NCBI GenBank assembly: GCA_012455605.1 | Contig: GCA_012455605.1_3618.1 | Source: a phage | Reading direction: 5' to 3' (one strand) | Length of the DNA: 64,000 nt | Shown here: positions 1 through 64,000 of the stretch, one piece after another | How positions within the stretch are numbered: position 1 is the stretch's first letter | Layout of the letters: each line of letters starts with the position of its first letter | Translations under genes and position numbers: made by a program | The notes under the pieces: generated by a model | Told to the model about the DNA's origin: nothing | Databases searched by the model: none | The model's input: only the letters and a program-made list of their open reading frames with translations

Positions 1-108
1 TCGCTGGCGCTCTTTCCCCTTATGGTTAGATATGTGCTGATCGGTATTGTCCTGGCAGTCAGTGATCTATTGGAAACGGTTGGCACCTTGTTTTAAAGAG
101 CGGTAAAA

Positions 109-300
109 ATGAATATCGAACAAGTTAGAAAGGTATTGGCGGTACTGCGTTATCATAATCATAGAAAGGTTATAGACGATCCTGATTATGTTGATTCAAG
201 TCTGGAAGAGGATACGCTACAAGCCATAAGTAACATGCAAGAATTGCTAAAGCGCATGACAGAGAAAAACCGACCGGACTACATAGGCGAAAAAATATAA
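109..300 (+). CDS. hypothetical small protein (63 aa)
   Basis: ORF in track; followed by hairpin plus T-run terminator at 315-346. Confidence 0.4.
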   Translation: MNIEQVRKVLAVLRYHNHRKVIDDPDYVDSSLEEDTLQAISNMQELLKRMTEKNRPDYIGEKI

Positions 301-314
301 TATTTATAAACTAC

Positions 315-346
315 AAAACAGGGCTTGCTATGGTCCTGTTTTTTGT
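315..346 (+). terminator. rho-independent terminator-like hairpin
   Basis: aaacagg...cctgtt stem followed by TTTTTT. Confidence 0.5.
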
Positions 347-428
347 TATACTTATTACACGGCAGGCACCTGGCGACGGGTGGAGACAATCACCGGGCCT
401 GCCTGTCATATAAGAACTATAAAAACCG

Positions 429-457
429 TTGACATCTGCCAGGTGGTGGGGTAACAT
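429..457 (+). promoter_or_regulatory. sigma70-like promoter (TTGACA-17-TAACAT)
   Basis: TTGACA at 429-434, 17 bp spacer, TAACAT at 452-457, upstream of the 511 gene. Confidence 0.5.
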
Positions 458-510
458 TATCTTGAAGGGGCAAAAGTGCCCACACAACAACCAGAAGAGA
501 GGAAAACATC

Positions 511-783
511 ATGTCAAGCTGGATTAATCAAGAAGTCGAATCACGTTTTAATGCTATTTGGGATCTCATCGAAAAAGAGGACGGAACATCAAGCCCTTAC
601 CTCAATAATCTTGAATTCCATTTTGTGGAAGCGATGAACGCAGAACATGATCACGAAGGTGGCGCGGATGATTTCGCTAAAGGTTATGGCTTTAACAATG
701 CCAACGAAATGATCGAGGCGGTCGTACTCCAGGCTGAGGAAGATTATCAATTAAAAACGCTTGAATTCTGCCGCCATAAGTAA
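511..783 (+). CDS. hypothetical protein (90 aa, acidic)
   Basis: ORF with SD-like gagaggaaaacatcATG; same RBS context recurs at the 844 and 1252 starts. Confidence 0.5.
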   Translation: MSSWINQEVESRFNAIWDLIEKEDGTSSPYLNNLEFHFVEAMNAEHDHEGGADDFAKGYGFNNANEMIEAVVLQAEEDYQLKTLEFCRHK

Positions 784-843
784 TAAGATAATGACACGGG
801 CCAAAAGGCCCGCTAATCAGAACCGCATAAAGAGGTAAACATC

Positions 844-1107
844 ATGAAACGTCTTGATCAGCTCAAACTAGTTCAGTACATGGCCTACAAAGTTCTTGAA
901 GTCCAAAAAGGTAGCAAAAAAGAGGTTTGCGAGAAAGCATATAAGATCTTTACCCGTAAAAAAGATGATTGGATGTTACGCCAGACCAAAAAAGCCGATA
1001 TCCTGGGGTACCTGGAAGAAGAGATCCGACTTGAAGAGCAAGAAGAGATCCGCCGCAGTGAAGCAGATTATCAGGCAGCTTGGGAAAACTGGATGAGTAA
1101 CAAATAA
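844..1107 (+). CDS. hypothetical protein (87 aa)
   Basis: ORF with RBS aagaggtaaacatcATG; hairpin after the stop. Confidence 0.5.
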   Translation: MKRLDQLKLVQYMAYKVLEVQKGSKKEVCEKAYKIFTRKKDDWMLRQTKKADILGYLEEEIRLEEQEEIRRSEADYQAAWENWMSNK

Positions 1108-1173
1108 TACAACAAGTTGCACGATCAGGGGGCAATAAAGCCCCTTGATCACATAAAAATTATGCTATCCTTA

Positions 1174-1202
1174 TTGACAAGGATCGGCAGTTTTGCTATA
1201 TT
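1174..1202 (+). promoter_or_regulatory. near-consensus sigma70 promoter (TTGACA-17-TATATT)
   Basis: TTGACA 1174-1179, 17 bp spacer, TATATT 1197-1202, about 50 bp upstream of the 1252 start. Confidence 0.6.
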
Positions 1203-1251
1203 CTTTTTTGAAGGGAAGTTGTAAAAAAATTAACTAAGAGGTAAAAACACC

Positions 1252-1671
1252 ATGAACATTAAATCTAATAATCCGGCATATAGCTTTGATAACGCTTTTT
1301 GTCACGGCCCGGCGGCGAAAGGATTCGAAATCGATGGTAAACTAATTATTGTCAATGTTGACGGGGAAGAGGTTGCAGTATATCCGGTGGCAGACGTAAA
1401 AAGCCGTTTACAATGCCGCATTGATGTTACCGCCTATCAGCTTGATCCGGTCCGCATAGTTGCCCTGGTCCTGGAAGAAGAAATTAAAGCCATGCACCAT
1501 AGCAACAGGTTTATTGGTGACGCCCAGGATAATATGAAGGTATGCCGCCATAAAGTTAATGAAGTGCTTAAAGAATATGGCTTTAAAGATCTGATGATCA
1601 AACGTGAGGAAAAATTCCGCTACCGTAACGACCTGGCAAATCGAATCTATGAAATATACGAATCATTATAA
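1252..1671 (+). CDS. hypothetical protein (139 aa)
   Basis: ORF with RBS aagaggtaaaaacaccATG, preceded by consensus promoter and followed by terminator. Confidence 0.55.
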   Translation: MNIKSNNPAYSFDNAFCHGPAAKGFEIDGKLIIVNVDGEEVAVYPVADVKSRLQCRIDVTAYQLDPVRIVALVLEEEIKAMHHSNRFIGDAQDNMKVCRHKVNEVLKEYGFKDLMIKREEKFRYRNDLANRIYEIYESL

Positions 1672-1689
1672 TTTCTTAACTAAACTATC

Positions 1690-1717
1690 AGGGGCTTTAA
1701 AAGGCCCCTTTCTTTTT
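1690..1717 (+). terminator. rho-independent terminator
   Basis: GGGGC...GCCCC hairpin followed by TTTCTTTTT. Confidence 0.6.
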
Positions 1718-2324
1718 GTCTGTATTTCTCCTACCACAAACGGCCCAGCCTGGCAAGTGGAATAATTGACTAGCCATCAATCCCACACACTGTACAAACA
1801 TACATGTAAAATAACTATTGCATAATTTTTCATTGTGTGGTAGCAGGGCCATTTTTACCCGTTTTCTCTCTCAAAATTGCACGTAATGCCGCTATTGCAC
1901 AAAATTTAACCTGATGCACATCTTCAATATCTTGTCAACAACTAAAAATCTTTATAAGTCATACACTTACACACTCACAAAAGCGTGTTCTACGTGAAAA
2001 ATCGAGTATAACTATAGCCGCCAGATCTCAGAATTTACGTACGCTCACCATTCTATAGTCTGCTAAGTATTTATTCCAACCATAGAATAACGGAATAGTC
2101 AATACCTGCATAAAATAATTATTCGTGTAAACTGCATAACATAAATCAGCTTATGTGTCAACATTCTTGGTAAACAGTCCGAAATTGTAATGGTAAGTTA
2201 TAATAAACAGAGAAATCTTTAGTCGTCTAATGTTTACTGTACATAACTATACTGACTGGAATCATTAGATGACTAAGAGAAAGATAAGAAATCATTAACA
2301 ATGCAATTGTTTTATTCGTAACAA

Positions 2325-2700
2325 TAAGGCAACTATGCAAACGAATGGCATGGCGCGACGGAGTCGCGACATAATATAAAAGCAGTAACCATCACCCCCG
2401 TGATAGTTTGTCTGCAAACTATTAATCAGATCATAGTTGCCTTGTATTTAGTTAATCATGACATAACAAGCAAGGCAACTATAGATCTTCTAATAGTTGC
2501 CCTGCTTTTATATTATGTCATCTATTGTAAACAAGTTAATTATTGTCATGCAAACGAATGTCATGGCTTATCATTTTTGAGTAAACAATCTATGCGTGAA
2601 CAGTTAGCTATGTAAACTATTAGACATGTAAACTATTGAGAATGTAAACAGTAAAGGGAGTGAATAGTGATAGCGTAAACAGTCAGGCATGTCAATTATG
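2325..2700. repeat. iteron-like cluster of short direct and inverted repeats
   Basis: AAGGCAACTAT in 4 copies (2 forward, 2 inverted: about 2326, 2433, 2471, 2493); TGCAAACGAATG(G/T)CATGG twice (about 2335 and 2548); TGTAAAC(T/A) words at about 2525, 2580, 2609, 2626, 2642, 2672; many ATGTCA words 2687-2750. Confidence 0.5.
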
Positions 2701-3255
2701 TTCAGTGTCACCATTATGTCATATTGTGTCACAGTATGCCCAGTATGTCAGACAAGTTTTTCTCCTCTTTGTCAAGTGCTGCATGAAAAATTTACAATCT
2801 GGTATGGTAGCATTTTTGCGGCCCTGTTTACATTCAGTTGTGTATGTATAAGCCTTGTTGTGTGGGCGTTTAGACGTCTAGACGGTTGGAAGTCTACAGG
2901 TCAATATCTAATCTATTGGTTGCTAACTATATCCCACACAAATAGTAAGAAATATAATTGTTATGTGTGTAAACTGTAACTCATGTTATCAATCCCTGTA
3001 TGGATCGCCAGTGGTGCGCATAATGGGTATTATGTTAAATTGCCCGTAATGATAACAGTTCTCACAATGATAGGTATTCTCATTCAATCCCACAAGATAG
3101 GTTGCAAATGTTGTGCCACTGTGTGAACGGCCTCACCTATTAATTTGCCACACTGCCCCGATATTTGAGAATTGTTATAAGAATGAGAATGATTCCCATT
3201 TCGTCCGCCTGGCAGCACTCCAGTCGCTACCGCTCATAACAGGGCAGAACTAGAC

Positions 3256-3794
3256 CCTCTTCAGATATTTCTGGCTGACTCTTCAGGTCTGTGTGGGAAA
3301 AGCCAACCTCTCCGGCGGGAAGGGGGGGTCAATTAAAAAATTTACGGGGTATATGAAGCGCTCTTCAGGTAAGGCATGTATTATGGGATGAAACCCTCTT
3401 CAGGCAATGATATTTGTGGGTGTGATATTTGCTGGAAAGCCAGATATGACGGGACTCCCGGCGGGGCAGGGGTAGTACAGGAAGGGAAAATATGGGGATG
3501 TAGTTGGGGAAATTGATCAGACAGGTGGAGTATAGTATATGTTACAAGTATGTTAAATATGGATGGTGAATATCTATAGGATTTGTGTGTAAAATCAAAG
3601 ACTTAAGTGGTGTTGTGGTATTTTCTATAAATAATTCAAGTTTAATAGGGAATATTTGTCAGAAAGGTAGGTTCAGGTTATTTAAAGTTGTATTTCAGAT
3701 GCATGTTTACAGAAGCAGGTAACCCCCCTCCCCCTTCGGCTACCATTCACCTTTTCCTCTAACTGGTACTTAAACACTTATTCAGACTCTTCAG
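3256..3794. repeat. dispersed CTCTTCAG(G) 9-mer repeats with G-rich CGGCGGG-A-GGGG motifs
   Basis: CTCTTCAG(G) at about 3256, 3289, 3361, 3394, 3786 and again at 4435; CTCCGGCGGGAAGGGGGGG at about 3310 and CTCCCGGCGGGGCAGGGG at about 3466; no ORF over 60 aa in 2980-3930. Confidence 0.45.
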
Positions 3795-4146
3795 GTTATC
3801 ACCCATATATCATATGGCAGTGACTGGTGTCCTCAGGCCCCTCTTTCGTCACCCGTCCGCTTCGCCATGCTAATGCCATAGCCAGTGGTTCGGTTGTTCA
3901 CCCTGTTCACTCAGGTGTATCTCCATACCCCTTCAAACCGAAGAGAACAGAAAACCCGAATTACTCGGTAAAAGAAAAGAGAAGAACTTAATTTTATCAG
4001 GATAGGCAAGAATGTCAAGGCATGACTGCTCACTAAACAAGCAAACAGTCATGTGTGGGAGGTAAGTGATTGTGGTGGTAGGAAATTTAGTTGAAAGATG
4101 TGTTATAGGTGCTCCCAGCACTTTTAGCCGGGCAGCTAGTTGTGTG

Positions 4147-4362
4147 TCAGTCCAGCGGTTCATCCCCTACTTCACTGAAATCGATGTTCATGGTCTCCTC
4201 CCAACCATCGATCTCAGCACAAGAGTGGAGATCTTTAGGACTTACTCCCAAAGCCTCAGCAACAGCGTCTATATTTAACACCTCTGGCAGGTATGATTCA
4301 TCGAATTCAAGGTAAATCAGGCCACGAGTGTTGTCAGCTCCACCAAATATTTCTATCTTCAT
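4147..4362 (-). CDS. hypothetical acidic protein (71 aa)
   Basis: ORF; last gene of the minus-strand block. Confidence 0.4.
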   Translation of the reverse strand: MKIEIFGGADNTRGLIYLEFDESYLPEVLNIDAVAEALGVSPKDLHSCAEIDGWEETMNIDFSEVGDEPLD

Positions 4363-4483
4363 AAAATCTCCTCTGGAAATGAGAGTGTGAACTGGGTTTT
4401 ATACGTTCCAATACGTTGGAATTATGCACGTTTGCCTCTTCAGGCCATGCTTTAGCATGAGGAACCTGTGTGGGCTCGGTGCT

Positions 4484-4897
4484 TCATAGTCTACCACCTC
4501 TGAACTCTTCGTGCTCCGGCATGATAGAGAACCAGATATCTACGATGTCTTCCCACGTTAGGTCATCAGCCTCAGGATCTACCTGGAGCGAAGATGGAGA
4601 ATATTCAGAATCGAAGTTTTCCTCTTTCACTGGCTCAGCCAAGGGACATATAGTCACTCCTTTGGATGTCTCTTCAGATGCATGTGTGTTTATCATGTTC
4701 CACCCGTGAGTATTCCGGCAACAGCCGCTATGGACGTAATGATCATCAGGATCACCACTAAAACTTCGGACAATGTTCTCATTGTGTATCCTATATTCTC
4801 TAAACGATGTGTGGATAATATCACGAGGGCGGTAATGTGTCAACAGAAACGCCGCGAGGGTTTGGTTAAAATCCGAGCGTATGGTGATTTGGGTCAA
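4484..4897 (-). CDS. hypothetical protein
   Basis: ORF in track; start uncertain. Confidence 0.3.
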   Translation of the reverse strand: MTQITIRSDFNQTLAAFLLTHYRPRDIIHTSFREYRIHNENIVRSFSGDPDDHYVHSGCCRNTHGWNMINTHASEETSKGVTICPLAEPVKEENFDSEYSPSSLQVDPEADDLTWEDIVDIWFSIMPEHEEFRGGRL

Positions 4898-5056
4898 AAC
4901 GGACGTGCGTTCTCGCTACGCTCGAAAGAGAGACTTGTTTGTAGAAAGCTCTTAAACGCTCTGTAACGAGATTAACTACCAGAGGTATGCAATCGTGCAC
5001 CAGATAAAGAAAAGGACGCCATAGAGCGTCCTAGGTGTCTTAAATTTGATATTTTG

Positions 5057-5368
5057 CTATACCCACGAGGGCTTATCAAGGTTGGAGTAGCTGAAAGGTG
5101 TCAAAAGGTGACTGTCAAAATCTCTCAAACTATCCAGATCTTTTTCCTCGTCCTGACACCATCTGTGCCTACATTTATTGTTGTAGTGCATAGAATGCAT
5201 AGCGTTCTGCAACTTAACAGGCACAAGTGATTCGGGAGTAGATAGTATTGTTGGGTATGCCAGAACCACTTCAAACAGTGGAAACACATCGAAACTAAAG
5301 TCTACCTCTGCAGAGGTTGATGGCATGTAGGAGTATTTAGCCGCCTTTGTAGACATAATCCACCTCAC
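5057..5368 (-). CDS. hypothetical protein (103 aa)
   Basis: ORF, overlaps upstream stop by 4 nt. Confidence 0.35.
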   Translation of the reverse strand: MRWIMSTKAAKYSYMPSTSAEVDFSFDVFPLFEVVLAYPTILSTPESLVPVKLQNAMHSMHYNNKCRHRWCQDEEKDLDSLRDFDSHLLTPFSYSNLDKPSWV

Positions 5369-5691
5369 ACAGGTTTGATAATACCTTTACCGAATAACTC
5401 TTCGTATCTAATCTTATCCGGATCCCACTCCTGGATAATTTCGAAGACAATATCCAACCCTGGGATAATCACTTCTCCAGTGTCAAGTTTGGCAAGAACA
5501 AAACCAGAAGGTTGAATGGTTTCCCAGTTGCGACGATTGGAATAGAAGACCTCGAAAATATCACCGACCTTGATCTGTTGATCAAGATGTTCAAGGTTCT
5601 CTTTCATGTAGACGCAGCGTATTTTTCGTGCAGGCCATAGACCACCTGCATCACGTTCATTCAATTCTTTTACAGTGATCGGTATACCCAT
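5365..5691 (-). CDS. hypothetical protein (108 aa)
   Basis: ORF in tight minus-strand array. Confidence 0.45.
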   Translation of the reverse strand: MGIPITVKELNERDAGGLWPARKIRCVYMKENLEHLDQQIKVGDIFEVFYSNRRNWETIQPSGFVLAKLDTGEVIIPGLDIVFEIIQEWDPDKIRYEELFGKGIIKPV

Positions 5692-5710
5692 CTCAAATCT
5701 CCTTCATAGA

Positions 5711-5740
5711 TAGTAAAAAGAGGGGCCCAAGCCCCTCTCT
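5711..5740 (-). terminator. rho-independent terminator/attenuator (minus strand)
   Basis: AGAGGGGC-ttgg-GCCCCTCT hairpin followed by TTTTT on the minus strand, directly after the 5747-6052 gene. Confidence 0.5.
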
Positions 5741-5746
5741 TTGTCA

Positions 5747-6052
5747 TTATTCTACAGAGCGTTTGAACAGAATGTCTGCCTCGGACATGTGCTCAACCTC
5801 TTCTTCGATTTTAGCTCGACGTTTTTCAGCCTCATATCGAATATCGAACTCGGTAGCCACCAGAGATTTGATGAATTTAGGAGAATACAGATGATCCTGC
5901 TTCTCAACAAGAATGATATCCTTGATGGCATCTTTCAGATCTTTAATCTGAAGTTGGAGTTCCACCAGTTCTTCGATTGTTTTGCGAAGGCGATCACGCT
6001 CTGCAGTGTCAGAAGGAAGAGAGGTGAACAGTTCAACTTTAGATTTAGCCAT
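5747..6052 (-). CDS. hypothetical coiled-coil protein (101 aa)
   Basis: ORF; charged heptad-like composition. Confidence 0.45.
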   Translation of the reverse strand: MAKSKVELFTSLPSDTAERDRLRKTIEELVELQLQIKDLKDAIKDIILVEKQDHLYSPKFIKSLVATEFDIRYEAEKRRAKIEEEVEHMSEADILFKRSVE

Positions 6053-6080
6053 AGTAAGAGTCTCCTTATGTTGTTTTAAA

Positions 6081-6398
6081 TTAACGTTCTACAAAAATAC
6101 CGTTCAGTTCAATAACCAGGAATTTCTGGTCTTCACTATCGTCTCGTGCCAGCACCTCACAGACGTATCGGTCATCCCCATCATCATCGCAGTCAAATAC
6201 AAGACTGAGGACTTTATCATGGTAAACCTTCGCCACTACCGCCTCGTAAGTATTGCCGATTGTGAATCCAAGATAATCTCCGATGCATTTGACAACAACA
6301 TGGTCTCCAGCATTTAAGTCAATCTTCGTCATTACTGCGCTCCTTGGGTAATAATACTGTATGTAAAACTTTAACCAGAGATGTGAATAACGCCCCAA
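6081..6398 (-). CDS. hypothetical protein
   Basis: ORF in array. Confidence 0.4.
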   Translation of the reverse strand: MGRYSHLWLKFYIQYYYPRSAVMTKIDLNAGDHVVVKCIGDYLGFTIGNTYEAVVAKVYHDKVLSLVFDCDDDGDDRYVCEVLARDDSEDQKFLVIELNGIFVER

Positions 6399-6487
6399 AA
6401 CACACCGATAGCGCTAAAACAGACAAGGCCATCATTAAAGCTTCAGTAAAATCAGTCATTCCTCACCTCTTGTTAGTCACTATACTA

Positions 6488-6751
6488 TCATTTATCCTCG
6501 CCGTCAAGAACTTTTTTAAATCTTTCAGGTATATCACCCGTTCTTAGATAGTTCATGACCTCACAAGGTTCCCACTTGAATTTCTTACAGAGCAGGGCGG
6601 CTGAGATTGTTTCATTGCGAAAAGAAAGGATATTAATATCCCACTCTGAGAACCCCAACTTCCGAAGGGTAGCTACAGAAATCCTCACCGCAACCCAGCA
6701 GCAAAAACATGCAACAAACGCCACTGCTACAACCCACATCGGGATGTTCAT
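6488..6751 (-). CDS. hypothetical membrane protein (87 aa, N-terminal TM segment)
   Basis: hydrophobic N-terminus WVVAVAFVACFCCWVAV. Confidence 0.4.
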   Translation of the reverse strand: MNIPMWVVAVAFVACFCCWVAVRISVATLRKLGFSEWDINILSFRNETISAALLCKKFKWEPCEVMNYLRTGDIPERFKKVLDGEDK

Positions 6752-6840
6752 ATAAGCACCTTACTGAAATACAAGACATAGGGTTAAGGTTACTGACCAG
6801 CAAATAATTAACAGTGCCGTTGCAACCTTGGCAAGATTTA

Positions 6841-7128
6841 TCATAGTGCCTCTAAGATTTCATACCCTTCGGGTCGGAATACAAGCCACTCCGTGGCTCC
6901 GTTTGGTCGATATGCTTTATACAAAACAACCTGATCTCGGCACATGCACATAGCTACATAGTTTTCATCCACACCTGCAGCCTGCATTGCATCTTCTTCT
7001 CCGGCAACTGCTTTGCTTACAACCTCCTTGGTAGGCAGGTGTGCGATCAGCTCGTCACCATCATTAATTCCAAAATGGCTGAGTTCTCCATTGGTATCTT
7101 TAATCTTAATCTTAACCAGATCTTTCAT
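6841..7128 (-). CDS. hypothetical protein (95 aa)
   Basis: ORF; stop-start overlap with neighbour. Confidence 0.45.
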   Translation of the reverse strand: MKDLVKIKIKDTNGELSHFGINDGDELIAHLPTKEVVSKAVAGEEDAMQAAGVDENYVAMCMCRDQVVLYKAYRPNGATEWLVFRPEGYEILEAL

Positions 7129-7457
7129 TAGTCTTCCTCCAGGTTCAAAGGTCCTAAGATTTCATATGCCAGATTAGAAGTTACCAGAGGGTCTTCTGCG
7201 TCTTTAGTATTATACCACCCGTGAATAACCAGAGTCCCACTTTGTTTCATGTCCAACTGGAACTCTTCTGCCGTTTCCTCATCCAGCTCCAAGATTTCCA
7301 TAAGGTATTTGATGTTAGGGAGGTATGCAGCTGTTACAGTCCCCTCTACCAGACCTTCAGGCCAACCTACATCTGGATGACAAGTAGGAACCAGGTTGGT
7401 CAGCTTAATGGTGTACGCTTTTTCTGCACGAGCCTTCAGTAACGGGTCAATCTTCAT
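7128..7457 (-). CDS. hypothetical acidic protein (109 aa)
   Basis: ORF; acidic C-terminus. Confidence 0.45.
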   Translation of the reverse strand: MKIDPLLKARAEKAYTIKLTNLVPTCHPDVGWPEGLVEGTVTAAYLPNIKYLMEILELDEETAEEFQLDMKQSGTLVIHGWYNTKDAEDPLVTSNLAYEILGPLNLEED

Positions 7458-7807
7458 TATTCGTCCTCCTCTTCGGTACCTGCTTCCAGTAATAAGTTAA
7501 GAATATCTTCTGCACAAGGTTCATAGAACTCTTGGCCTTCATTATCGATGATTTTGTAGTCATCTCCACGAATAATCAGGGGATCACTCTCAAAATTATC
7601 GAGACCTTTAACAACGACAACACGATCGATTGCCATCATTGTAAGAACTTTATCGACATCTTCCTCTGCTACACCATACTGCAGCAGAATGTCTTTGGTA
7701 GGAGGAACAGCATCCACCACAACGCCGTTACCAAAACCTTCTGGAAGTTTAGCTAAAATATCTTCCGGAACCACATTCACATCAAAACCGGTAATTTCTA
7801 CTTTCAT
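7457..7807 (-). CDS. hypothetical acidic protein (116 aa)
   Basis: ORF; C-terminal EEEDE tail. Confidence 0.45.
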   Translation of the reverse strand: MKVEITGFDVNVVPEDILAKLPEGFGNGVVVDAVPPTKDILLQYGVAEEDVDKVLTMMAIDRVVVVKGLDNFESDPLIIRGDDYKIIDNEGQEFYEPCAEDILNLLLEAGTEEEDE

Positions 7808-8068
7808 TTACAGCACCTCTTCGTCAACTACTTCATAAAAATGGCCTGGGATTGCAATAGCGTTCTCACCTTCACCTACAAACACAGTTCCGTCAAGAAT
7901 CAACATCATAAGAATTTCTGTAATATCCTCTTCCGGAACGTTGCCAAAACCTTTAATCAGCTCGTAGGTTGGAATATTTACCTCTAAGATGTCACCATCT
8001 TTAGAACGGAAATCAACACCGTCCTGAATCTCTGCCGTTTCAAGGTTTTTCAATTTAATCTTCATCAA
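7808..8068 (-). CDS. hypothetical protein (86 aa)
   Basis: ORF with RBS. Confidence 0.45.
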   Translation of the reverse strand: MMKIKLKNLETAEIQDGVDFRSKDGDILEVNIPTYELIKGFGNVPEEDITEILMMLILDGTVFVGEGENAIAIPGHFYEVVDEEVL

Positions 8069-8099
8069 TCGGTCCCCCTGTCTTATTAAGATGAAGGTA

Positions 8100-8128
8100 T
8101 TATTTCACACAGGGTTGGCGTTGTCAAC
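8100..8128 (-). promoter_or_regulatory. sigma70-like promoter (minus strand, TTGACA -35)
   Basis: TTGACA (plus 8123-8128 reverse complement) with a weak AATAAT-like -10; upstream of the 8068 start. Confidence 0.35.
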
Positions 8129-8145
8129 ACCTGTGTGCAAGAAAA

Positions 8146-8541
8146 TTACTGAAACAGTGCGGATAAATTACCTTCTGGTGGGAACTTATCTGCCAAAAAC
8201 GGTGTTAGCACAGTAGCCTTCTGAAGATCTGGGGTCCACTCGTTGTTCAGAACATCCCAGTAGTACGCAATGTTGCTGTGTGGGTGCCGCATTACGAACT
8301 TTTTCCCTTCGTAGTCATCTGAAACCTCTACAGAAGAAATAACAACAGAATCTTCAAGGGTTTCTTCATAGAAAGATCCACCTTCAAATTTCCAACGAGA
8401 TGCAAGAGCCCCTGCCTTGAACGCTGCAGATAACGGACTGTCGGCAAGAACATACATTTCTTGCACTCTGTCGCTGCGATCTTTGCTTCTTACGTTGTAT
8501 ACAGTATCTGAGCTATACTCAACACGGTATAGGCTTACCAT
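8146..8541 (-). CDS. hypothetical protein, paralog family B (131 aa)
   Basis: shares the FVMRHPHS..YYWD...EWTPD...ATVLTP block with the 10353-10751 product. Confidence 0.5.
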   Translation of the reverse strand: MVSLYRVEYSSDTVYNVRSKDRSDRVQEMYVLADSPLSAAFKAGALASRWKFEGGSFYEETLEDSVVISSVEVSDDYEGKKFVMRHPHSNIAYYWDVLNNEWTPDLQKATVLTPFLADKFPPEGNLSALFQ

Positions 8542-8900
8542 TACCGCACCTCCTCAATAACTTCCACATCTGAACCTACCACAAATGCAAAAGGACAGGT
8601 TTCATGAAAGATATCCGGATCGCCGCCAAGCTTGCTAACAATTTCTCCACCACTAATAAACACAAGCTCACCGATATTCATCAGATTGCTGAAATAGTAC
8701 CCATAATGATTAAAGAATGCAGCAGGGTCAGGTAGACTAGTAGCCTCAAGCACTACATCGGTTGAGGTTACTTTCTTATCATAACCTCTCGCCTTTTGAG
8801 ATGCAAGATCTGCAGAATCCTCAGGCGACCGGAGATGCACAGGAATTGTTTCACCAATAAAGCGTACTTTCATATTATCACCCAACAACCATAGCTTCAA
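8541..8900 (-). CDS. hypothetical protein, divergent member of paralog family A
   Basis: C-terminal FISGGEIVSKLGG...VGSDVEVIEE resembles the DLIAAGA...EVVE family. Confidence 0.45.
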   Translation of the reverse strand: MKLWLLGDNMKVRFIGETIPVHLRSPEDSADLASQKARGYDKKVTSTDVVLEATSLPDPAAFFNHYGYYFSNLMNIGELVFISGGEIVSKLGGDPDIFHETCPFAFVVGSDVEVIEEVR

Positions 8901-9141
8901 AAGGAGTCATGAACGAATAAACGGCATCATCATCTGCTTCAGGGAATGCTCCCAAAGACTTCATATCCGAGCCCTTGACAAATACAAGGTTTTGATCAAA
9001 GGCTTCTTGGGGGTCAATCCGATACATATTTCGTAAAATATCGCTTACCTCCTCATCAAGAGGTGAGTATGCTGTGCACGTTTTTCCGATCAAGCTTTGA
9101 GAATCAGGGTATCCACCTGAAGTTTTAAAATAAACAATCAT
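8878..9141 (-). CDS. hypothetical protein (87 aa)
   Basis: ORF. Confidence 0.4.
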   Translation of the reverse strand: MIVYFKTSGGYPDSQSLIGKTCTAYSPLDEEVSDILRNMYRIDPQEAFDQNLVFVKGSDMKSLGAFPEADDDAVYSFMTPFEAMVVG

Positions 9142-9232
9142 ATAGTATCACCTCTGGTAAGAGATTGGGACTCCTTTCCCACAAATAATTACAAATCTTC
9201 CTTAGCGAGGAAGTATGCTAATCCAAGCAGGA

Positions 9233-9502
9233 TTATTCCTCTACAATCTCATACACATCGGGAGTTACAATCAACTCTTCTCCGTTACCCGGTGCAACAA
9301 ACACCACCAAACCTTCAGGTGTGTGCTTTTTAGCCATCTCGATAACATCTTCTCGCAGAGCTGGCTCCATCAGATCAAAACCTTCACCTAGGGCATCACG
9401 AACCACCTTCATATAGTCCACTGGTTGTGCTTCAACAATCATGCCTTCAACCAGTCCACAATTTTTGTCTGCCAGCTCAGTTTGGAATAATTTAATTTTC
9501 AT
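9233..9502 (-). CDS. hypothetical acidic protein (89 aa)
   Basis: ORF. Confidence 0.45.
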   Translation of the reverse strand: MKIKLFQTELADKNCGLVEGMIVEAQPVDYMKVVRDALGEGFDLMEPALREDVIEMAKKHTPEGLVVFVAPGNGEELIVTPDVYEIVEE

Positions 9503-9639
9503 TTAGAGGTCTCCTCAATTATTTGATATTAATAGCCGTAACCTAACACATTAACTACAACTGCGATTGCAAACATAATTTCAAAGCATGCAATCTCTAC
9601 ATTTGGGACTAATTTCTTAATCACACCCATTGTAGCACC

Positions 9640-9960
9640 TCATTCTCCAAAGTCAATCTTTACTTTGCCTTTCCCCTTACCTTTCTTTCCACCGCATTTA
9701 GCCAGCTGACGTGCTGCAACATCTACCATACGGTCAGTTGCCTCGTAAGCATCACTGCCTTTAGCCTTGGCAATAACTTCTTTTCCAGAATTGTCAAAAA
9801 TGAACGCCATAACTTCCTGGTGATCATTTTCAACTTTTACACTCACACGTGCATAGTTAACAGAGGGATGTAAACGCTCCAGCTTGGACATTTTGCGGGA
9901 AATAAAAGATACCATACCTTCTGTGATTTCTACATTGTTGCCAGTGATTTCAATTTGCAT
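9640..9960 (-). CDS. hpf: ribosome hibernation promoting factor / RaiA-family protein
   Basis: N-terminus MQIEITGNNVEITEGM and central SDAYEA...ARQL match the HPF/YfiA family as recalled from E. coli HPF (MQLNITGNNVEITEAL); basic Lys-Gly tail. Confidence 0.75.
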   Translation of the reverse strand: MQIEITGNNVEITEGMVSFISRKMSKLERLHPSVNYARVSVKVENDHQEVMAFIFDNSGKEVIAKAKGSDAYEATDRMVDVAARQLAKCGGKKGKGKGKVKIDFGE

Positions 9961-10009
9961 AACGTGTTCCTTTTAAGGAAGAGGGAATAACTATCTCTCT
10001 TTGAAAACA

Positions 10010-10038
10010 ATGATACTAAATCTGAAGCGTTGTGTCAA
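10010..10038 (-). promoter_or_regulatory. sigma70-like promoter (minus strand, TTGACA-17-TATCAT)
   Basis: reverse complement of plus 10033-10038 is TTGACA and of 10010-10015 is TATCAT; directly upstream of hpf. Confidence 0.5.
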
Positions 10039-10044
10039 CAGTTT

Positions 10045-10335
10045 TTACAGCTTGTTGTCGATAGTTTTTAAAATATCCACAGCAAGATCTGCCATTTTTC
10101 GAACATACTCTGCAAACTCAACAGGATCCTTGATCAAAGAATTCACAGGGTCGTACCCTAGAGCGTTTAAAATGGCTGCAGCATCTACAACCTTCTCATC
10201 ATTTGCGAAGATCTCTCCGTCAAACTTGTAGGTCCATTTTGAGTCAACCTTAGCAGAGCAGGGTTTGTCCATGCTTGTTACACCATCGTCTTTAAACTCT
10301 CCTGCGTTATCAATATTTAGAATTAAATCCATCAT
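10045..10335 (-). CDS. hypothetical protein (96 aa)
   Basis: ORF. Confidence 0.45.
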   Translation of the reverse strand: MMDLILNIDNAGEFKDDGVTSMDKPCSAKVDSKWTYKFDGEIFANDEKVVDAAAILNALGYDPVNSLIKDPVEFAEYVRKMADLAVDILKTIDNKL

Positions 10336-10352
10336 GGTGACACCTCACTGTT

Positions 10353-10751
10353 TCAGTTTAGCTTTTCTTCAACAACCCCATAACTTGGGGCAGAGTCAAG
10401 AGCTTTCTGGTTTAAAAGTGGCGTAGCAGAATCTGCAAACGGTGTCCAAGTTTTTGTTCTGGCATTCCAGTAATGCTTCACTCTGGAGTCTGGATGCACT
10501 ATAACAAAAACTTTTTCACTTGTCAACACATTAATTTCTTCTACACCCTTGCTGATAATTTCTCCGTCATAGCCCCCAGTCTGGTATCCTTCGTACCAGG
10601 TTCTTGCATAGGCATAGCCAGCCTGCCAGCATGCAGCCTCCTCCGAGGTGGAGACTACGTAGAAGTCTTTCTCAAATTCTGGAATACGCCCTTGCTTTAC
10701 GCTCCAAGCCCCGCGAATTTTCATTGTAACTTTAAACAGTTTATTTTTCAC
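10353..10751 (-). CDS. hypothetical protein, paralog family B (132 aa)
   Basis: FVIVHPDSRVKHYWN...TWTPF..ATPL block shared with 8146-8541. Confidence 0.5.
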   Translation of the reverse strand: MKNKLFKVTMKIRGAWSVKQGRIPEFEKDFYVVSTSEEAACWQAGYAYARTWYEGYQTGGYDGEIISKGVEEINVLTSEKVFVIVHPDSRVKHYWNARTKTWTPFADSATPLLNQKALDSAPSYGVVEEKLN

Positions 10752-10763
10752 AACGGTTACCCA

Positions 10764-11018
10764 TCACAGCTCTACAATATCTGCATCTGACCCTACCCCA
10801 AAGGCATAGTAGGACTCTTCCCCGAAATAATATTCAGGTGCACCAGCGGTGATCAGGTCTGATCCCAAGATAAACACCACGTTGTGGCCTACATAACTGT
10901 GATGTTGCCGCACAGGATCATCCCACGGCAACCCTTCAAAGTATACCGCAGGAACGACCTTTCCATTCAGGAAGGATTGTCCCAAGTAGACGTTAGAATC
11001 AAGAATTTTAACCTTCAT
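10764..11018 (-). CDS. hypothetical protein, paralog family A (84 aa)
   Basis: MKVKILD...GSDLITAGA...SDADIVEL pattern shared with 11008-11235 and 14561-14794. Confidence 0.5.
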   Translation of the reverse strand: MKVKILDSNVYLGQSFLNGKVVPAVYFEGLPWDDPVRQHHSYVGHNVVFILGSDLITAGAPEYYFGEESYYAFGVGSDADIVEL

Positions 11019-11235
11019 GATCGTCCTCCACTACCTCTACATCCTCACCTAGGGCAAAGTTATAGGTCCACTGACTGTCAAAGCATTCCTGAGATGCACC
11101 AGCGGCAATAAGATCTGCTCCTTTTATTTTTAAAAGGTCAGGGTAATCTTCGTTAGGGACAGCAGTAAACACTTTTCCTACTAAAGGCTCCTGACCAATA
11201 TAGAAGCTTGAATCTAAAACTTTAACTTTCATCAA
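11008..11235 (-). CDS. hypothetical protein, paralog family A (75 aa)
   Basis: MMKVKVLD...KGADLIAAGA...EDVEVVEDD. Confidence 0.5.
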   Translation of the reverse strand: MMKVKVLDSSFYIGQEPLVGKVFTAVPNEDYPDLLKIKGADLIAAGASQECFDSQWTYNFALGEDVEVVEDDHEG

Positions 11236-11519
11236 CGGTCTCCATCAGGTGGTTGTGGGACGTAAACACTGTTACGAATATCGTCAGCAGTGTAGTAATA
11301 AGTGGTTCCAACCCTGTCTCGGGCTGCAATGTACTCTGCTATACCAATAAGTGCCATTGATTTGGTGGCGTATCTTCCCAACTCGTTAGCTCCCCAGTAG
11401 AATTTAGACCAGTAGGGAATAAGACCGAACAAATATACCTTTTGACGAACTTCCCAGTAAGTGCCTTTTCCGACAAGTTTAAACTCTACTTCACTACTGT
11501 TAATCTTTTTCATTATCAA
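11232..11519 (-). CDS. hypothetical protein (95 aa)
   Basis: ORF with 4 nt overlap. Confidence 0.4.
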   Translation of the reverse strand: MIMKKINSSEVEFKLVGKGTYWEVRQKVYLFGLIPYWSKFYWGANELGRYATKSMALIGIAEYIAARDRVGTTYYYTADDIRNSVYVPQPPDGDR

Positions 11520-11812
11520 TCTCCCTCTACCGTGGTCGGATTGTCAGTAAGAAATTGAGCATTGGCTGGAGGCACGCCTGACATTTTCCACACAACCATA
11601 AGTTTGTAACCAGGCACTCTATTAAGTGCAGATCGAGTAGAGTTTGTGCACGTATACTTTCGCTTTCCAAACCCGTTCTCCATCATAATCCAGTACCCAG
11701 TATCTTTGTCACCAGGTATCGGTAGACCACCTTCATCAACCCACTGAATGGACCACGGCACGATGGCTACAGCTTTATATTTAAACTTTTTAAACCACTC
11801 AAAAAGTTTCAT
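11516..11812 (-). CDS. hypothetical protein (98 aa)
   Basis: ORF. Confidence 0.4.
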   Translation of the reverse strand: MKLFEWFKKFKYKAVAIVPWSIQWVDEGGLPIPGDKDTGYWIMMENGFGKRKYTCTNSTRSALNRVPGYKLMVVWKMSGVPPANAQFLTDNPTTVEGD

Positions 11813-11997
11813 AATTCAGCCTCGCTTGGCAACTCTTCTACCTTAACATGCCGAAAAGTGTTACCGTAATGGTTGATCCATGACATCAGCTCGCTTTCTT
11901 GCTCTTCCTCTGGGATGAACTCTCGAATGCTGACAAGTTTTAAGAAAACCCAATCACAATCTGCACCCATTCTACCAGACAGGCAATAGTGCTTCAT
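11809..11997 (-). CDS. hypothetical protein (62 aa)
   Basis: ORF. Confidence 0.35.
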   Translation of the reverse strand: MKHYCLSGRMGADCDWVFLKLVSIREFIPEEEQESELMSWINHYGNTFRHVKVEELPSEAEL

Positions 11998-12015
11998 AAA
12001 ACCCTCCTGCCTGGT

Positions 12016-12210
12016 TTAGAATATTGCTTCTTCCATTGCGCCTGAGAGCAACAAAGAGGTGATCTGGCTAACATTCATCTCAGACTCTACTTCCTCCCCT
12101 TTGAAAGGTTCGCGGCAGAATAGGACTGTTTCAGGACTTTTACTTCGAACAATATAATACAAATCATTCAATGTGTTGTAGTAATAAGTGTTAAAACGTA
12201 AGTTTTTCAT
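12016..12210 (-). CDS. hypothetical protein (64 aa)
   Basis: ORF. Confidence 0.35.
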   Translation of the reverse strand: MKNLRFNTYYYNTLNDLYYIVRSKSPETVLFCREPFKGEEVESEMNVSQITSLLLSGAMEEAIF

Positions 12211-12494
12211 TTTCTAGTCCTCTTCTTAGATTTTTGGGGAGAAACGCTTTCTGCAATACGAGACAGACGTTCTTCTGAAGCCTTACCTACTCCAGGTTTT
12301 TTAAGTGGATTATCTTTATGACCACAATCCAACTGGATATTGGATACCTCTCCAACTTTGTAAGTCAATTCTAGTAAAAGGTTGTCGTCCTTGTCAAATG
12401 TTTTTACGATAAATTTTTTATCGTTCTCCTGAACTTCATATCTGGTACCTGCAGTATACAGCATGGTGCCATCAGCATAGGATATCCAGATCAT
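12207..12494 (-). CDS. hypothetical protein (95 aa, basic C-terminus)
   Basis: ORF. Confidence 0.4.
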   Translation of the reverse strand: MIWISYADGTMLYTAGTRYEVQENDKKFIVKTFDKDDNLLLELTYKVGEVSNIQLDCGHKDNPLKKPGVGKASEERLSRIAESVSPQKSKKRTRK

Positions 12495-12838
12495 TGAGCC
12501 TCCTTTTGCTGCAACAGCATTAACTCTTTGTTAGAGATCTTTACTGCTGTTTTTATTGTTCCATCTTCACGAAACCACGACCAGAACTCTACAGTGTCAC
12601 CACTATCAAGTAAAGCATGCCCATGGTAAAAATCTTTGTCCTTAGACAGTTTCTCATCTATATCTGCATCAACACATTCGTGATCCATAGCATTTTGCCT
12701 GAACGCATCGGTTATGCCAATGCACGCCTTGCTCTCAAGACTGGTATATCCGATATCTTTTAATTCAGTTTCCCAAGTCCAGTACCCTATAAAAGCTAAA
12801 ACAGCTACCCACAGTAATAACGTTTTAATCTTTGGCAT
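12491..12838 (-). CDS. hypothetical membrane-anchored or secreted protein (115 aa)
   Basis: N-terminal hydrophobic segment LLLWVAVLAFIGYW. Confidence 0.4.
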   Translation of the reverse strand: MPKIKTLLLWVAVLAFIGYWTWETELKDIGYTSLESKACIGITDAFRQNAMDHECVDADIDEKLSKDKDFYHGHALLDSGDTVEFWSWFREDGTIKTAVKISNKELMLLQQKEAQ

Positions 12839-12900
12839 TCTCTCTACCTCTCTCTTAGTTTATTTCACTATGGCACATCCTTTGTGCCATATCTCAACTA

Positions 12901-13371
12901 CTACTTAAATAGTAGTTCAAAATAGTGCAAAATTAACAGAAGTTGAACTACACCTAGTGCAACGGCGAGTATGTTAATCTTAGAATCGAAAAACTTCTTA
13001 ACTTTTACTCTAAAAGGTTCCTTAATGTCCTTTACGATCCTATCTATAGATGACCTCATATCTCTGATTACCATCCTGAACATTAAAGACGGATGCTCCC
13101 CCATCTCTGTAACGGAATCGAAAACATACTCTCTTCGGTCATAAGGGCCGCCAGCTCTGCGTATTAACCTCTCCACAGAGACCTCGAACGTCACACCTGT
13201 AACGTAATCATCTATAACAAGTCGTGACGGGTCTTTACCTTTACTATCAAGAGGTATCAAAGTTATCTTTCCAGATTTTGTTAAAATTTCCCCTTTTTCA
13301 AGCAAGGTGTACCAATGCTCTCTGCCAAGACTGTTGAGGCACGTTTTTACATATTTAACAAACATCGTCAC
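12901..13371 (-). CDS. hypothetical protein with C-terminal TM anchor (156 aa)
   Basis: C-terminal ILAVALGVVQLLLILHYF. Confidence 0.4.
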   Translation of the reverse strand: MTMFVKYVKTCLNSLGREHWYTLLEKGEILTKSGKITLIPLDSKGKDPSRLVIDDYVTGVTFEVSVERLIRRAGGPYDRREYVFDSVTEMGEHPSLMFRMVIRDMRSSIDRIVKDIKEPFRVKVKKFFDSKINILAVALGVVQLLLILHYFELLFK

Positions 13372-13571
13372 CCCTCATCGCACGTCTGATATAACCACTC
13401 TATAAAATCTTGATACCATTCGCCCTCTGAGCGCTCCGTAGGCCAATAATCTTCACCCTCTCGTGCATTAAAATCTGAGTATTCAACTTTCCACTCCTTT
13501 ACCAGCTCGTGGAGAAGGTTTTCAGCCTGCTCTAAAGATTTATTTTTTACCATTGCTGTCTCCTTTTTCAA
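13368..13571 (-). CDS. hypothetical protein (67 aa)
   Basis: ORF. Confidence 0.4.
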   Translation of the reverse strand: MKKETAMVKNKSLEQAENLLHELVKEWKVEYSDFNAREGEDYWPTERSEGEWYQDFIEWLYQTCDEG

Positions 13572-13772
13572 GATAGTTATACATCAGAACTGCACCACCT
13601 AAGATGGCTACCAGTAACAATATCCCAGATAGCATCTCAATAAACATGGCTTGAAACACTGGAAGGTCTCCCTAAATTAACGCACCATTTTAAATACATG
13701 CTCTTTTCCCATAAAGGTGCCTGGCTAAGATCTGCGTAGAACGCAATCTCTTTAAGAACAGTATAGATAGTT

Positions 13773-14000
13773 TTAGGTGCGGTCTCCATCCCTACTCTCC
13801 TTCCTGATATTCTTGTAGTAATCAACTAGGCACATTATTACGATGAAGATAACAACAGGCCAAAAAGGTGCAGCAGTGATGATGGTGATAAAATCATCAA
13901 ACTTCACCCTTCGTCTGGACACGATGCATACACCTGTCAAGAATACCGCTGTTATAACGGATATTACCAGGTAACCTATTAACACAACATTTATACTCAT
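13773..14000 (-). CDS. hypothetical small membrane protein (75 aa, two predicted TM segments); possible holin-like
   Basis: two hydrophobic stretches and a charged C-terminus; holin assignment is speculative. Confidence 0.35.
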   Translation of the reverse strand: MSINVVLIGYLVISVITAVFLTGVCIVSRRRVKFDDFITIITAAPFWPVVIFIVIMCLVDYYKNIRKESRDGDRT

Positions 14001-14030
14001 TAGCCTTCCCTTTATAGGTTAAATTGTATA

Positions 14031-14564
14031 CTACAGATGGTTGCTTATGGTGTCAAGAAAAGTATCCCGTTCTTTCTTGGAGTTTTCACAGGTGTAGCTG
14101 AAAAACATATCTAGAATAACCTTATTGATATATTCCAGCTCCTCCGTGTTCAGGTACTTAGCAGGATCTACAATGACATCCCAAGTCTCATACAGACCGC
14201 ACTCATGATACCCCCAACGCTGCTCAATTGTCAAGCTGAGCGGCAAATCTTTACCGTCACAAACAACCTTCCATCTACAAATGCTGGTATCTGGGCGCAA
14301 CTGTGTACGGTATACCTGTACAAAATCCAATCTGAATTTGAGGTACTCGTCATACAATTTAAGCACAAAGCTCTCAATTTGTGGAGACACTTTTGCAGCA
14401 AACTGTGCGTATTTATACTTGCACTGGATGATCTTTCTGCGTTTCGCAGTTAAATTTTTTGCAGCCAGTTGTTCTTCAGTATATCTCCATCTACGATCAA
14501 CAAACGCAACAGGGTCTTTGTCCCCATAGAGGTCTTCCCAGTTAATAAGAAGCATACCTGTCAC
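14031..14564 (-). CDS. hypothetical protein (177 aa)
   Basis: ORF. Confidence 0.45.
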   Translation of the reverse strand: MTGMLLINWEDLYGDKDPVAFVDRRWRYTEEQLAAKNLTAKRRKIIQCKYKYAQFAAKVSPQIESFVLKLYDEYLKFRLDFVQVYRTQLRPDTSICRWKVVCDGKDLPLSLTIEQRWGYHECGLYETWDVIVDPAKYLNTEELEYINKVILDMFFSYTCENSKKERDTFLDTISNHL

Positions 14565-14794
14565 TCCTCCACAACTTCAAGGCCTTTGCCGCCTCGTTCT
14601 GGTAGATTACTTAAAGATAGGTAATATGTATAGTCAGGAGAGATCCTGCCAGACTCTGCACCTGCAGCTAATAAATCTTTTCCCTTAACCATGACAACAT
14701 TATCGTTTGCAGATAGCCGTTTTGCTTCCACAATTTTACCAATGCAGTCAACCAAAGAAGGGTACCCTAAATCTGTAAGAAATTTAACTTTCAT
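14561..14794 (-). CDS. hypothetical protein, paralog family A (77 aa)
   Basis: MKVKFLTD...KGKDLLAAGA...LEVVEE. Confidence 0.5.
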   Translation of the reverse strand: MKVKFLTDLGYPSLVDCIGKIVEAKRLSANDNVVMVKGKDLLAAGAESGRISPDYTYYLSLSNLPERGGKGLEVVEE

Positions 14795-14833
14795 GCTACC
14801 TCCTACTTCTACCGTCCCTGGTAAGATAAATTA

Positions 14834-15232
14834 TTACTGAACAGAGCGCGGAGCCGGGAAGGATAACTCTTCTAAAGAGAAGATTTCATTTCCCACAATC
14901 CATGTTGCCGGATCATCCGGGTTGACTGGATAGATAATCATCACCTCGTCCGTGCTACATACCCGCTTTTTACCTGTAGAGTTATCAGCAACTAGCATAC
15001 GAGGCTCTTCAGAGATACACAGGTATCCGCCACGTCCAACTGTCCCTTCTACAGGGTCCTGGCCTTTTATTACGATGATTATCTTCTCTCCTGAGACGAT
15101 ATTACCTTGCACACTAACAGTTTGACCAACTTTAGATGTGCCGAACTTGGTGGTTTCAAACATTAAATCTCGAATTACTGTTGCATAGTCTCCAGACACT
15201 TTCTTACCTTCTTTAGTGATCTCAATCTTCAT
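14834..15232 (-). CDS. hypothetical protein (132 aa)
   Basis: ORF. Confidence 0.45.
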   Translation of the reverse strand: MKIEITKEGKKVSGDYATVIRDLMFETTKFGTSKVGQTVSVQGNIVSGEKIIIVIKGQDPVEGTVGRGGYLCISEEPRMLVADNSTGKKRVCSTDEVMIIYPVNPDDPATWIVGNEIFSLEELSFPAPRSVQ

Positions 15233-15504
15233 ACACTGGGCTCCTTAAATGAATCTATATAGTCAATTAAATCCCAAGCATCCCTATGGCCTGTCATAGG
15301 GTATACTTCTCCGAGAGGGATCATAGCAATAAGTCTATCAAAAACCCAGTCTGGACGCAACATTTTATGGTGATATTCCCACTCACCTTCCACAGATTTT
15401 TTCTGAGTGATCAGGATCTCTGTGTAGTGTTTCGCCTGTCTTGAGTAGATTGAAAATGACTTGTACATAAATGACCCCCTCTTGTTGAAAACAACAATAC
15501 ACAA
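15229..15504 (-). CDS. hypothetical protein (91 aa)
   Basis: ORF. Confidence 0.4.
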   Translation of the reverse strand: MCIVVFNKRGSFMYKSFSIYSRQAKHYTEILITQKKSVEGEWEYHHKMLRPDWVFDRLIAMIPLGEVYPMTGHRDAWDLIDYIDSFKEPSV

Positions 15505-15858
15505 CTACCAGGTTACTGTCAAGTAGGCAACCGTATTATTTTTCTCTGGGGAGATGCCAACAACATCTACCTGCAGACCTCCTGCCCTTAAATCTCCAAC
15601 AATGTGCGGGAAGTAATCTGAGAGATGCGAGGGTAGATTTATCGAAAATCCGCACCCCAGAAAGCCTGCTAACGCTTTATTTTGTATCTCCCCCACAATC
15701 GCATCATAAATGGAGTTAAGCTCGTCAGGAAGCGTTACAGGACGTTTTAGCGCTAACTGGTGTAATTTGTCCTTAGCACTCATTTTCATTTCAGGTCTAC
15801 CTCTGGAGGTGCCAACCACATAAATGGCGGCAGGTCTAAACGGTTCTTCTTGTCCCAC
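15505..15858 (-). CDS. hypothetical protein
   Basis: ORF; start uncertain, overlaps the downstream methyltransferase ORF. Confidence 0.35.
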   Translation of the reverse strand: MGQEEPFRPAAIYVVGTSRGRPEMKMSAKDKLHQLALKRPVTLPDELNSIYDAIVGEIQNKALAGFLGCGFSINLPSHLSDYFPHIVGDLRAGGLQVDVVGISPEKNNTVAYLTVTW

Positions 15859-16319
15859 ACAAAATATGCATATGCTTGCCCGTCAGTTCTGCCATTCGAT
15901 TGGAATGATGGACGCTTAGATATTGTGATCACAGTGGTAGGTGCATTATCAAGCCACCATTCAAATCTGGCTTTGCTTTCCAAAAAATTAAGACGCAAAA
16001 GCATAATAACTACGTCAGCATCTTTCAACGCCTTGTCTACAAACTCACGAGCCAGGCTGTACGGTGGGTTGGTGATAATACAGTCAACATGGTTGTATTC
16101 TGTATTCAGATAGTCAACACCTTCTTGGATTTCTCCCCATGCAGATCCTAACGGCATACGGGAGTAGAACACACCTGAGGCGCTATTCCTGCAAGGCTCT
16201 AGGTAGGTCCAGTCTTCTGGGAACGGAATAAGGTCATACAGCCCTTCTGCACACCACTCCGGTGTCACATACTCATCGTAGGCGTTACGTTGTTCATCAG
16301 GTTTTCTAGCACAAGTCAT
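15786..16319 (-). CDS. DNA N6-adenine methyltransferase
   Basis: ITNPPYS (NPPY catalytic motif) plus LEPCRNSASG SAM-binding-like motif. Confidence 0.65.
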   Translation of the reverse strand: MTCARKPDEQRNAYDEYVTPEWCAEGLYDLIPFPEDWTYLEPCRNSASGVFYSRMPLGSAWGEIQEGVDYLNTEYNHVDCIITNPPYSLAREFVDKALKDADVVIMLLRLNFLESKARFEWWLDNAPTTVITISKRPSFQSNGRTDGQAYAYFVWDKKNRLDLPPFMWLAPPEVDLK

Positions 16320-16332
16320 GCAAATCTCCAGA

Positions 16333-16360
16333 TCATAAAAGCCCTCCGAAGAGGGCTTTA
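16333..16360 (-). terminator. rho-independent terminator (minus strand)
   Basis: AAAGCCCTC-ttcg-GAGGGCTTT hairpin followed by T-run, after the 16371 stop. Confidence 0.55.
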
Positions 16361-16370
16361 GAATTAATGT

Positions 16371-17420
16371 TTAAGCTTCTTCGACAATTCCTGCACCCAG
16401 GATTTTTTCATTGAGCTCTTTTGCTGTTTTAATAATATTGTCCACCAGACGCTTGCGGGTCTTATCTTTAACCTGAACTTCTTCACCTCCGTTCAGGGTG
16501 GTTTTCAATTGGGACAAAATGTCCTGAAGCTCTACCACAGAGAACCGCTGCAGATCTTCCGAGGTAATCTCACCCAGTGCAATCTTAATGGTCTCACCGC
16601 TCTCCATCTGCAGATTCAGGAACACAGTGTGAACATCACCTTTCATACCATTTGCTTTTGCAGACTCAACAGCATGAACCAGCTCGTCCAGAGATGTGCA
16701 TTGGTGAATCTCTGGCAGGCCTGCTTCACCTAGCACGCCTTCTTCATCACTTTTTGCCAAAAGCTTTTTCGGTTTCTGTCCATTCTGAATGCGCTGAATG
16801 TTTTCATCGTCCAGAATAATAGCACCAGTTCGAGATGCCAGCTCTTCCCCATCTAACCACACTTCGCCGCCAGCTGTGATGGATGCGATCTCATCTTCTG
16901 TTAGCACTCCACCGTAGTATTTTTCGATCAGGCGTTCAAAACGTTTCTTCCAGTAGTTGACCTGGGTATTCATGTTCACACCGTTACCATAGGTGCCACC
17001 TTGATAGTAGTGGAACATAAATTCTGTGTCCGGAGCCACAGTTCGTTCTTTGCAACCCAGCCATAAGATTGTTCCTGCCGAGCAGCACATCCCTTCAGCG
17101 TGTACAACAACGCTTGCCTGAGACTCGCGGAATGCCTGCAAATACGCCATAGCGATGTGAACGCAACCACCAGGACTGTTAATAATCACCCGAATGCTTT
17201 CTTCCGGCTGAGCCATACGGATCGTCTGCAGACGAGACATATGATCTTGTAAGTCTTCCAAATCGTCGATATAAAGAACGTGGTCAACAACAGGTGTTGG
17301 GTAGCTGTATGTTTCCATAATACCACCCGGCATACCGAACATTTTATTACTCATAGGTTCGAAACCGTTCTGTTTTTCTTTCGTGCCGTGTACCATGGTG
17401 CTGCGATGTGTTAAATTCAT
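16371..17420 (-). CDS. ClpP-family serine peptidase with long C-terminal extension
   Basis: VIINSPGG, MCCSAG and FMFHY resemble the ClpP Ser/His motifs; about 150 aa charged C-terminal domain. Confidence 0.6.
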   Translation of the reverse strand: MNLTHRSTMVHGTKEKQNGFEPMSNKMFGMPGGIMETYSYPTPVVDHVLYIDDLEDLQDHMSRLQTIRMAQPEESIRVIINSPGGCVHIAMAYLQAFRESQASVVVHAEGMCCSAGTILWLGCKERTVAPDTEFMFHYYQGGTYGNGVNMNTQVNYWKKRFERLIEKYYGGVLTEDEIASITAGGEVWLDGEELASRTGAIILDDENIQRIQNGQKPKKLLAKSDEEGVLGEAGLPEIHQCTSLDELVHAVESAKANGMKGDVHTVFLNLQMESGETIKIALGEITSEDLQRFSVVELQDILSQLKTTLNGGEEVQVKDKTRKRLVDNIIKTAKELNEKILGAGIVEEA

Positions 17421-17480
17421 GAGAAATCCTTAATATTGGAAGTTGAAAGCTGTTTATTTAAACCTGATTCACATTTACCT

Positions 17481-17792
17481 TTATTTAGCAATCACTATGG
17501 AATACTTACGATTGTCAGAAGCATCACAGCTCAGTGATTGCCAGTCTACCACATACCACGTATCATTGTCAACAATTACTTTATCGCCTGTTCTGTAGCA
17601 GGTGCTGCTTTCAATAATCCGAGACTCGATAAAGAATCTGTGTCGGCGCTCACGTAGCAACGCTAAGTTGATTATATTACCACCACTGTCCTTGATCCAT
17701 ACATTCTTGGATCCTTTATATGCCAGAATTGTCTCGCCGTTATAGACAAACAGGCAGTATATTTTATTCAGTTTCTCTTGTACTGTAGCCAT
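17481..17792 (-). CDS. hypothetical protein (103 aa)
   Basis: ORF with RBS ggagaaggagatagtATG and an upstream promoter. Confidence 0.45.
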   Translation of the reverse strand: MATVQEKLNKIYCLFVYNGETILAYKGSKNVWIKDSGGNIINLALLRERRHRFFIESRIIESSTCYRTGDKVIVDNDTWYVVDWQSLSCDASDNRKYSIVIAK

Positions 17793-17817
17793 ACTATCTC
17801 CTTCTCCTTGTCCGATA

Positions 17818-17846
17818 ATAATATCTAAAGCTTACCTGTTTGTCAA
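17818..17846 (-). promoter_or_regulatory. sigma70-like promoter (minus strand, TTGACA-17-TATTAT)
   Basis: reverse complement of plus 17841-17846 is TTGACA and of 17818-17823 is TATTAT. Confidence 0.5.
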
Positions 17847-17890
17847 CAAATGTTTTAGATATCTAAGGGTGGAATAACCACCCTTCTGTG

Positions 17891-18679
17891 TTACTCGGAA
17901 ACAGGGGTCCAAATATGATTTGCACGATCCTCAATAAGATTGAGTGCAATCTGACGACCCAATCCGGAACGAACGACATCGTCTGGACTATCAAAGCTGA
18001 TCATTCCAACCTCAGGATCTGGATGACGAGTAAAGAAATCCGTCACCCATGCAAGTCCAGATTTACCAGGGATGTCACGTTGGCTATTATCGCCCATGAT
18101 TACAAGGGTGGCCTGATCAGAGATCCTTGTGATAATTGACAACATTTCTTCAGGGTTAGTTTGCTGTGCCTCGTCAATCAGGACAAAGCATCGCTCATCG
18201 AAACTACGACCACGAATGCTTTCAACCTCACAAATCTCGATACGGCTGTTCTGACCATCTCCCAGCATTGCGGCAAAAGCACCTTTGCCAACACGACGAC
18301 AAATAGTGTCCATCATGCTTCGAAGATAAGGCCACAGTTTCTGCATTGCATTACCGGGTTTAAATCCTGAAGTCTTTCCTGTCTGAACGTAAGGACGTGC
18401 AACAATGATCTTATCAATCTCGTTCTTACGCAGAAGATCACCTGCATATGCAGATGCCATGAATGTCTTACCGGATCCAAACACACCGTTTACAATAATA
18501 ATCTTACGTGACCCTAGATAATCAAGATACTTTTGCTGCTTCTTATTCATTGGTCGGAGAGCTGGAGCGGTGTGCTCTCGTTCGTCAGCAAATTTCTCAG
18601 CAGCCTTACGCAGGCGATCAGATTTGCGAGCCTCTCTAGCTTCATCACGCATGCGTTTTGTTTCTTTAGCTCGACCCAT
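17891..18679 (-). CDS. phoH: PhoH-like ATPase
   Basis: Walker A GVFGSGKTF, Walker B CFVLIDEAQ and overall PhoH layout. Confidence 0.8.
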   Translation of the reverse strand: MGRAKETKRMRDEAREARKSDRLRKAAEKFADEREHTAPALRPMNKKQQKYLDYLGSRKIIIVNGVFGSGKTFMASAYAGDLLRKNEIDKIIVARPYVQTGKTSGFKPGNAMQKLWPYLRSMMDTICRRVGKGAFAAMLGDGQNSRIEICEVESIRGRSFDERCFVLIDEAQQTNPEEMLSIITRISDQATLVIMGDNSQRDIPGKSGLAWVTDFFTRHPDPEVGMISFDSPDDVVRSGLGRQIALNLIEDRANHIWTPVSE

Positions 18680-18717
18680 GTTGGGACTCCTTTCAGATTG
18701 AGATGTGCCAAGTACTT

Positions 18718-19068
18718 TTACTGCAACAGTTTTTCAATAGCCGCTTCCATGCTGCTTGCAACAGCCTGAACTCGGATATTCATCTCTTCTTGGTGGATCA
18801 GCTCCTTAAGCTCTTTAATGGTAAATTCTTTAGAGAAACCTTCCACCATAATCTTGTGTAAGGCTTCTTGCGTGCCTACTTGCAAGAACTTTTCCAGTTT
18901 GTTGGCAGAGGCTTCTAAATCAGCCCGAATACGAGGGTCATCTGTGCGATTCAGCATTAGGCGTAAGCCATCAAGATTAGTAGAAATAGCGTCTGCATGT
19001 TGAGTAACTAACCGTGGCAAAATGAGATCTACAAACTTATTAGCCAAATCGATACGTTCTTGTGTCAC
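18718..19068 (-). CDS. hypothetical protein (116 aa, GTG start)
   Basis: ORF; GTG start overlaps the stop of the upstream small ORF (GTGA). Confidence 0.4.
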   Translation of the reverse strand: MTQERIDLANKFVDLILPRLVTQHADAISTNLDGLRLMLNRTDDPRIRADLEASANKLEKFLQVGTQEALHKIMVEGFSKEFTIKELKELIHQEEMNIRVQAVASSMEAAIEKLLQ

Positions 19069-19178
19069 TGTTGCACCCCCTCTTCATCCTCATGATATTT
19101 CTTTTCACGCTTGTGTTTTTTCTTAAGCTCAAGCGCAATTTCTTTTTTGTACGCCTTCTTCAAGGCTTTTTTAGCCAT
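19068..19178 (-). CDS. small lysine-rich ORF (37 aa: MAKKALKKAYKKEIALELKKKHKREKKYHEDEEGVQQ)
   Basis: strong SD GGAGGAGGTG 5 nt upstream of the ATG; below the 60 aa track cutoff. Confidence 0.3.
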
Positions 19179-19209
19179 TTGGCACCTCCTCCGCTTTCAT
19201 TTTACGATA

Positions 19210-19239
19210 ATTATACCTATCTAAACAAAACTTTGTCAA
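19210..19239 (-). promoter_or_regulatory. consensus sigma70-like promoter (minus strand, TTGACA-18-TATAAT)
   Basis: reverse complement of plus 19234-19239 is TTGACA and of 19210-19215 is TATAAT. Confidence 0.55.
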
Positions 19240-19242
19240 CAA

Positions 19243-19716
19243 CTAGTCTACCTGAACCCAACCGCCTGGTACTTTTTTAAACATTCTTTGGTTATCACTG
19301 CCTCGGAACGGTTTCTTGGTTGGTAAATCTTTTACATACTTACCGTCAATGATGATATCAGCCAGTTTAAGAACATCACTAGAGATATGGTCAAATGTGA
19401 ACCCAGTATATACAAGAATAGTTTTCTTGTCACCAAATTTTTCCTTAATTTTCTCCATCAAGCTAATAATATCTGGCTCATTATAGTATGCTAAGGGTTC
19501 TCCCCCCAGCAGAGAGATACCGCACACAGATGGGTTATCTAAATCTGACAAGATTTTTTGTAAATCTTCTTCAGTGAACTCTCTCCCCTTATCTTTTGAC
19601 CAAAATGCCTGATTAAAGCAACCAGGGCAAGCGTGTGGGCACCCAGATACCCACAAGGCAGTTCTAATACCTGGCCCTTCGGTGTAAGATATTTCTGCGT
19701 ATCCGACAATATTCAT
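19243..19716 (-). CDS. nrdG: anaerobic ribonucleotide reductase activating protein (radical SAM)
   Basis: GPGIRTALWVSGCPHACPGCFN (CxxxCxxC cluster); start placed at the second in-frame ATG (MNIVGY...), which fits the usual NrdG N-terminal length. Confidence 0.8.
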   Translation of the reverse strand: MNIVGYAEISYTEGPGIRTALWVSGCPHACPGCFNQAFWSKDKGREFTEEDLQKILSDLDNPSVCGISLLGGEPLAYYNEPDIISLMEKIKEKFGDKKTILVYTGFTFDHISSDVLKLADIIIDGKYVKDLPTKKPFRGSDNQRMFKKVPGGWVQVD

Positions 19717-19829
19717 AGATACTCCGCATCGCATTCAGGGCAATGCCAAATAAAATCGTCCAGTGCCTTGCACCAACGAAGATTGCAACGACAACCGCAC
19801 TTGCAAATTTTATAAATACCTGTAGACAT
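19716..19829 (-). CDS. small Cys-rich zinc-ribbon-like ORF (38 aa: MSTGIYKICKCGCRCNLRWCKALDDFIWHCPECDAEYL)
   Basis: hand-translated ORF between nrdD and nrdG; its TGA overlaps the proposed nrdG ATG. Confidence 0.35.
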
Positions 19830-19890
19830 ACTGTACCTCCTAGCTCGCTGTGCCAACAATATGCCACATCCTTGTGGATTTTGTCAAGTA

Positions 19891-22014
19891 TCAGCAACCA
19901 CAACTTCCGTAGTGCTTAACCCGTTCTATAACTTCCGCTTGCTTACCTTTATTGTAAGGACGGGAGTTTGGACTAGACAGGTACCCGGATACACGTCTGA
20001 TCACACTGATCGTTCCCTCTTCATGGTTTCCACACTCTGGGCATACAAAGCCTTTAGCTGTTGCACTAAACTCACCAGAGAAACCACACTTGAGACATTT
20101 ATCCACAGGTTGGTTAATACCAAAATACATAATGTGTTTATACCCGAAGTCAACAAGAGCCTCTAAAGCATCTAAATTGTTTTTCAGATTTGGTGTCTCT
20201 ACGTATCCGATGTTGCCGCCAGAGGAGATCATAGCAAAACCCTCCTCATACTCCCACTTATCAAAAGGAGAGCTATTGATCCACACTGGCTGATGGAAAC
20301 TGTTGGTGAGATATTCATGCTCGTGCTTCAACACTTCAGGATATTCACGATCCAGACAGGTTGCAGCTTTATAGCATAGACTCTCAGAAGGGGTGCCGTA
20401 CAAGCTAAACGCTAGTCTACTTTCCTTCTTGTATCGCTCACAAGCATCTCTCATGTGCTGAAGTATTCCAAGAGCTAAAGCCTTGTCACCCTCCCTGCCC
20501 AAAATCTGACAGGTTTCATACACACCAATATACCCAATACTGATGGAAGCGTACCCGTCATAGAAGAGTTTATCAATACTCTCTTCAGGATCCAGGCGAG
20601 CAAGAGCGCCTTCACACCACATGATAGGGTTCTGCCCTGCTTTGGTGCCTTTCAGACGGTTAACCCTTACAAGGTGAGCTTCATATGCCAAATCCAGATA
20701 CTCGTCAAGAACGGCAAAGAAATCAACACCTTCCGTCTTAGCTTTTGCCGCAATCATTGGCAGGTTAAGACTAACAACACCCAAGTTGAATCTGCCGAGG
20801 TATTTCTCCTCACCTGTTTCCAAGTCATTGTATTTGCTAAGAAAACTCCGGCAACCCATGCTCGTTACTTTGCCATCTGTCGAGCCTGTCACTTTACGAT
20901 TTAGTGGAACAGAAACAAAGTCAGGATAAATCCGCTCTGCAGAGCATTCCAGAGCTAATCGTTTCAAATCATAGTTGGGATCTCCAGGGCTCATGTTGAC
21001 ACCCTCTTCTAGGAAGAACAGCACTTTAGGGAACACAGGTGTGATACGTTCTTCACCAAGACCCATTTTGTGGACTTTCAAATAGTTTTTGGTAATCATT
21101 CTACCAAAGACCGAGGTATCCAGTCCTAAACTTAATGTGATGAATGGAGTTTGCCCGTTGACAGAGGTTAACGTATTGATTTGATAGAGCAAAGTCTGCA
21201 TGCTGTCAAATACGTCTTTATCTGTCATTTGCATTGCAACAGTCTCAGCATCTGGCAACCAATGTTCCTGGCAAAATTTAAGGTTCTTCTCATAGGTTGC
21301 TTCAGCATACTGTGCCAGATAATGATCAATATGGCTCATAGTCTGACCACCATATTGAGCACTAGCTACCGCACTAGAGATTTGGCTAAGGATTGTTGTT
21401 GCAACCCCTATTGACTTCGGCTTACTGACATGGGCGTTACCAATGTTGAATCCGTTTTCCAACATATCTGGATAATTTACTAAACAACAGTTTGTTAACG
21501 GACTGATCAAATAGTCAAGGTCATGCACATGGATGAAGCCTTTATTGTGCTCTTCGGAGACACGGTCTGGCAGGATCTGTGTCGATGCAAGGTGTTTGCT
21601 AAGGATGCCTGCAAGCAGGTCACGATGAGTGTGTACATGATTGGTAGGCTTATTTGCGTTTTCTTTTGTAAATTCATCACAAGTGCGATCCAGGAAGCCA
21701 CTAATATCTGCAAGCAGTTTTCCACCTGCCTCTCTGTTATTATCTCTTGTCTGCCTATACTGGATGTATTCTCTGGCTGCACATTTTAAACCCATATCCA
21801 TAAGAGCGTCTTCAACAAGGATATGGATATTTTTTACAGAGATCGTGCACTGGTCGGTTGGTAGATTGTTAGCAACAACTTCATTAACCGCGCAGGCGAT
21901 CCGGTAAGCTTCTTCTTCAGTATGTCCAGACTCAAGTAAGGCGGACTCTGCCGCCTTGATCACCTTAATTCCGTTATAGAACTCTTCTCTACCGTCCCGT
22001 TTTACAACTTTCAC
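19891..22014 (-). CDS. nrdD: anaerobic ribonucleoside-triphosphate reductase (class III)
   Basis: N-terminal ATP-cone-like MKVVKRDGREEFYNGIKV; C-terminal glycyl-radical motif RRVSGYL and Cys-rich zinc site. Confidence 0.85.
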   Translation of the reverse strand: MKVVKRDGREEFYNGIKVIKAAESALLESGHTEEEAYRIACAVNEVVANNLPTDQCTISVKNIHILVEDALMDMGLKCAAREYIQYRQTRDNNREAGGKLLADISGFLDRTCDEFTKENANKPTNHVHTHRDLLAGILSKHLASTQILPDRVSEEHNKGFIHVHDLDYLISPLTNCCLVNYPDMLENGFNIGNAHVSKPKSIGVATTILSQISSAVASAQYGGQTMSHIDHYLAQYAEATYEKNLKFCQEHWLPDAETVAMQMTDKDVFDSMQTLLYQINTLTSVNGQTPFITLSLGLDTSVFGRMITKNYLKVHKMGLGEERITPVFPKVLFFLEEGVNMSPGDPNYDLKRLALECSAERIYPDFVSVPLNRKVTGSTDGKVTSMGCRSFLSKYNDLETGEEKYLGRFNLGVVSLNLPMIAAKAKTEGVDFFAVLDEYLDLAYEAHLVRVNRLKGTKAGQNPIMWCEGALARLDPEESIDKLFYDGYASISIGYIGVYETCQILGREGDKALALGILQHMRDACERYKKESRLAFSLYGTPSESLCYKAATCLDREYPEVLKHEHEYLTNSFHQPVWINSSPFDKWEYEEGFAMISSGGNIGYVETPNLKNNLDALEALVDFGYKHIMYFGINQPVDKCLKCGFSGEFSATAKGFVCPECGNHEEGTISVIRRVSGYLSSPNSRPYNKGKQAEVIERVKHYGSCGC

Positions 22015-22289
22015 TTTTTCTCTCCAAAACCATTCTTAACAAAAGAGATGAAATCGTCGGCACCGCCTATATGGACACTGTCAAGATCGCTTTCTAAGAA
22101 GATCTGCGGCAACGTTCTGGGGACAATTGGACTGCACTTCTCAATAAGCTCTTCTTTTGTGTAGCCCTCGCCAAGTGTCTTATATACAAAAGGCAGACCT
22201 TTGCTGATTGCAAATTCTTTTGCTCTGACACAATGTGGGCAGTTATCCTTACCGTAAATGATGATGAAAAAAGATTTTTCGCAGCTCAT
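22011..22289 (-). CDS. glutaredoxin-like redoxin (CPHC active site)
   Basis: YGKDNCPHCVRAKEF thioredoxin-fold motif; sits between nrdD and nrdB. Confidence 0.75.
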   Translation of the reverse strand: MSCEKSFFIIIYGKDNCPHCVRAKEFAISKGLPFVYKTLGEGYTKEELIEKCSPIVPRTLPQIFLESDLDSVHIGGADDFISFVKNGFGEKK

Positions 22290-22292
22290 ATA

Positions 22293-23381
22293 TTAAAACT
22301 CCCAAATTTCTTCTTCAGCGTCGTTAACAGTTGTGTTGACGCGGTAGTCAGTGTTCGACATTTCTTGGTTCGCCGTCTGTTGTAATGAAGGTTTCATCCA
22401 CACCTGCATAAACGGTAGCGGGTCCTTTGTTGGCGGCACAAAGTCTTTGTCGATGTCGTAGTAATCATAAATCGGTGAGCAGTTATAGTCAACCCACTCT
22501 TTAAGCAACGGTGAGTTAAGACCTATAATCGCTCTTCCTTCGCTGAAAATATAGTCACTCCAACCGTACTCTTTGGTTCGTACTTCATCAAGAATCTCTT
22601 TTAACTCCCCCTTTATCTCAAGGAAGCTTTTCTCCCATGCGGGATCATTAAGCAAGATATCAATGATGGCAAAATCACCTTTCGAATGTAGCATTTCGTC
22701 AAGCATGATTTTTTGAACAAGCTGCGCCACCTGAACAAAGATACCCTGTTCAGCTACTGCGAAAGTGCATGCAAAACTTGCAATAAACTCAATACTTTCC
22801 AGAGCTAAAAGCGCAAAAAGCGCTCTAAGAATGCATTTCCGCACAATATCTTCTTCAACACTAGAAGGATCCAGGCGGTATTTTGCACCAATAACCTCAA
22901 GCTCTTGCATGTATTTGACAATAACGCCGGATCTGCTCAGAACGTTTTGGTTTTCCTGAATCTCTTCTATAATCTCACGGGCATTGGGGAGGCATTGTCT
23001 AACAATCTCTGAGTAAGTTAGTGCGTGAAGAACTTCAATCTCTGACTGTTTCATCAATAGAGTGAAAAGCTCACTATTAGTGATGAATGGTGAAAAGAGG
23101 CAGATGATCGATCTTGCCGCAACGCTATCAGCCTCCCATTGCCACATCAAGGTCTGCACCATCACGTCATAAGTTGACTTTGAGCATGTTACAAAATCTG
23201 AAATAGATTGCGACAAATCCACTTCATCCTCTGCCCAATCTTGCTCTTTTTGTTTTTTGTATAGTTCAAACAGTTGTGGATATTTTTTGTTGATAGAGTC
23301 GTACATACCCATTTGCTGTCCCAGAAACAGCGGATAGTCACCAGTTTTATGAGCGGTGTTCTCAGCATTAAATACAGCCAT
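22293..23381 (-). CDS. nrdB: ribonucleotide reductase small subunit (class Ia beta)
   Basis: start at internal ATG gives MAVFNAE...PLFLGQ, like E. coli NrdB MAYTTF...PMFFGQ; adjacent to nrdA. Confidence 0.8.
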   Translation of the reverse strand: MAVFNAENTAHKTGDYPLFLGQQMGMYDSINKKYPQLFELYKKQKEQDWAEDEVDLSQSISDFVTCSKSTYDVMVQTLMWQWEADSVAARSIICLFSPFITNSELFTLLMKQSEIEVLHALTYSEIVRQCLPNAREIIEEIQENQNVLSRSGVIVKYMQELEVIGAKYRLDPSSVEEDIVRKCILRALFALLALESIEFIASFACTFAVAEQGIFVQVAQLVQKIMLDEMLHSKGDFAIIDILLNDPAWEKSFLEIKGELKEILDEVRTKEYGWSDYIFSEGRAIIGLNSPLLKEWVDYNCSPIYDYYDIDKDFVPPTKDPLPFMQVWMKPSLQQTANQEMSNTDYRVNTTVNDAEEEIWEF

Positions 23382-23392
23382 TATTCTACCTC

Positions 23393-23420
23393 TAAAATGG
23401 GGCCGAAGCCCCTTTAAAAT
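23393..23420 (-). terminator. intercistronic hairpin/attenuator between nrdA and nrdB
   Basis: AAAGGGGC-ttcg-GCCCC hairpin plus short T-run on the minus strand, between the nrdA stop (23420) and the nrdB start (23381). Confidence 0.4.
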
Positions 23421-25735
23421 TATAGTGCACAGCTTTCGCAATACGGATCTTCAACTGAACTATCTGCAATCAAAGGATAGTTCTTTCTGGTTTCATCTTC
23501 AGCCTGTTTCTTGGCATGAAGTTCCTCTGCCAAGGAGTCACCAGCACCAACCCTAGAGTTTAAATAATACCATGTCTTCATCCCGAATTTAGTGGCACGG
23601 ATAAGGTACCCTAACTGCTCCTTCATTGAAATTTTACCATCTTTCAACTTGGTGTAGTCTATGTATAAATCCGCGCTGATTGCCTGACCTGTGAATTTTT
23701 GAATCACGGCATACATATCGATCATGTCGTTAGTATCAACGTCCCAAGCCGAGGTGTAATACTCTTTCAACTCATCATAGTCAGGAACGATAAACAGCAC
23801 CTGCCCTTGTGGCGACTTTTTAAAGATAATGTGCTCACGGACAGGATAAACCCCGTTAGTGGTGTTTGTTGCCAGCGAAGAGCTTTCATTAGGCATATAT
23901 GCTTCAAGAACGCTATTACGTAGCCCACCATTCTCAATGATTTCTTTACGTAACCCTTCCCAATCCTGTTTAAGAGAAGGATCTTTCACCACGCTATCGA
24001 CCTCTTTGTTATAGGTGTCGATTGGTAACCAACCTTCTGGATATTTTGTTTTATGCATCCACTCGCAGACACCACGCTCTTTTGCCAACCGTAAACTTGC
24101 CTTATGCAAGCTGTAGCTGTGAAGTTCTGCAAGATCGTGAACGAGCTGTTTACTTTCAGGAGACCCGTAAGTAACCTTGTGGCTGGCAATAAAATGTGCA
24201 ACATTGGTAAGGCCAACCCCGATGGATCTGCGTTTTTTAACTGTGCTTTCCATATTTTCATACGGATATGTCATGATTTCCATAACATTGTCAATCATAA
24301 GCACCGTATAGTATGCAACATCCTCATACTCCTCTGGAGTAACCCTCCCAGCTACAAGAGATGACAGGAAGCACAATGCAACCTCTCCATCATCAGCATC
24401 GTACTTGAAGATATTACGCATATCTGAATAGCCTTTTGTCGGGAGGGCTATTTCTGCACACAGGTTGCTTGAATAGATCACATCTTTAAAAGGTGTATGT
24501 CTATTCATCTCATCTGTCCAGTATACGTACAGCCTTCCCACCTCAGTGCGCTGCGTGATCAGTTCAACAGCAAGATCTCTAGCTCGGATCCATGTTTTAG
24601 GAATACTGTCATCTTTAGCAATACGATCAACCTCTGCATCAAACTCCTCCATAGACATGGTGAAGATACCCTCATGCAGTTGAGGCGCGTGCTTATAAGA
24701 AACAAGCATCCAATCTAAATTCTTAGCCACACGGTTGATAAACGACCTATTAATACCGATGGAGTAGTCCATGGTGTTGATTCTTTTTGAAGCAACAGTC
24801 ATAGGGTTTCTCAAACGGATTAGCTCATCAATCTGCGGGTCCAGTGCAAGGAATGATACTGTTGCAGAACCACCACGTGATTGTTGTCTGTTCTCCTTAA
24901 CCCCAGCATCAATACCTCGATAATATGGAATCTTACCCATATGTTTAATAGTGTTACCACGAACACCATCGCCTGCAGATCTTGAGGATAAGTAGTAGCC
25001 GATACCTGCTTGGTTAACCGTCATTGTGTACGCAACTTCACGTGCCACACCAATAGATTTTGCTGTATCGTCAGCTTTTATTACACAACAAGATGCATAC
25101 CCTGTCTTACCTGTGCGCAGCCCGTTTAAGTACGGTGTTGGGGCATTGATCTTTAAGTCGGACAGATAAGTGTATAATTTTACAACATCGTTGATACGAC
25201 GTTCTTTCGGCATATTCTTCATGACAGCCATTGCTATCCCCATAAACATCATCTGGGGAGATTCAAACAAGGTGTCTTTAAGAGTATCCTTGATCCCGTA
25301 TTTGTCGCGAAACTGTTTAAGGACTGCATAGCCATAACCGAGATCTTTACTGTGGTCAATAACAGCGCCTAAAGTGTTTAGCTCGGTAAAGCTATAACCC
25401 ATATCCTCCCAATAACCTTTCTCAACCATGTCATTGTAAAATGATGGTAAGGAAGGGATCTTTGTAAACCCTCCAAAAGCCTCTTTATAGATCTGACCAA
25501 TAAGAACACGACCAGCCATACGGGAATGTGCTTCGTCTTTACGGCTAACACAAGAGTCTATAATAGCTTGGTTAACTTCTTTGGTTGTACATCCATCATA
25601 CAACCGCTTGTAGGCATCCAGTGCAATATGTGACCAATTGCCGTTACCATCGTCACCGAAAATAGCTGCCTTATTTAAACGTTCTGGATCGAATGCCACT
25701 TCACATCCGTTGCTTTTAATTACCTTGGTGATCAA
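23420..25735 (-). CDS. nrdA: ribonucleotide reductase large subunit (class Ia alpha)
   Basis: 771 aa; NLCAEIALPT active-site-like motif and C-terminal CESCAL cysteine pair. Confidence 0.85.
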   Translation of the reverse strand: MITKVIKSNGCEVAFDPERLNKAAIFGDDGNGNWSHIALDAYKRLYDGCTTKEVNQAIIDSCVSRKDEAHSRMAGRVLIGQIYKEAFGGFTKIPSLPSFYNDMVEKGYWEDMGYSFTELNTLGAVIDHSKDLGYGYAVLKQFRDKYGIKDTLKDTLFESPQMMFMGIAMAVMKNMPKERRINDVVKLYTYLSDLKINAPTPYLNGLRTGKTGYASCCVIKADDTAKSIGVAREVAYTMTVNQAGIGYYLSSRSAGDGVRGNTIKHMGKIPYYRGIDAGVKENRQQSRGGSATVSFLALDPQIDELIRLRNPMTVASKRINTMDYSIGINRSFINRVAKNLDWMLVSYKHAPQLHEGIFTMSMEEFDAEVDRIAKDDSIPKTWIRARDLAVELITQRTEVGRLYVYWTDEMNRHTPFKDVIYSSNLCAEIALPTKGYSDMRNIFKYDADDGEVALCFLSSLVAGRVTPEEYEDVAYYTVLMIDNVMEIMTYPYENMESTVKKRRSIGVGLTNVAHFIASHKVTYGSPESKQLVHDLAELHSYSLHKASLRLAKERGVCEWMHKTKYPEGWLPIDTYNKEVDSVVKDPSLKQDWEGLRKEIIENGGLRNSVLEAYMPNESSSLATNTTNGVYPVREHIIFKKSPQGQVLFIVPDYDELKEYYTSAWDVDTNDMIDMYAVIQKFTGQAISADLYIDYTKLKDGKISMKEQLGYLIRATKFGMKTWYYLNSRVGAGDSLAEELHAKKQAEDETRKNYPLIADSSVEDPYCESCAL

Positions 25736-26040
25736 TTTGCTTCCTCCACTTCACTAACGTATTTATCAAGGCAGGTATCAGTATCTTGCTGGATAAAAGT
25801 ATCCTCTTCTACAGAGATATTTATAATTTTACCTGTATACTCGTCATAATAGACATCATCATACATTTTAATATCGTTTGTCAGGCCATTGAACCAAAGC
25901 CAACCAACATACTCTGCCCGACTTGCAAAACCAAGATCCTTCCACTTGGAGTTATGACTCATCTTCACCACCTTAGCTTTCAATACCGAATAATTTTTCC
26001 AGGCGATGCAGATCTTCAAAATTGAAAGGTTCATCAACAA
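25732..26040 (-). CDS. hypothetical protein (102 aa)
   Basis: ORF; ATGA overlap with the nrdA start. Confidence 0.4.
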   Translation of the reverse strand: MLMNLSILKICIAWKNYSVLKAKVVKMSHNSKWKDLGFASRAEYVGWLWFNGLTNDIKMYDDVYYDEYTGKIINISVEEDTFIQQDTDTCLDKYVSEVEEAN

Positions 26041-26434
26041 TATGAATATCTTCAGCCTTTTCAGATTGTTTTGTATACTTTCTTACATTAACACGATCTT
26101 CTACAGGGATATCATACGGGAGATCTTGAACAAGCATTGCCTCACCAGGTGCTTTATCTACATCTAAAATATCTACACCGTTATACATTTGTGGGTATCT
26201 AAAGTCTGCACGCATGACACCAGCAAATACATCTGCCTTTCGATAATGTGTTGGCTTATTTTTGCATCGAACGTTTTTTCCACGAAGAACATCAATACTT
26301 TTTAAATCAAACCCTACGGCAAAGAGTGCAGCTCGGAGACCGTTTCGTGTGCGAACGTTAAACCCGGGGACGGTAGATAGAAAATCTAAAGTAACTGAAA
26401 TAAATGTCTTTTTAGGAATCATAACATTACTCAT
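25973..26434 (-). CDS. hypothetical protein
   Basis: ORF; start moved to the internal ATG (MSNVM) with RBS ggaga, because the promoter -10 abuts the first ATG. Confidence 0.4.
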   Translation of the reverse strand: MSNVMIPKKTFISVTLDFLSTVPGFNVRTRNGLRAALFAVGFDLKSIDVLRGKNVRCKNKPTHYRKADVFAGVMRADFRYPQMYNGVDILDVDKAPGEAMLVQDLPYDIPVEDRVNVRKYTKQSEKAEDIHIVDEPFNFEDLHRLEKLFGIES

Positions 26435-26474
26435 ATCTGTCTCCATTTCTGGCTCACCAACAAAGTGAGCCATT

Positions 26475-26503
26475 ATTATAGATTATCTAATACTATTAGT
26501 CAA
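26475..26503 (-). promoter_or_regulatory. sigma70-like promoter (minus strand, TTGACT-17-TATAAT)
   Basis: reverse complement of plus 26498-26503 is TTGACT and of 26475-26480 is TATAAT. Confidence 0.5.
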
Positions 26504-26532
26504 CACAAAAGTTACCTATCGCTGTGATAGGA

Positions 26533-27516
26533 TTAACCTTTCACGAAGTGGTTATTAAGCAGTTGTCTGTGCTGAACCCACCCACAAAAGTTGGCAGACC
26601 AGAATTTACCATCACGGTCTTGATGGGTTACACCTTCCTGCCAAGTACTGATGTCTTGTGTGATTTCACATGAAGACAGGTAGTAGTTTAAACGTTCCAT
26701 TGCGTTATCGTGATCCATAGGTGTTGCCTGGTGCTCGTAAGGGCTTGCATGAATACGATCCCCACCAATCAATTTTTTAGCCACACTATCTGCCTTTTCA
26801 AACGTGCTGTCAATATTTCGATAAGATACTTGTGCACAGCAACTAGCACTGATAGACAGAGCTTCTTTAGTATCGAGAATGCAGAGCTTTCCTTCTGTGT
26901 CACGTACAGCGTAGTTAAACTCTCCGTCCAAATAAACGTGCTCTACATATGGGGTGTGCCATTGACCCGGTTTAAGGATTTCAGGAGTGCTATTCTCAAG
27001 AGCCTCCCACATACAATTAGCTAACATCTGAATCGTAGGATCCGCATCGTGCCAGCAACGGAGGTGGAAAAAATTATTCCACTCGGTGCTTGTTACAACT
27101 GTTTTCATGCGCTGGAACGGCTCCACTAAGCGGTTACATACTTGCTTATGGTAACCAGCAAGGGCGAACTTCTCTGCATGCCAAGCGGCGTTTTTTGCAG
27201 CTTCTTTCCAAAACTCTTCAGGAGTTAGCTCCATGTCAGTGTACTCTACACGGATCTTTTGATCGTGTTCCCCACCATCTTCCATTCCTCGCTTATTTAC
27301 ACCGAAGCGAACTGGCATTGCCGGATTCTCCACAATCTGTTGCAGCATCTTGCCGACAGGTACTGCACGGGAAGACATGGCGTTTCGGCTGAACACTCGG
27401 TGCGTCATAAGCTCTGAGTGAATAATTCGAGGATACTCTAGTTCAAAAGTGGTGATACGCTTACCTTTCTCGGAAATGCTGTCAGCAATAATCTTTGCAG
27501 TGCACAGTTTTAGCAT
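26533..27516 (-). CDS. thyX: ThyX-like flavin-dependent thymidylate synthase (tentative)
   Basis: THRVFSRNAMSSRA resembles the ThyX RHR-x7-S-x-R signature; sits in the nucleotide metabolism island; longer than typical ThyX. Confidence 0.5.
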   Translation of the reverse strand: MLKLCTAKIIADSISEKGKRITTFELEYPRIIHSELMTHRVFSRNAMSSRAVPVGKMLQQIVENPAMPVRFGVNKRGMEDGGEHDQKIRVEYTDMELTPEEFWKEAAKNAAWHAEKFALAGYHKQVCNRLVEPFQRMKTVVTSTEWNNFFHLRCWHDADPTIQMLANCMWEALENSTPEILKPGQWHTPYVEHVYLDGEFNYAVRDTEGKLCILDTKEALSISASCCAQVSYRNIDSTFEKADSVAKKLIGGDRIHASPYEHQATPMDHDNAMERLNYYLSSCEITQDISTWQEGVTHQDRDGKFWSANFCGWVQHRQLLNNHFVKG

Positions 27517-27716
27517 TATTTAGCTCTCCTTGTTTTAATTTTGGAAATTTCGTCTGGGTTTATGTTGGCCTTAAATGCAAGGTATCTGTTGAACATGTCA
27601 GAGCACATATCTTGGGTGATCCTAGAGGCATACACTAGCTTACCTCCTAGATCATACACCTCTAGCCAGTCACCGTATCTGACTACAGGATCGCCACCTT
27701 TAGAACATCTGCCCAT
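27516..27716 (-). CDS. hypothetical protein (66 aa)
   Basis: ORF. Confidence 0.35.
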   Translation of the reverse strand: MGRCSKGGDPVVRYGDWLEVYDLGGKLVYASRITQDMCSDMFNRYLAFKANINPDEISKIKTRRAK

Positions 27717-27717
27717 T

Positions 27718-28311
27718 TCAAATACCTTCTAAAAATTTTCCTATTTTATACCAGCTATTAGCGGTATAGTCAACACTGACCTTTAACTCCTCGAATTGCT
27801 CATAAGGCGTATCTTTTAGGATTTTAATAACTTCAGGTCGTGAAGCGAATTGGTTCAGGTATTCATGCCTGTCGTCAATTATAACATCTACAGCCACATT
27901 CCCTTTGAAATGTGTGGCGTAGAAGCCGTGGCCCTGGGTGTGATCGTCCAGATCCATAAAATCACTGGTCCAACGCTTTAAGAACCTTGATTTAGATGCA
28001 AGGTGACCTTTCTTGCATACCGAGATAAATGCAAGCTTGTGACCACGAGCCACCAAATCTTTCATAACCTCAATAGCCCCCTCTTCAGGCTTAAGGAAGT
28101 CGTAGAGGAACGGATCACTCCAGAAATCAAAAGGTCCTATGATGTTTTCTTTGGGACGATCAGGCCAATACTTTGACAGATCGTAATACATTAGCCCATT
28201 AGAAGGTTTAGCTACTGTCTTACTGGCTGGACCATACAAACGCTCCAACCACTCCCACCATGCTGTTCCTGAATCTACCAGTGTCAGATCTACATCAATT
28301 CCGATTAACAT
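27718..28311 (-). CDS. HAD-superfamily phosphatase (possible 5-prime-deoxynucleotidase)
   Basis: N-terminal IGIDVDLTL (DxDxT motif). Confidence 0.5.
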   Translation of the reverse strand: MLIGIDVDLTLVDSGTAWWEWLERLYGPASKTVAKPSNGLMYYDLSKYWPDRPKENIIGPFDFWSDPFLYDFLKPEEGAIEVMKDLVARGHKLAFISVCKKGHLASKSRFLKRWTSDFMDLDDHTQGHGFYATHFKGNVAVDVIIDDRHEYLNQFASRPEVIKILKDTPYEQFEELKVSVDYTANSWYKIGKFLEGI

Positions 28312-28919
28312 TCTTCTTGGGCCTCTTTAGCATCAATATACTTGCACACAATCTCCGATGCACACTCCCAAGGTGCACCTTCAGGGTTTACAACATCAAA
28401 CTCAACCCCTTTTATTCCGTTCTTTTCCAGACTTAGATAGGTTCTGGAATCATTTCCCCAGTCATATCCTGCACGGTGAATACGGAACAACAACAGATCT
28501 CCACCTGTGCTGTATGCGTACTCGCTAAGGCATGCCAGCTCCTCTTTGAATCCCCCATCGGAGTAAACAATAACCCCTTTACCTTCAGGGAAATCTTTCT
28601 TCAAAGATGCGACTGCGGCTTTACCGAAAGCATCTTCACCAAAGATAGGTTTAATCAGATTTTCACTACAATGGATCATCCATTCTCGCGGAGAAACATG
28701 CTTGCCGTCTATCATTAAGAAAGGGCAAGGCTCTTCTTTGTAGTGGCGGTCATAAAGTGCATTCCAGAGTTGAGGAGTTACACCAGCTGCCTTAATTGCC
28801 ACACTGAAGAGCATTTCCTTAACCTCACGGTGGTGTGAGTTAGGAATAGCTTCCAACAAGAGATCTGCAATGTGATCCTTACCACTGCTGGGTGGGGCGT
28901 TAAGAACAATAATATCCAT
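28305..28919 (-). CDS. P-loop nucleotide kinase (dNMP kinase-like)
   Basis: MDIIVLNAPPSSGKDH Walker A at the N-terminus, like T4 gp1 ...GVKRSGKDT as recalled. Confidence 0.45.
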   Translation of the reverse strand: MDIIVLNAPPSSGKDHIADLLLEAIPNSHHREVKEMLFSVAIKAAGVTPQLWNALYDRHYKEEPCPFLMIDGKHVSPREWMIHCSENLIKPIFGEDAFGKAAVASLKKDFPEGKGVIVYSDGGFKEELACLSEYAYSTGGDLLLFRIHRAGYDWGNDSRTYLSLEKNGIKGVEFDVVNPEGAPWECASEIVCKYIDAKEAQEEC

Positions 28920-29122
28920 TAAAAACCTCCGTGGTATTCTTCAACTGCATCAATAATACTTTTACACTTATCTACCAGCTCGTTAGCCACTACAGCATCG
29001 TCTTCCCAAACAGCCTCCTCAATCTGATCAAGCAATGATCGCATCTTACTCATCATTTCTGGGATAAAGTTTTCTGAAAAGCTGTCTGGAATTGTTAACT
29101 CTAGTGTCATTTCGGTCTCCAA
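28919..29122 (-). CDS. hypothetical acidic protein (67 aa)
   Basis: ORF. Confidence 0.35.
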   Translation of the reverse strand: METEMTLELTIPDSFSENFIPEMMSKMRSLLDQIEEAVWEDDAVVANELVDKCKSIIDAVEEYHGGF

Positions 29123-29137
29123 TCATACTATGCGTTA

Positions 29138-29596
29138 TTAGAAGTTTGTTTTTACACGTCCCTTCTCATCAACCTCGTTGTTAGCTAAAAGCGTTACAAA
29201 GTCTGTGAAACGAACATGAAGAACCCTTTTCTTATCAAGGTATCCTAAAGCCACCCCTGAGAAATTTAGCATCAAAGGGGCTAAAGAAGCTCTGGCACTG
29301 AAATGCTGTTGTTCTACCCTTCCAACACCCTTAGTGTAGGATGGGTTAAGATTGTAAGTTCTGAATCCCAGTTTTGTTGGAGCTTTAGAATTAAAAACGA
29401 CTTTATAGCGTTTCTTACTCAACTTATGCTCCAGGATAAGCATTCCCTTATCACCTTTGATAAGTTGAAAATCTGTAAAGTGCTCTTTTAAGACGAAAGG
29501 TAGTGCCAGTCCCATCGCCTGTCCTCTTTGTACCGCTGTCTCACCAAAAGCTTTTGCATCAGTAAGTTCTTTGGTCAAGTCTATGCTTTTGATCAT
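29138..29596 (-). CDS. hypothetical protein (152 aa)
   Basis: ORF. Confidence 0.4.
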   Translation of the reverse strand: MIKSIDLTKELTDAKAFGETAVQRGQAMGLALPFVLKEHFTDFQLIKGDKGMLILEHKLSKKRYKVVFNSKAPTKLGFRTYNLNPSYTKGVGRVEQQHFSARASLAPLMLNFSGVALGYLDKKRVLHVRFTDFVTLLANNEVDEKGRVKTNF

Positions 29597-30407
29597 ACCT
29601 GGTCTCCAAAATGTATTGTAGTTCTTTCTTACCTATACTCTTCATTCCAGCAGTCTTACCTGCTTCTTCTTGAAAAGAAGAATAGCATTCAGCAAACACT
29701 CTGTCAACACCGTTAACTAAAGATTTTATGAAATATGTTGATTCTTCAGATTTTGGGTCATCATCCCCCAATACTTTTCCAGCATTATACCCAACACGTC
29801 TTACACAGAAGTCGTAGTCATCTGGTGTGCTAAAAGAAAATAACTTATTCTCTCCAATCTCTACAGGATCCCTATTGCACGCCTTTTTCTCCCAAATTTG
29901 GAAAACACATGGCACGTCATAAGGTTTGCCATTAAGTAAAAACGAATTCTTAGGGCACCTTTCGCTGTAGACAAGGTGCATCGACATGTCCAGTTTGTTT
30001 GCAAAAAATATTTTTTCAAATGTCCGTGGCAAGATGAAGGCTATAGCCCCTCCAAGCTCTAGCAATGATGCACAATGGTTAAAGAATTTGCAAGCTAAGG
30101 ATGAATTCTTGCCAAATGGTGGGTTACCTATGAAGACATCTGCCTTGGGATGCACCTCCAAGAAGTTTGCCTGAATGCACGGTGTTGGTCCTTCAAATTC
30201 AGGATCTGGTACTAAATCGTACGACAGTATCTCTGAAAATAGTTTTGAAAAAGAACCCCTTCCAGCAGAAGGCTCAACGTATGCACAATTCCCATACTTA
30301 TCTTTTACTTTACCAACAAGATATTCTGCATACTCAGGGTTTGTGTAGTATTTGTCGTTGGACTCTTTCTTGCTCAAAGTGCCTCCAAAAGGAAAAGGGA
30401 GGCGCAA
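29559..30407 (-). CDS. DNA N6-adenine methyltransferase
   Basis: VEPSAGRGSF (SAM binding) then FIGNPPFG (NPPF catalytic motif). Confidence 0.65.
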   Translation of the reverse strand: MRLPFPFGGTLSKKESNDKYYTNPEYAEYLVGKVKDKYGNCAYVEPSAGRGSFSKLFSEILSYDLVPDPEFEGPTPCIQANFLEVHPKADVFIGNPPFGKNSSLACKFFNHCASLLELGGAIAFILPRTFEKIFFANKLDMSMHLVYSERCPKNSFLLNGKPYDVPCVFQIWEKKACNRDPVEIGENKLFSFSTPDDYDFCVRRVGYNAGKVLGDDDPKSEESTYFIKSLVNGVDRVFAECYSSFQEEAGKTAGMKSIGKKELQYILETRYDQKHRLDQRTY

Positions 30408-30422
30408 GCCTCCCTATAATTG

Positions 30423-31406
30423 TTAGATTATCTGAATCAGGGTATTTTTCATTTCTTCTCTGGTGCGGATGTTGTTACGGTCACGAACAACAGATCCACA
30501 ACCTTCGCAGCGGTATGTTTTAAATGCACTCAGTTGAGTATATGCCAAAGCTTCTTCCTCGTGAAGGTGTTCTCCACCACATCGTGGGCAACGAACCTTT
30601 GGCTCCTCGTCCTGGTAGTACAATGACATGTTTGGGTGCTGCTTAGCAAACGGGCGAGCCAGCAAATACAGTCCTTCCAGAGACAGGATATCACCAACAT
30701 TATACTCCCGCATCTGTTTAAATGCCTCAAGATCGCCATGGACACACTTGATCCACATTTCAAATGTGTGATCAATCAGTTTCTGTCGGGCCAGTTGGAA
30801 GTATTTGCATGCATACTCCAAAGTGTTTGCATTCAAACGGAATGCCTTCTTGATCATTTTAAGGGTGTCAACCTCTTTGTAGGGGCTTGTTGGAGGCAAC
30901 CCGTGAAATGCAAATCGTTGGTTGGCCCACCCGCAGTCAAAACCTGAATTGTGGGCTACTGCGACATCGCATTTATCCAGATAATACCACAAATCCTGAA
31001 TCAATTCGAGATCATTGTGAATATCCTCATCCCACATTTTGTAATCGGGAAGAGCGCAGTCAACCACACTAGGGCTGTCTAACCACTTACCTGCGAAAGT
31101 TAGCATATAAGGCATAACTTCAATACCACAGGTTTGAATGTTGGTCTTATAGTGCCCAAAGAACCAGCCGTTTGTTGGGGATGTCTCTGTATCATACACC
31201 CAAACTTTAGCGCCTTTGTGCTCTTCAAGGAAGCGCTCCGTTGCTTCTCCTACAATCTCTGACATATTCTCTTGTGCACGTTTAAGCTGTAGTCGGATCC
31301 AGCTCTCACGTGACTCACGACCTAAAAATTCACGAGCAATTTGTCTATTAGTGTATCCCTGTTGCTTTAGTGTTAAAATTTGCTCAAGAGTTAACTTTGT
31401 CATCAT
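30423..31406 (-). CDS. DEDD-type 3-prime to 5-prime exonuclease with N-terminal HTH and C-terminal zinc ribbon
   Basis: VWVYDTETSP, VAHNSGFDCGW and YNVGDILSLEG match Exo I/II/III motifs; C-terminal CPRCGG...CEGCG. Confidence 0.6.
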   Translation of the reverse strand: MMTKLTLEQILTLKQQGYTNRQIAREFLGRESRESWIRLQLKRAQENMSEIVGEATERFLEEHKGAKVWVYDTETSPTNGWFFGHYKTNIQTCGIEVMPYMLTFAGKWLDSPSVVDCALPDYKMWDEDIHNDLELIQDLWYYLDKCDVAVAHNSGFDCGWANQRFAFHGLPPTSPYKEVDTLKMIKKAFRLNANTLEYACKYFQLARQKLIDHTFEMWIKCVHGDLEAFKQMREYNVGDILSLEGLYLLARPFAKQHPNMSLYYQDEEPKVRCPRCGGEHLHEEEALAYTQLSAFKTYRCEGCGSVVRDRNNIRTREEMKNTLIQII

Positions 31407-31418
31407 CGTTAAGATTCC

Positions 31419-31640
31419 TTAGTAAAACTGAAGAATGTCTTTTAAAGCGAAGTCACGATATTCGCCCTTGTCTACATCGAAGGCACGCATCAACCACTGC
31501 TCTTCTTTATGATACTCTGTAGAACCAAACCATAAATTAGGCTCAGTAACGCAGCGATCTGCAACAACACCTTTCCAGTTACGGTATTTCATCCTGATCA
31601 GGACCGAGTCGCAAGGATTGAATACCTTTTTCATCCCCAT
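31419..31640 (-). CDS. hypothetical protein (73 aa)
   Basis: ORF; overlaps the downstream gene, start uncertain. Confidence 0.3.
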   Translation of the reverse strand: MGMKKVFNPCDSVLIRMKYRNWKGVVADRCVTEPNLWFGSTEYHKEEQWLMRAFDVDKGEYRDFALKDILQFY

Positions 31641-32184
31641 AGAAATCTCTCTCCTCAGTTTTCTTTATAAACTCCTGCATGTAGAACTCAATAGCCTCAT
31701 GCTTGGTGCACTCCGGATCAATGACAAGATTGAGATCTGATTCTGCTCGTGCAATAATCGTAGCTTTAGAGCATCGCCTCAAGAACTTTGTCATATCATC
31801 TCTGTAGTTTTTGTGGAGCGGGAAGTCGCTGTAGTCTTTCTCCAAATAGTCAGCAATCCGGCGCAACGCCTCTGATAAACTGCAATCTGTATACTCGTTA
31901 CAGTATTTCATCCAGTATTTAAGCACATACCCCTCAAAGGTATTAGTGCATTGAGACAAAACACCCCTGCAACGACCAGTCAGATGATCATGATCTAAAC
32001 AAGGCTTACGAAGTGGCTCGCACAAGATCGGATCAAGACCATCCTGCTCCTCTGACAATTCTTTTCGAAAGTTGGCTATGTCCTTAGAATCTTTTAACCA
32101 CCCGTTATGAACTGGGGCTTTGACAGCTTTCTTTCTTATTTTACGCTTTGCGATAATCCCTCCAGATGAGCCCTGCCTATCCAA
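31579..32184 (-). CDS. endonuclease VII-like junction resolvase
   Basis: CEPLRKPCLDHDHLTGRCRGVLSQC matches the T4 endonuclease VII zinc/DHDH motif. Confidence 0.6.
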   Translation of the reverse strand: MDRQGSSGGIIAKRKIRKKAVKAPVHNGWLKDSKDIANFRKELSEEQDGLDPILCEPLRKPCLDHDHLTGRCRGVLSQCTNTFEGYVLKYWMKYCNEYTDCSLSEALRRIADYLEKDYSDFPLHKNYRDDMTKFLRRCSKATIIARAESDLNLVIDPECTKHEAIEFYMQEFIKKTEERDFYGDEKGIQSLRLGPDQDEIP

Positions 32185-32765
32185 TAAGCATCTGCGAGAT
32201 CGGCCTTACCTTGTACCAAATTGATCCCGTCTAGGAACCCAGGTTCAGATACTTCGCAGGCCTTAACCATCAACTTTTTATCCATTGTAACAGGTTTCTT
32301 CACAGTATGCTCTTTACCTGTCTTTTTGTCAAGCTTTTTCTTCTCCTCAAAAGCAAGTTCTTCAGGAAGATGACTACGAGCAAACTTTTTGGCAGTTGTT
32401 GGTGTCACTGTGTGGACCTTAAACAGGCCGTCATTTTCACAATCAGCTAAGGCATCCCAAAGCATAATTTCAAGACCGTAAAACAACCCAGCCAGTTCAC
32501 GTGTGGCATCCCCGCGTGATCCAAAGGAAAGCCCTTCCATAACCACGGTGTCAACGTGATGCGTGTGGATATAATATCTGACCTGTTTGCAGATCCAGTC
32601 AATACGCTCAGCAGCTGTTGCAAAAGAAACCGTCCCTGGTTTCTTCTCTTTTGCAGATGAGCTTTGAGTTCGTAACACAACCTTATGAACAGGCTTTCCA
32701 TCGTCCCATACAACGCAAGCTGTGTGTGTCAACGACTGGTCTATGGATAATAGACGCTCTCTCAT
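32136..32765 (-). CDS. RuvC-like Holliday junction resolvase (tentative)
   Basis: SIDQSLTHTACVVWDDG RuvC-like N-terminus, MEGLSF, C-terminal ADAYWIG. Confidence 0.45.
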   Translation of the reverse strand: MRERLLSIDQSLTHTACVVWDDGKPVHKVVLRTQSSSAKEKKPGTVSFATAAERIDWICKQVRYYIHTHHVDTVVMEGLSFGSRGDATRELAGLFYGLEIMLWDALADCENDGLFKVHTVTPTTAKKFARSHLPEELAFEEKKKLDKKTGKEHTVKKPVTMDKKLMVKACEVSEPGFLDGINLVQGKADLADAYWIGRAHLEGLSQSVK

Positions 32766-33097
32766 GCTTCCTCATCCTCCTCTCCTTCATCAGGAGCATA
32801 AGCCTTATCTTTGAACAAGACGAGAGAGCAAAGCTTAACATCTGTTTCCACACTGGTGAACATGCATAACCGCTCGCCCTCAATCAACTCACAATCCTCT
32901 TTTAAAACAGCAGACCATACACGGTCATCTGCGTAATCATCTGTGTACAGGATGTATGAAATAGTGTCATCTTCATACAACCGCCACATACCTGTGGCAA
33001 CAATAAATGTATTTTTTGTTTTAATGGTCCCTGTTGTATGATCATCCTCAAAAACAGCTTCCATAATTGCACTATCTACAGAATTTTTAGTCATCAA
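32762..33097 (-). CDS. hypothetical acidic protein (111 aa)
   Basis: ORF. Confidence 0.4.
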   Translation of the reverse strand: MMTKNSVDSAIMEAVFEDDHTTGTIKTKNTFIVATGMWRLYEDDTISYILYTDDYADDRVWSAVLKEDCELIEGERLCMFTSVETDVKLCSLVLFKDKAYAPDEGEEDEEA

Positions 33098-34233
33098 ATT
33101 GCTCCAACATTTCTAAGAACGTTAACAAGTTTTGTTTGATCATTGAATGTTCGCTTCATATACAAACAGTCAAAAATTATACTCATCCATTGACCTACGG
33201 AAATTCTACGATCAACACCATTGAAGTCAGTATACTTAACAACACCTTTCGGGAACCACTTCTTGTACTGATCAATAATAGCCACCCACATCTCCTTTGG
33301 AGTGCTGCACTGAGACAGTAGGTAGAATGCTGAGGCATCCCCGAACTTACCCTTACCGATAAGTCCTTGATACGGCTTGATGTTGTCAGCAGAGTCACCA
33401 CACAGCATTTGGTATCCGAAGAACAGCATTCCGTAACCACCAACCTCTCCATTAGGCTTCATGAAGATGTTACCCATACCGTTATCGATCAGCATAGGGG
33501 TTTCCCTTACAAAATCTCCCTTATCGTTTCGCATGGGATCGAACACAAGCCCCGGTAGTGTTCTTTGGTCCTTATCAATAGAGATAATAAACTTGTTGAA
33601 CTTACCTGTTTTTTGGTAGTGGTTCCAACCTTCAAATTGCTGGATAGCTAACCAGTCATCAGCCTCTATACCGTTGATCACTTGAGCATTATACTGCTTT
33701 TGGAGATACTGTCTTGCATCTCCAAGCAGCAGTGGTCGAAGAGTATTGTTACGGTTGGCTTTATATCTTTCCGGCATGGGAAGATCTAGTCTGAAATTAC
33801 CTGTGCCCCCAAGTACCCCCACGCACCGATCTTCCGGAATACCGAGATAATTAAGGACTGCATTAGCTTTACACTTAATTGTGTGCAAGCAGTTCTCTAC
33901 AGGATCAGGGGTTTGGATATCCAAGACATCGAAATCTTCCCGTGTCCACGGAATAAACTCCTTGCCAGCCTTTTTACATGCAGCTTCACGGTTGGTATTC
34001 TCAGCTTTTAACCAACCACCAACGGTGTTCTTCTGCCGCCCCCAGAACTCTGTTCGTGTTTTAAACATCTTCTTACGTCCGGAGGCTTTGTGTGTTACCT
34101 CAATTGTCCTTTTTTCACAACTTGCTGCAGCTTGATATGCAACCTGATCGAAGTCATAATAAACTATAGCGTCAGGTTCAAGAAGATCAGCCAGACAATC
34201 TATGGACTCAATAAGTGGATATTCTCTACTCAA
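33094..34233 (-). CDS. 5-prime to 3-prime exonuclease / flap endonuclease-like (tentative)
   Basis: YKANR and GDSADNIKP resemble FEN/RNase H family motifs. Confidence 0.5.
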   Translation of the reverse strand: MSREYPLIESIDCLADLLEPDAIVYYDFDQVAYQAAASCEKRTIEVTHKASGRKKMFKTRTEFWGRQKNTVGGWLKAENTNREAACKKAGKEFIPWTREDFDVLDIQTPDPVENCLHTIKCKANAVLNYLGIPEDRCVGVLGGTGNFRLDLPMPERYKANRNNTLRPLLLGDARQYLQKQYNAQVINGIEADDWLAIQQFEGWNHYQKTGKFNKFIISIDKDQRTLPGLVFDPMRNDKGDFVRETPMLIDNGMGNIFMKPNGEVGGYGMLFFGYQMLCGDSADNIKPYQGLIGKGKFGDASAFYLLSQCSTPKEMWVAIIDQYKKWFPKGVVKYTDFNGVDRRISVGQWMSIIFDCLYMKRTFNDQTKLVNVLRNVGAI

Positions 34234-34534
34234 AGACCCTCCTGTTAGTTATTCTGCAAGATGGTTGGATGCTGTAATGGAATGCATCATCACTTTCTGC
34301 AATAAGTGACTCAACATCCCAATACTTTTCAAAAAGGAACGGATTAGAACCCCAGTGATGAGTTATTTTCATCAAGGAGTCTGGTATCAGATAACCAGAG
34401 ATCTTAACTACATCGCCAGGTTGAATTGTGTTTTCATGAAGGTTGCTTGCCTTCTTCAGGATCATACCTTTATGATTCTCGTTTGCATACAACTGGACAA
34501 TATCTTTATCTTCAACAATAAAAATTTTAAGCAT
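34226..34534 (-). CDS. hypothetical protein (102 aa)
   Basis: ORF. Confidence 0.4.
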   Translation of the reverse strand: MLKIFIVEDKDIVQLYANENHKGMILKKASNLHENTIQPGDVVKISGYLIPDSLMKITHHWGSNPFLFEKYWDVESLIAESDDAFHYSIQPSCRITNRRVFE

Positions 34535-34593
34535 ATCTAGTTCTCCTGGTTTATAAATATCTGAACGATAATATCAGATTAATAACACTTTTG

Positions 34594-34887
34594 TCAAGAC
34601 TTTTTAGTCTTTCTTGGAGAGCTTTTTGTTGATCTTTTCCTTTTGTGGTAGATTCCAAGTGCAGCGTTTTCTTGGGCGCACGTTTTAACAGTTCTCAGAC
34701 AAGAACTTTCAGCTTTAGGCAGGTTTAACTCCCACCAACCAAGCCAGTAAAGTTCTGATTCAGACAACTGCTCAGATTCAGCCTTCCGATACAAGGCTTG
34801 CATACCTCTGATGATATCGTCCAGAGGTGTATCGAATACAAAAGCTGTCTTATCGAATTTCTCTTTTACAGGTCTCTTAGCCATCAA
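34594..34887 (-). CDS. hypothetical basic protein (97 aa)
   Basis: ORF. Confidence 0.35.
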   Translation of the reverse strand: MMAKRPVKEKFDKTAFVFDTPLDDIIRGMQALYRKAESEQLSESELYWLGWWELNLPKAESSCLRTVKTCAQENAALGIYHKRKRSTKSSPRKTKKS

Positions 34888-35392
34888 GGTAACCCTCTAT
34901 CCACGAAAAGTCAGTCTTCCATTCTGGAACTTTACTAAGCTCACGCCACTCTGCAAAGCAGTCTCGGTAATACGCCTCTGCCATACCTTTAGTGATCTTA
35001 TTCACCTTAGCCAACTGATTAACTGCCTGAGCATACTTTCCACGGATATTTGCTAACCCAGGATGCACCGATGTGTGACAATCTGGGCATAATGCTATCA
35101 GTCCGACAAGCCGGATCACTCCCTCTTCGAAAGTGTAAAGTTCATGACACTCCACTGGGTGTTTGCTGCCTTTACCGCCGCACACCTCACAGGTGTAGTT
35201 GGCTTCTCTATAGCACTTCTTGCGGATCTTATCCCACTCACTCTTCTTCACAGCGTTTCGGAGGTTATTATACCAAGCTGTTTCTGGGATCAGTTGCACA
35301 ATAAGCCTTCGTTCAGACTTCATTAAACGTCCGTCTTCCACGTGTTCTCCCTCATTCAAAGAAATGGGTGCGAGGGCAGGAACCTGCCTCAC
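34877..35392 (-). CDS. HNH/zinc-finger nuclease-like protein (tentative)
   Basis: CEVCGG...HPVECHE...CPDCH cysteine/histidine pattern. Confidence 0.4.
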   Translation of the reverse strand: MRQVPALAPISLNEGEHVEDGRLMKSERRLIVQLIPETAWYNNLRNAVKKSEWDKIRKKCYREANYTCEVCGGKGSKHPVECHELYTFEEGVIRLVGLIALCPDCHTSVHPGLANIRGKYAQAVNQLAKVNKITKGMAEAYYRDCFAEWRELSKVPEWKTDFSWIEGYLDG

Positions 35393-35558
35393 CTTGTTTC
35401 ACAAGCTCGTAGAGCTCACCTTGGCTTGTCTCATAAAGGCAAATACGTTTACCATTGTCACGATATACATCGACAATATACGCTGTTTCACCTGCAAACA
35501 CGACACCACAGGCCAGACATGCCGCCATGAACAAAATTGCCAACAGAAAATCTTTCAT
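35352..35558 (-). CDS. small putative lipoprotein (68 aa)
   Basis: signal peptide with lipobox-like FMAACLACG. Confidence 0.35.
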   Translation of the reverse strand: MKDFLLAILFMAACLACGVVFAGETAYIVDVYRDNGKRICLYETSQGELYELVKQGEAGSCPRTHFFE

Positions 35559-35621
35559 GGTTAAACCCCCTCAAACATTTTATGAGGTAACAATACCACG
35601 TCCGTGTGGTTATGTCAATGA

Positions 35622-36383
35622 TCAATCCTCAACACAAGGTCTTGGATAGCCTCTGGATAACTTCCACTCAGTTAGTGACATCCCTCCGTAGAGACAGTTT
35701 ACTTCCCAAGACTTTCTTGCACAAACTGCCTCCCACCACGGATTTAGCCACTTCCTGTCGTTGAAGCATCTTAAGTTTCTTCCTTTGTTATCTCGTGCCC
35801 TCCAACAGGTATCTTTCTTAGACCAATCAATACCTGGCAGGATATTATTCTTGTGCGGGTTTGGAACTATCTTTAAAGCCTCTTCCGGGTTGGCTATTGA
35901 CCATTCAACCCTAGACTTAGCCTCTTCGAAAGTGTCAAAATCTCCCAACCTAACATTTACCCTATTTATCCTTCTACTTGCCCTCCACTTACCCTCTCTT
36001 TTCAGCCATACCACACCAGTCACTGTAGAGGTGTTATTGCTTTGCACATTTTCCAAGGCTCTCTTACAGTAGTTATCCCAAGGCTTCAACATTTGAAGGT
36101 TTTCTATCTTGTCTACAGGCACTCCGTTAGTAGAATTTTTCTTAGAGACGATATGATCGATATGCCAAGTATCTGTGACACATCCGTAAAACATGTCAAA
36201 AATTTCCCTATGTCTGCCACGTTTAACATTTGTCAGCTTATTGTACACTTGGAAATATCCAGTCTTTTTGTTGTAGTGTCCAGCCCTATTTCCATTCCTA
36301 CTGTAGCCAGGTTTCCAAAAGATTAGATCACCATCCTTGTACCAATAAGGATAGTAATCATTAAAAAAGAAATGTATCTTCAT
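35622..36383 (-). CDS. HNH homing endonuclease with AP2-like DNA-binding domain
   Basis: HIDHIVSKKNSTNG HNH motif plus WRASRRINRVNVRLGDFDTFEEA AP2-like segment. Confidence 0.65.
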   Translation of the reverse strand: MKIHFFFNDYYPYWYKDGDLIFWKPGYSRNGNRAGHYNKKTGYFQVYNKLTNVKRGRHREIFDMFYGCVTDTWHIDHIVSKKNSTNGVPVDKIENLQMLKPWDNYCKRALENVQSNNTSTVTGVVWLKREGKWRASRRINRVNVRLGDFDTFEEAKSRVEWSIANPEEALKIVPNPHKNNILPGIDWSKKDTCWRARDNKGRNLRCFNDRKWLNPWWEAVCARKSWEVNCLYGGMSLTEWKLSRGYPRPCVED

Positions 36384-36437
36384 ATCTCAACACACCTCTG
36401 GTGTAGAAAGGTAGGCGAGTGGCCTACCTTTTGATCA

Positions 36438-36935
36438 TTAATCCAGAACAACACCTCCAAACTCTACAAATTTCTTAAGCAACTTGTCAATGGTTTTTGG
36501 ATTTTGGTCGTACTGGTTGTATGGGAACGAAGCCCAAATATTTGAGGTCTTACGTATAGCAGATTTAATATGACCGTTATCTATGTCTTCAAGTGCTTTA
36601 CGTTCCCTGATCAACTGGATTGCCCACTTATCCTGGCTATCTGGTCCAAAATCCGGCAACTTAAGCTGTTTTTTGTAGTGTTCCCAGTATTTGACAAGAA
36701 ATTGATATTTACCGCAGGCTGTAGTTCTTTGCCCTTTTGAGTTAAACACTTTACCAGGGCGACCGTTTGCAAAAGGGTGCGTAGAAAAATCTGTAAAGAT
36801 TTCAGGTTTTCCGTCCATCCCGTATGCTACAACATCGTATCCTCCACATTTGGTGGCAGGGTGGGTTGTTGTTCCCTCTGCCCAGCCAATAAGATCCAAG
36901 AAAGCTTTTCGTTGAATATTTTTATCAAGTTTCAT
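36438..36935 (-). CDS. endolysin, lambda R-type lytic transglycosylase
   Basis: NIQRKAFLDLIGWAEGT, CGKYQF and IWASFP align with lambda R (NNQRKAFLDMLAWSEGT, AGRYQ, IWASLP) as recalled. Confidence 0.85.
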   Translation of the reverse strand: MKLDKNIQRKAFLDLIGWAEGTTTHPATKCGGYDVVAYGMDGKPEIFTDFSTHPFANGRPGKVFNSKGQRTTACGKYQFLVKYWEHYKKQLKLPDFGPDSQDKWAIQLIRERKALEDIDNGHIKSAIRKTSNIWASFPYNQYDQNPKTIDKLLKKFVEFGGVVLD

Positions 36936-37060
36936 TTTTCATACTCTCCAGTTTACTCATAACTAACCCGATCAACAACACTGCATAGTGTGGTTATGTA
37001 GGTGCCAATTGAAAAAACCTTCATTCAATTGGCTACCGTTACCTACTAAACCTTCCTACA

Positions 37061-38344
37061 TCATTCCAGAACCTCCCAAGTATCTGGGTTAACATTTCGG
37101 ACGCAGATACCGACAGGGAATTGGTAGTTGTTGTCTTCTGTCCTTGCTTGATATTTGAAGGTGACAAACTTGCCGATCATTTCCTGCATCCTGTCATAGC
37201 TACGCTCCTCGTGCGTGCCTTTCATCTTCATTTTAACAACAACACCTTCCTTGTCAACACAGATAAGAACACCTTCATCATTCTTATCTTTCTCAACGTC
37301 AATAACTTTCACCTCTGCGTCGTTGAACTTTTTCCATTTCAATGCTTCAGATGTTCGCTGACCATACTCATATTTACCACAGAAGTTACGCATAATGGTA
37401 CCTTCATATCCTTCAGACATAAATATACCAACAGACTCTTCGCACCGATCAACCGTATATGCAAGCTCTGCGTCAACAACCTTGATATGGTCAAGCATCA
37501 GAGTGGTAACGGTATCCTCTGCATCCATAAGATCCTTGCAGCGTCCAGACTCTGTTTCTGGATCCCACCACACCTTGTCGCTAGGAATATCAAAAATGTG
37601 GTACTCCAGATCGTAGCTACAGTACCCACCGTAACGCAAATCATCACGAACAGGCTCAACATCGACAGGAATATCTACCTTGTTGAAGTTTTTGTATGTT
37701 GATAAGCCTGCCTTAATTGCGGCATGACGGCGTTTTTTATCTGCCTCATAGTCTTTATCGATCTCGGCCTGAATCTCTTCCTGTGTGCGCCACCGTTTAG
37801 CAAGAGACACTATTTTCTGCAAAGGAAGACCATGAATGTATAGTTCCCCATCAAGTTGTTTAATCCCAGTGGTAGAATGGAAAGAACGAAGTTGCTCTAA
37901 AAGCTTTCCTTGAATAGGGTAGGACTTATTACCACGGGAAATAAATTTAGGCTCACCATTTTGGAAAACAACAAGCAGACGAAGGCCATCTAACTTACGC
38001 AAGATCCAGCAAGGTAATTTAAGTGCCTTGCCACGCTTCAGATAGTCATGCACCAGCATGGGTAAAAGGTCAACACCCTGCTCGCAATCTTCCATGTTTT
38101 CAACATACCCCAGACGGACTTGTTTTTCCCACTTGCTGATAGCCTCAAGCTCGGCCTGTTGCTCAGCTGTAGTCTCATTGGCACGACCTACGTTCTTAGG
38201 TGTGCATACCGTCTCTTTGTACTGCAATTTACCGTCAAGCTTGCCAAACTCTACGATAACCTTTTCGCCATCAGTGAATACTTTCCACTGTTGGTAGCTG
38301 CCATCTTTGTTCAGTGCGTACAGTGTTGTTTTGATTTGATGCAT
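37061..38344 (-). CDS. ATP-dependent DNA ligase (nucleotidyltransferase superfamily)
   Basis: motif I KLDG (ILRKLDGLR), DGELY, EGTIMR, KWKKF. Confidence 0.6.
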   Translation of the reverse strand: MHQIKTTLYALNKDGSYQQWKVFTDGEKVIVEFGKLDGKLQYKETVCTPKNVGRANETTAEQQAELEAISKWEKQVRLGYVENMEDCEQGVDLLPMLVHDYLKRGKALKLPCWILRKLDGLRLLVVFQNGEPKFISRGNKSYPIQGKLLEQLRSFHSTTGIKQLDGELYIHGLPLQKIVSLAKRWRTQEEIQAEIDKDYEADKKRRHAAIKAGLSTYKNFNKVDIPVDVEPVRDDLRYGGYCSYDLEYHIFDIPSDKVWWDPETESGRCKDLMDAEDTVTTLMLDHIKVVDAELAYTVDRCEESVGIFMSEGYEGTIMRNFCGKYEYGQRTSEALKWKKFNDAEVKVIDVEKDKNDEGVLICVDKEGVVVKMKMKGTHEERSYDRMQEMIGKFVTFKYQARTEDNNYQFPVGICVRNVNPDTWEVLE

Positions 38345-38613
38345 TACTCGGCCTCTTCCTTAAAAATTTTAAACATCTCTTCTTTACTCATTACCAACCA
38401 GTCTCCCATAAAGTCAACTAGCCAATCCCCCTGGTACAAGACAAGGTTACCAAAAGGCTCGACAAGCTCACACATGCGACGAAGATCTCTGGTCCGAACA
38501 GGTGACGATGTAAACACACCTGTATCAATCCACCGTTGCAGATCAGATACTGATGAAGAGCTTCCGTCAAACTGGTGGGCTTCTACAGGTTTAGCAAGAT
38601 TAAATAACGGCAT
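38344..38613 (-). CDS. hypothetical protein (89 aa)
   Basis: ORF. Confidence 0.4.
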   Translation of the reverse strand: MPLFNLAKPVEAHQFDGSSSSVSDLQRWIDTGVFTSSPVRTRDLRRMCELVEPFGNLVLYQGDWLVDFMGDWLVMSKEEMFKIFKEEAE

Positions 38614-38938
38614 TGCAGTCCTCCTTCTGTAGTAGGTCTTTTATAGGATAAACAAGTAAGTGTGGATCGGAATAACGTATAGTCTTATTCTGCCACACTA
38701 TGAACTTAATTACAACTAAATTTACAACATCTTTATCTCCATGTAGTCCAACACACAGATTTGTCCATATTTTGTGGTTGAATACTTTGCTGTCGATGTA
38801 GATCTTAGTGTCAAACTTATCCTCTATCCTGCCTATGAGTTTAACCAACTCTTTCATCTGATCCCCAAACACAGCATCGTTTTCAAGATCTCTAGAGTGC
38901 TTGTACATAACTATCTGCCTCACTTGCATACTTTCCAC
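38600..38938 (-). CDS. hypothetical protein (112 aa)
   Basis: ORF. Confidence 0.4.
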   Translation of the reverse strand: MESMQVRQIVMYKHSRDLENDAVFGDQMKELVKLIGRIEDKFDTKIYIDSKVFNHKIWTNLCVGLHGDKDVVNLVVIKFIVWQNKTIRYSDPHLLVYPIKDLLQKEDCNAVI

Positions 38939-38971
38939 AACAAGTAAAGCCGGGTGATCCCGGCTATGTTG

Positions 38972-39685
38972 TTAAATATACTCTGTTACATCCTTGAAGC
39001 TTGAAGGCTTCATGATCTTACCTTTACTGTCAATGAATATGATAACTTTATTACCGTTGTAGAATTCTTCCTTAGCAACAAAACCTTCATATCGACCATC
39101 AAAGCGTCGCTCAAGATCTTTAATCTCCAACTCGATGAGTTGTTCAGCAGGCATATCTGCACTGGCACCGTGTGAATGCCGTAGATGGTTGACCCGTGCA
39201 AACTTGCTGTCATTCGATTTGAGAACCTTACGCATCATCCCGCACACATCGCCGCGAAGCTGGAACAGCAAAGCTGTTGACAACTCTGCTAAGCGGTAAG
39301 CAGACGCTCTTTGCTTAGAGGTGTTTTTCGCAGCGATCAGTGTATCATAGAACTCACCAATCTTGAACTTAATACCTCGTGGATTATCAAACAGGTTTGA
39401 CCACTTTTCGTGATTGTCATTAACAAGATAAGCGGCATAACTTGTGACAACATGAAGATCGCAGGCCTCTTTTAGCAAGTGATCTCCACCATCACCTTTC
39501 TCCAGCTCTTCCAAAACTTCATTGAACTCTTCCTCAATGAAGCTAAGCTGTAATTCGAATGGCGTGTATGATTTTTTCACCTTAGCTGCCACACGGTTCC
39601 AGTTTTCCACCCAGTTGGCAGACCAAAGGTAGTTTTCAGGCTGAGACAGTTTTTCCAAGTTGTCGATCAGTTTAGTATTCAGCAT
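38972..39685 (-). CDS. MazG-like nucleotide pyrophosphohydrolase (tentative)
   Basis: SFIEEEFNEVLEELEKGDGGDHLLKEACDL resembles the MazG/HisE EExxE...E..D metal-binding helix. Confidence 0.4.
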   Translation of the reverse strand: MLNTKLIDNLEKLSQPENYLWSANWVENWNRVAAKVKKSYTPFELQLSFIEEEFNEVLEELEKGDGGDHLLKEACDLHVVTSYAAYLVNDNHEKWSNLFDNPRGIKFKIGEFYDTLIAAKNTSKQRASAYRLAELSTALLFQLRGDVCGMMRKVLKSNDSKFARVNHLRHSHGASADMPAEQLIELEIKDLERRFDGRYEGFVAKEEFYNGNKVIIFIDSKGKIMKPSSFKDVTEYI

Positions 39686-39698
39686 TAAAGGTCTCCTT

Positions 39699-40460
39699 TT
39701 AAAGTTCCATAAAGTTTTCTACAGTTTCAATAAATACTTTATCAGAGAAAGCGTCAACAGCACCGTTAAACCATACAGGGATCCCGCGATCCTCATATTG
39801 ATAAAGGTCGCTACGTGAAATGCCACTTCCATCTGCACTCTGCGAATCATACTTGTTTACAATCAGCAGTTTTGTGCCTTTACAAGTAGCAGGAAACAAT
39901 TCCCAGTTAAAATTAATAACTGTGTTAGAACAACCTACCAGGATCACCATATCATTGCTTGTGAGAGATGTCAACAGGTCATACATGTCTGTATACTTAG
40001 GAGCAACCTCACCGAAGAACACTACATTGGGCTTAACCCAGGTATACTTGCCTGTATCTACCTCCGTGTATCCGATATTTTTAATTACATCATTACCTTC
40101 AGCATCTTCGTAGGTGATTTCAGGCAAATACCCGTGGACATGTAAAATATCTTCATGTTTTACACCAGCACGCTCCAGCAAATCATCTACATTGGTGGTA
40201 AGGTTGATCACACGACCAGACCAGCGGGAATACCACTCAGCGATCCGAAGATGTGCAAGGTTAGGATCAACACTGCCCAGAGCTACACGACGTGCATTGT
40301 AAAAGTCATGCACCTTATAGTAGTTCTTGGCAAAGGTGTGGATGTTGCACACCTCATCGATGCTGAAATTCTCCCACATTGCAGTGCTACCAGATCGGAA
40401 AGTGGGAATACCAGATTCAGCGCTCAAACCAGCACCGGAGATAATAATCAGTCGTCGCAT
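39699..40460 (-). CDS. Sir2-family NAD-dependent protein deacylase / ADP-ribosyltransferase
   Basis: ISGAGLSAESGIPTFR (sirtuin Rossmann motif), TTNVDDL, VHG. Confidence 0.8.
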   Translation of the reverse strand: MRRLIIISGAGLSAESGIPTFRSGSTAMWENFSIDEVCNIHTFAKNYYKVHDFYNARRVALGSVDPNLAHLRIAEWYSRWSGRVINLTTNVDDLLERAGVKHEDILHVHGYLPEITYEDAEGNDVIKNIGYTEVDTGKYTWVKPNVVFFGEVAPKYTDMYDLLTSLTSNDMVILVGCSNTVINFNWELFPATCKGTKLLIVNKYDSQSADGSGISRSDLYQYEDRGIPVWFNGAVDAFSDKVFIETVENFMEL

Positions 40461-40468
40461 AAGTGTCC

Positions 40469-40819
40469 TCAGTAGATGTTTTGTTTAATCTCTATTCCAA
40501 ACTTTTTAAACGAGTCAGCTGCAAGCATGAATTTACGAGCCGCTGATGGATTAGAAGTATGTACGAAAATCTTCACGTTGTCAACCACGGGAGGCTTACC
40601 GAATACAAATTTTTCCTCCAACATGGATAGGCAATCATATCCTTCGAATACTTCTCCTAGGTCGTTGTCCATATGCCACTCAGAAACGCGTCTGTAGAGC
40701 TTTCCCTTATCGTTAATAAAATCCATAAACTCGGAGGAATTCTTCAGCCAAACAGCGTCTGGGAGTCCATAATTTGACGGATCTCTCAAATCATCCAGCC
40801 ACACAATCAACTTCTTCAT
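40469..40819 (-). CDS. hypothetical protein with receiver/Rossmann-like N-terminus (MKKLIVWLDDLRDP)
   Basis: ORF; ATGA overlap with the RNA ligase stop; start placed at the internal ATG. Confidence 0.4.
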   Translation of the reverse strand: MKKLIVWLDDLRDPSNYGLPDAVWLKNSSEFMDFINDKGKLYRRVSEWHMDNDLGEVFEGYDCLSMLEEKFVFGKPPVVDNVKIFVHTSNPSAARKFMLAADSFKKFGIEIKQNIY

Positions 40820-41751
40820 TGCATATAGTCCTCGTTGTGGAAATAGTGGTCGAGTATCTCCCTGCGTTCCTGCTCCAGTAGGCAGTTCCACACATCTTCT
40901 GTGTAATTGCTACGAATGAAGTTTACCATGCCGTAAAACTCTTCGTCAACACGTTTAAAGATATCATCATCCCAAATCTTCCAAGCTTTACCCCTCATTA
41001 CGGCCTTCCGTGCCAGATAGTATGGAGACTTGATCTTCAGCTGCAGATCATAAGGGTAGTAAGGCTTACGAATCATATACCCTTCACCTCTTGTTTCTGC
41101 AGCTAATTCTTTTGCATAGCTGAACGGAATTTCACGCACAGTGTGAGGACGTTTTGCACCAAGGTATTTGGCAATCCCATCTAAAGCTGCCTCTGGGAGC
41201 ATTATTCCAGAATCATTATATCTGCAACCTATCAAATATGCGCCATGATCTTCCTGAACAATATGCGGATCTGAAGGGTGACAAATTTCAAACATGAATG
41301 TCATGTTTTCATTGCCCATAACCTTCTTGATAAGATCTAAATTACCACATTGCTCCTGGATGGTTTTCTTTGCGAGGTTACAATATGGGGAATCAAGAGA
41401 TCCGGTTGTTGAGAACAATAGTTCACCTTTATGAGATGATACCACACCGAGGAATCCGTTCTTTTTCTCTACCGCCGTCACAAGCTTATTGTCAGGCAGG
41501 TTGGTGGAATTTTCTCCCAAGTTAAACACTTTTGTGAAGGGCCATGCCACAACATTCCCTTCATTACCGACAACAATGCCTCGGCACTCCAGTAATCGAG
41601 GAGACAAATGCCATAAGTTGTTGTAGAATACTTTTCTGGCATATTTATAGATCTTTAACCCAAGATCTGGGTAATATCTGCTGGTTACAAGACCTTTGTC
41701 AACTAGGTCGTCTGCATTAAAATACTTCATCATACGTTCCTCATTTGTCAT
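40816..41751 (-). CDS. RNA ligase-like nucleotidyltransferase (tentative)
   Basis: EKKNGF (motif I Lys), EGYMIRKP (motif IV), LKIKSPYY (motif V). Confidence 0.5.
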   Translation of the reverse strand: MTNEERMMKYFNADDLVDKGLVTSRYYPDLGLKIYKYARKVFYNNLWHLSPRLLECRGIVVGNEGNVVAWPFTKVFNLGENSTNLPDNKLVTAVEKKNGFLGVVSSHKGELLFSTTGSLDSPYCNLAKKTIQEQCGNLDLIKKVMGNENMTFMFEICHPSDPHIVQEDHGAYLIGCRYNDSGIMLPEAALDGIAKYLGAKRPHTVREIPFSYAKELAAETRGEGYMIRKPYYPYDLQLKIKSPYYLARKAVMRGKAWKIWDDDIFKRVDEEFYGMVNFIRSNYTEDVWNCLLEQERREILDHYFHNEDYMQ

Positions 41752-41794
41752 TTTGTCCCTTTATCCTGCCACACAAATAACCCAGTGTCAACAC

Positions 41795-41823
41795 TTGAAA
41801 TTAACAAAACAGTTAGGTATACT
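41795..41823 (+). promoter_or_regulatory. sigma70-like promoter (TTGAAA-17-TATACT)
   Basis: in the divergent intergenic region upstream of the kinase gene. Confidence 0.5.
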
Positions 41824-41851
41824 ATCATTGAAATTAAAACGGAGGGTTACT

Positions 41852-42259
41852 ATGTCTAAAATGCTATATATCGTGCGTGGTCTACCAGGGTCTGGCAAAT
41901 CAACACTGGCAAATGCGCTATCTTTAGAAGGTCTGTACCCACATTTTGAGAACGACATGTTCTGGTACGACGATGACGGCAATTACAACTGGGATGCAAG
42001 TAAAGTAACACTTGCAGCAAAATGGTGCAAAGATAACGTAGAAGATATGATGCGTATGGGATACGACCGTATCGTGGTAAGTAATACGTTTACAAAAGAA
42101 AAATACGTGCAAAAATATATTGACATGGCAATCAGCTATGGGTATAGTTATACCGTAATCGTGGTTGAAAACCGCCACGGTAATAAAAGCATTCATGCTT
42201 CAGACGAGGTTGTGGATCGTATGGAGCGCCAGCTTAAAAACTGCATCAAACTTAAATGA
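41852..42259 (+). CDS. polynucleotide 5-prime-kinase-like P-loop kinase
   Basis: MLYIVRGLPGSGKST resembles the T4 Pnk kinase N-terminus (ILTIGCPGSGKST); start at ATG after RBS ggaggg. Confidence 0.55.
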   Translation: MSKMLYIVRGLPGSGKSTLANALSLEGLYPHFENDMFWYDDDGNYNWDASKVTLAAKWCKDNVEDMMRMGYDRIVVSNTFTKEKYVQKYIDMAISYGYSYTVIVVENRHGNKSIHASDEVVDRMERQLKNCIKLK

Positions 42260-42266
42260 GGAATGT

Positions 42267-42821
42267 ATGAAATACTTTGTAACAAGCGACACACACTTTC
42301 TCCACCAGCGGGTCATGGAGTTTGATTCATGTCAAAAACACAGATCTCAATATGATCACAATCTTGACAGTATGAATGCGGGAATCATCACCAAGTGGAA
42401 CTCTGTTGTGTCACCTGCAGACACTGTGTTCCACCTGGGAGATATTGCGTGCACTAATGATAAGAATATCAACAACTTACTTCCAGATATTCTAAATATG
42501 TTGAACGGACATATTATTCTTGTTCGTGGCAACCATGACACAAGGACGACTGTCAGAATTATGAAAGAGTTCGGTCATGAGGTTGTAGATTATTACGAGC
42601 TTCGCCACAACAAGAATTTGATCTGTATGAGCCATTACCAGTTTGCAAAGTGGAACAGAAAGCCTCACGGATCAGTCCAACTGTTCGGTCATGCTCACGG
42701 AACCACACAACAGTTGTTTGGCAGACAGCTTGATGTCGGTTGGGATGTGTGGGGGAGACTCTTACCATTAGAAGAGGCATACCGTATTGCAATGAGTTTT
42801 GCTATTGACAGCGGGGAGTAA
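42267..42821 (+). CDS. calcineurin-like metallophosphoesterase
   Basis: SDTHF, GDIA, GNHD and GHAHG metallophosphatase motifs. Confidence 0.65.
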   Translation: MKYFVTSDTHFLHQRVMEFDSCQKHRSQYDHNLDSMNAGIITKWNSVVSPADTVFHLGDIACTNDKNINNLLPDILNMLNGHIILVRGNHDTRTTVRIMKEFGHEVVDYYELRHNKNLICMSHYQFAKWNRKPHGSVQLFGHAHGTTQQLFGRQLDVGWDVWGRLLPLEEAYRIAMSFAIDSGE

Positions 42822-42868
42822 TCCCTGCTATTTTAAAGAAAATTGCCACACAAGGAGAATCAGGAGAT

Positions 42869-43219
42869 ATGAAAGATGGGGATAAGCTGCTATATCTTAA
42901 AGTCCCCCTTGAAATACTGTCTATGTCAAAAGTTTTGAATGACACAACTGGGGAGGTTGTTGTTCTTGACTTGTATGACAAGATCGTATACTGCTACCTG
43001 CACAACTGGTATAAACTTAGAGGAAATTCACGCTTCACACCCAGCACAAGGAAAATTGCAGCAGATGTTGGGATAAAGAAAACAAAAGCAGCAGCGTGCG
43101 TTAAAACTTTAGAATGTGCAGGAGTGGTTGAAACATCCACACAAGGGAGAGGTAAAAGATGCACATTTTCCAAAGTTTTGCCACCAGAAGAAGTTATTCG
43201 GATGTCAACAACTGGTTAG
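42869..43219 (+). CDS. hypothetical protein with HTH-like segment
   Basis: STRKIAADVGIKKTKAAACVKTLECAGVVE looks like a winged-helix/HTH. Confidence 0.4.
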   Translation: MKDGDKLLYLKVPLEILSMSKVLNDTTGEVVVLDLYDKIVYCYLHNWYKLRGNSRFTPSTRKIAADVGIKKTKAAACVKTLECAGVVETSTQGRGKRCTFSKVLPPEEVIRMSTTG

Positions 43220-43294
43220 ACCAGTAAAAACTTAAATATCTGTACTATAAGGATTCGTATGTTTTATGTTCGCCATGGAACGGATACTATTAAC

Positions 43295-43353
43295 TGTCCG
43301 TAATACGGACACTACTGTCCGTCACGCGGACACATCTGCCCGTAATACGGACA
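43295..43353. promoter_or_regulatory. three tandem palindromic operator-like sites at 21 bp spacing
   Basis: TGTCCGTA-A-TACGGACA (43295-43311), TGTCCGT-cac-GCGGACA (43316-43332), TGCCCGTA-A-TACGGACA (43337-43353). Confidence 0.55.
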
Positions 43354-43489
43354 CATAAAGAATATAACTAAAATAACTAAATAATAAAAAATAAAAGATC
43401 TAGTACTTATGGTACTAAGTACATATACTTAACTTATGTAGAATATACTAGATCCTAAGTACCATGTTTTAAATTTATTACTTACTATG

Positions 43490-43740
43490 GGCAGTGTCGG
43501 CCCTTCATTGGCACTCGCCTACGAGGGGCGAGATGCCGGGCCTCCTTGGTGCACACAATAACAGAAGTGCACACATGCAGGTCTGTTAACATGTGTGGGA
43601 GCGAAGCTATAGCGCAGGCCAAAGGCCGAGCACTGATGTGGACCACCGACGAAAGCTTGCCAGCGCCGTAAGGAGTCGGTTGAGAGTCTCCCGCGCGAGC
43701 TTGGATGAAGTTTATGTGTGGAAACTGACAAGAAGGTCCC
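43490..43740 (+). ncRNA. GC-rich structured element, candidate non-coding RNA or regulatory structure (strand unknown)
   Basis: local GC spike in an AT-rich genome; nested hairpins GGCA-CTCGCC...GGCGAG-TGCC, GTGCACACA repeated, CACATG...CATGTG, GGCC-aaa-GGCC; only a low-complexity antisense ORF. Confidence 0.3.
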
Positions 43741-43857
43741 TAAATCGCTCCACAGCTATATAAACTATACCAGGTAATGCAATCGCACCAGTTTGATAGA
43801 AAAGCTCGTTACAAAGCGATACAGTGAGTTTTTCTATAACTTGAAGAGGAGGCAGCT

Positions 43858-44436
43858 ATGGGTTCACGCAAAGATGACCGTGAAAAGATTGCAAAACGTT
43901 ATCAGAATGAAGAACAGATGGAGAAAACTTTCAAGTGGAAGCCAGGTTTCCAGCGTAATCATTCTAACGCTCGTGATCGTAAGCATCCGGATAAGTGGCT
44001 AACACCGCCAAATGATGGCATGCAGGTTGGGGATGAGAAGGAGATGTCGCCTGGAAAAGATGGCAACTACATTCGCACTAAGGACGCTGGTCCAAAGGAT
44101 GACAGCTATCTTGTAGATAAGGTTCTTGATGGTATCAATGTAGATGTTGACACTGCACGAAACCTTTTTCTTGGGTGGTATCGCACAGGTTTTTTCGACA
44201 TCAAGGCTATTCGTCGTGTTTGTGATATTAAAAAGTCTGCATATGATGACGACTCGTTACATCGCACCCTGAGACAATATTCAGAAAGATATGGTCATCC
44301 GGTTATCACTCTTGACGATGTTAACGAAGTGATGTATCATGCAGATGTTGTTGCAGGAAGATTTGGTGATGCATATCTTGATATCCTTTCTGCAAAGGAT
44401 GAGGTAATGTTAAATAAGATTTACTATGAACGCTGA
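43858..44436 (+). CDS. hypothetical protein (192 aa)
   Basis: ORF with strong RBS gaggagg. Confidence 0.5.
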   Translation: MGSRKDDREKIAKRYQNEEQMEKTFKWKPGFQRNHSNARDRKHPDKWLTPPNDGMQVGDEKEMSPGKDGNYIRTKDAGPKDDSYLVDKVLDGINVDVDTARNLFLGWYRTGFFDIKAIRRVCDIKKSAYDDDSLHRTLRQYSERYGHPVITLDDVNEVMYHADVVAGRFGDAYLDILSAKDEVMLNKIYYER

Positions 44437-44446
44437 GGGGTGATTA

Positions 44447-44635
44447 ATGAACAATCCGGTAGCAAAGAACTGTAATAAATTCAACAAGTCTGCTATTCAC
44501 ACTGACAGGAAAAAGAGTTGGTTTCCTGACATTGACGAGGAGCTTGAGAGTTACTTTGAAGATTTAGTCACCAATGCGGATGAGGTTGCGATTAAAGAAT
44601 ACGCAGACAGGCGAGATAAGGCCGGAATCTGTTGA
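44447..44635 (+). CDS. hypothetical protein (62 aa)
   Basis: ORF with RBS gagggg. Confidence 0.4.
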   Translation: MNNPVAKNCNKFNKSAIHTDRKKSWFPDIDEELESYFEDLVTNADEVAIKEYADRRDKAGIC

Positions 44636-44660
44636 CAAAAATAATGTTACCTGATAAGAT
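44632..44660 (+). promoter_or_regulatory. sigma70-like promoter (TTGACA-17-TAAGAT)
   Basis: consensus -35 with 17 bp spacer. Confidence 0.5.
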
Positions 44661-44711
44661 CTGCAATATGATGTGATACAATTTTAACTTACGAGGTCTA
44701 CAGGTAATGCT

Positions 44712-44954
44712 ATGTTTAAGGTTAAGCTCGTTTTTCGTTCCATGAATGAGGATTATTTAGAAGATGAAGGTGAATTTCGTGCACTGGATGATGCAATAGA
44801 TTTTGCCAACGACTTAGCTTGTATGAATACGGGTTATGGGCTATGCTGTTGGGATGGTGGTGTTCAGATCGGTGATAGCAAGATCTTCTACTTCTACCCT
44901 GAGCCTGATAACAAACAAATTAAGTATGTTTTATTTATTTGTGCTTTACAATGA
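44712..44954 (+). CDS. hypothetical protein (80 aa)
   Basis: ORF downstream of promoter. Confidence 0.4.
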   Translation: MFKVKLVFRSMNEDYLEDEGEFRALDDAIDFANDLACMNTGYGLCCWDGGVQIGDSKIFYFYPEPDNKQIKYVLFICALQ

Positions 44955-45241
44955 GGTTGTTTTCGTGTATCATGATGAATATCCAATTTAAAGATGAATT
45001 TGATGGCTTTATCTCTGGATGCTTTGAAACAGGGTTCGGAGAAGACTGAGTTCCCCTTAGAGGGCTTGATAGTGCACCACACTTAAAATGGTAGGGGCAG
45101 CCAGCACATGACGATGTGACCCAAGCCAACCTGTAATAAGGTCGAGCCAAAGTGCGGTAATGGGCTCTGGTAACCCACTTGTTGGGTCTTGCTGGTCCAG
45201 GACGCTGGACAAGTCGCAGGGAATACCACCCTGCGGCGAAC

Positions 45242-45270
45242 TTGACAATCAGTATTTGCTATGATAAAAT
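45242..45270 (+). promoter_or_regulatory. sigma70-like promoter (TTGACA-17-TAAAAT)
   Basis: consensus -35, 17 bp spacer. Confidence 0.55.
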
Positions 45271-45298
45271 CCACCTATCACGTGATAATGGAGGAAAC

Positions 45299-45637
45299 AT
45301 GGCGGATACAACTAAAAAGCGTCGCCGTAGAGGCAGACCTCTGAAAGAGGAGTCCAACGCCATTCAGCTAGAGAAGAACATCCTTGATATGAAGGAATCT
45401 TTTATAGCGATGGTTCCAGAAGCTCACAAAGTTTTAAGAGAGCTGATGTTGGACCCGAAAACCAAACAAAATATTCGTCAAAGCATTGCAGAGTATGTTC
45501 TTGATAAGGCAGACCGAATGCAGGAAGAATATGATGAGATGTTTGGTGAAGAGGAAGAGGTGGTAGTGGAAGAGGCTGAAAAACCAGCACCTTTTATGCC
45601 ATTTACTACAGAAATACAGCCTGTTAGCAATAGCTAA
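45299..45637 (+). CDS. hypothetical protein with basic N-terminus and acidic C-terminus (113 aa); possible DNA-binding protein
   Basis: KKRRRRGRPLKEE N-terminus; RBS ggagg. Confidence 0.4.
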   Translation: MADTTKKRRRRGRPLKEESNAIQLEKNILDMKESFIAMVPEAHKVLRELMLDPKTKQNIRQSIAEYVLDKADRMQEEYDEMFGEEEEVVVEEAEKPAPFMPFTTEIQPVSNS

Positions 45638-45646
45638 AATATTTTC

Positions 45647-45675
45647 TTGACAAACTTTGCTTAACAGTGTAATAT
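45647..45675 (+). promoter_or_regulatory. sigma70-like promoter for the tRNA cluster (TTGACA-17-TAATAT)
   Basis: consensus elements about 60 bp upstream of the first tRNA. Confidence 0.55.
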
Positions 45676-45733
45676 TGTAAACATGGTCTCCCACCTTTTC
45701 TGGCGGCTAAGGTGTAAAAGAAAGCCACCCAGT

Positions 45734-45805
45734 GCCCTGTTAGCTTAGTGGATAAAGCAGCGGCCTTCTAAGCCGTTGACACTGGTTCGAGTCCAGTACG
45801 GGGTG
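45734..45805 (+). tRNA. tRNA-Arg (anticodon TCT)
   Basis: hand-folded cloverleaf: acceptor GCCCTGT/ACGGGGT, anticodon arm GCGGC-cttCTaa-GCCGT, T-arm ACTGG-ttcgagt-CCAGT, encoded CCA. Confidence 0.75.
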
Positions 45806-45812
45806 CCAAATT

Positions 45813-45896
45813 GGGGAGTTATCCCGTAGAGGTAGCGGTGTAGACTGTAAATCTATTGTCATTGCGACTCGGGTGGTTCGACTCCACCACTCCCCA
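45813..45896 (+). tRNA. tRNA-Tyr (anticodon GTA)
   Basis: acceptor GGGGAGT/ACTCCCC, anticodon arm with CTGTAAATCT as in E. coli tRNA-Tyr, long variable arm, encoded CCA. Confidence 0.7.
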
Positions 45897-46013
45897 CCAA
45901 ATTTATATTTTTAGATGCATAAATAATACAGATAATGGCATTGATATTTATCGTCGTTTATACTAGTCACTAACTGCTCGAAAATCAGTGTCATTATCAG
46001 TATAATTTATAAA

Positions 46014-46101
46014 GGAGGGTAGGGAGCAATGGTGCTCAAGCGGTCTTGAAAACCGTCCCGTTGAGGATGACTCGATGATGGTTCGATTCCATTACTCTCC
46101 G
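46014..46101 (+). tRNA. tRNA-Ser (anticodon TGA)
   Basis: acceptor GGAGGGT/ACTCTCC, anticodon arm GCGGT-cttgaaa-ACCGT, long variable arm, discriminator G, encoded CCA. Confidence 0.7.
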
Positions 46102-46202
46102 CCACATTGTTGACCTTGTAATTAAGCGAAAGCCGGAAGCAGAACCGGATTATCAAATGTTACAGTCGTCATCGCCGACTAGCAACATGGTCAACATACT
46201 GA

Positions 46203-46299
46203 GCTAGGTAAGCCCTTTGGCAAGGGCGAGGATTTTTAATCCTGAAAATAGACGAGGTAGTCGTTGAATACATAGGTGGTTCGATTCCATCACCTAGCA
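46203..46299 (+). tRNA. aberrant tRNA-like gene (Leu-type body, non-canonical anticodon loop; possible pseudo-tRNA)
   Basis: acceptor GCTAGGT/ACCTAGC, D-arm GCCC-tttggcaa-GGGC, T-arm GGTGG-ttcgatt-CCATC, discriminator A; anticodon region AGGAT-tttta-ATCCT has a 5-nt loop (or UUU in the alternative fold); over-long variable region; no encoded CCA. Confidence 0.4.
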
Positions 46300-46306
46300 C
46301 CTTTTT

Positions 46307-46379
46307 GCTGATGTAGCACAATCGGTAGTGCAATTGATTTGTAATCAATAGGTTGTAGGTTCAAGTCCTGCCATCAGCA
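46307..46379 (+). tRNA. tRNA-Thr (anticodon TGT)
   Basis: acceptor GCTGATG/CATCAGC, anticodon arm ATTGA-tttgtaa-TCAAT, encoded CCA. Confidence 0.75.
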
Positions 46380-46383
46380 CCAA

Positions 46384-46455
46384 GGCCCTGTAGCTGGAAG
46401 GTTCAAGCAAGCGACTCATAATCGCCAGACGGTGGTTCAATTCCACCCAGGGCCA
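46384..46455 (+). tRNA. tRNA-Met or Ile2 (anticodon CAT)
   Basis: acceptor GGCCCTG/CAGGGCC, anticodon loop ctCATaa, T-arm GGTGG-ttcaatt-CCACC, encoded CCA. Confidence 0.7.
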
Positions 46456-46469
46456 CCAAATAATAAATA

Positions 46470-46543
46470 CTCCGCGTAGCTCAGCTTGGTAGAGCGCCTG
46501 ATTTGGGATCAGGAGGTCGAGTGTTCGAATCACTCCGTGGAGA
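46470..46543 (+). tRNA. tRNA-Pro (anticodon TGG)
   Basis: acceptor CTCCGCG/CGTGGAG, anticodon arm CCTGA-tttggga-TCAGG, encoded CCA. Confidence 0.75.
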
Positions 46544-46592
46544 CCACTTTCAGTTATACTTTAAACATATACAAACAAAAGGAACCTTTAAA

Positions 46593-46862
46593 ATGTATAC
46601 ACTTAAAATTGTAGAGCGTGTAAATCCAACCCATACCGTAGATTTTCGTGACGATTTCAATCCTCTGGCTGTAAATCTTCGAGAGTCATATCATGAACTC
46701 AGCTGCGATGCAGTGGTGGTCTTTTTTGAAGACAACTCTGAAGGGGCGGTAGCTTGTGTTGTTGATAGTGAGCAGAAGTTTTATATTTACAGAGATGTAG
46801 ATGCATACTTGATGAATGAAAACGCAGTTACTGTTAGAATCATCCACCGAGTGCCTCGATAA
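46593..46862 (+). CDS. hypothetical protein (90 aa)
   Basis: ORF starting at ATG 46593 with RBS aaaagga; the track ORF start at 46503 overlaps tRNA-Pro. Confidence 0.45.
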   Translation: MYTLKIVERVNPTHTVDFRDDFNPLAVNLRESYHELSCDAVVVFFEDNSEGAVACVVDSEQKFYIYRDVDAYLMNENAVTVRIIHRVPR

Positions 46863-46914
46863 GTATTAGTCTCCTTTTAGTTAGTTTCGATCTATTTAGG
46901 TTACTCAATTTTAA

Positions 46915-46950
46915 CCCGCCCCGTTAGCTGTATAGCTGCGGGGTTTTTTC
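46915..46950 (+). terminator. rho-independent terminator
   Basis: CCCCG...CGGGG hairpin followed by TTTTTT. Confidence 0.55.
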
Positions 46951-46967
46951 GTTTCTGGAGCCTTAAA

Positions 46968-47366
46968 ATGATTTCAGGTTTAACATGGCTGAGTAGATAT
47001 AGAGGGATCATAAAATGTTTAGTTTTTGCAGCTGCTATAGGTACAGCTTATCTTGGGGCCGTGTATTGGTTTAACTCTAAGCTTAATGAAGCCTACCAAG
47101 AAGGTGTGTTAGCAACAGAGTTGAAGTGGGAACGGATCCTTGATCAGCAACAAAAGCAGGCCGACAAAGTTAAAATGGGCCACGCAGAGGAGGTTAAAAA
47201 CCTTGAAAAATCCCTTTCTGACCTACAGGATAAATTAAATATGGCTGAGAAGGCAGGTAAAGAAAAGCAGATTATTTACCTCCAATCCACTGAGGGTAAG
47301 AAGTCAACACTCCCTGATCAGCTTATAGATATTTATAATGAGAGTATCAATCAGGAGGGTCGATGA
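46968..47366 (+). CDS. i-spanin-like (Rz-type) membrane protein
   Basis: N-terminal TM anchor then charged coiled-coil periplasmic domain; stop overlaps the next start (ATGA). Confidence 0.5.
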   Translation: MISGLTWLSRYRGIIKCLVFAAAIGTAYLGAVYWFNSKLNEAYQEGVLATELKWERILDQQQKQADKVKMGHAEEVKNLEKSLSDLQDKLNMAEKAGKEKQIIYLQSTEGKKSTLPDQLIDIYNESINQEGR

Positions 47367-47650
47367 GAGTTGCTACACTGTTTATTGTGTGCTTGTTATT
47401 ATGTGGGTGTGCAACCAGTGTTGAGAAAGAATACAAGATTGACCCTCCAGATGTAGGAAGGTTGATTGTTAAACCCCCAGAAGGTGCCATGAAACCACCT
47501 GCTAAAGCTATGCCTTTGAAGAAAGGTGCGCCAGATGCAGTAAATTCTGGCATTATGAGGGATAATAATCTGTCTTGTAGCAATGATAGAGCTAAATTGA
47601 TCATTTTGCAAGACTATATTAGAACACTTTTTCCAAAGGAGAGAGGTTAA
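47363..47650 (+). CDS. o-spanin-like (Rz1-type) outer membrane lipoprotein
   Basis: signal peptide with LLLCGCA lipobox-like motif; Pro-rich mature part. Confidence 0.5.
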   Translation: MRVATLFIVCLLLCGCATSVEKEYKIDPPDVGRLIVKPPEGAMKPPAKAMPLKKGAPDAVNSGIMRDNNLSCSNDRAKLIILQDYIRTLFPKERG

Positions 47651-48075
47651 TGTCTAAGATTTACGGACCGTGTTCTGAAAAGCAGAAGATGATCCTCGAA
47701 AACGATGCAGATATTTTGGTAATCGGCGGTGCCGCAGGGTCTGGCAAGTCGTTCCTCTTGCAGTTGATGCCACTTAAAATTATTGATGACCCCCACAGCT
47801 CTGTGGTTATGTTCCGAAGAACAACCCCACAGTTGGAAGGTGAGGGTGGACTATGGCCTAAAGCAGTAGCTATTTATAGTGATCTGCCTGAAAACATTAA
47901 GCCAAAGTTCAGAGAGAAGGATCATAAGTTCATTTTTCCACGGTTTGATCCGAACACTGGCAAGTGGGATAGAAGCAAAAAGGGAGCTGTTGTAAAATAC
48001 TGCCACATGGAGTATGTACAAGATAAGCTTAACCATCAGGGGCTTGAGTACACCATGGTTTGCTTCGATGAGGGT
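47650..48075 (+). CDS. terL: terminase large subunit, exon 1 (ATPase N-terminus: Walker A to Walker B)
   Basis: Walker A GGAAGSGKS; ends with YTMVCFDEG (Walker B-like) just before the stop; downstream ORF supplies the rest of the protein. Confidence 0.7.
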
Positions 48076-48394
48076 TAATTTGTAGCTCTCGTAAAACCTC
48101 CCTAATTGCGGGGAAATCTTTATTATTGACACCACCAGCCTGTTATGGTAACATAATAGAGGCTTCGAAGAGAGATCGAAGGTATGGTAACAGTGTGTTA
48201 ATTTAGATAATCCGCAGCGAAGCATCCGAGAGGATGAACGTTCAACGACTAGTCGAAAGACGTAGAATCAAGCGATTCGAAACGGGAGGGTAAGCGGTTG
48301 TTGTCGCTTATAAGATATAGTCTGGTCTGCATGGAGACATGCAGCTGCCTGAAAATGGCGGGGCAAGACTAGCGACCTTGCCCGAACATGAACG
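48076..48394 (+). mobile_element. group I self-splicing intron (IA2-like, no ORF) in the terminase large subunit gene
   Basis: core elements present in canonical order: P AATTGCGGGGAAA (48104-48116), Q AATCCGCAGC (48209-48218), R GTTCAACGACTAGTCGAAAG (48240-48259), S AAGATATAGTC (48312-48322); P1 pairing of exon GAGGGU (48070-48075) with intron GCUCUC (48085-48090) including U-G at the splice site; 3-prime boundary inferred from frame (alternatives to about 48430). Confidence 0.8.
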
Positions 48395-49516
48395 ACACAA
48401 TTCGAATGGGAGCAGATAGACTATCTGATGTCTCGTCTGCGATCTCAGTCAAAGTATCCATCAAGAATGGTTATCAGCTGTAACCCCGATTCAGAACACA
48501 TGCTTGCCAAACTGGTTAGATGGTGGTTGGACGATGAAGGGTATCCAGATCCGGAGAAATGCGGTAAGAAAAGATATTTTATCCGACGCGACGGTGAATT
48601 TATCTGGGGAGACTCTAAAGAAGAGTTGATAGAGAAATACACCACGGTTAACGGACTGGGTGTGGAGATCAAGCCAAGACCGTTGTCATTCTCGTTTATA
48701 GGCGCAACAATATTCGATAATCCTGTCTGCTTAAGAGACAACCCAGAATACCTTGCTTTCCTTGAAGGTCTGCCGGAACTGGAAAAAGCTCAGCTTCTTC
48801 ATGGTAACTGGTTTGCAAAGCCTGAGGGTGCAAACTATTTTCAAAGATCTTTCCTTCGTGATGCCGATAGAGTACCCATTGGATCAGTATCTTGCAGGGC
48901 ATGGGATAAGGCAGGAACCGAGAGAACTTCCGGTAATAAATTTCCTGACTTTACCGCCAGTATTAAGGTAAGTAAAGATAGCGACGGCTTTTATTACCTG
49001 TCCGGTGATTATTGTCCTGAGAACGTGGATGACGGGAGGTATTCCACAGGTCTGGAAGGCAAGTTCTGTAAAAAGGCTGGTGAACGAGATGTGATCATCA
49101 GGAAACAGGCGCAGTTTGATGGTGATGATTGCATAATCGTATTCTCTGTGGACCCTGGTCAGGCAGGTAAGAGTGAGTTCTTAACCTCATCCAGATCCTT
49201 GCTCGCCGAAGGGTTCAGGGTTGAAGAAGACCCAATGCCTTCCAACAAATCTAAACTGACAAGGTTCTCACCTTTTGCCAATCTTGCACAACAAGGAATG
49301 GTGAGGATTGTAAAATCCAGTTTCCATCCTGATACTCTGGAAGCATTTCTGACTGAACTTGAAAAATTCAACGGAGAAAGATCAACATTTAACAGAAAAG
49401 ACGACTGGGCAGACTGTGTAGCTTCTGCGATTAATTTCCTGGAGAAAGAGGAGGTAGCACTTCCTTGTGTGATTCCATCAATCTCATCACCTTCTATGTT
49501 CAAGCGTTTTATCTAA
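48395..49516 (+). CDS. terL: terminase large subunit, exon 2 (coupling motif and nuclease domain)
   Basis: frame open from 48392; contains RMVISCNPD (like T4 gp17 IIITTTPNG); exon start inferred. Confidence 0.65.
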   Translation, partial: TQFEWEQIDYLMSRLRSQSKYPSRMVISCNPDSEHMLAKLVRWWLDDEGYPDPEKCGKKRYFIRRDGEFIWGDSKEELIEKYTTVNGLGVEIKPRPLSFSFIGATIFDNPVCLRDNPEYLAFLEGLPELEKAQLLHGNWFAKPEGANYFQRSFLRDADRVPIGSVSCRAWDKAGTERTSGNKFPDFTASIKVSKDSDGFYYLSGDYCPENVDDGRYSTGLEGKFCKKAGERDVIIRKQAQFDGDDCIIVFSVDPGQAGKSEFLTSSRSLLAEGFRVEEDPMPSNKSKLTRFSPFANLAQQGMVRIVKSSFHPDTLEAFLTELEKFNGERSTFNRKDDWADCVASAINFLEKEEVALPCVIPSISSPSMFKRFI

Positions 49517-49519
49517 GTG

Positions 49520-49548
49520 TTGCCAATCTTAATTAGATGTGGTAGAAT
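49520..49548 (+). promoter_or_regulatory. sigma70-like promoter (TTGCCA-17-TAGAAT)
   Basis: between terminase and portal. Confidence 0.4.
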
Positions 49549-49565
49549 AGAGTAATCGGAGATAC

Positions 49566-49594
49566 TAGCCCTCTAACACGAGGGCTATTTTGTT
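49566..49594 (+). terminator. hairpin plus T-run, terminator/attenuator-like
   Basis: TAGCCCTC-taacac-GAGGGCTA followed by TTTTGTT. Confidence 0.45.
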
Positions 49595-49618
49595 ATACTG
49601 TTTTGAGGGGTAAAGCTT

Positions 49619-51175
49619 GTGTCCAAAAAGAACCGCAGGAAACACAACGCCACAGCCAAAACTGTGAATAAATCTGGGAACGCAGGCGCACCAACTCATA
49701 ATGTTCGTATGAGTGAGATCGGTTCTGGCGCACTTTCCCAAATTATGGCAGAATCGCAATCTATGATGGTTGAGGAATTGCGTTGGCCTCAGCTGATTGC
49801 TACAGTGGAGACTATGAAATGTGATTCCACAGTTGCTACTGCCTTAGATACAAAATATGTTTTCATCACGAAAGCATTCAATGATTTTAAGATCCTTTAT
49901 AATGTTAAAAGTGAAGACTCTAAGAAAGCTGCAGAGCTTATAGAGTATTCTTTGCGTAATTTGGCAAACCAACAAACTCTTCGAGATATTGCAAGAAGCG
50001 CAGCTACCTTTAACGAGTATGGTTTTTCACTGTTTGAGAAAGTATACCGCAGAGAGAAAGAAGGTAAATATGCCGGGATGCTTCTTATTGATAAAATTGC
50101 ATTCCGACCTCAGGCCAGCCTGTCCAGATCAGAGCCGTTTGTTTTTGACAAGAATAGTAGAACACTGACAGGTATTTATCAGTCACCTAATGCATTTCTA
50201 AACACTCAGAATGCACGCTGGGCTGGACCTCTTGCTGCAATGCCTTCAAAAGGCTTTAATGAGCCTGAAATTTTCATCCCTGCTAAAAAGCTTATGCTCA
50301 TGACCCTGTCAGGAACAGAATCTAACCCTGCAGGTGTGTCGCCGATGATAGGTTGCTACAGATCTTTCCGTGAGAAAGTTCTGATTGAAAACCTTGAGGT
50401 TGTTGGCTGTTCCAAAGACCTTGGTGGTGTGCTTGAGCTGAAAATTCCTTCCAATATTTTGAACAAGGCCAGCATTGACCCGAATTCAATGGAAGGGAGA
50501 ATGGTTGCAGATCTTATGCTTGACGCAGCAAACGCCCATAGTGGTGAGCAAAGTTTCTTTATACTTCCGTCTGATAGAGATAAGTCTGGTAAAGAGCTTT
50601 ACTCCATGACCCTGAAGGGGGTTGACGGTATGGGTAAGCAGTATTCCACTAAAGATTTGATTGATGCCCGTAAGAAGGCGATTCTTGACCGTTTCGGTGC
50701 TGGATTTATTAACCTCGGTAACGATAACGTTGGATCCTTCTCTCTGTCTGAATCAAAACAGTCTATCCATGGTCATTTTGTTCAGCGTGATATAGATATT
50801 ATCACTGAAGCCTTCAATAAGGATCTTATTCCACAGCTTTTGGCATTGAATGGTATCATCCTTGAAGATGATGATATGCCTAAACTGAAACCTGGTCTGA
50901 TTGAAGAGGTGGACATGGAGAGCTTCTCCAAATTTGTCCAGAGGATCGGTGCTGTAGGTTACTTGCCAAAAACTCCTGCAGTAATTAATAAGATTCTTGA
51001 AGTAGGCGGGTTTGATGAAAGATTTGACGAGGACATGGACCAGGAAGAGCTGATGAAGCTCTTGGGCCAGGACATCAGTAGGGCTGGTGATGGAATGGCT
51101 GCAGGATCCACTGGTAACGGCACTTCTAAGATGTCATCAACCAGAGATAATTCCATATCCAACATGGAAAATTAA
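49619..51175 (+). CDS. portal protein (putative, GTG start)
   Basis: 518 aa ORF immediately downstream of terminase; size and position typical for portal. Confidence 0.5.
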   Translation: MSKKNRRKHNATAKTVNKSGNAGAPTHNVRMSEIGSGALSQIMAESQSMMVEELRWPQLIATVETMKCDSTVATALDTKYVFITKAFNDFKILYNVKSEDSKKAAELIEYSLRNLANQQTLRDIARSAATFNEYGFSLFEKVYRREKEGKYAGMLLIDKIAFRPQASLSRSEPFVFDKNSRTLTGIYQSPNAFLNTQNARWAGPLAAMPSKGFNEPEIFIPAKKLMLMTLSGTESNPAGVSPMIGCYRSFREKVLIENLEVVGCSKDLGGVLELKIPSNILNKASIDPNSMEGRMVADLMLDAANAHSGEQSFFILPSDRDKSGKELYSMTLKGVDGMGKQYSTKDLIDARKKAILDRFGAGFINLGNDNVGSFSLSESKQSIHGHFVQRDIDIITEAFNKDLIPQLLALNGIILEDDDMPKLKPGLIEEVDMESFSKFVQRIGAVGYLPKTPAVINKILEVGGFDERFDEDMDQEELMKLLGQDISRAGDGMAAGSTGNGTSKMSSTRDNSISNMEN

Positions 51176-51243
51176 AAAATTATCAACACAGGGGGTTGCA
51201 AAACCTCCTTTGGCGTGATAAAATAATCCACATGGGGAATAAG

Positions 51244-51663
51244 ATGCCACAGGAAGAAATGATTTCCTACGAAATCATCTACGAGCCTGACACTAAAGAT
51301 GCTCACGGTGAGTGGATGAGTAAAGACACCATCAAAAAGGCTAAAGATAACTGGGACGCAGCATACGCCGCAGGCCTAGTTTCTGAAAACCTTTTTCACT
51401 TGACCTCTACAGATGCTTTCACTATTGAAAAGACGTGGATTCAAGAAGAGTTTGATGTTGTAGTAATTGGCACTGAGCAGGTCATCAAGGCTGGCTCTTG
51501 GGTTGCTAAAGTTAAATACAATAATCCTGAACTATGGGAAGCTAAGAAGGCTGGCATTGTTGGTGGCCTAAGCATTCAGGCAACAGGTAATGTTGATGAA
51601 GAAACTGGTGAAATTACCAACGTAAACTTCGGGATCAGTGTTGTAGAAGAGGGCAATGAATAA
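51244..51663 (+). CDS. hypothetical head morphogenesis protein
   Basis: ORF between portal and scaffold; start at ATG with RBS gggga. Confidence 0.35.
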   Translation: MPQEEMISYEIIYEPDTKDAHGEWMSKDTIKKAKDNWDAAYAAGLVSENLFHLTSTDAFTIEKTWIQEEFDVVVIGTEQVIKAGSWVAKVKYNNPELWEAKKAGIVGGLSIQATGNVDEETGEITNVNFGISVVEEGNE

Positions 51664-52640
51664 TGTCTGAAAAAACGATTACTATTAAAGAGAAGGGGAT
51701 TGCCCTGTGCCATAAGGCGCAAGGCTATAGCGCTAACAACAGACCTGTATCTCTTTTGATGAAGAGTGATCTTAAGCCTGAGCAGTTAACAGACGACATT
51801 GTTAAGGCACTTCGCCAAGTTACTGTGGAGCTTAGTTTTGAAGAATACCTGCGTCGTTTCTTCGATATGTGGTATGATGATGCTAAAGCACTTGCACACA
51901 TGCTTGGTTTTGAGATTGAAGAGGAGGCTTGGGCTAAAGAGCATCCTGATTGGGAATGGGCGCAAGCTGACGCAGAGTCTTGTATTGCATGGCTGGAAGA
52001 GCGTTGTGATAACGTGACCATTCATAAAGCTGCAAAAGAAGGCAAGCAGCTTAGTGTGGTAGATCAGTACAGTCTGTTAAAAACACAACAGATTTTTGAA
52101 CAAGTAACCGCTGATCTCTTCGATAAAGAAGGGAACCTGATCAAGGCGGTACAGGAACCTGCTGAGGTGGATAAAACTACCGAGGTGGATGATGTTGCAA
52201 AATCCGCAAATACCGAGGAGAATCCGGTGGACGTAACCAAAACTAAAGAGTATCTGGATCTGCTGAAGCAAGTAGAAGAGCTGAAAGCAACCCAGAGTAA
52301 AGCTGAAGAAATCATCAAGGCCCAGGTTGAAGTTGAAAAAGCTAAAATGCTGACTAAGGCTCAAGCTTTAAGCTTTGTTGGTGAAGAAGATCATGCAACC
52401 CTGGTTGACTTCATGCTGGAAAAAGCTAACGAACCTATCGTAGCTATGCTGGAGAAAGCTCAAGCAAAAATTGAAGAGCTGGAAGCAGAGGTGCATAAAA
52501 CCAAAGAAGAGTTTGCCACCACTGAACATGGTAATGATGGCGAACCTGTTGTGGATGATATTGCAAAATCCGCAGAAGAAATTCTTGCTGAAAACGTTGC
52601 AAAAGCACTTGCTCGTGCACGTGCAGAATCTAACAAATAA
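51663..52640 (+). CDS. scaffolding protein (putative)
   Basis: 325 aa, acidic, coiled-coil-like (KEYLDLLKQVEELKATQSKAEEIIKAQVEVEKAK); position before capsid gene. Confidence 0.45.
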   Translation: MSEKTITIKEKGIALCHKAQGYSANNRPVSLLMKSDLKPEQLTDDIVKALRQVTVELSFEEYLRRFFDMWYDDAKALAHMLGFEIEEEAWAKEHPDWEWAQADAESCIAWLEERCDNVTIHKAAKEGKQLSVVDQYSLLKTQQIFEQVTADLFDKEGNLIKAVQEPAEVDKTTEVDDVAKSANTEENPVDVTKTKEYLDLLKQVEELKATQSKAEEIIKAQVEVEKAKMLTKAQALSFVGEEDHATLVDFMLEKANEPIVAMLEKAQAKIEELEAEVHKTKEEFATTEHGNDGEPVVDDIAKSAEEILAENVAKALARARAESNK

Positions 52641-52660
52641 GACATTAACGGGGGAAATAA

Positions 52661-53050
52661 ATGATTACCGCTCAATATTCTGATATCGTGCTCGGCAAAG
52701 TTGATTCTAGCGATGCTGGCTACAATTTTAAAGAGATGGAAATTACACTGACAGAGCACCATCATGCTGGCACGGTTGTGACCAAAGATGGTAGCATTGC
52801 CAATCAGGACGGTTCAGACGCCTATGGCGTTCTGGTGGATCGTGCTTTAATTCCGGACGCTGCTGGTAAAGTACATATCGCTGAACCTCTTGGCACAAAG
52901 AAATATAAACTGGTTGTTGCTGTGCGTGGTGTTACTTTTGCCAAGGATAAATTGCTGGCAACTGGTGGTGCTAAAGCAGAACAGGCTGTGTTAGACAAGC
53001 TTGAGGCTCTGGGTAACAAGGTTCAGGTCCAGACTCTTGGTGAAGAGTAA
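52661..53050 (+). CDS. hypothetical head protein (129 aa)
   Basis: ORF with RBS; strong codon bias like neighbours. Confidence 0.4.
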   Translation: MITAQYSDIVLGKVDSSDAGYNFKEMEITLTEHHHAGTVVTKDGSIANQDGSDAYGVLVDRALIPDAAGKVHIAEPLGTKKYKLVVAVRGVTFAKDKLLATGGAKAEQAVLDKLEALGNKVQVQTLGEE

Positions 53051-53098
53051 GCCCTAAATTGTTCGGGAAAATATTTAAGTTTTACTTTGGAGAAATAA

Positions 53099-54106
53099 AT
53101 GATTACTCGTAAAGATGAATTTGGCATTGTTGATTTAGGTGCTACTCTGGACCTTGTTCCGCGTCAATTCCGCCTGATTACTGGTATGGATCTGTTCGAA
53201 ACCCGTCTCGGCACCTCAACAATTGCTCAGATTGAGCGTGTTGATGAAGTTGTAACCGACATTCCGGCACGCCGTCGTGGTGGTGAGCGTAACTACGTTG
53301 GTAGTGAACGTGCTCAGGTTAAAAACCTGAACATCCCGTTCTTCCCTCTGGACAAAGGCATCACCGCAGCAGATGTTCAGAACTTCCGTCGTTACTTCAC
53401 CCCTGATGCTCCGAAAACTGTTCAGGATGTAGTAACCCGCGTTGTTCGCCGTATCCGTGTTTCTCATGAAGCACTGCGTGAGAAAGCGCTGTTCCAGGCT
53501 ATTCTTGGTAAATCCTATGCACCTGGCGACACAACCTGTCAGTATGACTACTACACTCTGTGGGGTGTGTCTCAGAAATCTGTTGAGATCGATCCTGCAA
53601 AAGCAGATCAGGACCCGATGGAAGTTCTGGAAGACGCTCGTCTGCATATCGCCCTGCAAGCTGGTGACAACGCTGCTGGCTACCGTATCGTGGCTCTGTG
53701 CTCTCCTGAGTTCTTCAGTGCAATCACTCACCACCCGCTGGTAGAACTGGCATACACCTATTACGGCTCTGCTCAGGAACCTCTGCGTCGTCGTCTGGGT
53801 GCTGGCGGTCAGGACAGCGTTTATCGTGTGTTCGAACATAAAGGTATCACCTTTATCGAAGATATCTCTGGCAATATTCCTAAGAAAGAAGCTCGCATTC
53901 TGCCGATGGGTATTGATCAGATGTTCCAGCTGCACTTTGCTCCGGCAGATGATGTTAACGAAGCAAATACCCCAGCACAGGAACTGTATATGTGGTATAA
54001 ACACTCTGCATACCTGCGTGAAGAGAAGATTGAATCTGAAACTTCTATGCTGGCAGTTAACACCCGCCCAGAGCTGGTTGTTAAAGCAACTCTGAAAGGT
54101 GACTAA
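53099..54106 (+). CDS. major capsid protein (putative)
   Basis: 335 aa ORF after scaffold with marked high-expression codon usage (cgt, ctg, ggt) and a strong terminator downstream. Confidence 0.5.
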   Translation: MITRKDEFGIVDLGATLDLVPRQFRLITGMDLFETRLGTSTIAQIERVDEVVTDIPARRRGGERNYVGSERAQVKNLNIPFFPLDKGITAADVQNFRRYFTPDAPKTVQDVVTRVVRRIRVSHEALREKALFQAILGKSYAPGDTTCQYDYYTLWGVSQKSVEIDPAKADQDPMEVLEDARLHIALQAGDNAAGYRIVALCSPEFFSAITHHPLVELAYTYYGSAQEPLRRRLGAGGQDSVYRVFEHKGITFIEDISGNIPKKEARILPMGIDQMFQLHFAPADDVNEANTPAQELYMWYKHSAYLREEKIESETSMLAVNTRPELVVKATLKGD

Positions 54107-54130
54107 TCACTAAGGTGATTCATCCCATAT

Positions 54131-54160
54131 GGGGAGGGGGTTCTCCCCCTCCCCTTTTTA
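54131..54160 (+). terminator. rho-independent terminator
   Basis: GGGGAGGGGG-ttct-CCCCCTCCCC followed by TTTTT. Confidence 0.65.
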
Positions 54161-54187
54161 TTTATTAGGGTTTAACAGGAGTGTCCC

Positions 54188-55012
54188 GTGAAGAGAGCCG
54201 TATATCCAGTTGAGTATGATCCTCTATTAAGAGTTTTCAACAATCAGTTAAGTTTTTATCAATTTTTAGCACAATATAACCCAGAAATCAATGTTGGTTT
54301 ATCAGCCCTGCTGCCACCAACAGAATTCGTTATTGGCAGTGTTCACTATCCGTGCAGAACGATTGTAGACTTCTTCGAGAAGATTGCAAAACATACAGGC
54401 CTGCCAATTGATACTGGTATTTCAACTATCCGTATGGGTGTTATTCTTCTGTTCTTCACAGAGAACCTTGATGAAAGCACTTTAACACTTCGAAGTGGTG
54501 ATGTCAACATTACACTTACCCCTTCAGTGTTTAAAGAGGTAGATGCTGCTTTCAAGGTTTCCGTGGCAGAGGGCTATCTATGGGACCCTGCAGGAATGCC
54601 TAAAAAAGTGACCATAAACGATGAGCAATGCAACATTGTTTATGAAGAAGATACCCAAACTTTCACCATTGAGTGGCCTAAGAAACGTTCTCAGGTTATA
54701 AATCTGGGTTTGACTTCTACAGTAGCACCTGAACCAGAACCTGAGCCTGAACCAGAGCCTGAGCCGCCTGGAGAGGGTGACGGTGAAGGTCCTGTAGCAG
54801 ATCCACAAGATGTGGCTGTAGCCTCTTTCGCATCTGCAGCTGTTGAGAATAAGGATGAAATCCTTAAACAGGCCGCAGCTCTTAACAACGAAGATGACAA
54901 AAGTGGTTCAAAAGATGCACTCCAAACCTTCGCTAAAGAGCACGGTGTTACCTTAAGTAAGGCAAAAACTTTCCAAAATATGATGAAAGATTTTGAGGCT
55001 GCACTGGCATAA
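54188..55012 (+). CDS. hypothetical structural protein with (PE)n linker (GTG start)
   Basis: 274 aa; APEPEPEPEPEPEPPGEGDGEG linker encoded at about 54728-54769. Confidence 0.4.
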   Translation: MKRAVYPVEYDPLLRVFNNQLSFYQFLAQYNPEINVGLSALLPPTEFVIGSVHYPCRTIVDFFEKIAKHTGLPIDTGISTIRMGVILLFFTENLDESTLTLRSGDVNITLTPSVFKEVDAAFKVSVAEGYLWDPAGMPKKVTINDEQCNIVYEEDTQTFTIEWPKKRSQVINLGLTSTVAPEPEPEPEPEPEPPGEGDGEGPVADPQDVAVASFASAAVENKDEILKQAAALNNEDDKSGSKDALQTFAKEHGVTLSKAKTFQNMMKDFEAALA

Positions 55013-55022
55013 TTTTGTTAAG

Positions 55023-55055
55023 GCCCCTTCCAAATCAGGAATGGGGCTTTATTTT
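55023..55055 (+). terminator. terminator-like hairpin
   Basis: GCCCC...GGGGC followed by TTTATTTTT. Confidence 0.45.
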
Positions 55056-55071
55056 TACGAGGTATTTTCAA

Positions 55072-55692
55072 ATGGCATGGTATGAAGATGAAGATATTAT
55101 CCCGTCCCCGCCTAACCATGATGGTGTAGTCGATACCCCAGAAGAGCCACCAAAAGAAGATCCTGTACCTCCGGAACCTGATCCAGACCAACCTCTTATT
55201 GATATTATGAGGTTATTGCTTGGCAATGTTGATGAGGAAACACTCCCTGATGAGGTAATTAAAACATTCCTTGACATGGAGAAGCTGAAACTAAATTATC
55301 CGGCAGACCCTGATAAGCTACCACTGCTTAAGTACAATGTGCTTGTGCAGCTTGTGCGATGGCTGATGATGCAGGAAGTTTCCAGCGGTAATGCAAGTAT
55401 AACTTCCCGTCTGGAAAAAATAGGTGATGAGACGATAGAGATTCGTGGTGGATCTTCCTACGCCCAATGGAAAGATTTCCTTGATTGGCTGCTGGCACAC
55501 CCAGACTATGTAGATTCTGAGCTAGATGCTTACAGCAGAATGATTATCATTGGTGGTGTTCGTGTAGATGAAGGAATTCGGGTTAAATTTAATGAAAACA
55601 GCAACGGGCCGTTCGATGTCCAGGGTATTACACCTATCAGTGGTCTAAATAACCAACCTCCTCGCCACCCAAGACGCAAACGCAGTTTTTAA
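55072..55692 (+). CDS. hypothetical structural protein (206 aa)
   Basis: start at ATG 55072 (MAWYEDED) after the terminator, RBS gagg. Confidence 0.4.
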   Translation: MAWYEDEDIIPSPPNHDGVVDTPEEPPKEDPVPPEPDPDQPLIDIMRLLLGNVDEETLPDEVIKTFLDMEKLKLNYPADPDKLPLLKYNVLVQLVRWLMMQEVSSGNASITSRLEKIGDETIEIRGGSSYAQWKDFLDWLLAHPDYVDSELDAYSRMIIIGGVRVDEGIRVKFNENSNGPFDVQGITPISGLNNQPPRHPRRKRSF

Positions 55693-55745
55693 AAATTGTT
55701 GCTTTTGATGTATCTTTGTGGTAAAATACATTAGTGAGGGATATA

Positions 55746-56204
55746 ATGCTAAAGGTTAAATGTCAAACAAGGTTCAACCTAAAGCGTTTAGATAGCTTCT
55801 ACAAAGAACTTGTGAGACTTGAAAGTAAAACAATAACCTACGGCTTTTATGACGAACCTCACCCGTCAGGCTTAAATATGGCAACATTGGCAGCCATTCA
55901 CAACTTCGGTTGGAACGGGCTGCCTGTTCGCAATTTCATGGAGACAGCCTTTGCATTTCACAGCACTCAACTACAGACCTTGACAGAAAAATTGTTGAGA
56001 GCTATGGCTAGAGGATCAAGTGCAGAGGCTATTCTTAAGCAGATGGGGGACACAGGGGCCAAAGCTATCCAGTTTGTTATTGAGGCTGGTCAGTTTAGTA
56101 ATCCTACTGTTAGTGAGCAGTGGGCACAAGAAAAGGGCTTCAACGAGGCTATGCGGCATTACGATGTGCTGCTTGAATCTGCAACCTTTAAAATCGGACA
56201 GTAA
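55746..56204 (+). CDS. hypothetical head-tail connector/completion protein
   Basis: ORF; RBS gaggga. Confidence 0.4.
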   Translation: MLKVKCQTRFNLKRLDSFYKELVRLESKTITYGFYDEPHPSGLNMATLAAIHNFGWNGLPVRNFMETAFAFHSTQLQTLTEKLLRAMARGSSAEAILKQMGDTGAKAIQFVIEAGQFSNPTVSEQWAQEKGFNEAMRHYDVLLESATFKIGQ

Positions 56205-56219
56205 AAATAAGGGGGTTGA

Positions 56220-56645
56220 GTGGCAGCAGGTTATAAGCTGATAGGAAAGAACAGACTAATACCTCGTAAAACATTCAAAGGTCGCCACAGAGTGTATAAC
56301 AAAACAGTTGGTGGTCCTTTTGTCAACGAGGGGTTAGAGCTTGAGTATGAAGAGTTTGATGTCTTAGAGTGTGTTGTGCAGCCGTTGACAGGAAGGGCAG
56401 CTAAAGATTACTCCTCTCAAATAAACCCTGAAGGTGACAGACAGTACGAGGCTTTTACAGTTTACTCCTCAACCAAGTTGTATAGTCCGGACGAAGGAAC
56501 ATATGCAATGGCTGACCAAATTCAGCTGCCTGACATCCGTGGTGACTTGAAATGGTTTACCGTTTTAAAATGCGATGCATATGTTACCTCTGGTGGCGGG
56601 AGATATAGATTTTTTGTGGTAGAAGAGCCTGAAGGAGAGAACTGA
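56220..56645 (+). CDS. hypothetical head-tail connector/completion protein (GTG start)
   Basis: ORF; RBS aggggg. Confidence 0.4.
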   Translation: MAAGYKLIGKNRLIPRKTFKGRHRVYNKTVGGPFVNEGLELEYEEFDVLECVVQPLTGRAAKDYSSQINPEGDRQYEAFTVYSSTKLYSPDEGTYAMADQIQLPDIRGDLKWFTVLKCDAYVTSGGGRYRFFVVEEPEGEN

Positions 56646-57196
56646 TGGAAGCTTTCGAAAAAGTTTTTTCTGATCTTGAAACAACCATTGCTAAGCTCGT
56701 CAAGGTTGCCACAGGAAGAACTGTAGTTCTGGCAGAAAGCTCTACCATACCGAAGCCGGAAGGTGAGTTTGTACTTTTACAAACCTTGGCGATCAATCCC
56801 ACCACTTGGGAAGATAATGAGTTTCAAGATGCGGAGGGTAATGCTTACGTCACCCACAGCTACACTGTTACTTATCTATTAACAGCTTATCGTGGCAGGG
56901 CATATGCTGCACTTAGCAGAGTATTGCAAGCAATAAACCTTCCAATGTTTTATGACAAGTATTTCCCTCTGGGATCGTGCTTTGCCTACTCTAACAATTC
57001 AACAATCTCACCTCAAAGAGTGCCGTTGAATAAGCAGACGTATGAAAATAGAGCCACTGTGATGCTGACATTTAACGTAAGGTTTGTTGAAACAGACATT
57101 GGGGCTTTTGAGGATCTTCAGGGAATTAAGGCTGAAATAACCACACACTTCCCTTCACCCAATTCTGGTAAAGCGGTTACAGACAGTGGTCAGTAA
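56645..57196 (+). CDS. hypothetical tail completion-like protein
   Basis: ORF overlapping previous stop. Confidence 0.4.
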   Translation: MEAFEKVFSDLETTIAKLVKVATGRTVVLAESSTIPKPEGEFVLLQTLAINPTTWEDNEFQDAEGNAYVTHSYTVTYLLTAYRGRAYAALSRVLQAINLPMFYDKYFPLGSCFAYSNNSTISPQRVPLNKQTYENRATVMLTFNVRFVETDIGAFEDLQGIKAEITTHFPSPNSGKAVTDSGQ

Positions 57197-57268
57197 TCGT
57201 TATAATTGTGTAGTGTAATGATTACACTGCGTGTTTGATATCCGTGCACAGATATTAAGAGGAAACAA

Positions 57269-58645
57269 ATGCCATATTTAGATAAAGTGGTAGATGTTAC
57301 AGTTAACCTCGGAACCCAGCCTATTGACACTGTAGGTTTCGAAACTCCCCTGTTCATCGCTATCCACAATAACTTTACTGAGCGAGCTCGCGTATATGCT
57401 GAGCTGGATCAGATGGTGGAAGATGGTTTCGCACAAGGCTCTGCAGCGTATGAGTTTGCAGCAAAAGCTTTTGGTGGTGTATTCCCTCCACAATACGTTA
57501 TGATCGGCAGACAGGCCAAAGAAAAGACCACTGTAGATTTTAAAGGTATTGCTGCCGCAGCTGATACCGATGTTGTAATGACTATTGCAAAAGGTGACTA
57601 CAATACTGCCTTGATAGTCCCTATCTCTGGTGGAACAGGGGCAACTCAGATCGCAGAGGCAATGAAGGAAAAAATTGAGGCGGATGATAGCTTAGACGGT
57701 ATCACCGTACAGGCCGACGAAGGTGTTATCACCATCACTGGTGACTGCACTGTAGGTTATCATACTGGTAACTATACAATTAAAAATATCGCCAATGCTG
57801 AAAAACCTTCTACAGTAGTTGATAAGATCAATGCTGAGCGGGACAATTGGTACTTCCTGTGCCATGAAGACCACACCGACATTGAAGCATGTGCTAAGTG
57901 GGCTCAGGCCAACTACAAGCTGCACGTCTACTCTACTGCAGAAGATGTGACTGGCAAAGATAGTAACATCGCTACCAAACTGAAAGCTGCACAATATGAC
58001 AGTGTTGGCATGTACGATCCTCGTGCAGATAAGGACTTCCCGGAGGGTGGTATCATAGGTGCTATGGCATCCAACGATCCGTCCTACGGCGACAGCTTGC
58101 ACTTAAAACAGATGCCAGGTGTGATTGCACCGTCTCTGACTTTAACTCAGCGTATGGCTATTTGGGAAAACCACGTTAACTTCTACAGAATGATTAACGG
58201 TGTTGGCGCTTTCTGGGAAGGTAAGTGTGCTTCAGGTCAGTATGCAGACGCTATTCGTTTTGCACACTGGATCAAGTTCAGATCTGAAGAATCTATGTTT
58301 GGGTACATGCATCGTCGCTCCAACATGGGTTTAAGCATGAAGATGTCTGATGATGATCTTCCGGTTATCAAGTCTGTCCTGATGAACAACCCAATCAACA
58401 CTGGCATTAAGAATGGTGCGATCCTGACAGGTTTTGACGAAGACAACAATGTGTTCTACGACCCGATCATCACAGTTCCTAAACGTGCAGAGATTCCAAC
58501 CAATCAGTTGGCTGCTCGTGTTCTGGAAGGTGTGAAAGTAGAACTGGTGTATAACAACGCCCTGCACTTCGTTCGTATCCGGATCAACGTCCTTCTGGAC
58601 AAAGTTGGTTCTAAATCCACCAATGCTGTTGCAATGACTGAATAA
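57269..58645 (+). CDS. tail sheath protein (putative)
   Basis: 458 aa, high-expression codon usage, followed by a 157 aa tube-like gene, chaperone pair with frameshift, and tape measure. Confidence 0.5.
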   Translation: MPYLDKVVDVTVNLGTQPIDTVGFETPLFIAIHNNFTERARVYAELDQMVEDGFAQGSAAYEFAAKAFGGVFPPQYVMIGRQAKEKTTVDFKGIAAAADTDVVMTIAKGDYNTALIVPISGGTGATQIAEAMKEKIEADDSLDGITVQADEGVITITGDCTVGYHTGNYTIKNIANAEKPSTVVDKINAERDNWYFLCHEDHTDIEACAKWAQANYKLHVYSTAEDVTGKDSNIATKLKAAQYDSVGMYDPRADKDFPEGGIIGAMASNDPSYGDSLHLKQMPGVIAPSLTLTQRMAIWENHVNFYRMINGVGAFWEGKCASGQYADAIRFAHWIKFRSEESMFGYMHRRSNMGLSMKMSDDDLPVIKSVLMNNPINTGIKNGAILTGFDEDNNVFYDPIITVPKRAEIPTNQLAARVLEGVKVELVYNNALHFVRIRINVLLDKVGSKSTNAVAMTE

Positions 58646-58655
58646 GGAAGACTAG

Positions 58656-59129
58656 ATGGAAACTCAAATTTTAACTCCTTATGCTTATGATCCTAAAAAG
58701 GTCAAACTGTATCTGATGCAGCAGCGTGTCACTGGCTTCGCTGCTGACACCAAGATCGTTGTTTCAAGAAACGAAGACAACATCTACCCTCACGTTGGTG
58801 TGGATGGCGAAATGTCTGCTGCCCTGTCTCGTAACCAATCTGGTGTTATGACTGTATCTTTGCAGAACACTTCTGTATGGAACGCTTACCTTTCTGACTG
58901 GCAGAAACAGGCATCGATTACTGGCCTGGTATTCTTCCCGGTTCTGCTGGAAGGTAGCCAGGGCCCTGGTATTTCCACAATTGGTTGGATCCAGAAACAG
59001 CCTGACCTGACTTACGGAACCGAAGTAGGTCAGCTGGACTGGGATATCGGTATTCTGGATGCATGGCTCAACCGTGATAACATCACTGGTGCTCTTACTG
59101 GCCTCGCAGGTCTTGCAGGTATTATCTAA
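58656..59129 (+). CDS. tail tube protein (putative)
   Basis: 157 aa ORF directly after sheath; terminator follows. Confidence 0.45.
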   Translation: METQILTPYAYDPKKVKLYLMQQRVTGFAADTKIVVSRNEDNIYPHVGVDGEMSAALSRNQSGVMTVSLQNTSVWNAYLSDWQKQASITGLVFFPVLLEGSQGPGISTIGWIQKQPDLTYGTEVGQLDWDIGILDAWLNRDNITGALTGLAGLAGII

Positions 59130-59148
59130 GGGCACACTTTAGCATAAG

Positions 59149-59178
59149 CCTCACCTTCGGGTGGGGCTTTTTGCTTTT
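59149..59178 (+). terminator. rho-independent terminator (UUCG loop)
   Basis: CCTCACC-ttcg-GGTGGGG then TTTTTGCTTTT. Confidence 0.6.
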
Positions 59179-59219
59179 ATGGTTTTGACACACGTTCTTG
59201 AATTGCTTGAAAGGTTAAA

Positions 59220-59248
59220 TTGACAATGCACCATAATCATGGTAAAAT
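59220..59248 (+). promoter_or_regulatory. sigma70-like promoter (TTGACA-17-TAAAAT)
   Basis: inside the tail module, upstream of the chaperone gene. Confidence 0.5.
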
Positions 59249-59291
59249 ACACAAATATGGTGCACAACATGACTAATAAGGATGCTATAAA

Positions 59292-59765
59292 ATGGCTATA
59301 AACTTTAGACCTACAACAGAGATTGATTTAGCAGGGCACAACTTTGTGATCACCCACTGGGGACCGATGAAAGCAATGAAAAACATGCCTAAAATCGGTA
59401 AGATTGTGGCTGTCCCGCTAGGTGCTATCGGTGGATCTATTATCTCAGGCGGTCAGAACATGGCAGAGGTCCTTCCTACAGCTCTGGCTTACCTGTTCCA
59501 AGAACTTGATGATAACTCTATTGAAGAGCTATTTAAAATCTTGTTCGAAGATATTACCGTAGATGGTGTGGATAAGCTTAACCCGGATGTTGTGTTTGCA
59601 GGGCATCTGCTGGAGATGATTAAGCTGGCAGGTAAGGTTCTGGAGGTTAACTACGGCTGTTTTTTCACACAAGACGGTTTAGGAAGCCTTCTGGAGATGT
59701 TACAGCAGATGGGTATGATTCAGCAGGTGAACAACCTGGATCAGACTCCGGAAGAGCAGGAATAA
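59292..59765 (+). CDS. tail assembly chaperone (G-like)
   Basis: 157 aa ORF upstream of tape measure; contains the slippery site. Confidence 0.5.
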   Translation: MAINFRPTTEIDLAGHNFVITHWGPMKAMKNMPKIGKIVAVPLGAIGGSIISGGQNMAEVLPTALAYLFQELDDNSIEELFKILFEDITVDGVDKLNPDVVFAGHLLEMIKLAGKVLEVNYGCFFTQDGLGSLLEMLQQMGMIQQVNNLDQTPEEQE

Positions 59766-60025
59766 GCAAGGTTGTTGTGAGGGCCAGTGAGTGGGCAGCC
59801 AAGAACAGTTCACTCAACTGGTTCGACTTTCTTTGGTGCAGGGTGCTCAAGAATTTCAAAGGGGAAAATTTTGAATCGCTAAATCTTGCAGATATGGCGT
59901 ATTTCCTGAAGCTCTGTGAGTATCTTGATATCGAAGAATTCCTAGATACCGTCCAAAACAGGGAAATGGAGCGGGAGCAGAAGGCTGCCGCAGCTGCTGC
60001 GAAAGCTAAGCGCAGGAGAGGATAA
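59651..60025 (+). CDS. tail assembly chaperone -1 frameshift extension (GT-like)
   Basis: -1 frame open through the overlap; track ORF 59777..60025 is its GTG-initiated part. Confidence 0.45.
   Translation, partial: LRLFFHTRRFRKPSGDVTADGYDSAGEQPGSDSGRAGISKVVVRASEWAAKNSSLNWFDFLWCRVLKNFKGENFESLNLADMAYFLKLCEYLDIEEFLDTVQNREMEREQKAAAAAAKAKRRRG
59660..59666 (+). other. -1 programmed ribosomal frameshift slippery heptamer T-TTT-TTC
   Basis: X-XXY-YYZ heptamer in the 0 frame (tgT TTT TTC); the -1 frame is open from 59651 to 60025. Confidence 0.5.
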
Positions 60026-60030
60026 TCTAA

Positions 60031-60066
60031 GGGCCGGATTCCTTTTCTGGGATCTGGCCCTTTTTA
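60031..60066 (+). terminator. hairpin plus T-run, terminator/attenuator-like
   Basis: GGGCCGGAT...ATCTGGCCC followed by TTTTT, between chaperones and tape measure. Confidence 0.4.
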
Positions 60067-60079
60067 TTATGAGGAAACC

Positions 60080-62416
60080 ATGGCTACAAACAAAATAGTT
60101 GCCACAACAGTCAACAAGATTGGCTTTGAGATAGAGAACTCCTCCTACAAAAAAGCTGTAGAGAAAATTCGCAGTATTGGGAGGGAGTTCAGGAAACTGG
60201 GCGAGGATTTTAACTCAGCCAACCCCATGAGTAGATGGCAGGCGGTAGCTGTTAAAACCCAGCAGACAATGCAGAGGGTTGCCAGACAGCAATCTCAGGC
60301 AAATGCTAAACTGCACAGAGAGAGCGTAGCACAGGCCAAGAAAGAGGCTGCAGTAAGGGCTGCAATAGAACGTAGGGAGAATGCGAGACGTAAACAAGCT
60401 GTAGGTAATCTTACCGCTAAAAATCCAGAAATGGCTAGGATGCGTAAGTTCTACCAGCAGCAAGCTAAAGAGGCCAAAAAGGCTGCCAAATCTGCACCAG
60501 TGTCTTACGGTGGTTATAAGGCACCTAAGGCAAGAGTTTTGGCTAATGCCAAATCTTTCAAATATATCCCCGGTAACCCTAATATGGGTGGTGTGGCTTC
60601 CGACCCTAACCTTGTGAAAGCTCAGACAGCCGCTATGAATCGTTATCATAGACAGCTAAGAAGAGACAGTAAAGCTGGTATGGATAATAGGCTTATGTCG
60701 GATCGTGAGGCAAGGAGAACCCACCTCTACAACTCCGCGATAAGACTTTCTGCCAAGTATGGGGCCGGATTCCGTGGAAGCTTGCCAGGATACTCAGAGT
60801 TAGAGTCCAGGTTTGCTCGCGGGGAGATGAAGAAGTCAACCTTTAACGCCCACCTGTCAGCGCTGCAGTCTGGGTTTAAAAGCGCCACCAGTCAAACGCT
60901 TACACTAGGCGATGCCATGAGAGACTTACGTAGATCTGTTATTAATGCAACAGCTGCGTATACAGCTTTTTCTGGATTTGCTGCGGTTAACAGATCTGGT
61001 CACATGATGGAGGGGGCAAGTGCTGCTCTTACTGCTGTTACTGGAGATCCAAACAAAGCCAACAGTGAGGTTGCGTTTGTCCAGCAAGAGGCTATGCGTC
61101 TTGGTTTTGATCTCAAATCTGGTCTTCAAGGTTACGCCCAGATGTCGGTAAACGCCAAAAACCAGATGACAAATCAGGAAGTGCATGAGCTGTTTTCTGC
61201 ATACTCCCAGTATGCTGCTGCTTATGGTGCCGATGAGGTAAAATACCAGCGCGGTATTATGGCAATCCAACAGATGCTTGGCAAGGGACAAGTAATGTCC
61301 GAGGAACTGAAGCAACAGCTTGCTGAAGCATTGCCTGGTGCATACGAACCTTTTATCAAGGCCACCAAAGAGGCTTTTGGTCTTTCTGAACTCTCCATGG
61401 ATCAGTTCATGGATATGATGAAGAAAGGCGAGGTTAAAACAGCCAAGATCATGAAGTATGTGGCTAAGTACATGAACGAGGCATCTGCAGCTGGTTATGA
61501 AAGAATGCAGAAGTCTAACGTGCTGGCAGAAAACAGACTGAAAACCTTTATCGAACTGACTCGTCAGAAACTGTTCACCCGTTGGTCTGACGAACTAACA
61601 GAGTTCTATTATACACTAATCCGCACTGGTGAGACTCTGCAATTTGTGTGGGATGCCTCTGGTGATTTTGTTAGCGGGTTTGTGAGAGGCCTTAACTGGG
61701 TAGTTGGTGAACTAAACAACACTATAGTCAAGATCCGCATGTTTTTCCTTGAATGGGGGATTAAATGGGGGTTCATAACAGCCAAGACGAAGGAATATTC
61801 TGAAGAGCTTCATGACACCTTTAGCTATGCTAAATGGGCAGGGTTTGCTGCTGCCATCATGCTGGTCGTCAACGCCCTAACAAAAGGTTTTGTCATGGCA
61901 TCTATGCTTGTAAAAACCTTTAAATTCCTTAACTCTCTAAGGGGTGCAGCTGGAGCAGCGGGTGCCGCTACTACAGAAGGATCTGGTGGTGGAGCTCCGG
62001 CAGGAAAAGGTGGAGGTGGCCTCAAGACACCTGGTGGCAAAGTTGGTCTGCTCGGTAAGCTGGGCATTATCGGTACAATACTGAGCGCCGGGGAATTATT
62101 TAATGACCGTTACAACCCACTAAGTGAAAGAAATCAGCAGCTGGATACTATCAGCGATATGATTCGCAAAGATATCATATCGGGAGGTAACGGGTTTGTT
62201 AATCCTTTGGACACCTTACCGGGCGGGACTCTTCCGTTGCCGGGTGGCCCTGGTTTTGCTTCTCAATTAAGAACTATGGAAATGCTACCTTTAGAGATCA
62301 GTGATGGGAAAATCACGATTTCAATAGATGAGGGTGAGTTTAACAAAATATTTGATGCAAAACTTGAGTGGGAGAACAATAAAGATATCAACTTCATGTC
62401 TACCGACCTTTGGTAA
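60080..62416 (+). CDS. tail tape measure protein
   Basis: 778 aa; N-terminal basic coiled coil, central hydrophobic and Gly-rich (GAAGAAGAATTEGSGGGAPAGKGGGG) segments; follows frameshifted chaperones. Confidence 0.7.
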   Translation: MATNKIVATTVNKIGFEIENSSYKKAVEKIRSIGREFRKLGEDFNSANPMSRWQAVAVKTQQTMQRVARQQSQANAKLHRESVAQAKKEAAVRAAIERRENARRKQAVGNLTAKNPEMARMRKFYQQQAKEAKKAAKSAPVSYGGYKAPKARVLANAKSFKYIPGNPNMGGVASDPNLVKAQTAAMNRYHRQLRRDSKAGMDNRLMSDREARRTHLYNSAIRLSAKYGAGFRGSLPGYSELESRFARGEMKKSTFNAHLSALQSGFKSATSQTLTLGDAMRDLRRSVINATAAYTAFSGFAAVNRSGHMMEGASAALTAVTGDPNKANSEVAFVQQEAMRLGFDLKSGLQGYAQMSVNAKNQMTNQEVHELFSAYSQYAAAYGADEVKYQRGIMAIQQMLGKGQVMSEELKQQLAEALPGAYEPFIKATKEAFGLSELSMDQFMDMMKKGEVKTAKIMKYVAKYMNEASAAGYERMQKSNVLAENRLKTFIELTRQKLFTRWSDELTEFYYTLIRTGETLQFVWDASGDFVSGFVRGLNWVVGELNNTIVKIRMFFLEWGIKWGFITAKTKEYSEELHDTFSYAKWAGFAAAIMLVVNALTKGFVMASMLVKTFKFLNSLRGAAGAAGAATTEGSGGGAPAGKGGGGLKTPGGKVGLLGKLGIIGTILSAGELFNDRYNPLSERNQQLDTISDMIRKDIISGGNGFVNPLDTLPGGTLPLPGGPGFASQLRTMEMLPLEISDGKITISIDEGEFNKIFDAKLEWENNKDINFMSTDLW

Positions 62417-62425
62417 TAAACTGTG

Positions 62426-62452
62426 CAGGGGGGCTCCGGCCCCCTTTATTTT
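62426..62452 (+). terminator. rho-independent terminator
   Basis: GGGGGC-tccg-GCCCCC followed by TTTATTTT. Confidence 0.6.
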
Positions 62453-62459
62453 ATCGGTG

Positions 62460-62488
62460 TTGTAAAAACGGCTATTTTATGATACAAT
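62460..62488 (+). promoter_or_regulatory. sigma70-like promoter (TTGTAA-17-TACAAT)
   Basis: directly after the tape measure terminator. Confidence 0.45.
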
Positions 62489-62521
62489 ATCTAGATGGTA
62501 TCGGAGTGTCCTGGAGAGGTT

Positions 62522-63406
62522 ATGCCAAGCAATATAGTTGATGAAAAAGACCTGTACAAGCCTCAAGAGGTTAAATCTCCAAAGGCTGAAAAGGCAGAGC
62601 AGCAAACTGAAAGCGATGTAAAGTACACTATGTTTGTCAGCGGTCTTAACTATGGCGGTCGCAATACGGAGATGAAGGGTAAAAACTTTACTAACGATCT
62701 TGCCATTATCTTCGATCAGGTTGAGAATTACTCTTTCAAACATTCTGTTGATAAGACTGGGTTTGCGGTGGAAGATAAATCTACCCTGTCAGACCACGCT
62801 GTAATTAAAGATGGTGTATTTTCTTTTACTGGTAGGGTAAATACATCCCCACACATAATTTATGAGCAAAACTACATTGATAGGAATACTGACTCTAAAA
62901 ACCCTGCAGCATCTATGCGACCAGGCGCTGCATTGGAGGCTTTGACTGAGATTATCAATAAGCGACAGTTGGTTTCTTTGGTTACCGAGGAGAGACTTCT
63001 TGAGAACTACATCATAACCAGTCTTTCTGCCAACAAGTCTGTTGGTGAAGGCGCTGCAATGGTGTTTGATGTAGAGCTTACAGAGTTCCGCACATTCTAC
63101 TTGAATAAGGTTGTTAATGCAACTGTATACAGCAATCCTAAGAAAGTAGGCAAAACCCAGCAAAAAGGTGCTGTCAACGACTGTAAGAATGGCAGTAACG
63201 TGGGTAACAAGAGGGACACAGGAGCATTCGCAGACACTGCATCCACAAACGCTGCAGAGGAGTGGCAGCCATACAAATCTATGATGTGGACAGATGAAAA
63301 CGGTGTTACCCAATCGGCTGCGGATTGGTATTATCAGGAATATGGAAGACCTTCTACCATAGTCCCCTCTGAGCAGGGAAACTACAACAAAGTTAACGGG
63401 AAATAA
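62522..63406 (+). CDS. hypothetical tail/baseplate protein
   Basis: ORF after tape measure; start at ATG with RBS ggagagg. Confidence 0.4.
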   Translation: MPSNIVDEKDLYKPQEVKSPKAEKAEQQTESDVKYTMFVSGLNYGGRNTEMKGKNFTNDLAIIFDQVENYSFKHSVDKTGFAVEDKSTLSDHAVIKDGVFSFTGRVNTSPHIIYEQNYIDRNTDSKNPAASMRPGAALEALTEIINKRQLVSLVTEERLLENYIITSLSANKSVGEGAAMVFDVELTEFRTFYLNKVVNATVYSNPKKVGKTQQKGAVNDCKNGSNVGNKRDTGAFADTASTNAAEEWQPYKSMMWTDENGVTQSAADWYYQEYGRPSTIVPSEQGNYNKVNGK

Positions 63407-63418
63407 GGAGAGCGTATA

Positions 63419-63799
63419 ATGGAGCTTAAAGATTGGTGCATAATTACCTTTGTGTGGGACATTGACGGCTTTCCTGATCAAACCATGCGTGTTGTTTTAG
63501 ACAATGAAACGTATGAAATGCGTATGCAATGGAATGAGAGGGATGAGTCCTGGTGGTTATCTCTTGGTCCAGTAGGTGACAGCCCTTTAGTAACCAGAAA
63601 AGTAACAGCTTGTCAAGATATTTTAGACGGACTGCATTACAGAGATGATTTACCGAAAGGTAGACTGATGGCGCTGTCGTTTAAAGACGATCAATATTGG
63701 GGTAGGGTTGGAAGATATAACCTTGGGGCGAGATCTGAGCTACAACTTGTATACGGCACCCCGGTTGATCTTTACAAGGAACAGCAAGGGTTAGAATAA
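63419..63799 (+). CDS. hypothetical tail/baseplate protein (126 aa)
   Basis: ORF with RBS aaggagag. Confidence 0.4.
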   Translation: MELKDWCIITFVWDIDGFPDQTMRVVLDNETYEMRMQWNERDESWWLSLGPVGDSPLVTRKVTACQDILDGLHYRDDLPKGRLMALSFKDDQYWGRVGRYNLGARSELQLVYGTPVDLYKEQQGLE

Positions 63800-64000
63800 T
63801 GGCAGAGTACAGACGTAGAACATGGCGATTATTGTTTGGTCGTCCGGTAGAGCATGGCGGTAAATCAAAAACCAATATCCCAAAATCTGTTGAAAAGAAA
63901 GGGGAGAGTGATTCCGGAGTTTATGAAGTTAGCTCAGACACTGGTGCCGCCAATATAGAGTTTGACATACAAAAGGACAATACCAAAGAGCCAAACAAAG
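63799..64000 (+). CDS. hypothetical protein (partial, runs off the window)
   Basis: ATG overlapping previous stop (TAATG); open to window end. Confidence 0.3.
   Translation, partial: MAEYRRRTWRLLFGRPVEHGGKSKTNIPKSVEKKGESDSGVYEVSSDTGAANIEFDIQKDNTKEPNK

Follow-up and report, generated by a model that had tools for sequence, protein, structure and literature searches.

Gene content and layout of the locus

The window, a 64,000-nucleotide stretch of phage DNA, belongs to a Vequintavirus (an rV5-like E. coli phage) and is 98% identical to public genomes. A first-pass annotation had described a split RNA-repair gene set at 40816-42821, and the three open reading frames (ORFs) that compose it were all recovered there: a predicted Rnl1-clade ATP-dependent RNA ligase, the putative sealing enzyme, on the minus strand (40816..41751; 311 aa when counted from the first ATG); a P-loop kinase of the polynucleotide-kinase clade, encoded on its own and predicted to heal 5' ends, on the plus strand (41852..42259; 135 aa); and, starting 7 nt beyond the kinase stop on the same strand, a calcineurin-type metallophosphoesterase of the aq_1665-like subfamily, presumed to heal 2',3'-phosphate ends (42267..42821; 184 aa). 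GenBank records already name these genes RNA ligase, polynucleotide kinase and phosphoesterase. The span does contain the trio but proved too narrow, as it omits three minus-strand genes encoding cREC, a cyclic-phosphate-processing receiver-like domain (40469..40819; 116 aa), Sir2, a class III sirtuin-like protein (39699..40460; 253 aa), and a MazG-like nucleotide pyrophosphohydrolase (38972..39685; 237 aa). Together with the ligase gene these form a minus-strand unit, in which the cREC start overlaps the ligase stop (ATGA) and the following junctions are gaps of 8 and 13 nt. The unit is closed by a terminator-like GC-rich hairpin on the minus strand (38948..38965), situated 7 nt past the MazG-like stop and consisting of a 7-bp stem (6 GC pairs) and a 4-nt loop, followed on either strand by a T-rich tail.

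The ligase and kinase genes diverge from an intergenic region of 100 nt (41752..41851), which carries a promoter-like site, TTGAAA-17-TATACT (41795-41823), facing the plus-strand genes, as well as the kinase ribosome-binding site, GGAGGG. A search of this region for a sigma-70-like site that could serve the ligase found none, and the minus-strand candidates all lie within the ligase ORF. Between position ~16 kb and 41751 every long ORF is on the minus strand, beyond it, starting at 41852, every one is on the plus strand, and the GC skew changes sign at the intergenic region. The description of the set as split and divergent is thus true of this phage, but it reflects a local rearrangement at the strand-switch point and not a general property of the module: the divergent layout of the trio is peculiar to Vequintavirus, the genes being co-directional elsewhere. 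A PADLOC scan returned weak P-loop matches for the kinase and none for the other proteins, and therefore gave no sign that these are defence genes themselves.

The RNA ligase

The ligase ORF contains a second ATG at 41733, with a GAGGA Shine-Dalgarno sequence, which would yield the 305-aa form annotated in BASEL records. The motifs EKKNGF, EGYMIRKP and LKIKSPYY, on which the first-pass annotation had based its assignment to the nucleotidyltransferases, are all present in the translation, and profile, structure and fold searches place the protein among the ATP-dependent RNA ligases of the Rnl1 clade. Its match to PF09511, the family of T4 Rnl1 and the fungal Trl1-LIG clade (56.2 bits; gathering cut-off 28.3), covers profile positions 1-227 of 227, which puts it inside the ligase superfamily, and its fold is nearer to Rnl1-clade structures than to those of Rnl2-5 or DNA ligases. 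Residues K96/G99 (motif I), E155 (motif III), E223/G224 (motif IV) and K239/K241 (motif V) correspond to K99/G102, E159, E227/G228 and K240/K242 of the T4 enzyme, and all are invariant among 34 homologues. A phmmer search of the PDB with the single ligase sequence returned nothing meaningful, so that a family profile was needed. The protein failed the T4 RnlA equivalog model TIGR02308 (39.5 bits against a cut-off of 242.25; positions 32-251 of 373). As only ~70 residues follow motif V, compared with ~130 in T4, the T4-type C-terminal domain of about 120 aa is reduced.

The T4 ligase, gp63, has a second function in tail-fibre attachment. Many public records label the present ligase "RNA ligase and tail fiber attachment catalyst", a label in line with an alternative that we hold to be very improbable, in which the ligase, like T4 gp63, would be mainly a tail-fibre attachment factor and the other genes would act on small molecules in an NAD+/nucleotide-signal conflict, for instance by breaking down immune signals of the cyclic-nucleotide or ADP-ribose-derived kind. 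The catalytic ligase residues are nevertheless all invariant across the family. Furthermore, the module orthologues of phage Bas54 (bas54_0206-0211) are reported to tolerate transposon insertions in E. coli K-12; in the supplementary rows retrieved for them, depletion is not significant in the comparison given there (adjusted p 0.75-1.0). As the ligase orthologue takes insertions, it is evidently not needed to form infective virions, and tail-fibre attachment was rejected as its primary function. Dispensability in K-12 would in turn fit an accessory conflict module.

The polynucleotide-type kinase

The P-loop motif GLPGSGKST was found in the kinase translation as quoted in the first-pass annotation, and the protein matches PF13671 (40.8 bits; cut-off 27; E=3.5e-10) and phrog_505, "polynucleotide kinase" (E=3.6e-10). 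It consists of a single AAA_33 domain, with no HAD (DxDxT) phosphatase domain on the ORF and no HAD family match among the eight neighbouring proteins scanned. Since kinase-ligase fusion ORFs exist, the iterative kinase profile was built from a kinase-only alignment, with domain coordinates. As with the ligase, phmmer with the single sequence retrieved nothing meaningful from the PDB and a family profile was needed, which matched Pnkp1, T4 Pnk, PSTK and the kinase of Clostridium thermocellum Pnkp (CthPnkp). An AF2 model (pLDDT 83.5) gave as best Foldseek matches the CthPnkp kinase and T4 Pnk (TM 0.78 each), followed by PSTK (0.72) and Pnkp1 (0.71), while small-molecule kinases reached TM values of 0.46-0.63.

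Across 34 homologues the P-loop (K16, S17) and D35 vary little or not at all, and D35 aligns with Asp35, the general base of T4 Pnk, in a profile alignment to 1LY1. The likeness to the T4 Pnk kinase domain noticed at first pass is thereby borne out, albeit with departures: in the profile alignment T4 Arg38 falls in an insertion and has no counterpart, the position of T4 Asp85 is taken by Asn78, invariant in the 34 homologues, and the family has invariant residues of its own (E106-N107-R108-H109 and H115). A kinase specific for dNMPs or other small molecules had been named as an outcome that would speak against RNA repair. Instead, the nearest structural neighbours are polynucleotide and tRNA kinases, and fusions of the kinase to the RNA ligase or to the phosphoesterase occur in other phages, which argues against a purely small-molecule role; kinase-ligase fusions would make little sense for an enzyme acting on nucleotide signals.

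The metallophosphoesterase

The assignment of the third gene to the calcineurin-type phosphoesterases holds, with matches above cut-off to PF12850 (28.9 bits; cut-off 27) and PF00149 (28.0 bits; cut-off 21.5), and a further match to phrog_547 (E=1.9e-51). The motifs SDTHF, GDIA, GNHD and GHAHG are all present in the translation and provide a full metal-ligand set (D8/H10, G58/D59, G88/N89/H90, H123 and G141/H142/H144), invariant or nearly so in 34 homologues. In a profile search of the PDB, the nearest solved structure was Aquifex aq_1665 (1XM7; E=2.5e-23), with GpdQ and YfcE matched weakly and no match at E<=0.1 to the CthPnkp phosphatase or lambda phosphatase. Judged from these matches, the enzyme appears to lie outside the lambda-phosphatase/CthPnkp subtype. 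The first-pass annotation was right that a metallophosphatase replaces the HAD phosphatase of T4; bacterial Pnkp has the same arrangement (PMC3675462).

A weak similarity to PdeM, a ligase-associated DNA-damage endonuclease (E=2.6e-4, below cut-off), bears on a second alternative, according to which the kinase and phosphoesterase would heal DNA ends that host nucleases, or replication and recombination, leave with 5'-OH and 3'-phosphate groups, and would do so on behalf of a nearby ATP-dependent DNA ligase, the RNA ligase being an unrelated neighbour. Such a DNA ligase gene does lie ~2.5 kb from the module here and a few kb off in Vequintavirus, Phapecoctavirus and Pakpunavirus generally, and the kinases of T4 Pnkp and CthPnkp also use DNA, product complexes with DNA having been solved (4MDE). 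We nonetheless regard it as distinctly unlikely: the DNA ligase lies farther off, at varying distances, whereas the RNA ligase is a tight partner of the pair across lineages, with adjacent or overlapping genes and fusions of kinase to RNA ligase. In addition, at loci that lack an Rnl1-type ligase another RNA-ligase family is found near the pair; on freshwater phage contigs the pair adjoins a PF09414 ligase.

Linkage of the three genes in other phages

The linkage was analysed among ligases of other phages, represented by 53 clusters at <=80% identity. In 44 of these 53 lineages the ligase has the kinase within 1 kb or fused to it, in 46/53 the phosphoesterase is no more than 2 kb away, and in 40/53 both stand beside the ligase. 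For a single-copy gene placed randomly in a genome of 100-150 kb, the chance of such closeness is ~2%, and the linkage of the trio is therefore far beyond chance. Kinase-ligase fusion ORFs occur at 12 loci, and two proteins (P0291 and P0322) are phosphoesterase-kinase fusions. The gene order varies, phosphoesterase-ligase-kinase, kinase-ligase-phosphoesterase and ligase-kinase-phosphoesterase all being seen. The module is found in Vequintavirinae, Stephanstirmvirinae, Pakpunavirus, Otagovirus, Cetovirus and many uncultured phages. The ligase, kinase and phosphoesterase thus constitute a widespread core (40/53), to which Sir2, cREC and MazG are lineage-restricted additions.

The accessory genes and a possible sirtuin-dependent route

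The cREC protein matches PF20274 (E=1.5e-14; 54.8 bits; cut-off 27) and has acidic residues in WLDD, past strand 1, and in a later MDNDLG. Sir2 matches PF02146 (E=7e-28; 98.2 bits), and its nearest solved structure is E. coli CobB (1S5P; E=3.3e-21). It keeps the NAD motif GAGLSAESGIPTFR, the catalytic His in HVHG and a YNAR motif. However, in the alignment to 1S5P none of the CobB zinc-ribbon cysteines is present, so that it is not a standard CobB, and it scores below every NCBIfam CobB equivalog cut-off. The MazG-like protein has no Pfam or NCBIfam match and was assigned from phrog_671 (E=1.1e-21). Among the 53 ligase lineages, cREC occurs in 6 and Sir2 in 7, and co-occurrence of the MazG-like gene with Sir2 was counted in 8. 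The Sir2-bearing lineages form one related group.

Sir2, cREC and MazG-like proteins are part of NAD+/ADP-ribose networks (PMC9503650), and in three other phage genera the trio adjoins NAMPT and ribose-phosphate pyrophosphokinase genes. Both observations would suit the small-molecule alternative. A further proposal was put forward by Iyer et al. 2022, in which a sirtuin-dependent, eukaryal-type pathway would be the main route in the phage. According to this proposal, cREC would open the 2',3'-cyclic phosphate to a 2'-phosphate/3'-OH end, the kinase would produce the 5'-phosphate, and the Rnl1/Trl1-like ligase would seal the break with the 2'-phosphate still in place at the joint; Sir2, functioning like KptA/Tpt1, would then move this phosphate to NAD+, and the MazG-like enzyme and/or the phosphoesterase would break down the ADP-ribose cyclic-phosphate by-product.

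Several observations agree with this route: (i) the ligase, cREC, Sir2 and MazG-like genes form a tight minus-strand unit with a hairpin past the last gene, (ii) the four are kept together in 6-8 related lineages, (iii) Sir2 has the NAD-binding and catalytic residues and is devoid of the zinc-ribbon cysteines, (iv) the proposal has been published (PMC9503650), and (v) a single residue change in a metallophosphoesterase healing enzyme can toggle between T4-type and yeast-type repair (PMC1920235). On the other hand, Sir2 is missing from 46 of the 53 lineages and cREC from most, although the kinase and phosphoesterase are retained there, so that the ligase does not generally depend on a 2'-phosphate route. 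The phosphoesterase, moreover, adjoins the ligase in every Sir2-bearing lineage sampled and keeps the wild-type D-x-H motif, and no sirtuin is known to act on an RNA 2'-phosphate. Overall, we consider it unlikely that the sirtuin-dependent pathway is the main route. The aq_1665-type phosphoesterase and the 130-aa kinase may, for their part, represent an unrecognised split equivalent of Pnkp that pairs with different RNA ligase families; the joint claim, that Vequintavirus encodes a second, NAD+-dependent Sir2 route and that the pair is a split Pnkp, we put forward with considerable doubt.

Proposed role of the module

The heal-and-seal reading of the first-pass annotation is well supported by the family and fold assignments, by the conservation of catalytic residues, by the linkage across 53 lineages and by the fusion proteins, and from these observations we infer the enzymatic activities, the order of the steps, the RNA substrate and the counter-defence role that follow. 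The locus is probably a phage RNA end-healing and end-sealing module. In the mechanism envisaged, the 135-aa kinase would phosphorylate the 5'-OH that a break leaves in an RNA, the metallophosphoesterase would hydrolyse the 2',3'-cyclic phosphate (or a 3'- or 2'-phosphate) to leave a 3'-OH/2'-OH end, and the Rnl1-clade ligase, after self-adenylylation on Lys96, would transfer AMP to the 5'-phosphate and seal the break. The chemistry would be that of T4 Pnkp/Rnl1, with a binuclear metallophosphoesterase in place of the HAD phosphatase and with separate polypeptides. Weighing against this reading are the placement of the phosphoesterase outside the CthPnkp subtype, the absence of T4 Arg38 and the Asn in place of Asp85 in the kinase, the low RnlA score and shortened C-terminal region of the ligase, the proximity of a DNA ligase gene, and the non-significant depletion of the Bas54 orthologues. 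In Vequintavirus and its ~145-kb relatives the ligase would be co-transcribed with cREC, the zinc-less Sir2 and the MazG-like enzyme, accessory enzymes that probably allow more kinds of damaged end to be cleaned, or clear by-products.

RNA-cutting defences are common in E. coli and include anticodon nucleases (PrrC and RloC among them), PARIS, retron-associated nucleases, HEPN/toxin RNases and Cas13. To our knowledge, T4 Pnkp/Rnl1 is so far the sole repair answer of a phage to be demonstrated experimentally. The role of the present module is most likely to re-join RNAs cut by bacterial defence nucleases, its substrates most likely being tRNAs, of the host or of the phage itself, cleaved by metal-independent defence or toxin ribonucleases. 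We found no assayed member of the ligase, kinase or phosphoesterase subfamily in the literature searched.

The locus is already annotated and an RNA-repair interpretation of it has been published for phage V5 (PMC9503650), and little is therefore added by its discovery in this window. What is at stake is wider. The module would be the core of a far more widespread solution than that of T4, built on a minimal kinase and an uncharacterised phosphoesterase subfamily, and its role bears on the function of two very large protein families, with thousands of homologues. As rV5-like phages are therapeutic candidates, it also bears on escape from tRNA-targeting immunity. Should the sirtuin proposal be true, the zinc-less sirtuin would be a 2'-phosphotransferase and a functional analogue of Tpt1/KptA, working with cREC and a Trl1-like ligase, and a tRNA ligation pathway of eukaryotic style, assembled from unrelated parts, would be present in a bacteriophage; the wider question is whether a sirtuin can take off RNA 2'-phosphates.

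Comparison with known systems

The same three chemistries as in T4 Pnkp and Rnl1, which counter the PrrC anticodon nuclease, are predicted for the present module. T4 Pnk and the phage kinase have in common the fold, the P-loop and the Asp general base, though not Arg38. Whereas T4 Pnkp carries a HAD (DxDxT) phosphatase, the module pairs a stand-alone 135-aa kinase with a separate metallophosphoesterase; and its ligase differs from T4 Rnl1 in failing the RnlA model and in its much shorter C-terminal region.

In the Pnkp-Hen1 system of C. thermocellum, too, a P-loop polynucleotide kinase goes together with a binuclear metallophosphoesterase and a ligase; for the phage these are predicted from sequence. 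The CthPnkp kinase is the best structural match of ours (TM 0.78). In vitro, CthPnkp heals tRNA ends through its kinase and metallophosphoesterase, and T4 Rnl1 can then seal them (PMC1920235, PMC3675462). In contrast to the three phage genes, CthPnkp unites its activities in one polypeptide (PMC3675462, PMC1920235), and its phosphatase is lambda-phosphatase-like while that of the phage is aq_1665-like. Bacterial Pnkp-Hen1 also includes the Hen1 2'-O-methyltransferase; the scan of eight neighbouring proteins, spanning 38972-44436, turned up no methyltransferase family.

In fungi and plants, Trl1 unites ligase, kinase and cyclic phosphodiesterase, and in the pathway that it forms with Tpt1 a 2'-phosphate is removed from the junction with NAD+, a logic that the phage would follow if Sir2 and cREC act as proposed. 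Trl1 has a 2H cyclic phosphodiesterase and acts with Tpt1/KptA, neither of which is present in the phage module, and its kinase is not of the same type as the phage kinase, going by the best matches.

The closest comparison is with a neighbourhood that Iyer et al. 2022 (PMC9503650, section 3.7.3) described in Escherichia phage V5 and Proteus phage Mydo, V5 belonging to the same genus and having the same locus. An RNA-repair system was independently predicted there (PMC9503650), the genes being those of a sirtuin, a T4-like tRNA ligase, cREC, a nucleotide kinase, a MazG pyrophosphatase and a calcineurin-like phosphoesterase. Iyer et al. centred it on the sirtuin and described the phosphoesterase as "occasional", whereas in our 53-lineage sample it is the ligase-kinase-phosphoesterase trio that forms the core.

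Layout of the locus

The window derives from a Vequintavirus, an rV5-like E. coli myophage, and the 4.4 kb surrounding the genes described here share 98% identity with Escherichia phage JES2013, and 118 phage records each cover at least 80% of this segment. Eighteen GenBank "Campylobacter phage" records (MG065635-MG065690, host Campylobacter jejuni) display 97-98% identity to the E. coli rV5-like region of the window; probably, either their Campylobacter host label is wrong or the samples were contaminated.

The ORF check recovered the three ORFs reported in the first-pass annotation in their places, namely a ligase of 311 aa (40816-41751, minus strand), a kinase of 135 aa (41852-42259, plus strand) and a phosphoesterase of 184 aa (42267-42821, plus strand), together with every motif string quoted for them. 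An alternative ligase start, the ATG at 41733 with GAGGA upstream, yields the 305-aa product of the BASEL annotation. Ligase and kinase are the first genes of the genome's two long, oppositely oriented gene arrays, where the GC skew flips, and they diverge because each opens one of these arrays. Upstream of the kinase, TTGAAA-17-TATACT resembles a promoter, and the ribosome-binding site is strong; for the ligase side, no convincing minus-strand promoter was found.

The gene set first proposed holds for this trio, while the minus-strand companions of the ligase had been overlooked. The ligase heads a tight minus-strand unit continued by cREC (PF20274, E=1.5e-14), whose start codon shares the sequence ATGA with the stop codon of the ligase, Sir2 (39699-40460; PF02146, E=7e-28) and a MazG-like pyrophosphohydrolase (phrog_671), and closed by a terminator-like hairpin (38948-38965). 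As aligned with E. coli CobB, the phage Sir2 is CobB-like and keeps the NAD-binding residues, the catalytic His and the class III Y-x-x-R motif (YNAR), with 0 of the 4 zinc-ribbon cysteines of CobB.

Family assignment of the three proteins

The proposed membership of the 311-aa protein in the ligase superfamily was borne out, as it scored above the Pfam PF09511 cut-off (56.2 versus 28.3 bits) and a profile built from 34 homologues matched T4 Rnl1 (2C5U; E=8e-13) over the entire nucleotidyltransferase domain. Of 12 residues essential in T4 Rnl1, 10 are kept and invariant across the family, among them those of motifs III, IV and V and the lysine that becomes adenylylated (K96, corresponding to T4 K99). 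The score of 39.5 bits did not reach the 242-bit TIGR02308 cut-off for a T4 orthologue-level match, and about half as many residues follow motif V as in T4.

AAA_33 and the polynucleotide-kinase PHROG both match the kinase, and its profile matches Pnkp1, T4 Pnk, PSTK and the CthPnkp kinase. In agreement with the resemblance to the T4 Pnk kinase domain noted earlier, its predicted model (pLDDT 83.5) is nearest to the CthPnkp kinase and T4 Pnk (TM 0.78 each); the P-loop and Asp35 are conserved, and T4 Arg38 and Asp85 are not. The calcineurin-type call for the third protein likewise stands, the full set of metal-binding motifs being present and the wild-type D-x-H retained. The solved structure closest to it is that of Aquifex aq_1665 (E=2.5e-23), itself uncharacterised, and the profile search of solved structures did not place it in the lambda-phosphatase/CthPnkp subtype.

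Linkage of the trio across phages

ORFs were called and searched with profiles in 86 loci with ligase relatives (80 of them IMG/VR loci, the other 6 from phages in GenBank), whose ligases fell into 53 lineages when clustered at 80% identity. A kinase was fused or within 1 kb in 44 of the 53 lineages, a phosphoesterase within 2 kb in 46, and both in 40; cREC, Sir2 and the MazG-like gene were found in 6, 7 and 8 lineages, respectively. The order of the trio varies (phosphoesterase-ligase-kinase in Phapecoctavirus, ligase-kinase-phosphoesterase in Cetovirus, and kinase-ligase-phosphoesterase in many uncultured phages), and the three genes are co-directional nearly everywhere, the divergent layout being confined, among the sampled loci, to Vequintavirus. 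Kinase and ligase form one polypeptide in 12 loci, and phosphoesterase and kinase are fused in two database proteins, P0291 and P0322. On freshwater phage contigs, homologues of the window's kinase and phosphoesterase genes overlap as a pair, and the RNA ligase 1.8 kb away belongs to another Pfam family, PF09414. A linkage that survives changes of gene order, proteins fused in pairs and exchange of the ligase family are classical hallmarks of a single functional module, and we regard the trio as such, with the kinase and phosphoesterase as its predicted "healing" half and the ligase as its predicted "sealing" half.

In three unrelated genera, Otagovirus (psageK4e), Pakpunavirus (C11) and Cetovirus (Ceto), the trio adjoins two genes for NAD+ salvage, encoding ribose-phosphate pyrophosphokinase and nicotinamide phosphoribosyltransferase. 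This arrangement points to a counter-defence island common to these phages or to some connection with NAD+.

For the phage V5 neighbourhood, Iyer et al. (PMC9503650) predicted a sirtuin-centred repair, in which cREC would convert the cyclic phosphate into a 2'-phosphate, to be removed by the sirtuin with NAD+ in the manner of Tpt1/KptA. Its support in Vequintavirus comes from the operon structure, from a ligase with near-equal similarity to fungal Trl1-LIG and from the unusual nature of the zinc-less Sir2. However, Sir2 is absent from 46 of the 53 ligase lineages, so that this route cannot be the general mode of the ligase family, and every Sir2-bearing lineage keeps the phosphoesterase. We consider it unlikely to be the principal route here and regard it as an add-on in Vequintavirus.

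Predicted repair pathway

The best-supported reading is T4-type heal-and-seal repair of RNA cut by metal-independent ribonucleases; we infer activities, substrate and biological role from the families, folds, conservation, linkage and fusions observed. The kinase would place a 5'-phosphate on the broken RNA, the phosphoesterase would strip the phosphate, whether 2',3'-cyclic or monoester, and closure of the break by the ligase would proceed via ligase-AMP and AppRNA intermediates. A direct biochemical precedent is C. thermocellum Pnkp, which joins a P-loop kinase to a binuclear metallophosphoesterase and heals tRNA ends that T4 Rnl1 seals in vitro; changing the His of its DxH motif to Asp is enough to leave a 2'-phosphate end, joinable only by yeast tRNA ligase (PMC1920235; PMC3675462). 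DNA-end repair by the kinase and phosphoesterase, or a small-molecule role for the module genes, are weaker explanations than this RNA repair.

In the host comparison covered by the rows retrieved from the HIDEN-SEQ preprint, the Bas54 (Vequintavirus) orthologues of the trio, cREC, Sir2 and MazG-like genes (bas54_0206-0211) show mean transposon-insertion counts of 88-406 without significant change (adjusted p 0.75-1.0), as against about 13 for the neighbouring regulator bas54_0212. By these counts the six genes are dispensable in E. coli K-12, which fits an accessory conflict module and speaks against the ligase being essential for tail-fibre assembly.

Neighbouring tRNAs and repeats

A tRNA cluster (45734-46546) contains, 3.4 kb from the module, a 97-nt tRNA (46203-46299, plus strand) that ARAGORN could not type. 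In the Rfam alignment its anticodon loop, UUUUUAA, reads as that of tRNA-Lys(UUU), the target of PrrC-type anticodon nucleases. The same alignment shows about 27 nt inserted in the variable region, a long variable arm being unusual in Lys tRNA. The tRNA at 46014-46104 (plus strand), Ser(TGA) by ARAGORN, scores below the gathering threshold of the Rfam tRNA model, its best model being tRNA-Sec (41.5 bits, under the 47-bit threshold of that model), and is probably class II with a long variable arm.

The HTH gene at 42869-43219 is annotated "transcriptional regulator" or "replication initiation protein". Just 3' of it, at 43294-43354, a palindrome of 19 nt, CTGTCCGTAATACGGACAC, is present in three copies with 21-nt spacing; the copies may serve as operators or iterons, or may be tandem hairpin terminators. 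In the HIDEN-SEQ rows, the Bas54 orthologue of this HTH gene takes far fewer insertions than its neighbours.

Comparison with known systems

The locus itself is already known, as GenBank names the RNA ligase, polynucleotide kinase and phosphoesterase and Iyer et al. (PMC9503650) cover it. Our analysis adds that the widespread core is the ligase-kinase-phosphoesterase trio and not the sirtuin set, that fusions tie the three proteins together, that the healing pair also accompanies another ligase family, and that the phosphoesterase belongs to what appears to be an uncharacterised subfamily. By analogy, the module would be functionally akin to T4 Pnkp plus Rnl1, with which it shares an Rnl1-clade ligase, and its kinase is nearest to those of both CthPnkp and T4 Pnk. 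Like bacterial Pnkp it employs a metallophosphoesterase, although of a different subfamily, and it carries its three predicted activities on separate polypeptides, without Hen1 among the eight neighbouring proteins scanned. Its architecture is thus a hybrid of T4 and bacterial Pnkp features.

Follow-up and report, generated by a model that had tools for sequence, protein, structure and literature searches.

The small winged-helix gene described here and the repeats and AT-rich DNA downstream of it probably constitute a theta-type replication origin of the rV5-like phages, made up of an origin-binding protein, iterons, and an unwinding element. The window, that is, the whole 64-kb stretch of DNA that was analyzed, belongs to an rV5-like E. 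coli myovirus (Vequintavirus). Most likely, the dyad-symmetric repeats of this candidate origin are putative binding sites for the neighboring small DNA-binding protein and do not form a transcription switch. Phages of this group belong to the E. coli and STEC phages that are isolated most often, and therapy and biocontrol are candidate uses for them. To our knowledge, the replication origin of this common E. coli phage group has never been mapped.

Results

The sequence-only reading of this DNA had pointed to three 17-bp palindromes, one perfect and two near-perfect, phased at 21 bp. They are present as described: three dyads of the form TGTCCG-N5-CGGACA begin at 43295, 43316, and 43337, with start-to-start distances of 21 and 21 bp. 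The array and its left flank comprise the following features.

43268..43293, no strand: hypervariable spacer of 26 bp, directly left of the array (nucleotide diversity 0.30)
43294..43312, no strand: iteron 1, CTGTCCGTAATACGGACAC, a perfect dyad; its 17-mer TGTCCGTAATACGGACA (43295-43311) is a perfect 8-1-8 palindrome
43315..43333, no strand: iteron 2, CTGTCCGTCACGCGGACAC; its 17-mer TGTCCGTCACGCGGACA (43316-43332) has perfect 6-bp arms and a different center
43336..43354, no strand: iteron 3, CTGCCCGTAATACGGACAC; its 17-mer TGCCCGTAATACGGACA (43337-43353) has one arm mismatch

With up to three mismatches allowed, the 17-mer occurs at only these three places in the 64 kb, compared with 0.11 expected from shuffled sequences, and 100 shuffles never gave as many. 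The closest relative is phage nomine, and its complete genome of 137,991 bp served for comparison; beyond the array, which is single-copy there, it contains no dyad with at most one mismatch. A search for the half-site TGTCCG, which had been suggested for the whole genome, was run on the window. The half-site is not enriched overall (16 observed, 17 expected), yet 5 of the 16 fall inside the 59-bp cluster of the three dyads. The dyads are unique in both the window and the nomine genome.

The half-site centers are separated by 11 bp and the sites by two helical turns; therefore, the putative dimers would all lie on one face of the DNA. Four copies, spaced by 21, 21, and 22 bp, are present in 7 of the 10 complete arrays examined, the fourth unit lying 22 bp further to the right. 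Three copies are a derived state, with a different unit lost in the window, in nomine, and in one metagenome contig. A degenerate copy to the left of the array was considered as a fifth iteron and rejected, since it is 25 bp away rather than 21 and lies in the hypervariable spacer.

The nucleotide diversity of the array is 0.020, compared with 0.10-0.13 at the third codon positions of the neighboring genes, whereas that of the adjacent spacer (43268-43293) exceeds the same reference at 0.30. Across arrays, the dyad arms are invariant and the 5-nt centers vary. A homolog with 69% protein identity retains both the TGTCCG-N5-CGGACA dyad and the 21-bp phase, its contig ending inside the repeats. 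Strong purifying selection on the locus across 120 genomes indicates a function for the phage itself. It is extremely improbable that the array is a functionless tandem repeat, left in intergenic DNA by slippage or duplication. A copy number of three or four reached by unit deletions would be expected of such debris, and "repeat_region" is the sole annotation of the array in several database records. However, invariant arms around variable centers, a diversity five times below that of synonymous sites, and retention of dyad and phase at 69% protein identity are not, and slippage does not explain the internal dyad symmetry.

An HTH-like gene had been proposed upstream of the repeats, and the open reading frame at this position does encode a winged helix-turn-helix. 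The array begins 76 bp past its stop codon.

42805..42834, + strand: sigma-70-like promoter upstream of the winged-helix gene (TTGACA, 18-nt spacer, TG-extended TATTTT; 10/12 matches)
42869..43219, + strand: gene of a 116-aa winged helix-turn-helix protein, the candidate origin-binding protein, a stand-alone DUF6945/HTH_36 domain

The rV5 annotation places promoter P76 at the same position as the 42805-42834 promoter, and no terminator-like site was found after the gene. The promoter implies early expression by the host RNA polymerase and transcription into the repeat region, a function that we infer from its sequence.

By the curated Pfam thresholds the 116-aa protein is borderline, without membership: it scores 27.4 bits against DUF6945 (PF22182; cutoff 28, E 3.6e-6) and 23.2 bits against HTH_36 (cutoff 25). 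RepA_N (PF06970) gave no match at E up to 0.1, nor did Phage_rep_O match. PHROG 12838, "replication initiation protein", matches with E 6e-79, and the other PHROG matches are weak and to generic "replication initiation" families. The best sequence match in the PDB is 4RO3, the N-terminal DNA-binding domain of the Vibrio cholerae PLE RepA, over residues 8-95 (E 2e-6 with the single sequence, 4.8e-8 with the family profile), at 39% identity over about 80 residues of the aligned fragment. The 4RO3 fragment itself defines Pfam DUF6945 (E 2e-22).

An AlphaFold2 model built from an alignment that included the 69% homolog reached pLDDT 74.6 and pTM 0.73; a five-sequence run (pLDDT 45) was discarded. 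The model predicts a RepA_N/DnaD-like N-terminal domain fold, with N-terminal strands and a winged helix. In a Foldseek search with it, 4RO3 takes ranks 1-2 (E 4.6e-5, TM 0.65), and ranks 3-8 are mostly staphylococcal RepA_N initiator domains (4PQL, 4PT7, 5KBJ) at TM about 0.5. The margin is modest: PefI stands at rank 5, LexA at rank 9 with nearly the E-value of RepA_N, and the generic winged-helix repressors LexA, CodY, and PefI are just 1-2 orders of magnitude weaker. By sequence, the RepA_N structures are not significant matches against the PDB (E about 0.7-1.1). The closest characterized relative by sequence and predicted fold is the N-terminal domain of PLE RepA, followed by the staphylococcal RepA_N initiators. 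The full 116 residues are modeled as a DNA-binding domain plus one short helix, lacking a C-terminal replisome-recruitment domain.

An exhaustive HMM search of 1.84 billion representative sequences recovered just 21 relatives of the protein. Nine of the ten relatives scanned are HTH_36 and/or DUF6945 proteins, some of them with weak signals for DnaD_N, RepL, or Phage_rep_O; two have a GIY-YIG nuclease fused to them. Word-indexed protein searches found nothing beyond close homologs (69% identity or more), metagenomes yielded only close relatives of the locus, and IMG/VR yielded none.

Annotators often call the gene a transcriptional regulator. The 116-aa protein could accordingly be a repressor or activator that binds the dyads cooperatively, that either controls a promoter of phage-specific type within the AT-rich tract or stops read-through into the downstream genes, and that so sets an early/late boundary. 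We regard this as unlikely. The winged helix is a generic one, and weak matches to CodY, LexA, and GntR are compatible with a regulator; these and a match to TrmB are below threshold and weaker than the match to the RepA N-terminal domain. Residues 8-45, which precede the HTH, are homologous to that domain specifically and not to regulators. The domain families of the scanned relatives, GIY-YIG fusions apart, speak against a regulator as well. Most of the top viral structural matches are nameless; several of the named ones carry an annotation as replication protein or initiator, and ICP1 ORF88 (Odn) was likewise found.

Similar dyads occur elsewhere. The same core, phased at 21-24 bp (mostly 21), is found three and six times in the linker of two initiator-like genes on unrelated high-GC phage contigs (L008 and L009), with a match to O-like replication-initiator PHROGs for one of the two genes. 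Bacterial genomes gave seven loci with phased dyad pairs, a mixed set that is mostly uninterpretable in high-GC DNA. At one of them, in a Ruminococcus MAG, phased TGTCCG-N5-CGGACA pairs adjoin a GntR-type regulator gene and an ABC transporter operon, which lends the operator explanation some support. An origin can therefore not be diagnosed from the DNA pattern by itself.

To the right of the dyads, the AT-rich, dyad-rich sequence noted in the earlier reading is confirmed as a tract with inverted repeats and three copies of TAAGTAC.

43355..43485, no strand: AT-rich tract (80% A+T) adjoining the dyads, candidate DNA-unwinding element

The tract carries a tandem ATAACTAAA in two copies (43364-43381), two GATC sites (43397 and 43451), and two interleaved inverted repeats (43397-43405/43446-43454 and 43409-43419/43455-43465). 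It is the least stable duplex of the window at 40, 60, and 130 bp and the top-ranked region at 100 bp; in the whole 138-kb nomine genome it is the least stable DNA at 60, 100, and 130 bp. Its diversity of 0.027, compared with 0.10-0.13 at third codon positions, shows that the sequence is conserved and not merely the composition. No DnaA-box or IHF consensus was found in 43200-43860.

Conservation of sequence is also what a promoter in the tract would display. A scan of both strands that covered sigma-70-type promoters found none between 42834 and 44220; since phage-specific promoters could differ from this type, the protein may have a regulatory role, either by itself or next to that in an origin. 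The rV5 authors annotated no promoter overlapping or adjoining the dyads. In the intergenic DNA, motifs of the T4-like and rV5 "late promoter" types were rejected, being poor or at nonconserved positions. The repeats had been taken for sites of cooperative dimer binding, and this holds in part: the dyads look cognate to the adjacent, putatively dimeric winged-helix protein, but a role as transcriptional operators is unsupported. The proposed switch between early and late genes is not borne out, given the absence of a promoter-like site in the scanned region, the single cluster in 138 kb, the initiator-domain relatives, and the position of the dyads beside the global melting minimum.

The locus is placed between early-type genes (kinase, phosphoesterase) and the block leading to the lysis and terminase genes, as a transcription switch might be. 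The genes downstream are a 192-aa gene, tRNAs, lysis genes, and the terminase, the last about 4.3 kb from the locus. The point of divergent transcription, where the GC skew changes sign, is 1.5 kb away. The same skew switch is reported in the rV5 paper, whose skew analysis failed, its authors finding no origin definable. In rV5 coordinates, the candidate origin (43.3-43.5 kb of the window) falls at about 65.0-65.3 kb. An origin at this site would make the replication forks co-directional with transcription on both sides. The skew signal is confounded with transcription direction, which counts against the origin reading.

At the syntenic place in Mydovirus KNP2 and Seunavirus GEC_vB_MG, the winged-helix gene and the array are absent. 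A 118-aa gene that follows the phosphoesterase there was considered and proved unrelated to the 116-aa gene. The gene and array are restricted to one genus and, on this comparison, appear not to be a conserved feature of the subfamily.

Beyond the AT-rich tract lies a conserved, GC-rich element in a genome of 42% GC.

43486..43720, + strand: GC-rich (57%) conserved noncoding element with a predicted fold (fold z-score -2.4) and a putative role in the origin
about 43499-43542, + strand: hairpin 1 of the GC-rich element, predicted fold
43636-43697, + strand: 62-nt core of the GC-rich element, with the stem 43645-43650/43675-43680

By blastn, the element is found elsewhere only in circular, capsid-encoding E. 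coli plasmids of about 13 kb, among them pE275a_13, CP020521, and CP148565. In five stem pairs the phage and plasmid copies differ on both sides, and only the + strand allows the G.U pairs, which argues for an element that acts single-stranded. No Rfam family matches the phage or plasmid copies. Two reading frames, rV5 ORF78 and a 56-aa ORF (43593-43763), were rejected as genes because of a 17-nt indel in rV5, the lack of a conserved frame in the plasmids, and the compensatory stem changes.

The plasmids have their layout in common with the phage locus: the GC-rich core again comes after semi-palindromic repeats that are phased, and an HTH_36 protein that matches initiator families weakly is encoded nearby. 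They also encode homologs of rV5 tail genes. The iterons of the phage array were not found in them. Covariation of the plasmid iteron type with the N-terminal domain of the HTH_36 protein was considered and does not hold in a simple way, as L021 and L022, at 26% identity, have the same iteron type.

A further reading, more novel and of rather low probability, takes the locus as an origin module of three parts: a specificity part formed by the binding-domain-only initiator and its iterons, the unwinding tract, and a structured RNA or ssDNA element of a type not described before. The plasmids that share this element might be extrachromosomal satellites of rV5-like phages, with their own iterons and initiator, that borrow a replisome-loading, priming, or other cis-signal of the helper. 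Such a relationship, likewise tentative, would parallel that of PLE and ICP1, PLE RepA being the closest relative of the phage protein. The plasmid link is the most novel lead of this analysis.

The shared element also bears on another explanation, which we consider quite improbable: the locus may serve a different DNA transaction, as a pac region, as a shield or decoy against satellites or origin-directed nucleases, or as the captured remnant of a mobile replicon or homing cassette. An element common to plasmids with rV5 tail-gene homologs resembles a satellite sharing the cis-signal of its helper, and its GC content stands apart from that of the genome. Confinement to one genus, the proximity of the terminase, and the GIY-YIG fusions of the domain relatives point the same way, and ICP1 Odn, a structural match, attacks satellite origins with the same domain (PMC8263062). 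However, the compensatory stems and strand-specific G.U pairs suggest single-stranded action, unlike a double-stranded pac site. The phage iterons are not shared with the plasmids, no nuclease domain was found in or next to the winged-helix gene, and the purifying selection indicates a function for the phage.

Discussion

We propose that replication would start at this locus as follows. The 116-aa winged-helix protein would be made early from the host-type promoter, and its dimers would bind the three or four 19-bp dyad iterons, lined up on one face of the DNA. The resulting nucleoprotein array, perhaps aided by read-through from the gene's own promoter, would destabilize the adjoining 130-bp AT tract, where the phage's own primase-helicase and polymerase would load. 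The structured GC-rich element may serve as a priming or loading signal, either as RNA or as displaced ssDNA.

The origin reading draws on the PLE RepA and RepA_N relatives of the protein, its fold and family, the anatomy of iterons and AT tract, selection, the single-copy array with no promoter-like site over it, the skew position, the same dyad core inside initiator-like genes of other phage contigs, and the layout common to the plasmids. It is weakened by a protein that is a binding domain alone, by sub-threshold Pfam scores, by the modest fold-search margin over generic winged-helix repressors, by the dyad pairs beside a GntR-type regulator in Ruminococcus, by the lack of DnaA and IHF consensus sites, and by related genera without the module.

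If this reading is correct, an origin of about 200 bp and a 116-aa protein would become available for replication studies, engineering, origin-based vectors, and reporter or conditional phages. The locus would also provide a case in which to ask whether a RepA-type DNA-binding domain that lacks a recruitment domain can nucleate initiation for a phage-encoded primase-helicase. The structured element shared with the 13-kb capsid-encoding plasmids suggests an unrecognized satellite/helper relationship in E. coli.

Comparison with Known Systems

The known system closest to the candidate origin is that of PLE, the replication of which requires RepA, a protein that binds semi-palindromic iterons at its origin (PMC7145576; PMC8263062). 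The DNA-binding domains are homologous (39% identity over about 80 residues, the top structural match), tandem semi-palindromic iterons lie in noncoding DNA in both (PMC7145576; PMC8263062), and both elements replicate with a lytic phage's own replisome. However, replisome recruitment is ascribed to a C-terminal domain in PLE RepA, whereas the rV5-type protein is the binding domain alone. The PLE iterons are about 30 bp long and converge on an A tract; those of the rV5-type locus are 19 bp long, with a variable 5-nt center and 21-bp spacing. PLE is a satellite, while the rV5-type element is the phage itself. For PLE both binding and origin function are proven; for the rV5-type locus they are predicted.

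The staphylococcal RepA_N initiators (pSK41, pTZ2162; 4PQL, 4PT7, 5KBJ) have the same predicted N-terminal domain fold, and their iterons are tandem semi-palindromes bound by dimers (PMC7145576). They give no significant sequence match; the 116-aa protein lacks their C-terminal host-specific domain, and the rV5-type replicon is a lytic phage of a Gram-negative host.

In ori-lambda, an AT-rich tract that becomes unwound flanks the 19-bp iterons, which are imperfect inverted repeats and number four (range 4-6) (PMC7466680). The rV5-type locus likewise has inverted-repeat iterons of about 19 bp, three or four in number, beside an AT-rich tract, an anatomy that matches classical iteron origins. 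A dimeric winged-helix N-terminal domain of O occupies each lambda iteron, which is predicted for the rV5-type protein by analogy, and an upstream early promoter could send transcription through the origin or close by it. Conversely, ori-lambda lies within the O gene, as the L008 and L009 dyads lie within theirs, whereas the rV5-type iterons begin 76 bp after the stop codon. The 116-aa protein has neither a Phage_rep_O match nor the C-terminal domain of O. Neither a P-like loader nor dependence on DnaB is evident; the rV5-type phage encodes its own primase-helicase.

The lambda operators OR1-3 (CI/Cro) resemble the array in having three 17-bp dyad-symmetric sites close together near a small HTH gene, and cooperative dimer binding would be likely here by analogy. 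However, they overlap PR and PRM, whereas the rV5-type dyads have no detectable promoter and abut a melting-prone tract, and the 116-aa protein is a RepA-type winged helix rather than a CI/Cro-type HTH.

A candidate replication origin

We consider this locus rather likely to be a replication origin served by a dedicated binding protein, because an initiator-type binding domain is paired with single-copy phased dyad iterons, a conserved global melting minimum directly adjoins the dyads, no promoter is detectable at the site and an early promoter reads into it, and the same layout occurs in plasmid-like elements and in O-like genes. If so, this would be the first mapping of an origin for this large virulent myovirus.

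Features of the locus (window positions)
42805-42834, good sigma-70-type promoter, annotated P76 in rV5
42869-43219 (+), gene of the 116-aa winged-helix protein
43268-43293, 26-bp spacer
43295, start of dyad 1, TGTCCGTAATACGGACA
43316, start of dyad 2, TGTCCGTCACGCGGACA
43337, start of dyad 3, TGCCCGTAATACGGACA
43355-43485, AT-rich tract, 80% A+T
43486-43720, non-coding GC-rich element, 57% G+C, with a 62-nt core at 43636-43697

The three phased palindromes claimed by the sequence-only reading were all found, and the 17-mer with up to three mismatches matches nothing else in 64 kb (0.11 matches expected). The nomine genome (137,991 bp) has no further dyad copy at up to one mismatch. A search for the half-site TGTCCG, proposed in the same reading, gave a divided answer: five of the 16 sites in the window lie in the array, but the hexamer is not enriched overall (17 expected). 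Ten complete arrays from relatives were aligned, and four units spaced 21, 21 and 22 bp apart are the common state, with a different single unit lost in each of the window, nomine and one metagenome contig. All copies have the fixed arms CTG(T/C)CCG and CGGACAC around five variable central bases; the reading as a functionless repeat can effectively be set aside. A distance of 11 bp between half-site centres would let a dimer contact two consecutive major grooves, with all dimers on one helix face, and the earlier reasoning on dimer-binding geometry is upheld at the level of sequence. Phages that are otherwise 90-98% identical differ strongly in the spacer on the left side of the iterons; this hypervariability suggests repeated recombination or decay at the array edge.

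Immediately to the right of the dyads, nearest-neighbour energies make the AT-rich tract the window's minimum of duplex stability at 40, 60 and 130 bp, and it is the top-ranked region at 100 bp. The equivalent tract is least stable in the whole nomine genome at 60, 100 and 130 bp (at 130 bp, -134.5 kcal/mol versus -146.3 for the runner-up). Its conservation concerns the sequence, beyond mere composition. The dyad-rich character noticed earlier is confirmed by two interleaved inverted repeats and three of the window's eight TAAGTAC motifs, and the tract also holds two GATC sites and two tandem copies of the 9-mer ATAACTAAA. No DnaA-box or IHF consensus occurs in 43200-43860.

Nucleotide diversity across the locus
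Iterons, 0.020
AT-rich tract, 0.027
Flanking genes, third codon positions, 0.10-0.13
Left-hand spacer (26 bp), 0.30

The dyads had been proposed to act as an operator switching between early and late genes. P76 lies just upstream of the 116-aa protein gene, no terminator was found in a scan after this gene, and no sigma-70-type promoter was detected between 42834 and 44220. Without a sigma-70-type promoter detected at the dyads, and with initiator-type relatives of the protein, the switch is not borne out, and we regard an operator as unlikely. Initiators often double as regulators; origin and regulatory roles are therefore not mutually exclusive.

The locus lies 1.5 kb from the transcription divergence point and the GC skew sign change, a position that fits an origin but is confounded with transcription. 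An origin could not be defined by skew analysis in the rV5 genome paper, whose authors noted this confounding (PMC3606486). Elsewhere, a gene-free 2.5-kb stretch (~150-2650; nomine 90.5-93.0 kb), the 'non-coding' box of that paper, shows converging transcription and the cumulative GC skew peak; it has dispersed direct and inverted repeats without a phased array.

Phage identity and existing annotation

Across 42000-45000 the sequence shares 97-98% identity with rV5-like E. coli myoviruses (genus Vequintavirus) in about 120 records, among which phage nomine (MN850649) is the closest. Their labels for the 42869-43219 gene range over 'putative transcriptional regulator', 'DNA-binding protein', 'hypothetical protein' and 'replication initiation protein', and the dyads are annotated solely as an unexplained 'repeat_region'. 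Eighteen records titled 'Campylobacter phage' (MG0656xx) are ~97% identical to E. coli rV5-like phages, and the E. coli 'plasmid' CP057073.1 is a deposited 137.6-kb rV5-like genome; mislabelled hosts or a carrier state probably account for these. A group I intron at 48066-48344 (Rfam RF00028, 84 bits, E 6e-20) sits at the place of the large terminase gene in the annotation of relatives. Synteny with phage Alma puts the start of that gene near 47.7 kb, and in nomine it is annotated as uninterrupted. A tRNA cluster at 45734-46546 has seven genes (Arg, Tyr, Ser, Thr, Met, Pro); for an odd one at 46203-46301 the called anticodon has four bases, and different records list it as Lys or 'OTHER'.

The 116-aa protein

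In Pfam the protein scores narrowly below the curated cutoffs, at 27.4 bits for DUF6945 (cutoff 28) and 23.2 bits for HTH_36 (cutoff 25). PHROG 12838 ('replication initiation protein') matches it end to end, and other initiator PHROGs match more weakly. The sole significant match among PDB sequences is 4RO3 (E 2e-6; 4.8e-8 with a six-sequence profile), aligned over residues 8-95 and thus including the strands and helix preceding the HTH; a CodY match (E ~0.004-0.01) is confined to the winged helix. 4RO3 is the N-terminal domain of Vibrio cholerae PLE RepA, a RepA_N-type initiator that binds semi-palindromic iterons of the PLE origin, and PLE replication requires both RepA and these iterons (PMC7145576; PMC8263062). 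As a 4RO3 fragment scores E 2e-22 on DUF6945, this family corresponds to the PLE RepA N-terminal domain.

With a homolog of 69% identity among the input sequences, AlphaFold2 gave a usable model (pLDDT 74.6, pTM 0.73) with the order strand-strand-helix-helix-helix-wing-helix. Foldseek with this predicted model placed 4RO3 top in the PDB (TM 0.65), followed by staphylococcal RepA_N structures (4PQL, 4PT7, 5KBJ), mostly ahead of PefI, LexA and CodY. Top matches among viral models include the origin-directed nuclease Odn (ICP1 ORF88), an Aeromonas phage 'replication protein', the phiPMW DUF6945 protein and metagenomic 'replication initiator' proteins. When 1.84 billion representatives were searched exhaustively by HMM, just 21 relatives came up; nine of ten scanned are HTH_36 and/or DUF6945 proteins, two of the ten are GIY-YIG nuclease fusions, and one multi-domain relative carries DnaD_N, RepL and Phage_rep_O signals. 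These homolog and fold matches indicate a family context of replication initiation and origin- or target-site recognition rather than ligand-responsive regulation. The phage protein itself has no C-terminal domain.

The dyad core in other genomes

In the Logan contig encoding the 69%-identical homolog, the gene is followed by TGTCCGTCACACGGACA and, 21 bp on, by a second unit, where the contig ends. An IMG/VR scan for two phased dyads yielded two unrelated high-GC phage contigs (L008:4906-5030 and L009:820-880), with three and six copies of TGTCCG-N5-CGGACA spaced 21-24 bp (mostly 21) in the linker of a gene whose product has a winged helix at its N terminus; 'replication initiation O-like' PHROGs match one of the two genes. 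Among 185,579 bacterial genomes, phased dyads occur at seven loci (L010-L016), including Myxococcales, Hymenobacter and Ruminococcus. One has a GntR-type regulator next to it, divergently transcribed, and this points to an operator there. The dyad pattern alone does not discriminate origin from operator, and its recurrence in unrelated genomes could reflect a common recognition code or convergence.

The gene-plus-array module is absent from sister genera. In two of their phages (KNP2, L030:1510-1560; L031, ~1762) the local stability minimum falls in the intergenic region from which transcription diverges, upstream of the phosphoesterase genes; in Klebsiella phage KNP2 this region also has a pair of TATTCC-N6-GGAATA dyads spaced 24 bp, which may mark another origin or a regulatory site. 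Judged from sequence, the main weaknesses of the origin assignment are this absence, the lack of a recruitment domain and the near-threshold family scores.

The GC-rich element and capsid-encoding plasmids

By blastn, the conserved GC-rich element, which has predicted hairpins, matches solely 119 Vequintavirus records and five circular E. coli 'plasmids'. When the phage copies are compared with the plasmid copies, both partners have changed in three pairs of the core stem and two of the first hairpin, and the + strand is the only one on which the G.U pairs are valid; the element therefore probably works as a nucleic acid of + polarity, either RNA or single-stranded DNA. Rfam has no family for the phage or plasmid copies, and the element with its core may represent a new kind of structured signal in RNA or single-stranded DNA.

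The plasmids sharing the core (L021/L023, NZ_CP020521.1; L022, NZ_CP043822.1; L024, CP148565.1; L025, NZ_CP035869.1; L026, NZ_CP178698.1) measure 13.2-13.7 kb, apart from a 39.6-kb record with three matching places, probably a trimer. Their gene products include a major head protein, and tape-measure-like and tail proteins with 38-54% amino acid identity to window genes at 55.8-63.2 kb. Their HTH_36 protein (288-306 aa) has weak initiator-PHROG and DnaD_N matches and resembles the recognition helix and wing of the phage protein (E 1e-4). In a 2.2-kb non-coding region, phased semi-palindromic repeats (~21-22 bp) precede the shared core and vary from plasmid to plasmid, like swappable iteron sets; co-variation of iteron types with HTH_36 domains could not be shown among the plasmids compared. 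Ten times 13.7 kb is close to the phage genome size, and these plasmids may be extrachromosomal satellites of rV5-like phages. Other DNA transactions at the phage locus (packaging signals, satellite conflict, a captured replicon) appear quite improbable. We found no paper on such plasmids or the shared element; this link is the most novel lead and merits separate follow-up.

Comparison with known origins

Iteron origins with winged-helix initiators are well known. A phage origin here would be unusual on two counts: its initiator would consist of the binding domain alone, and a structured element would lie beside the unwinding tract. By analogy with lambda O and RepA_N systems, we infer that dimers of the phage protein would occupy the iterons, that the iteron-bound dimers would then distort the AT-rich tract, and that the phage primase-helicase, whose gene is present in the genome, would then load. 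In lambda the origin lies within the initiator gene, the arrangement that the dyads show in the two high-GC phage contigs.

Follow-up and report, generated by a model that had tools for sequence, protein, structure and literature searches.

A strand-specific structured element shared by Vequintavirus phages and plasmid-like elements of Escherichia coli, possibly a module of a replication-origin-type region

What role could a GC-rich, hairpin-forming block without an evident gene play in an otherwise AT-rich phage genome? Such a block lies in the 64,000-nucleotide stretch of phage DNA analyzed here (hereafter the window), where an earlier note, made from the sequence alone, had placed it at 43490-43740. 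The 801 bases around it matched 119 phage records at 80-98% identity, all of them assigned to Vequintavirus, i.e., the rV5-like virulent myophages of E. coli, and 18 of these records carry the label 'Campylobacter phage'. By these matches, the window is a Vequintavirus (rV5-like) genome.

Locus, extent and coding status

The element lies in a 640-bp intergenic region of the phage, and both it and the flanking genes are on the + strand. The GC spike reported in the earlier note was confirmed, with a GC content of 0.595 in 43500-43699 compared with 0.32-0.44 in the flanks (about 40%), and the G-richness of the + strand was weak at the element (skew +0.08). Folding of 43485-43760 gave -106.8 kcal/mol for the + strand (z = -2.53 vs dinucleotide shuffles), and the - strand reached z = -2.05; taken alone, these z-scores are only a moderate signal. 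The location given in the earlier note held, but its bounds proved too narrow, as the conserved unit is larger and spans about 43493-43840. On its 5' side, the unit has a sharp boundary, GTCGGCCC near 43496, because the identity to a more distant phage contig (L003) starts abruptly at this point: L003 is about 90% identical from GTCGGCCC (43496) onward, with a second conserved block reaching the start codon and a downstream protein 81% identical, and the upstream half of its intergenic region is unrelated. The gene with a ribosome-binding site that had been placed about 120 bp downstream is indeed there, starting at 43858 behind GAAGAGGAGG.

A CDS is annotated over the element in RefSeq and several GenBank records (ORF78, rv5_gp074; 43593-43763, + strand, 56 aa in RefSeq), and the antisense ORF at the element is 70 aa long. 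Substitutions in ORF78 among 12 phage sequences were mostly non-synonymous (by eye, alignment A4), and the reading frame was kept in neither the lineage-B phages nor the putative satellites described below, both of which carry large insertions of a length not divisible by three (40-77 nt in the satellites). Because of this substitution pattern and the frame-breaking insertions in homologs, ORF78 is ruled out as a coding gene, in line with the earlier view that the block holds no credible ORF. Conservation in the element tracks base pairing, not codons.

Of the checks proposed in the earlier note, the covariance search against Rfam matched no family, whereas conservation and covariation in related phages were both found. 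At the gathering threshold, Rfam 15 gave no match for 43490-43840, nor did Rfam match the satellite and lineage-B homologs; at E values up to 10, the element gave only chance-level matches far below the threshold, and ARAGORN detected nothing at the element. A promoter and terminator scan of 43000-44000 found none, and the promoter and terminator tables of the rV5 genome paper hold no entry in this intergenic region. According to the same paper, the + strand here belongs to a long transcription unit, which runs from a divergent promoter region ~1.7 kb upstream and continues through tRNA genes, terminase and structural genes. Since no promoter or terminator is predicted in the intergenic region, early transcripts should cross the element.

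Hairpins, long-range helix and strand specificity

On the + strand, the first hairpin of the element, P1 (43499-43542), has an outer stem GGCCC/GGGCC and an inner stem GGCA-CUCGCC/GGCGAG-A-UGCC. It was nearly invariant in 11 phages, with one stem change (in YP6), and was present in satellite L075 too; in plasmid p190, two of its G-C pairs are replaced by U-A through compensatory changes. Hairpin P2 (43552-43597, + strand; inverted repeat I3), with CACACA...UGUGUG at its base, is variable and is half lost in rV5 and Murica through an 18-nt deletion between direct repeats and is therefore dispensable. Hairpin P3 (43617-43627, + strand; GGCC-AAA-GGCC) appeared in the minimum-free-energy fold, and its counterpart at the aligned place in satellites is AGCC-CAU-GGCU. 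The octamer UGUGUGGG separates the hairpin modules, with two to six copies per element; it is also enriched across the whole window (14 copies vs 2.0 expected), mainly in non-coding DNA.

One copy of this octamer motif belongs to the 5' strand (UGUGUGGGAG, 43592-43601) of a long-range helix, Pc, the 3' strand of which (CUCCCGCGCG, 43688-43697) lies inside the conserved 3' motif, both on the + strand. Pc has 10 bp, three of them U.G pairs that never vary bar one unpaired cell, and because it contains these three U.G pairs, the helix exists only on the + strand. For the 3' motif, no partner pairs better in most lineages than the Pc 5' strand (-17.8 kcal/mol), and the upstream sequence with the strongest pairing in most lineages is a UGUGGGA motif, at -11 to -18 kcal/mol. 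In L003, the 5' change from GGGAG to GGAAG is matched by a 3' change from CUCCC to CUUCC.

The central part of the element consists of a conserved junction (AUGUGGACC, 43636-43644) that hardly varies among phages and satellites, the core hairpin Ha (43645-43680), in which the stem ACCGAC/GUCGGU encloses a conserved 24-nt loop (GAAAGCUUGCCAGCGCCGUAAGGA), and the conserved 3' motif (UGAGAGUCUCCCGCGCGAG, 43681-43699), which is the most widely conserved block. The 3' domain (43700-43840) holds conserved islands common to satellites and lineage B (CCCUAAAUCGC at 43738-43748, GCAAUCGCA at 43779-43787, and AAAGCUCGUUA), then a terminal hairpin just before the ribosome-binding site (43796-43807 with 43826-43837; inverted repeat I5), which contains a G.U pair; all of these features are on the + strand. 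In alignments of phage with satellite, conserved blocks are split by hairpins of differing length and sequence, and among satellites the hairpin modules show mosaic presence and absence. C(UUCG)G loops occur, as do bulges and asymmetric internal loops.

Several further likenesses and pairings were rejected. An inner helix in the Ha loop (CUUGC/GUAAG) is not kept in satellites or in L076A, the long-range GGAGCGA/UCGCUCC pairing of the minimum-free-energy fold is not conserved in L003 or satellites, and a GGAC/GUCU pairing and a GGAG/CUCC pseudoknot, judged by eye, clash with phage substitutions or compete with Pc. Likewise by eye, a resemblance to the hammerhead core (CUGAUG...GAAA) fails because the CUGA is not conserved in most relatives, a resemblance to the E. 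coli type I-E CRISPR repeat (GAGUUCCCCGCGCCAGCGGGG) lacks the 3' half of the repeat hairpin, and most copies of the DnaA-box motif have at least two mismatches. A search elsewhere in the phage genome for targets complementary to the Ha loop or junction gave only k-mer matches at chance level.

The multiple hairpins claimed in the earlier note are real in the sense that they are kept and covary in relatives. Across lineages, Ha has seven different stems, all Watson-Crick, with 98.3% of cells paired and 6 of 6 pairs changed on both sides, although the stems were chosen by eye for each sequence, which flatters these pair counts. In controls, slid partners were 5-60% paired, and none of 500 shuffles reached the observed values. 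In the composite alignment, 96.1% of cells pair, compared with 34-55% with slid partners, and compensatory changes separate phage from satellite at three of the six Ha pairs. Moreover, the + strand was more stable than the - strand in all 20 homologs (uniform 235-nt stretch), and the orientation of the element is that of the neighboring genes in every phage and satellite examined. The element is a structured single-stranded nucleic-acid element, with compensatory changes and strand specificity; its earlier description as structured and non-coding finds support in the covariation and in the fact that 119 phages, as well as unrelated replicons, conserve it.

Fixed neighborhood in phages and sharing with putative satellites

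Upstream of the element, a gene on the + strand (42869-43219) encodes a 116-aa winged-helix protein annotated as 'replication initiation protein' or 'transcriptional regulator', which matches PHROG replication-initiation families and Pfam HTH_36. A repeat search revealed three iterons (CTGTCCGTAATACGGACAC, 43294-43354) with 21 bp spacing, each internally palindromic, and rV5-type relatives have 3 or 4 copies; the winged-helix protein probably binds these iterons. The adjoining AT-rich tract (43355-43492; GC 0.32-0.35), which contains the nested inverted repeats I2, I7, I8 and I10, is a candidate DNA-unwinding region. The locus thus has the features by which iteron-type origins are recognized, namely repeats about two helical turns apart, an AT tract and a matching initiator-like gene.

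The order of winged-helix gene, three to four cognate iterons, AT-rich tract and element was found in three phage lineages with unrelated iterons. L003 encodes a divergent 143-aa winged-helix homolog of the same PHROG families and has the unrelated repeats TGCATCAGAT, then a purine-rich AT tract and the element as in the window. Lineage B comprises L080 (IMG/VR, 121 kb) and L081 (Logan assembly), and in L081 the element comes after four iterons (AAGGGCCAAATAATGGCCC) and an AT-rich tract and is itself followed by a sigma70 promoter. The initiator gene, repeats, AT tract and element thus persist while the repeats are swapped, like the lambdoid ori/O modules, in which the DNA-binding domain of the initiator and the iterons are likewise exchanged together and the adjacent sequence is conserved.

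The downstream neighbor, gp073 (43858-44436, + strand, 192 aa), had a PHROG of unknown function as its sole match. In lineage B, a homolog with 50% identity lies 5 kb from the element, so that gp073 was rejected as a dedicated partner. The earlier suggestion of a structured leader for the downstream gene is consequently weakened as the main role, given this loose linkage and the sigma70 promoters that intervene in satellites and lineage B.

As for replication and packaging landmarks, the rV5 genome is circularly permuted according to its genome paper, the authors of which located no origin by skew analysis. TerL lies 4 kb downstream of the element, TerS is not annotated, and no terminase domains were found in the proteins neighboring the element. 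A second, larger non-coding region at about 1672-4146 has a perfect DnaA box nearby.

The element was present, once each, in all 119 Vequintavirus records, and its core is single-copy in the whole genome. In 4MG, Ro1 and PHB05 (Vequintavirinae/Stephanstirmvirinae), the loci around the phosphoesterase homolog have another gene order and gave no core match. A gapped pattern scan of metagenome contigs returned 35 matches, four of which were true homologs and the rest chance, and the same scan of genome contigs gave chance matches only; L008 was discarded as a chance match within a methyltransferase gene.

In complete E. coli genomes, the element was also found on small circular 'plasmids' of 13.2-13.7 kb, and one 39.6-kb record with three element copies corresponds by length to three 13.2-kb units. 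These 13-15 kb plasmids encode an HK97-type major capsid protein, tail-completion, tape measure and HTH proteins (including a 161-aa HTH protein), and a Dit-like baseplate hub 54% identical to that of the phage. They also harbor an O/DnaD-like Rep adjoining 4-7 iterons of their own, upstream of the element (about 500 bp away from it in p190), and a strong sigma70 promoter downstream of the element, ahead of the following gene. In the subset of satellite proteins that was screened, none was recognized as a terminase, portal, sheath or tube protein. From their gene content, the 13-15 kb elements look like satellites of these phages. A search with the hub protein retrieved many contigs in the 13-15 kb range, along with a further size class at 19-21 kb, and a literature search on Vequintavirus satellites or on this element found nothing; the plasmid-like 13-15 kb family is apparently large and undescribed.

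In whole-genome blastn of three satellites against the phage, most of the non-coding similarity fell in the element, the other matches being one 55-nt stretch and weak coding matches. The 55-nt stretch encodes an 18-aa motif that a small phage ORF has in common with the satellite Rep, a hint of mimicry in replication. Between the Vequintavirus core and p190-type satellites, identity reaches 84-87%, with a similar score against L075, compared with only about 50% identity for the proteins shared by phage and satellite. Divergent satellite units gave no blastn match in the phage collection.

The central hairpin is exchanged between close relatives. L080 and L081 are 88-92% identical overall and their element flanks align well, yet neither the stem and loop of Ha nor the 3' motif agrees between the two (CCGGA with loop type 2 vs GACGGC with a type-1-like loop). 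Satellite L076 carries two different element units in tandem, and one of them, copy B, shares 52 identical nt with the core of L080. Because of these identities and those involving p190 and L075, the hairpin is matched between particular phages and satellites while varying between relatives, making Ha a candidate specificity determinant. No protein co-varying with Ha was evident in the 9 kb compared between L080 and L081.

Possible functions of the element

The structure and distribution of the element are solid, and it is from these that we infer a function. The reading that we tentatively favor, at somewhat less than an even chance, is that the element is a cis-acting, strand-specific module of a lambda/IncQ-like replication origin, in which the hairpin gives helper specificity. 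According to this model, the initiator-like winged-helix protein would bind its own iterons and the adjoining AT-rich tract would open, after which the + strand of the element, either as a crossing transcript or as unwound single-stranded DNA, would fold into hairpins closed by the long-range helix. A helper-phage factor would then recognize Ha with its conserved loop and flanks, and this factor would most plausibly prime DNA synthesis or load the replisome. The satellites would use their own Rep and iterons for plasmid life, and their copy of the hairpin module would draw the helper machinery to their DNA, such that a change of the hairpin would alter the match between helper and satellite.

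The argument for a replication role is that the place of the element beside iterons and an AT tract is fixed, and a block that satellites have to reproduce faithfully from their helper, in cis, is most simply read as a target of helper machinery. The element is thus probably the handle by which satellites use the phage machinery. By extension, we infer that the repeats constitute an origin, that a phage-encoded partner reads the hairpin, and that priming or loading is the step affected. As for the active form, we lean slightly toward RNA over DNA because of the U.G pairs, UUCG loops, asymmetric internal loops and sense orientation. Some observations pull against an origin module. The iterons could be operators of a regulator controlling an RNA gene, the stems, which are 22-24 bp apart, could be inverted half-sites for a dimeric DNA-binding protein, and the non-coding region at about 1672-4146 could be the true origin or the pac site instead. 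The distance of about 500 bp between element and iterons in p190 counts against the origin reading too, as do the failure to find a cognate phage protein co-varying with Ha and the negative skew analysis of the rV5 authors.

Among known systems, the closest analogue is, in our best reading, the IncQ oriV with its ssi hairpins. RSF1010 oriV with ssiA/ssiB has the same order of iterons, AT-rich segment and conserved hairpins with a conserved flank, and the ssi hairpins work only when single-stranded and are specific for the plasmid's own primase RepB'. Compared with RSF1010, the present element is much larger (about 200-450 nt), modular and equipped with a long-range closing helix, apparently uses one strand, and is shared by a virulent phage and putative satellites; to our knowledge, it has no sequence similarity to ssiA/ssiB or other known ssi sites. 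The lambda ori/O system likewise has three to four internally symmetric iterons beside an AT-rich tract, but the lambda ori lies inside the O gene and lacks a large structured GC-rich module, and the putative initiator here, unlike lambda O, is only 116-143 aa long. In ColE1 (RNA II) and in the R-loop origins of T7 and T4 (oriF/oriG), a folded transcript crosses the origin and its structure decides use, and the element similarly lies within an early transcription unit; in contrast to those origins, neither an RNase H site nor an antisense regulator was found here, nor a dedicated promoter, and the + strand G-skew is weak. Satellites also lean on helper machinery in P2/P4 cos, in cos-type PICIs, and in the hijack of ICP1 replication by PLE via RepA and iterons. 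The likeness lies in a satellite that has its own initiator and iterons yet depends on the helper, and in a short non-coding block far closer to the helper than any protein is. Unlike the duplex cos of P2/P4 and PICIs, however, the shared block is a structure-constrained, strand-specific multi-hairpin with a swappable hairpin, and unlike P2/P4, PICI and PLE, the putative satellites here resemble plasmids and have genes for a capsid protein, a tape measure and a baseplate hub.

A purely RNA function without a replication role, either as a cis regulatory RNA or as a trans-acting stable ncRNA (decoy or sponge), is unlikely in our judgment but deserves serious weight. In its cis form, the element would sit near the start of a long early-to-late unit like lambda nut, HK022 put and Bacillus EAR, with Ha as the protein-binding hairpin. 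The strand-specific folding with conserved U.G pairs, the C(UUCG)G loops, bulges and asymmetric internal loops, and the co-orientation with surrounding genes everywhere are all what such an RNA would show; nevertheless, the many 3-nt loops in the element are more DNA-like, GCGAAGC-type mini-hairpins being more typical of DNA hairpins. Similarly, the position 1.7 kb into a transcription unit that reaches tRNA, terminase and structural genes, with terminators inside, suits an antitermination-like role, and the variable hairpin between conserved flanks resembles nut/boxB specificity swapping. Lambda nut (boxA and boxB, bound by N), put and EAR indeed have conserved flanks around a hairpin that differs between related phages and lie inside long operons in sense orientation. 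The present element is much larger than these, has no adjacent N-like gene, and is followed in satellites and lineage B by sigma70 promoters, so that the main transcripts of the following genes there would be made without it. The tandem units of L076 look like separate genes, as a trans-acting RNA might have, yet no promoter or terminator delimits an RNA, and copying by satellites would be unneeded for an RNA acting in trans. Why initiator gene, iterons and AT tract are constantly next to the element is left unexplained by the RNA account, including the small-RNA form of it. GOLLD and ROOL (Rfam) are also large, multi-domain, phage-borne RNAs near tRNA genes whose function is not known, but the element fails their models, is smaller, and occurs in a different host group.

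It is rather improbable that the element is, or contains, the pac site of these headful phages, copied by satellites for packaging by the helper terminase into their own small capsids. Sharing of a packaging site is the commonest reason for helper-like non-coding DNA in satellites, with P4/P2 cos and cos-type PICIs as examples of satellites sharing the helper's site. A pac site must exist in a circularly permuted genome such as that of rV5. On the opposing side, public genome records start arbitrarily, so that no ends are indicated here. That TerL lies 4 kb downstream with no annotated TerS, and that no terminase gene was recognized in the screened subset of satellite proteins, would fit a borrowed terminase, but the 161-aa HTH protein of the satellites could be a TerS of their own. 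A variable winged-helix protein with its own repeats beside a conserved site recalls cosB/Nu1 of lambda and phage 21 beside the conserved cosN, and the phage-satellite match of hairpin type fits terminase specificity; against this, the winged-helix protein matches replication initiators, not TerS families. Moreover, the known pac and cos sites of dsDNA phages are read as duplex, with no known case of strand-specific folding, wobble helices or structure-only conservation of many different hairpins, and a pac function likewise does not explain the constant adjacency to the initiator gene, iterons and AT tract.

That the region codes for ORF78 and the hairpins are incidental can be dismissed as extremely improbable, in that its database annotations and two phage indels that are multiples of three stand against the substitutions, broken frames and pairing-driven conservation described above. 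Functions beyond those considered hold the remaining probability.

If the origin-module reading is correct, the element would be the first candidate cis-acting control region of the rV5-like phages, which are widely used as therapeutic and biocontrol coliphages, and it would provide a sequence tag for a family of virulent E. coli phage satellites, plasmid-like, large and so far hidden. Because the hairpin is matched and swappable, hairpin exchange offers a direct test of the specificity between helper and satellite, and the structured family is new to Rfam, with enough natural variation for structure work. Whatever the mechanism, ORF78 should no longer be annotated as a gene. More speculatively, and with a chance that we put nearer to one in three than to one in two, the element may represent a new class of modular, strand-specific RNA or ssDNA 'adaptor', in which the swappable central hairpin sets which virulent Vequintavirus-like helper is open to exploitation by a satellite. 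In that case, abundant undescribed plasmid-borne satellites encoding their own capsid and tail parts would exist in E. coli, and they would be engaged with their helpers in an arms race via the hairpin, in which phages alter the hairpin and satellites stack tandem units.

Variation among relatives and the region downstream of the element

Alignment of the element region among Vequintavirus phages revealed that the number of iterons (window 43294-43354) varies between otherwise near-identical phages, with three copies in the window, nomine and CarlMeissner, and four in most other Vequintaviruses. Among the phage-collection matches to the element region were also 18 records titled 'Campylobacter phage' (MG0656xx). 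Over this stretch they are up to ~97.5% identical to rV5-like phages of E. coli, and they are probably mislabelled or contaminant assemblies.

Downstream of the element, a second GC-rich stretch of ~190 nt without an ORF was identified at 45050-45240, followed immediately at its 3' side by a consensus sigma70 promoter (45243-45271). The Rfam search returned no match in this stretch, which may be another structured element. The 112-aa product of a gene further downstream (45299-45637), left without annotation in every record, carries KKRRRRGRP at its N-terminus and is acidic at its C-terminus. As the annotations of these rV5-like phages include no small terminase subunit, this protein is considered a candidate for that role.

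In addition, the tRNA cluster harbored a 99-nt tRNA-like gene (46203-46301) with a 4-base anticodon (atcc) according to ARAGORN, and its labels in public records vary (Lys, Asp|Gly or 'OTHER'). A group I intron was also detected at 48066-48344 (Rfam, 84 bits), consistent with the introns in the large terminase gene reported by the rV5 paper.

The large non-coding region and its border

The window also contained ~2.4 kb without a credible ORF (1672-4146), the equivalent of which is marked as a 'non-coding' box in the rV5 paper. Clusters of the TGTGTGGG and CTCTTCAGG motifs and small hairpins were found inside it, as was a run of G (3317-3328) that is complementary to a run of C at 3723-3735. 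This region is a candidate for a second cis-acting or non-coding-RNA region, and may itself be the actual ori or pac site. At its border sits a perfect DnaA box (4810-4818; TGTGGATAA, i.e., TTATCCACA on the minus strand).

Capsid-encoding plasmid-like elements in E. coli

The 13-15 kb circular plasmid-like elements of E. coli form a large family, accompanied by a second size class of 19-21 kb; members include L007 (NZ_CP020521.1, whole record) and the records or contigs L005, L006, L010-L012, L037, L044 and L075-L079. No published description of this capsid-encoding family was found in a literature search. One member, L076, harbored two different complete element units in tandem on the reverse strand (300-1100 and 13500-13971), the core of one being identical to that of L080, a phage contig from a different lineage. 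Moreover, an 82%-identical 55-nt stretch (window 4621-4677; L007 10882-10938) encodes an 18-aa motif found both in the Rep-like protein of the satellite and in a small ORF of the phage (PHROG 16356), and this may be a mimicked protein-interaction motif.

Members of the family carry genes of their own for a major capsid protein, a Dit-like hub, a tail-completion protein and a tape measure, as well as for an O/DnaD-like Rep with iterons, and several of their proteins share ~50% identity with rV5 proteins. The family probably consists of satellites whose helpers are virulent Vequintavirus-like phages.
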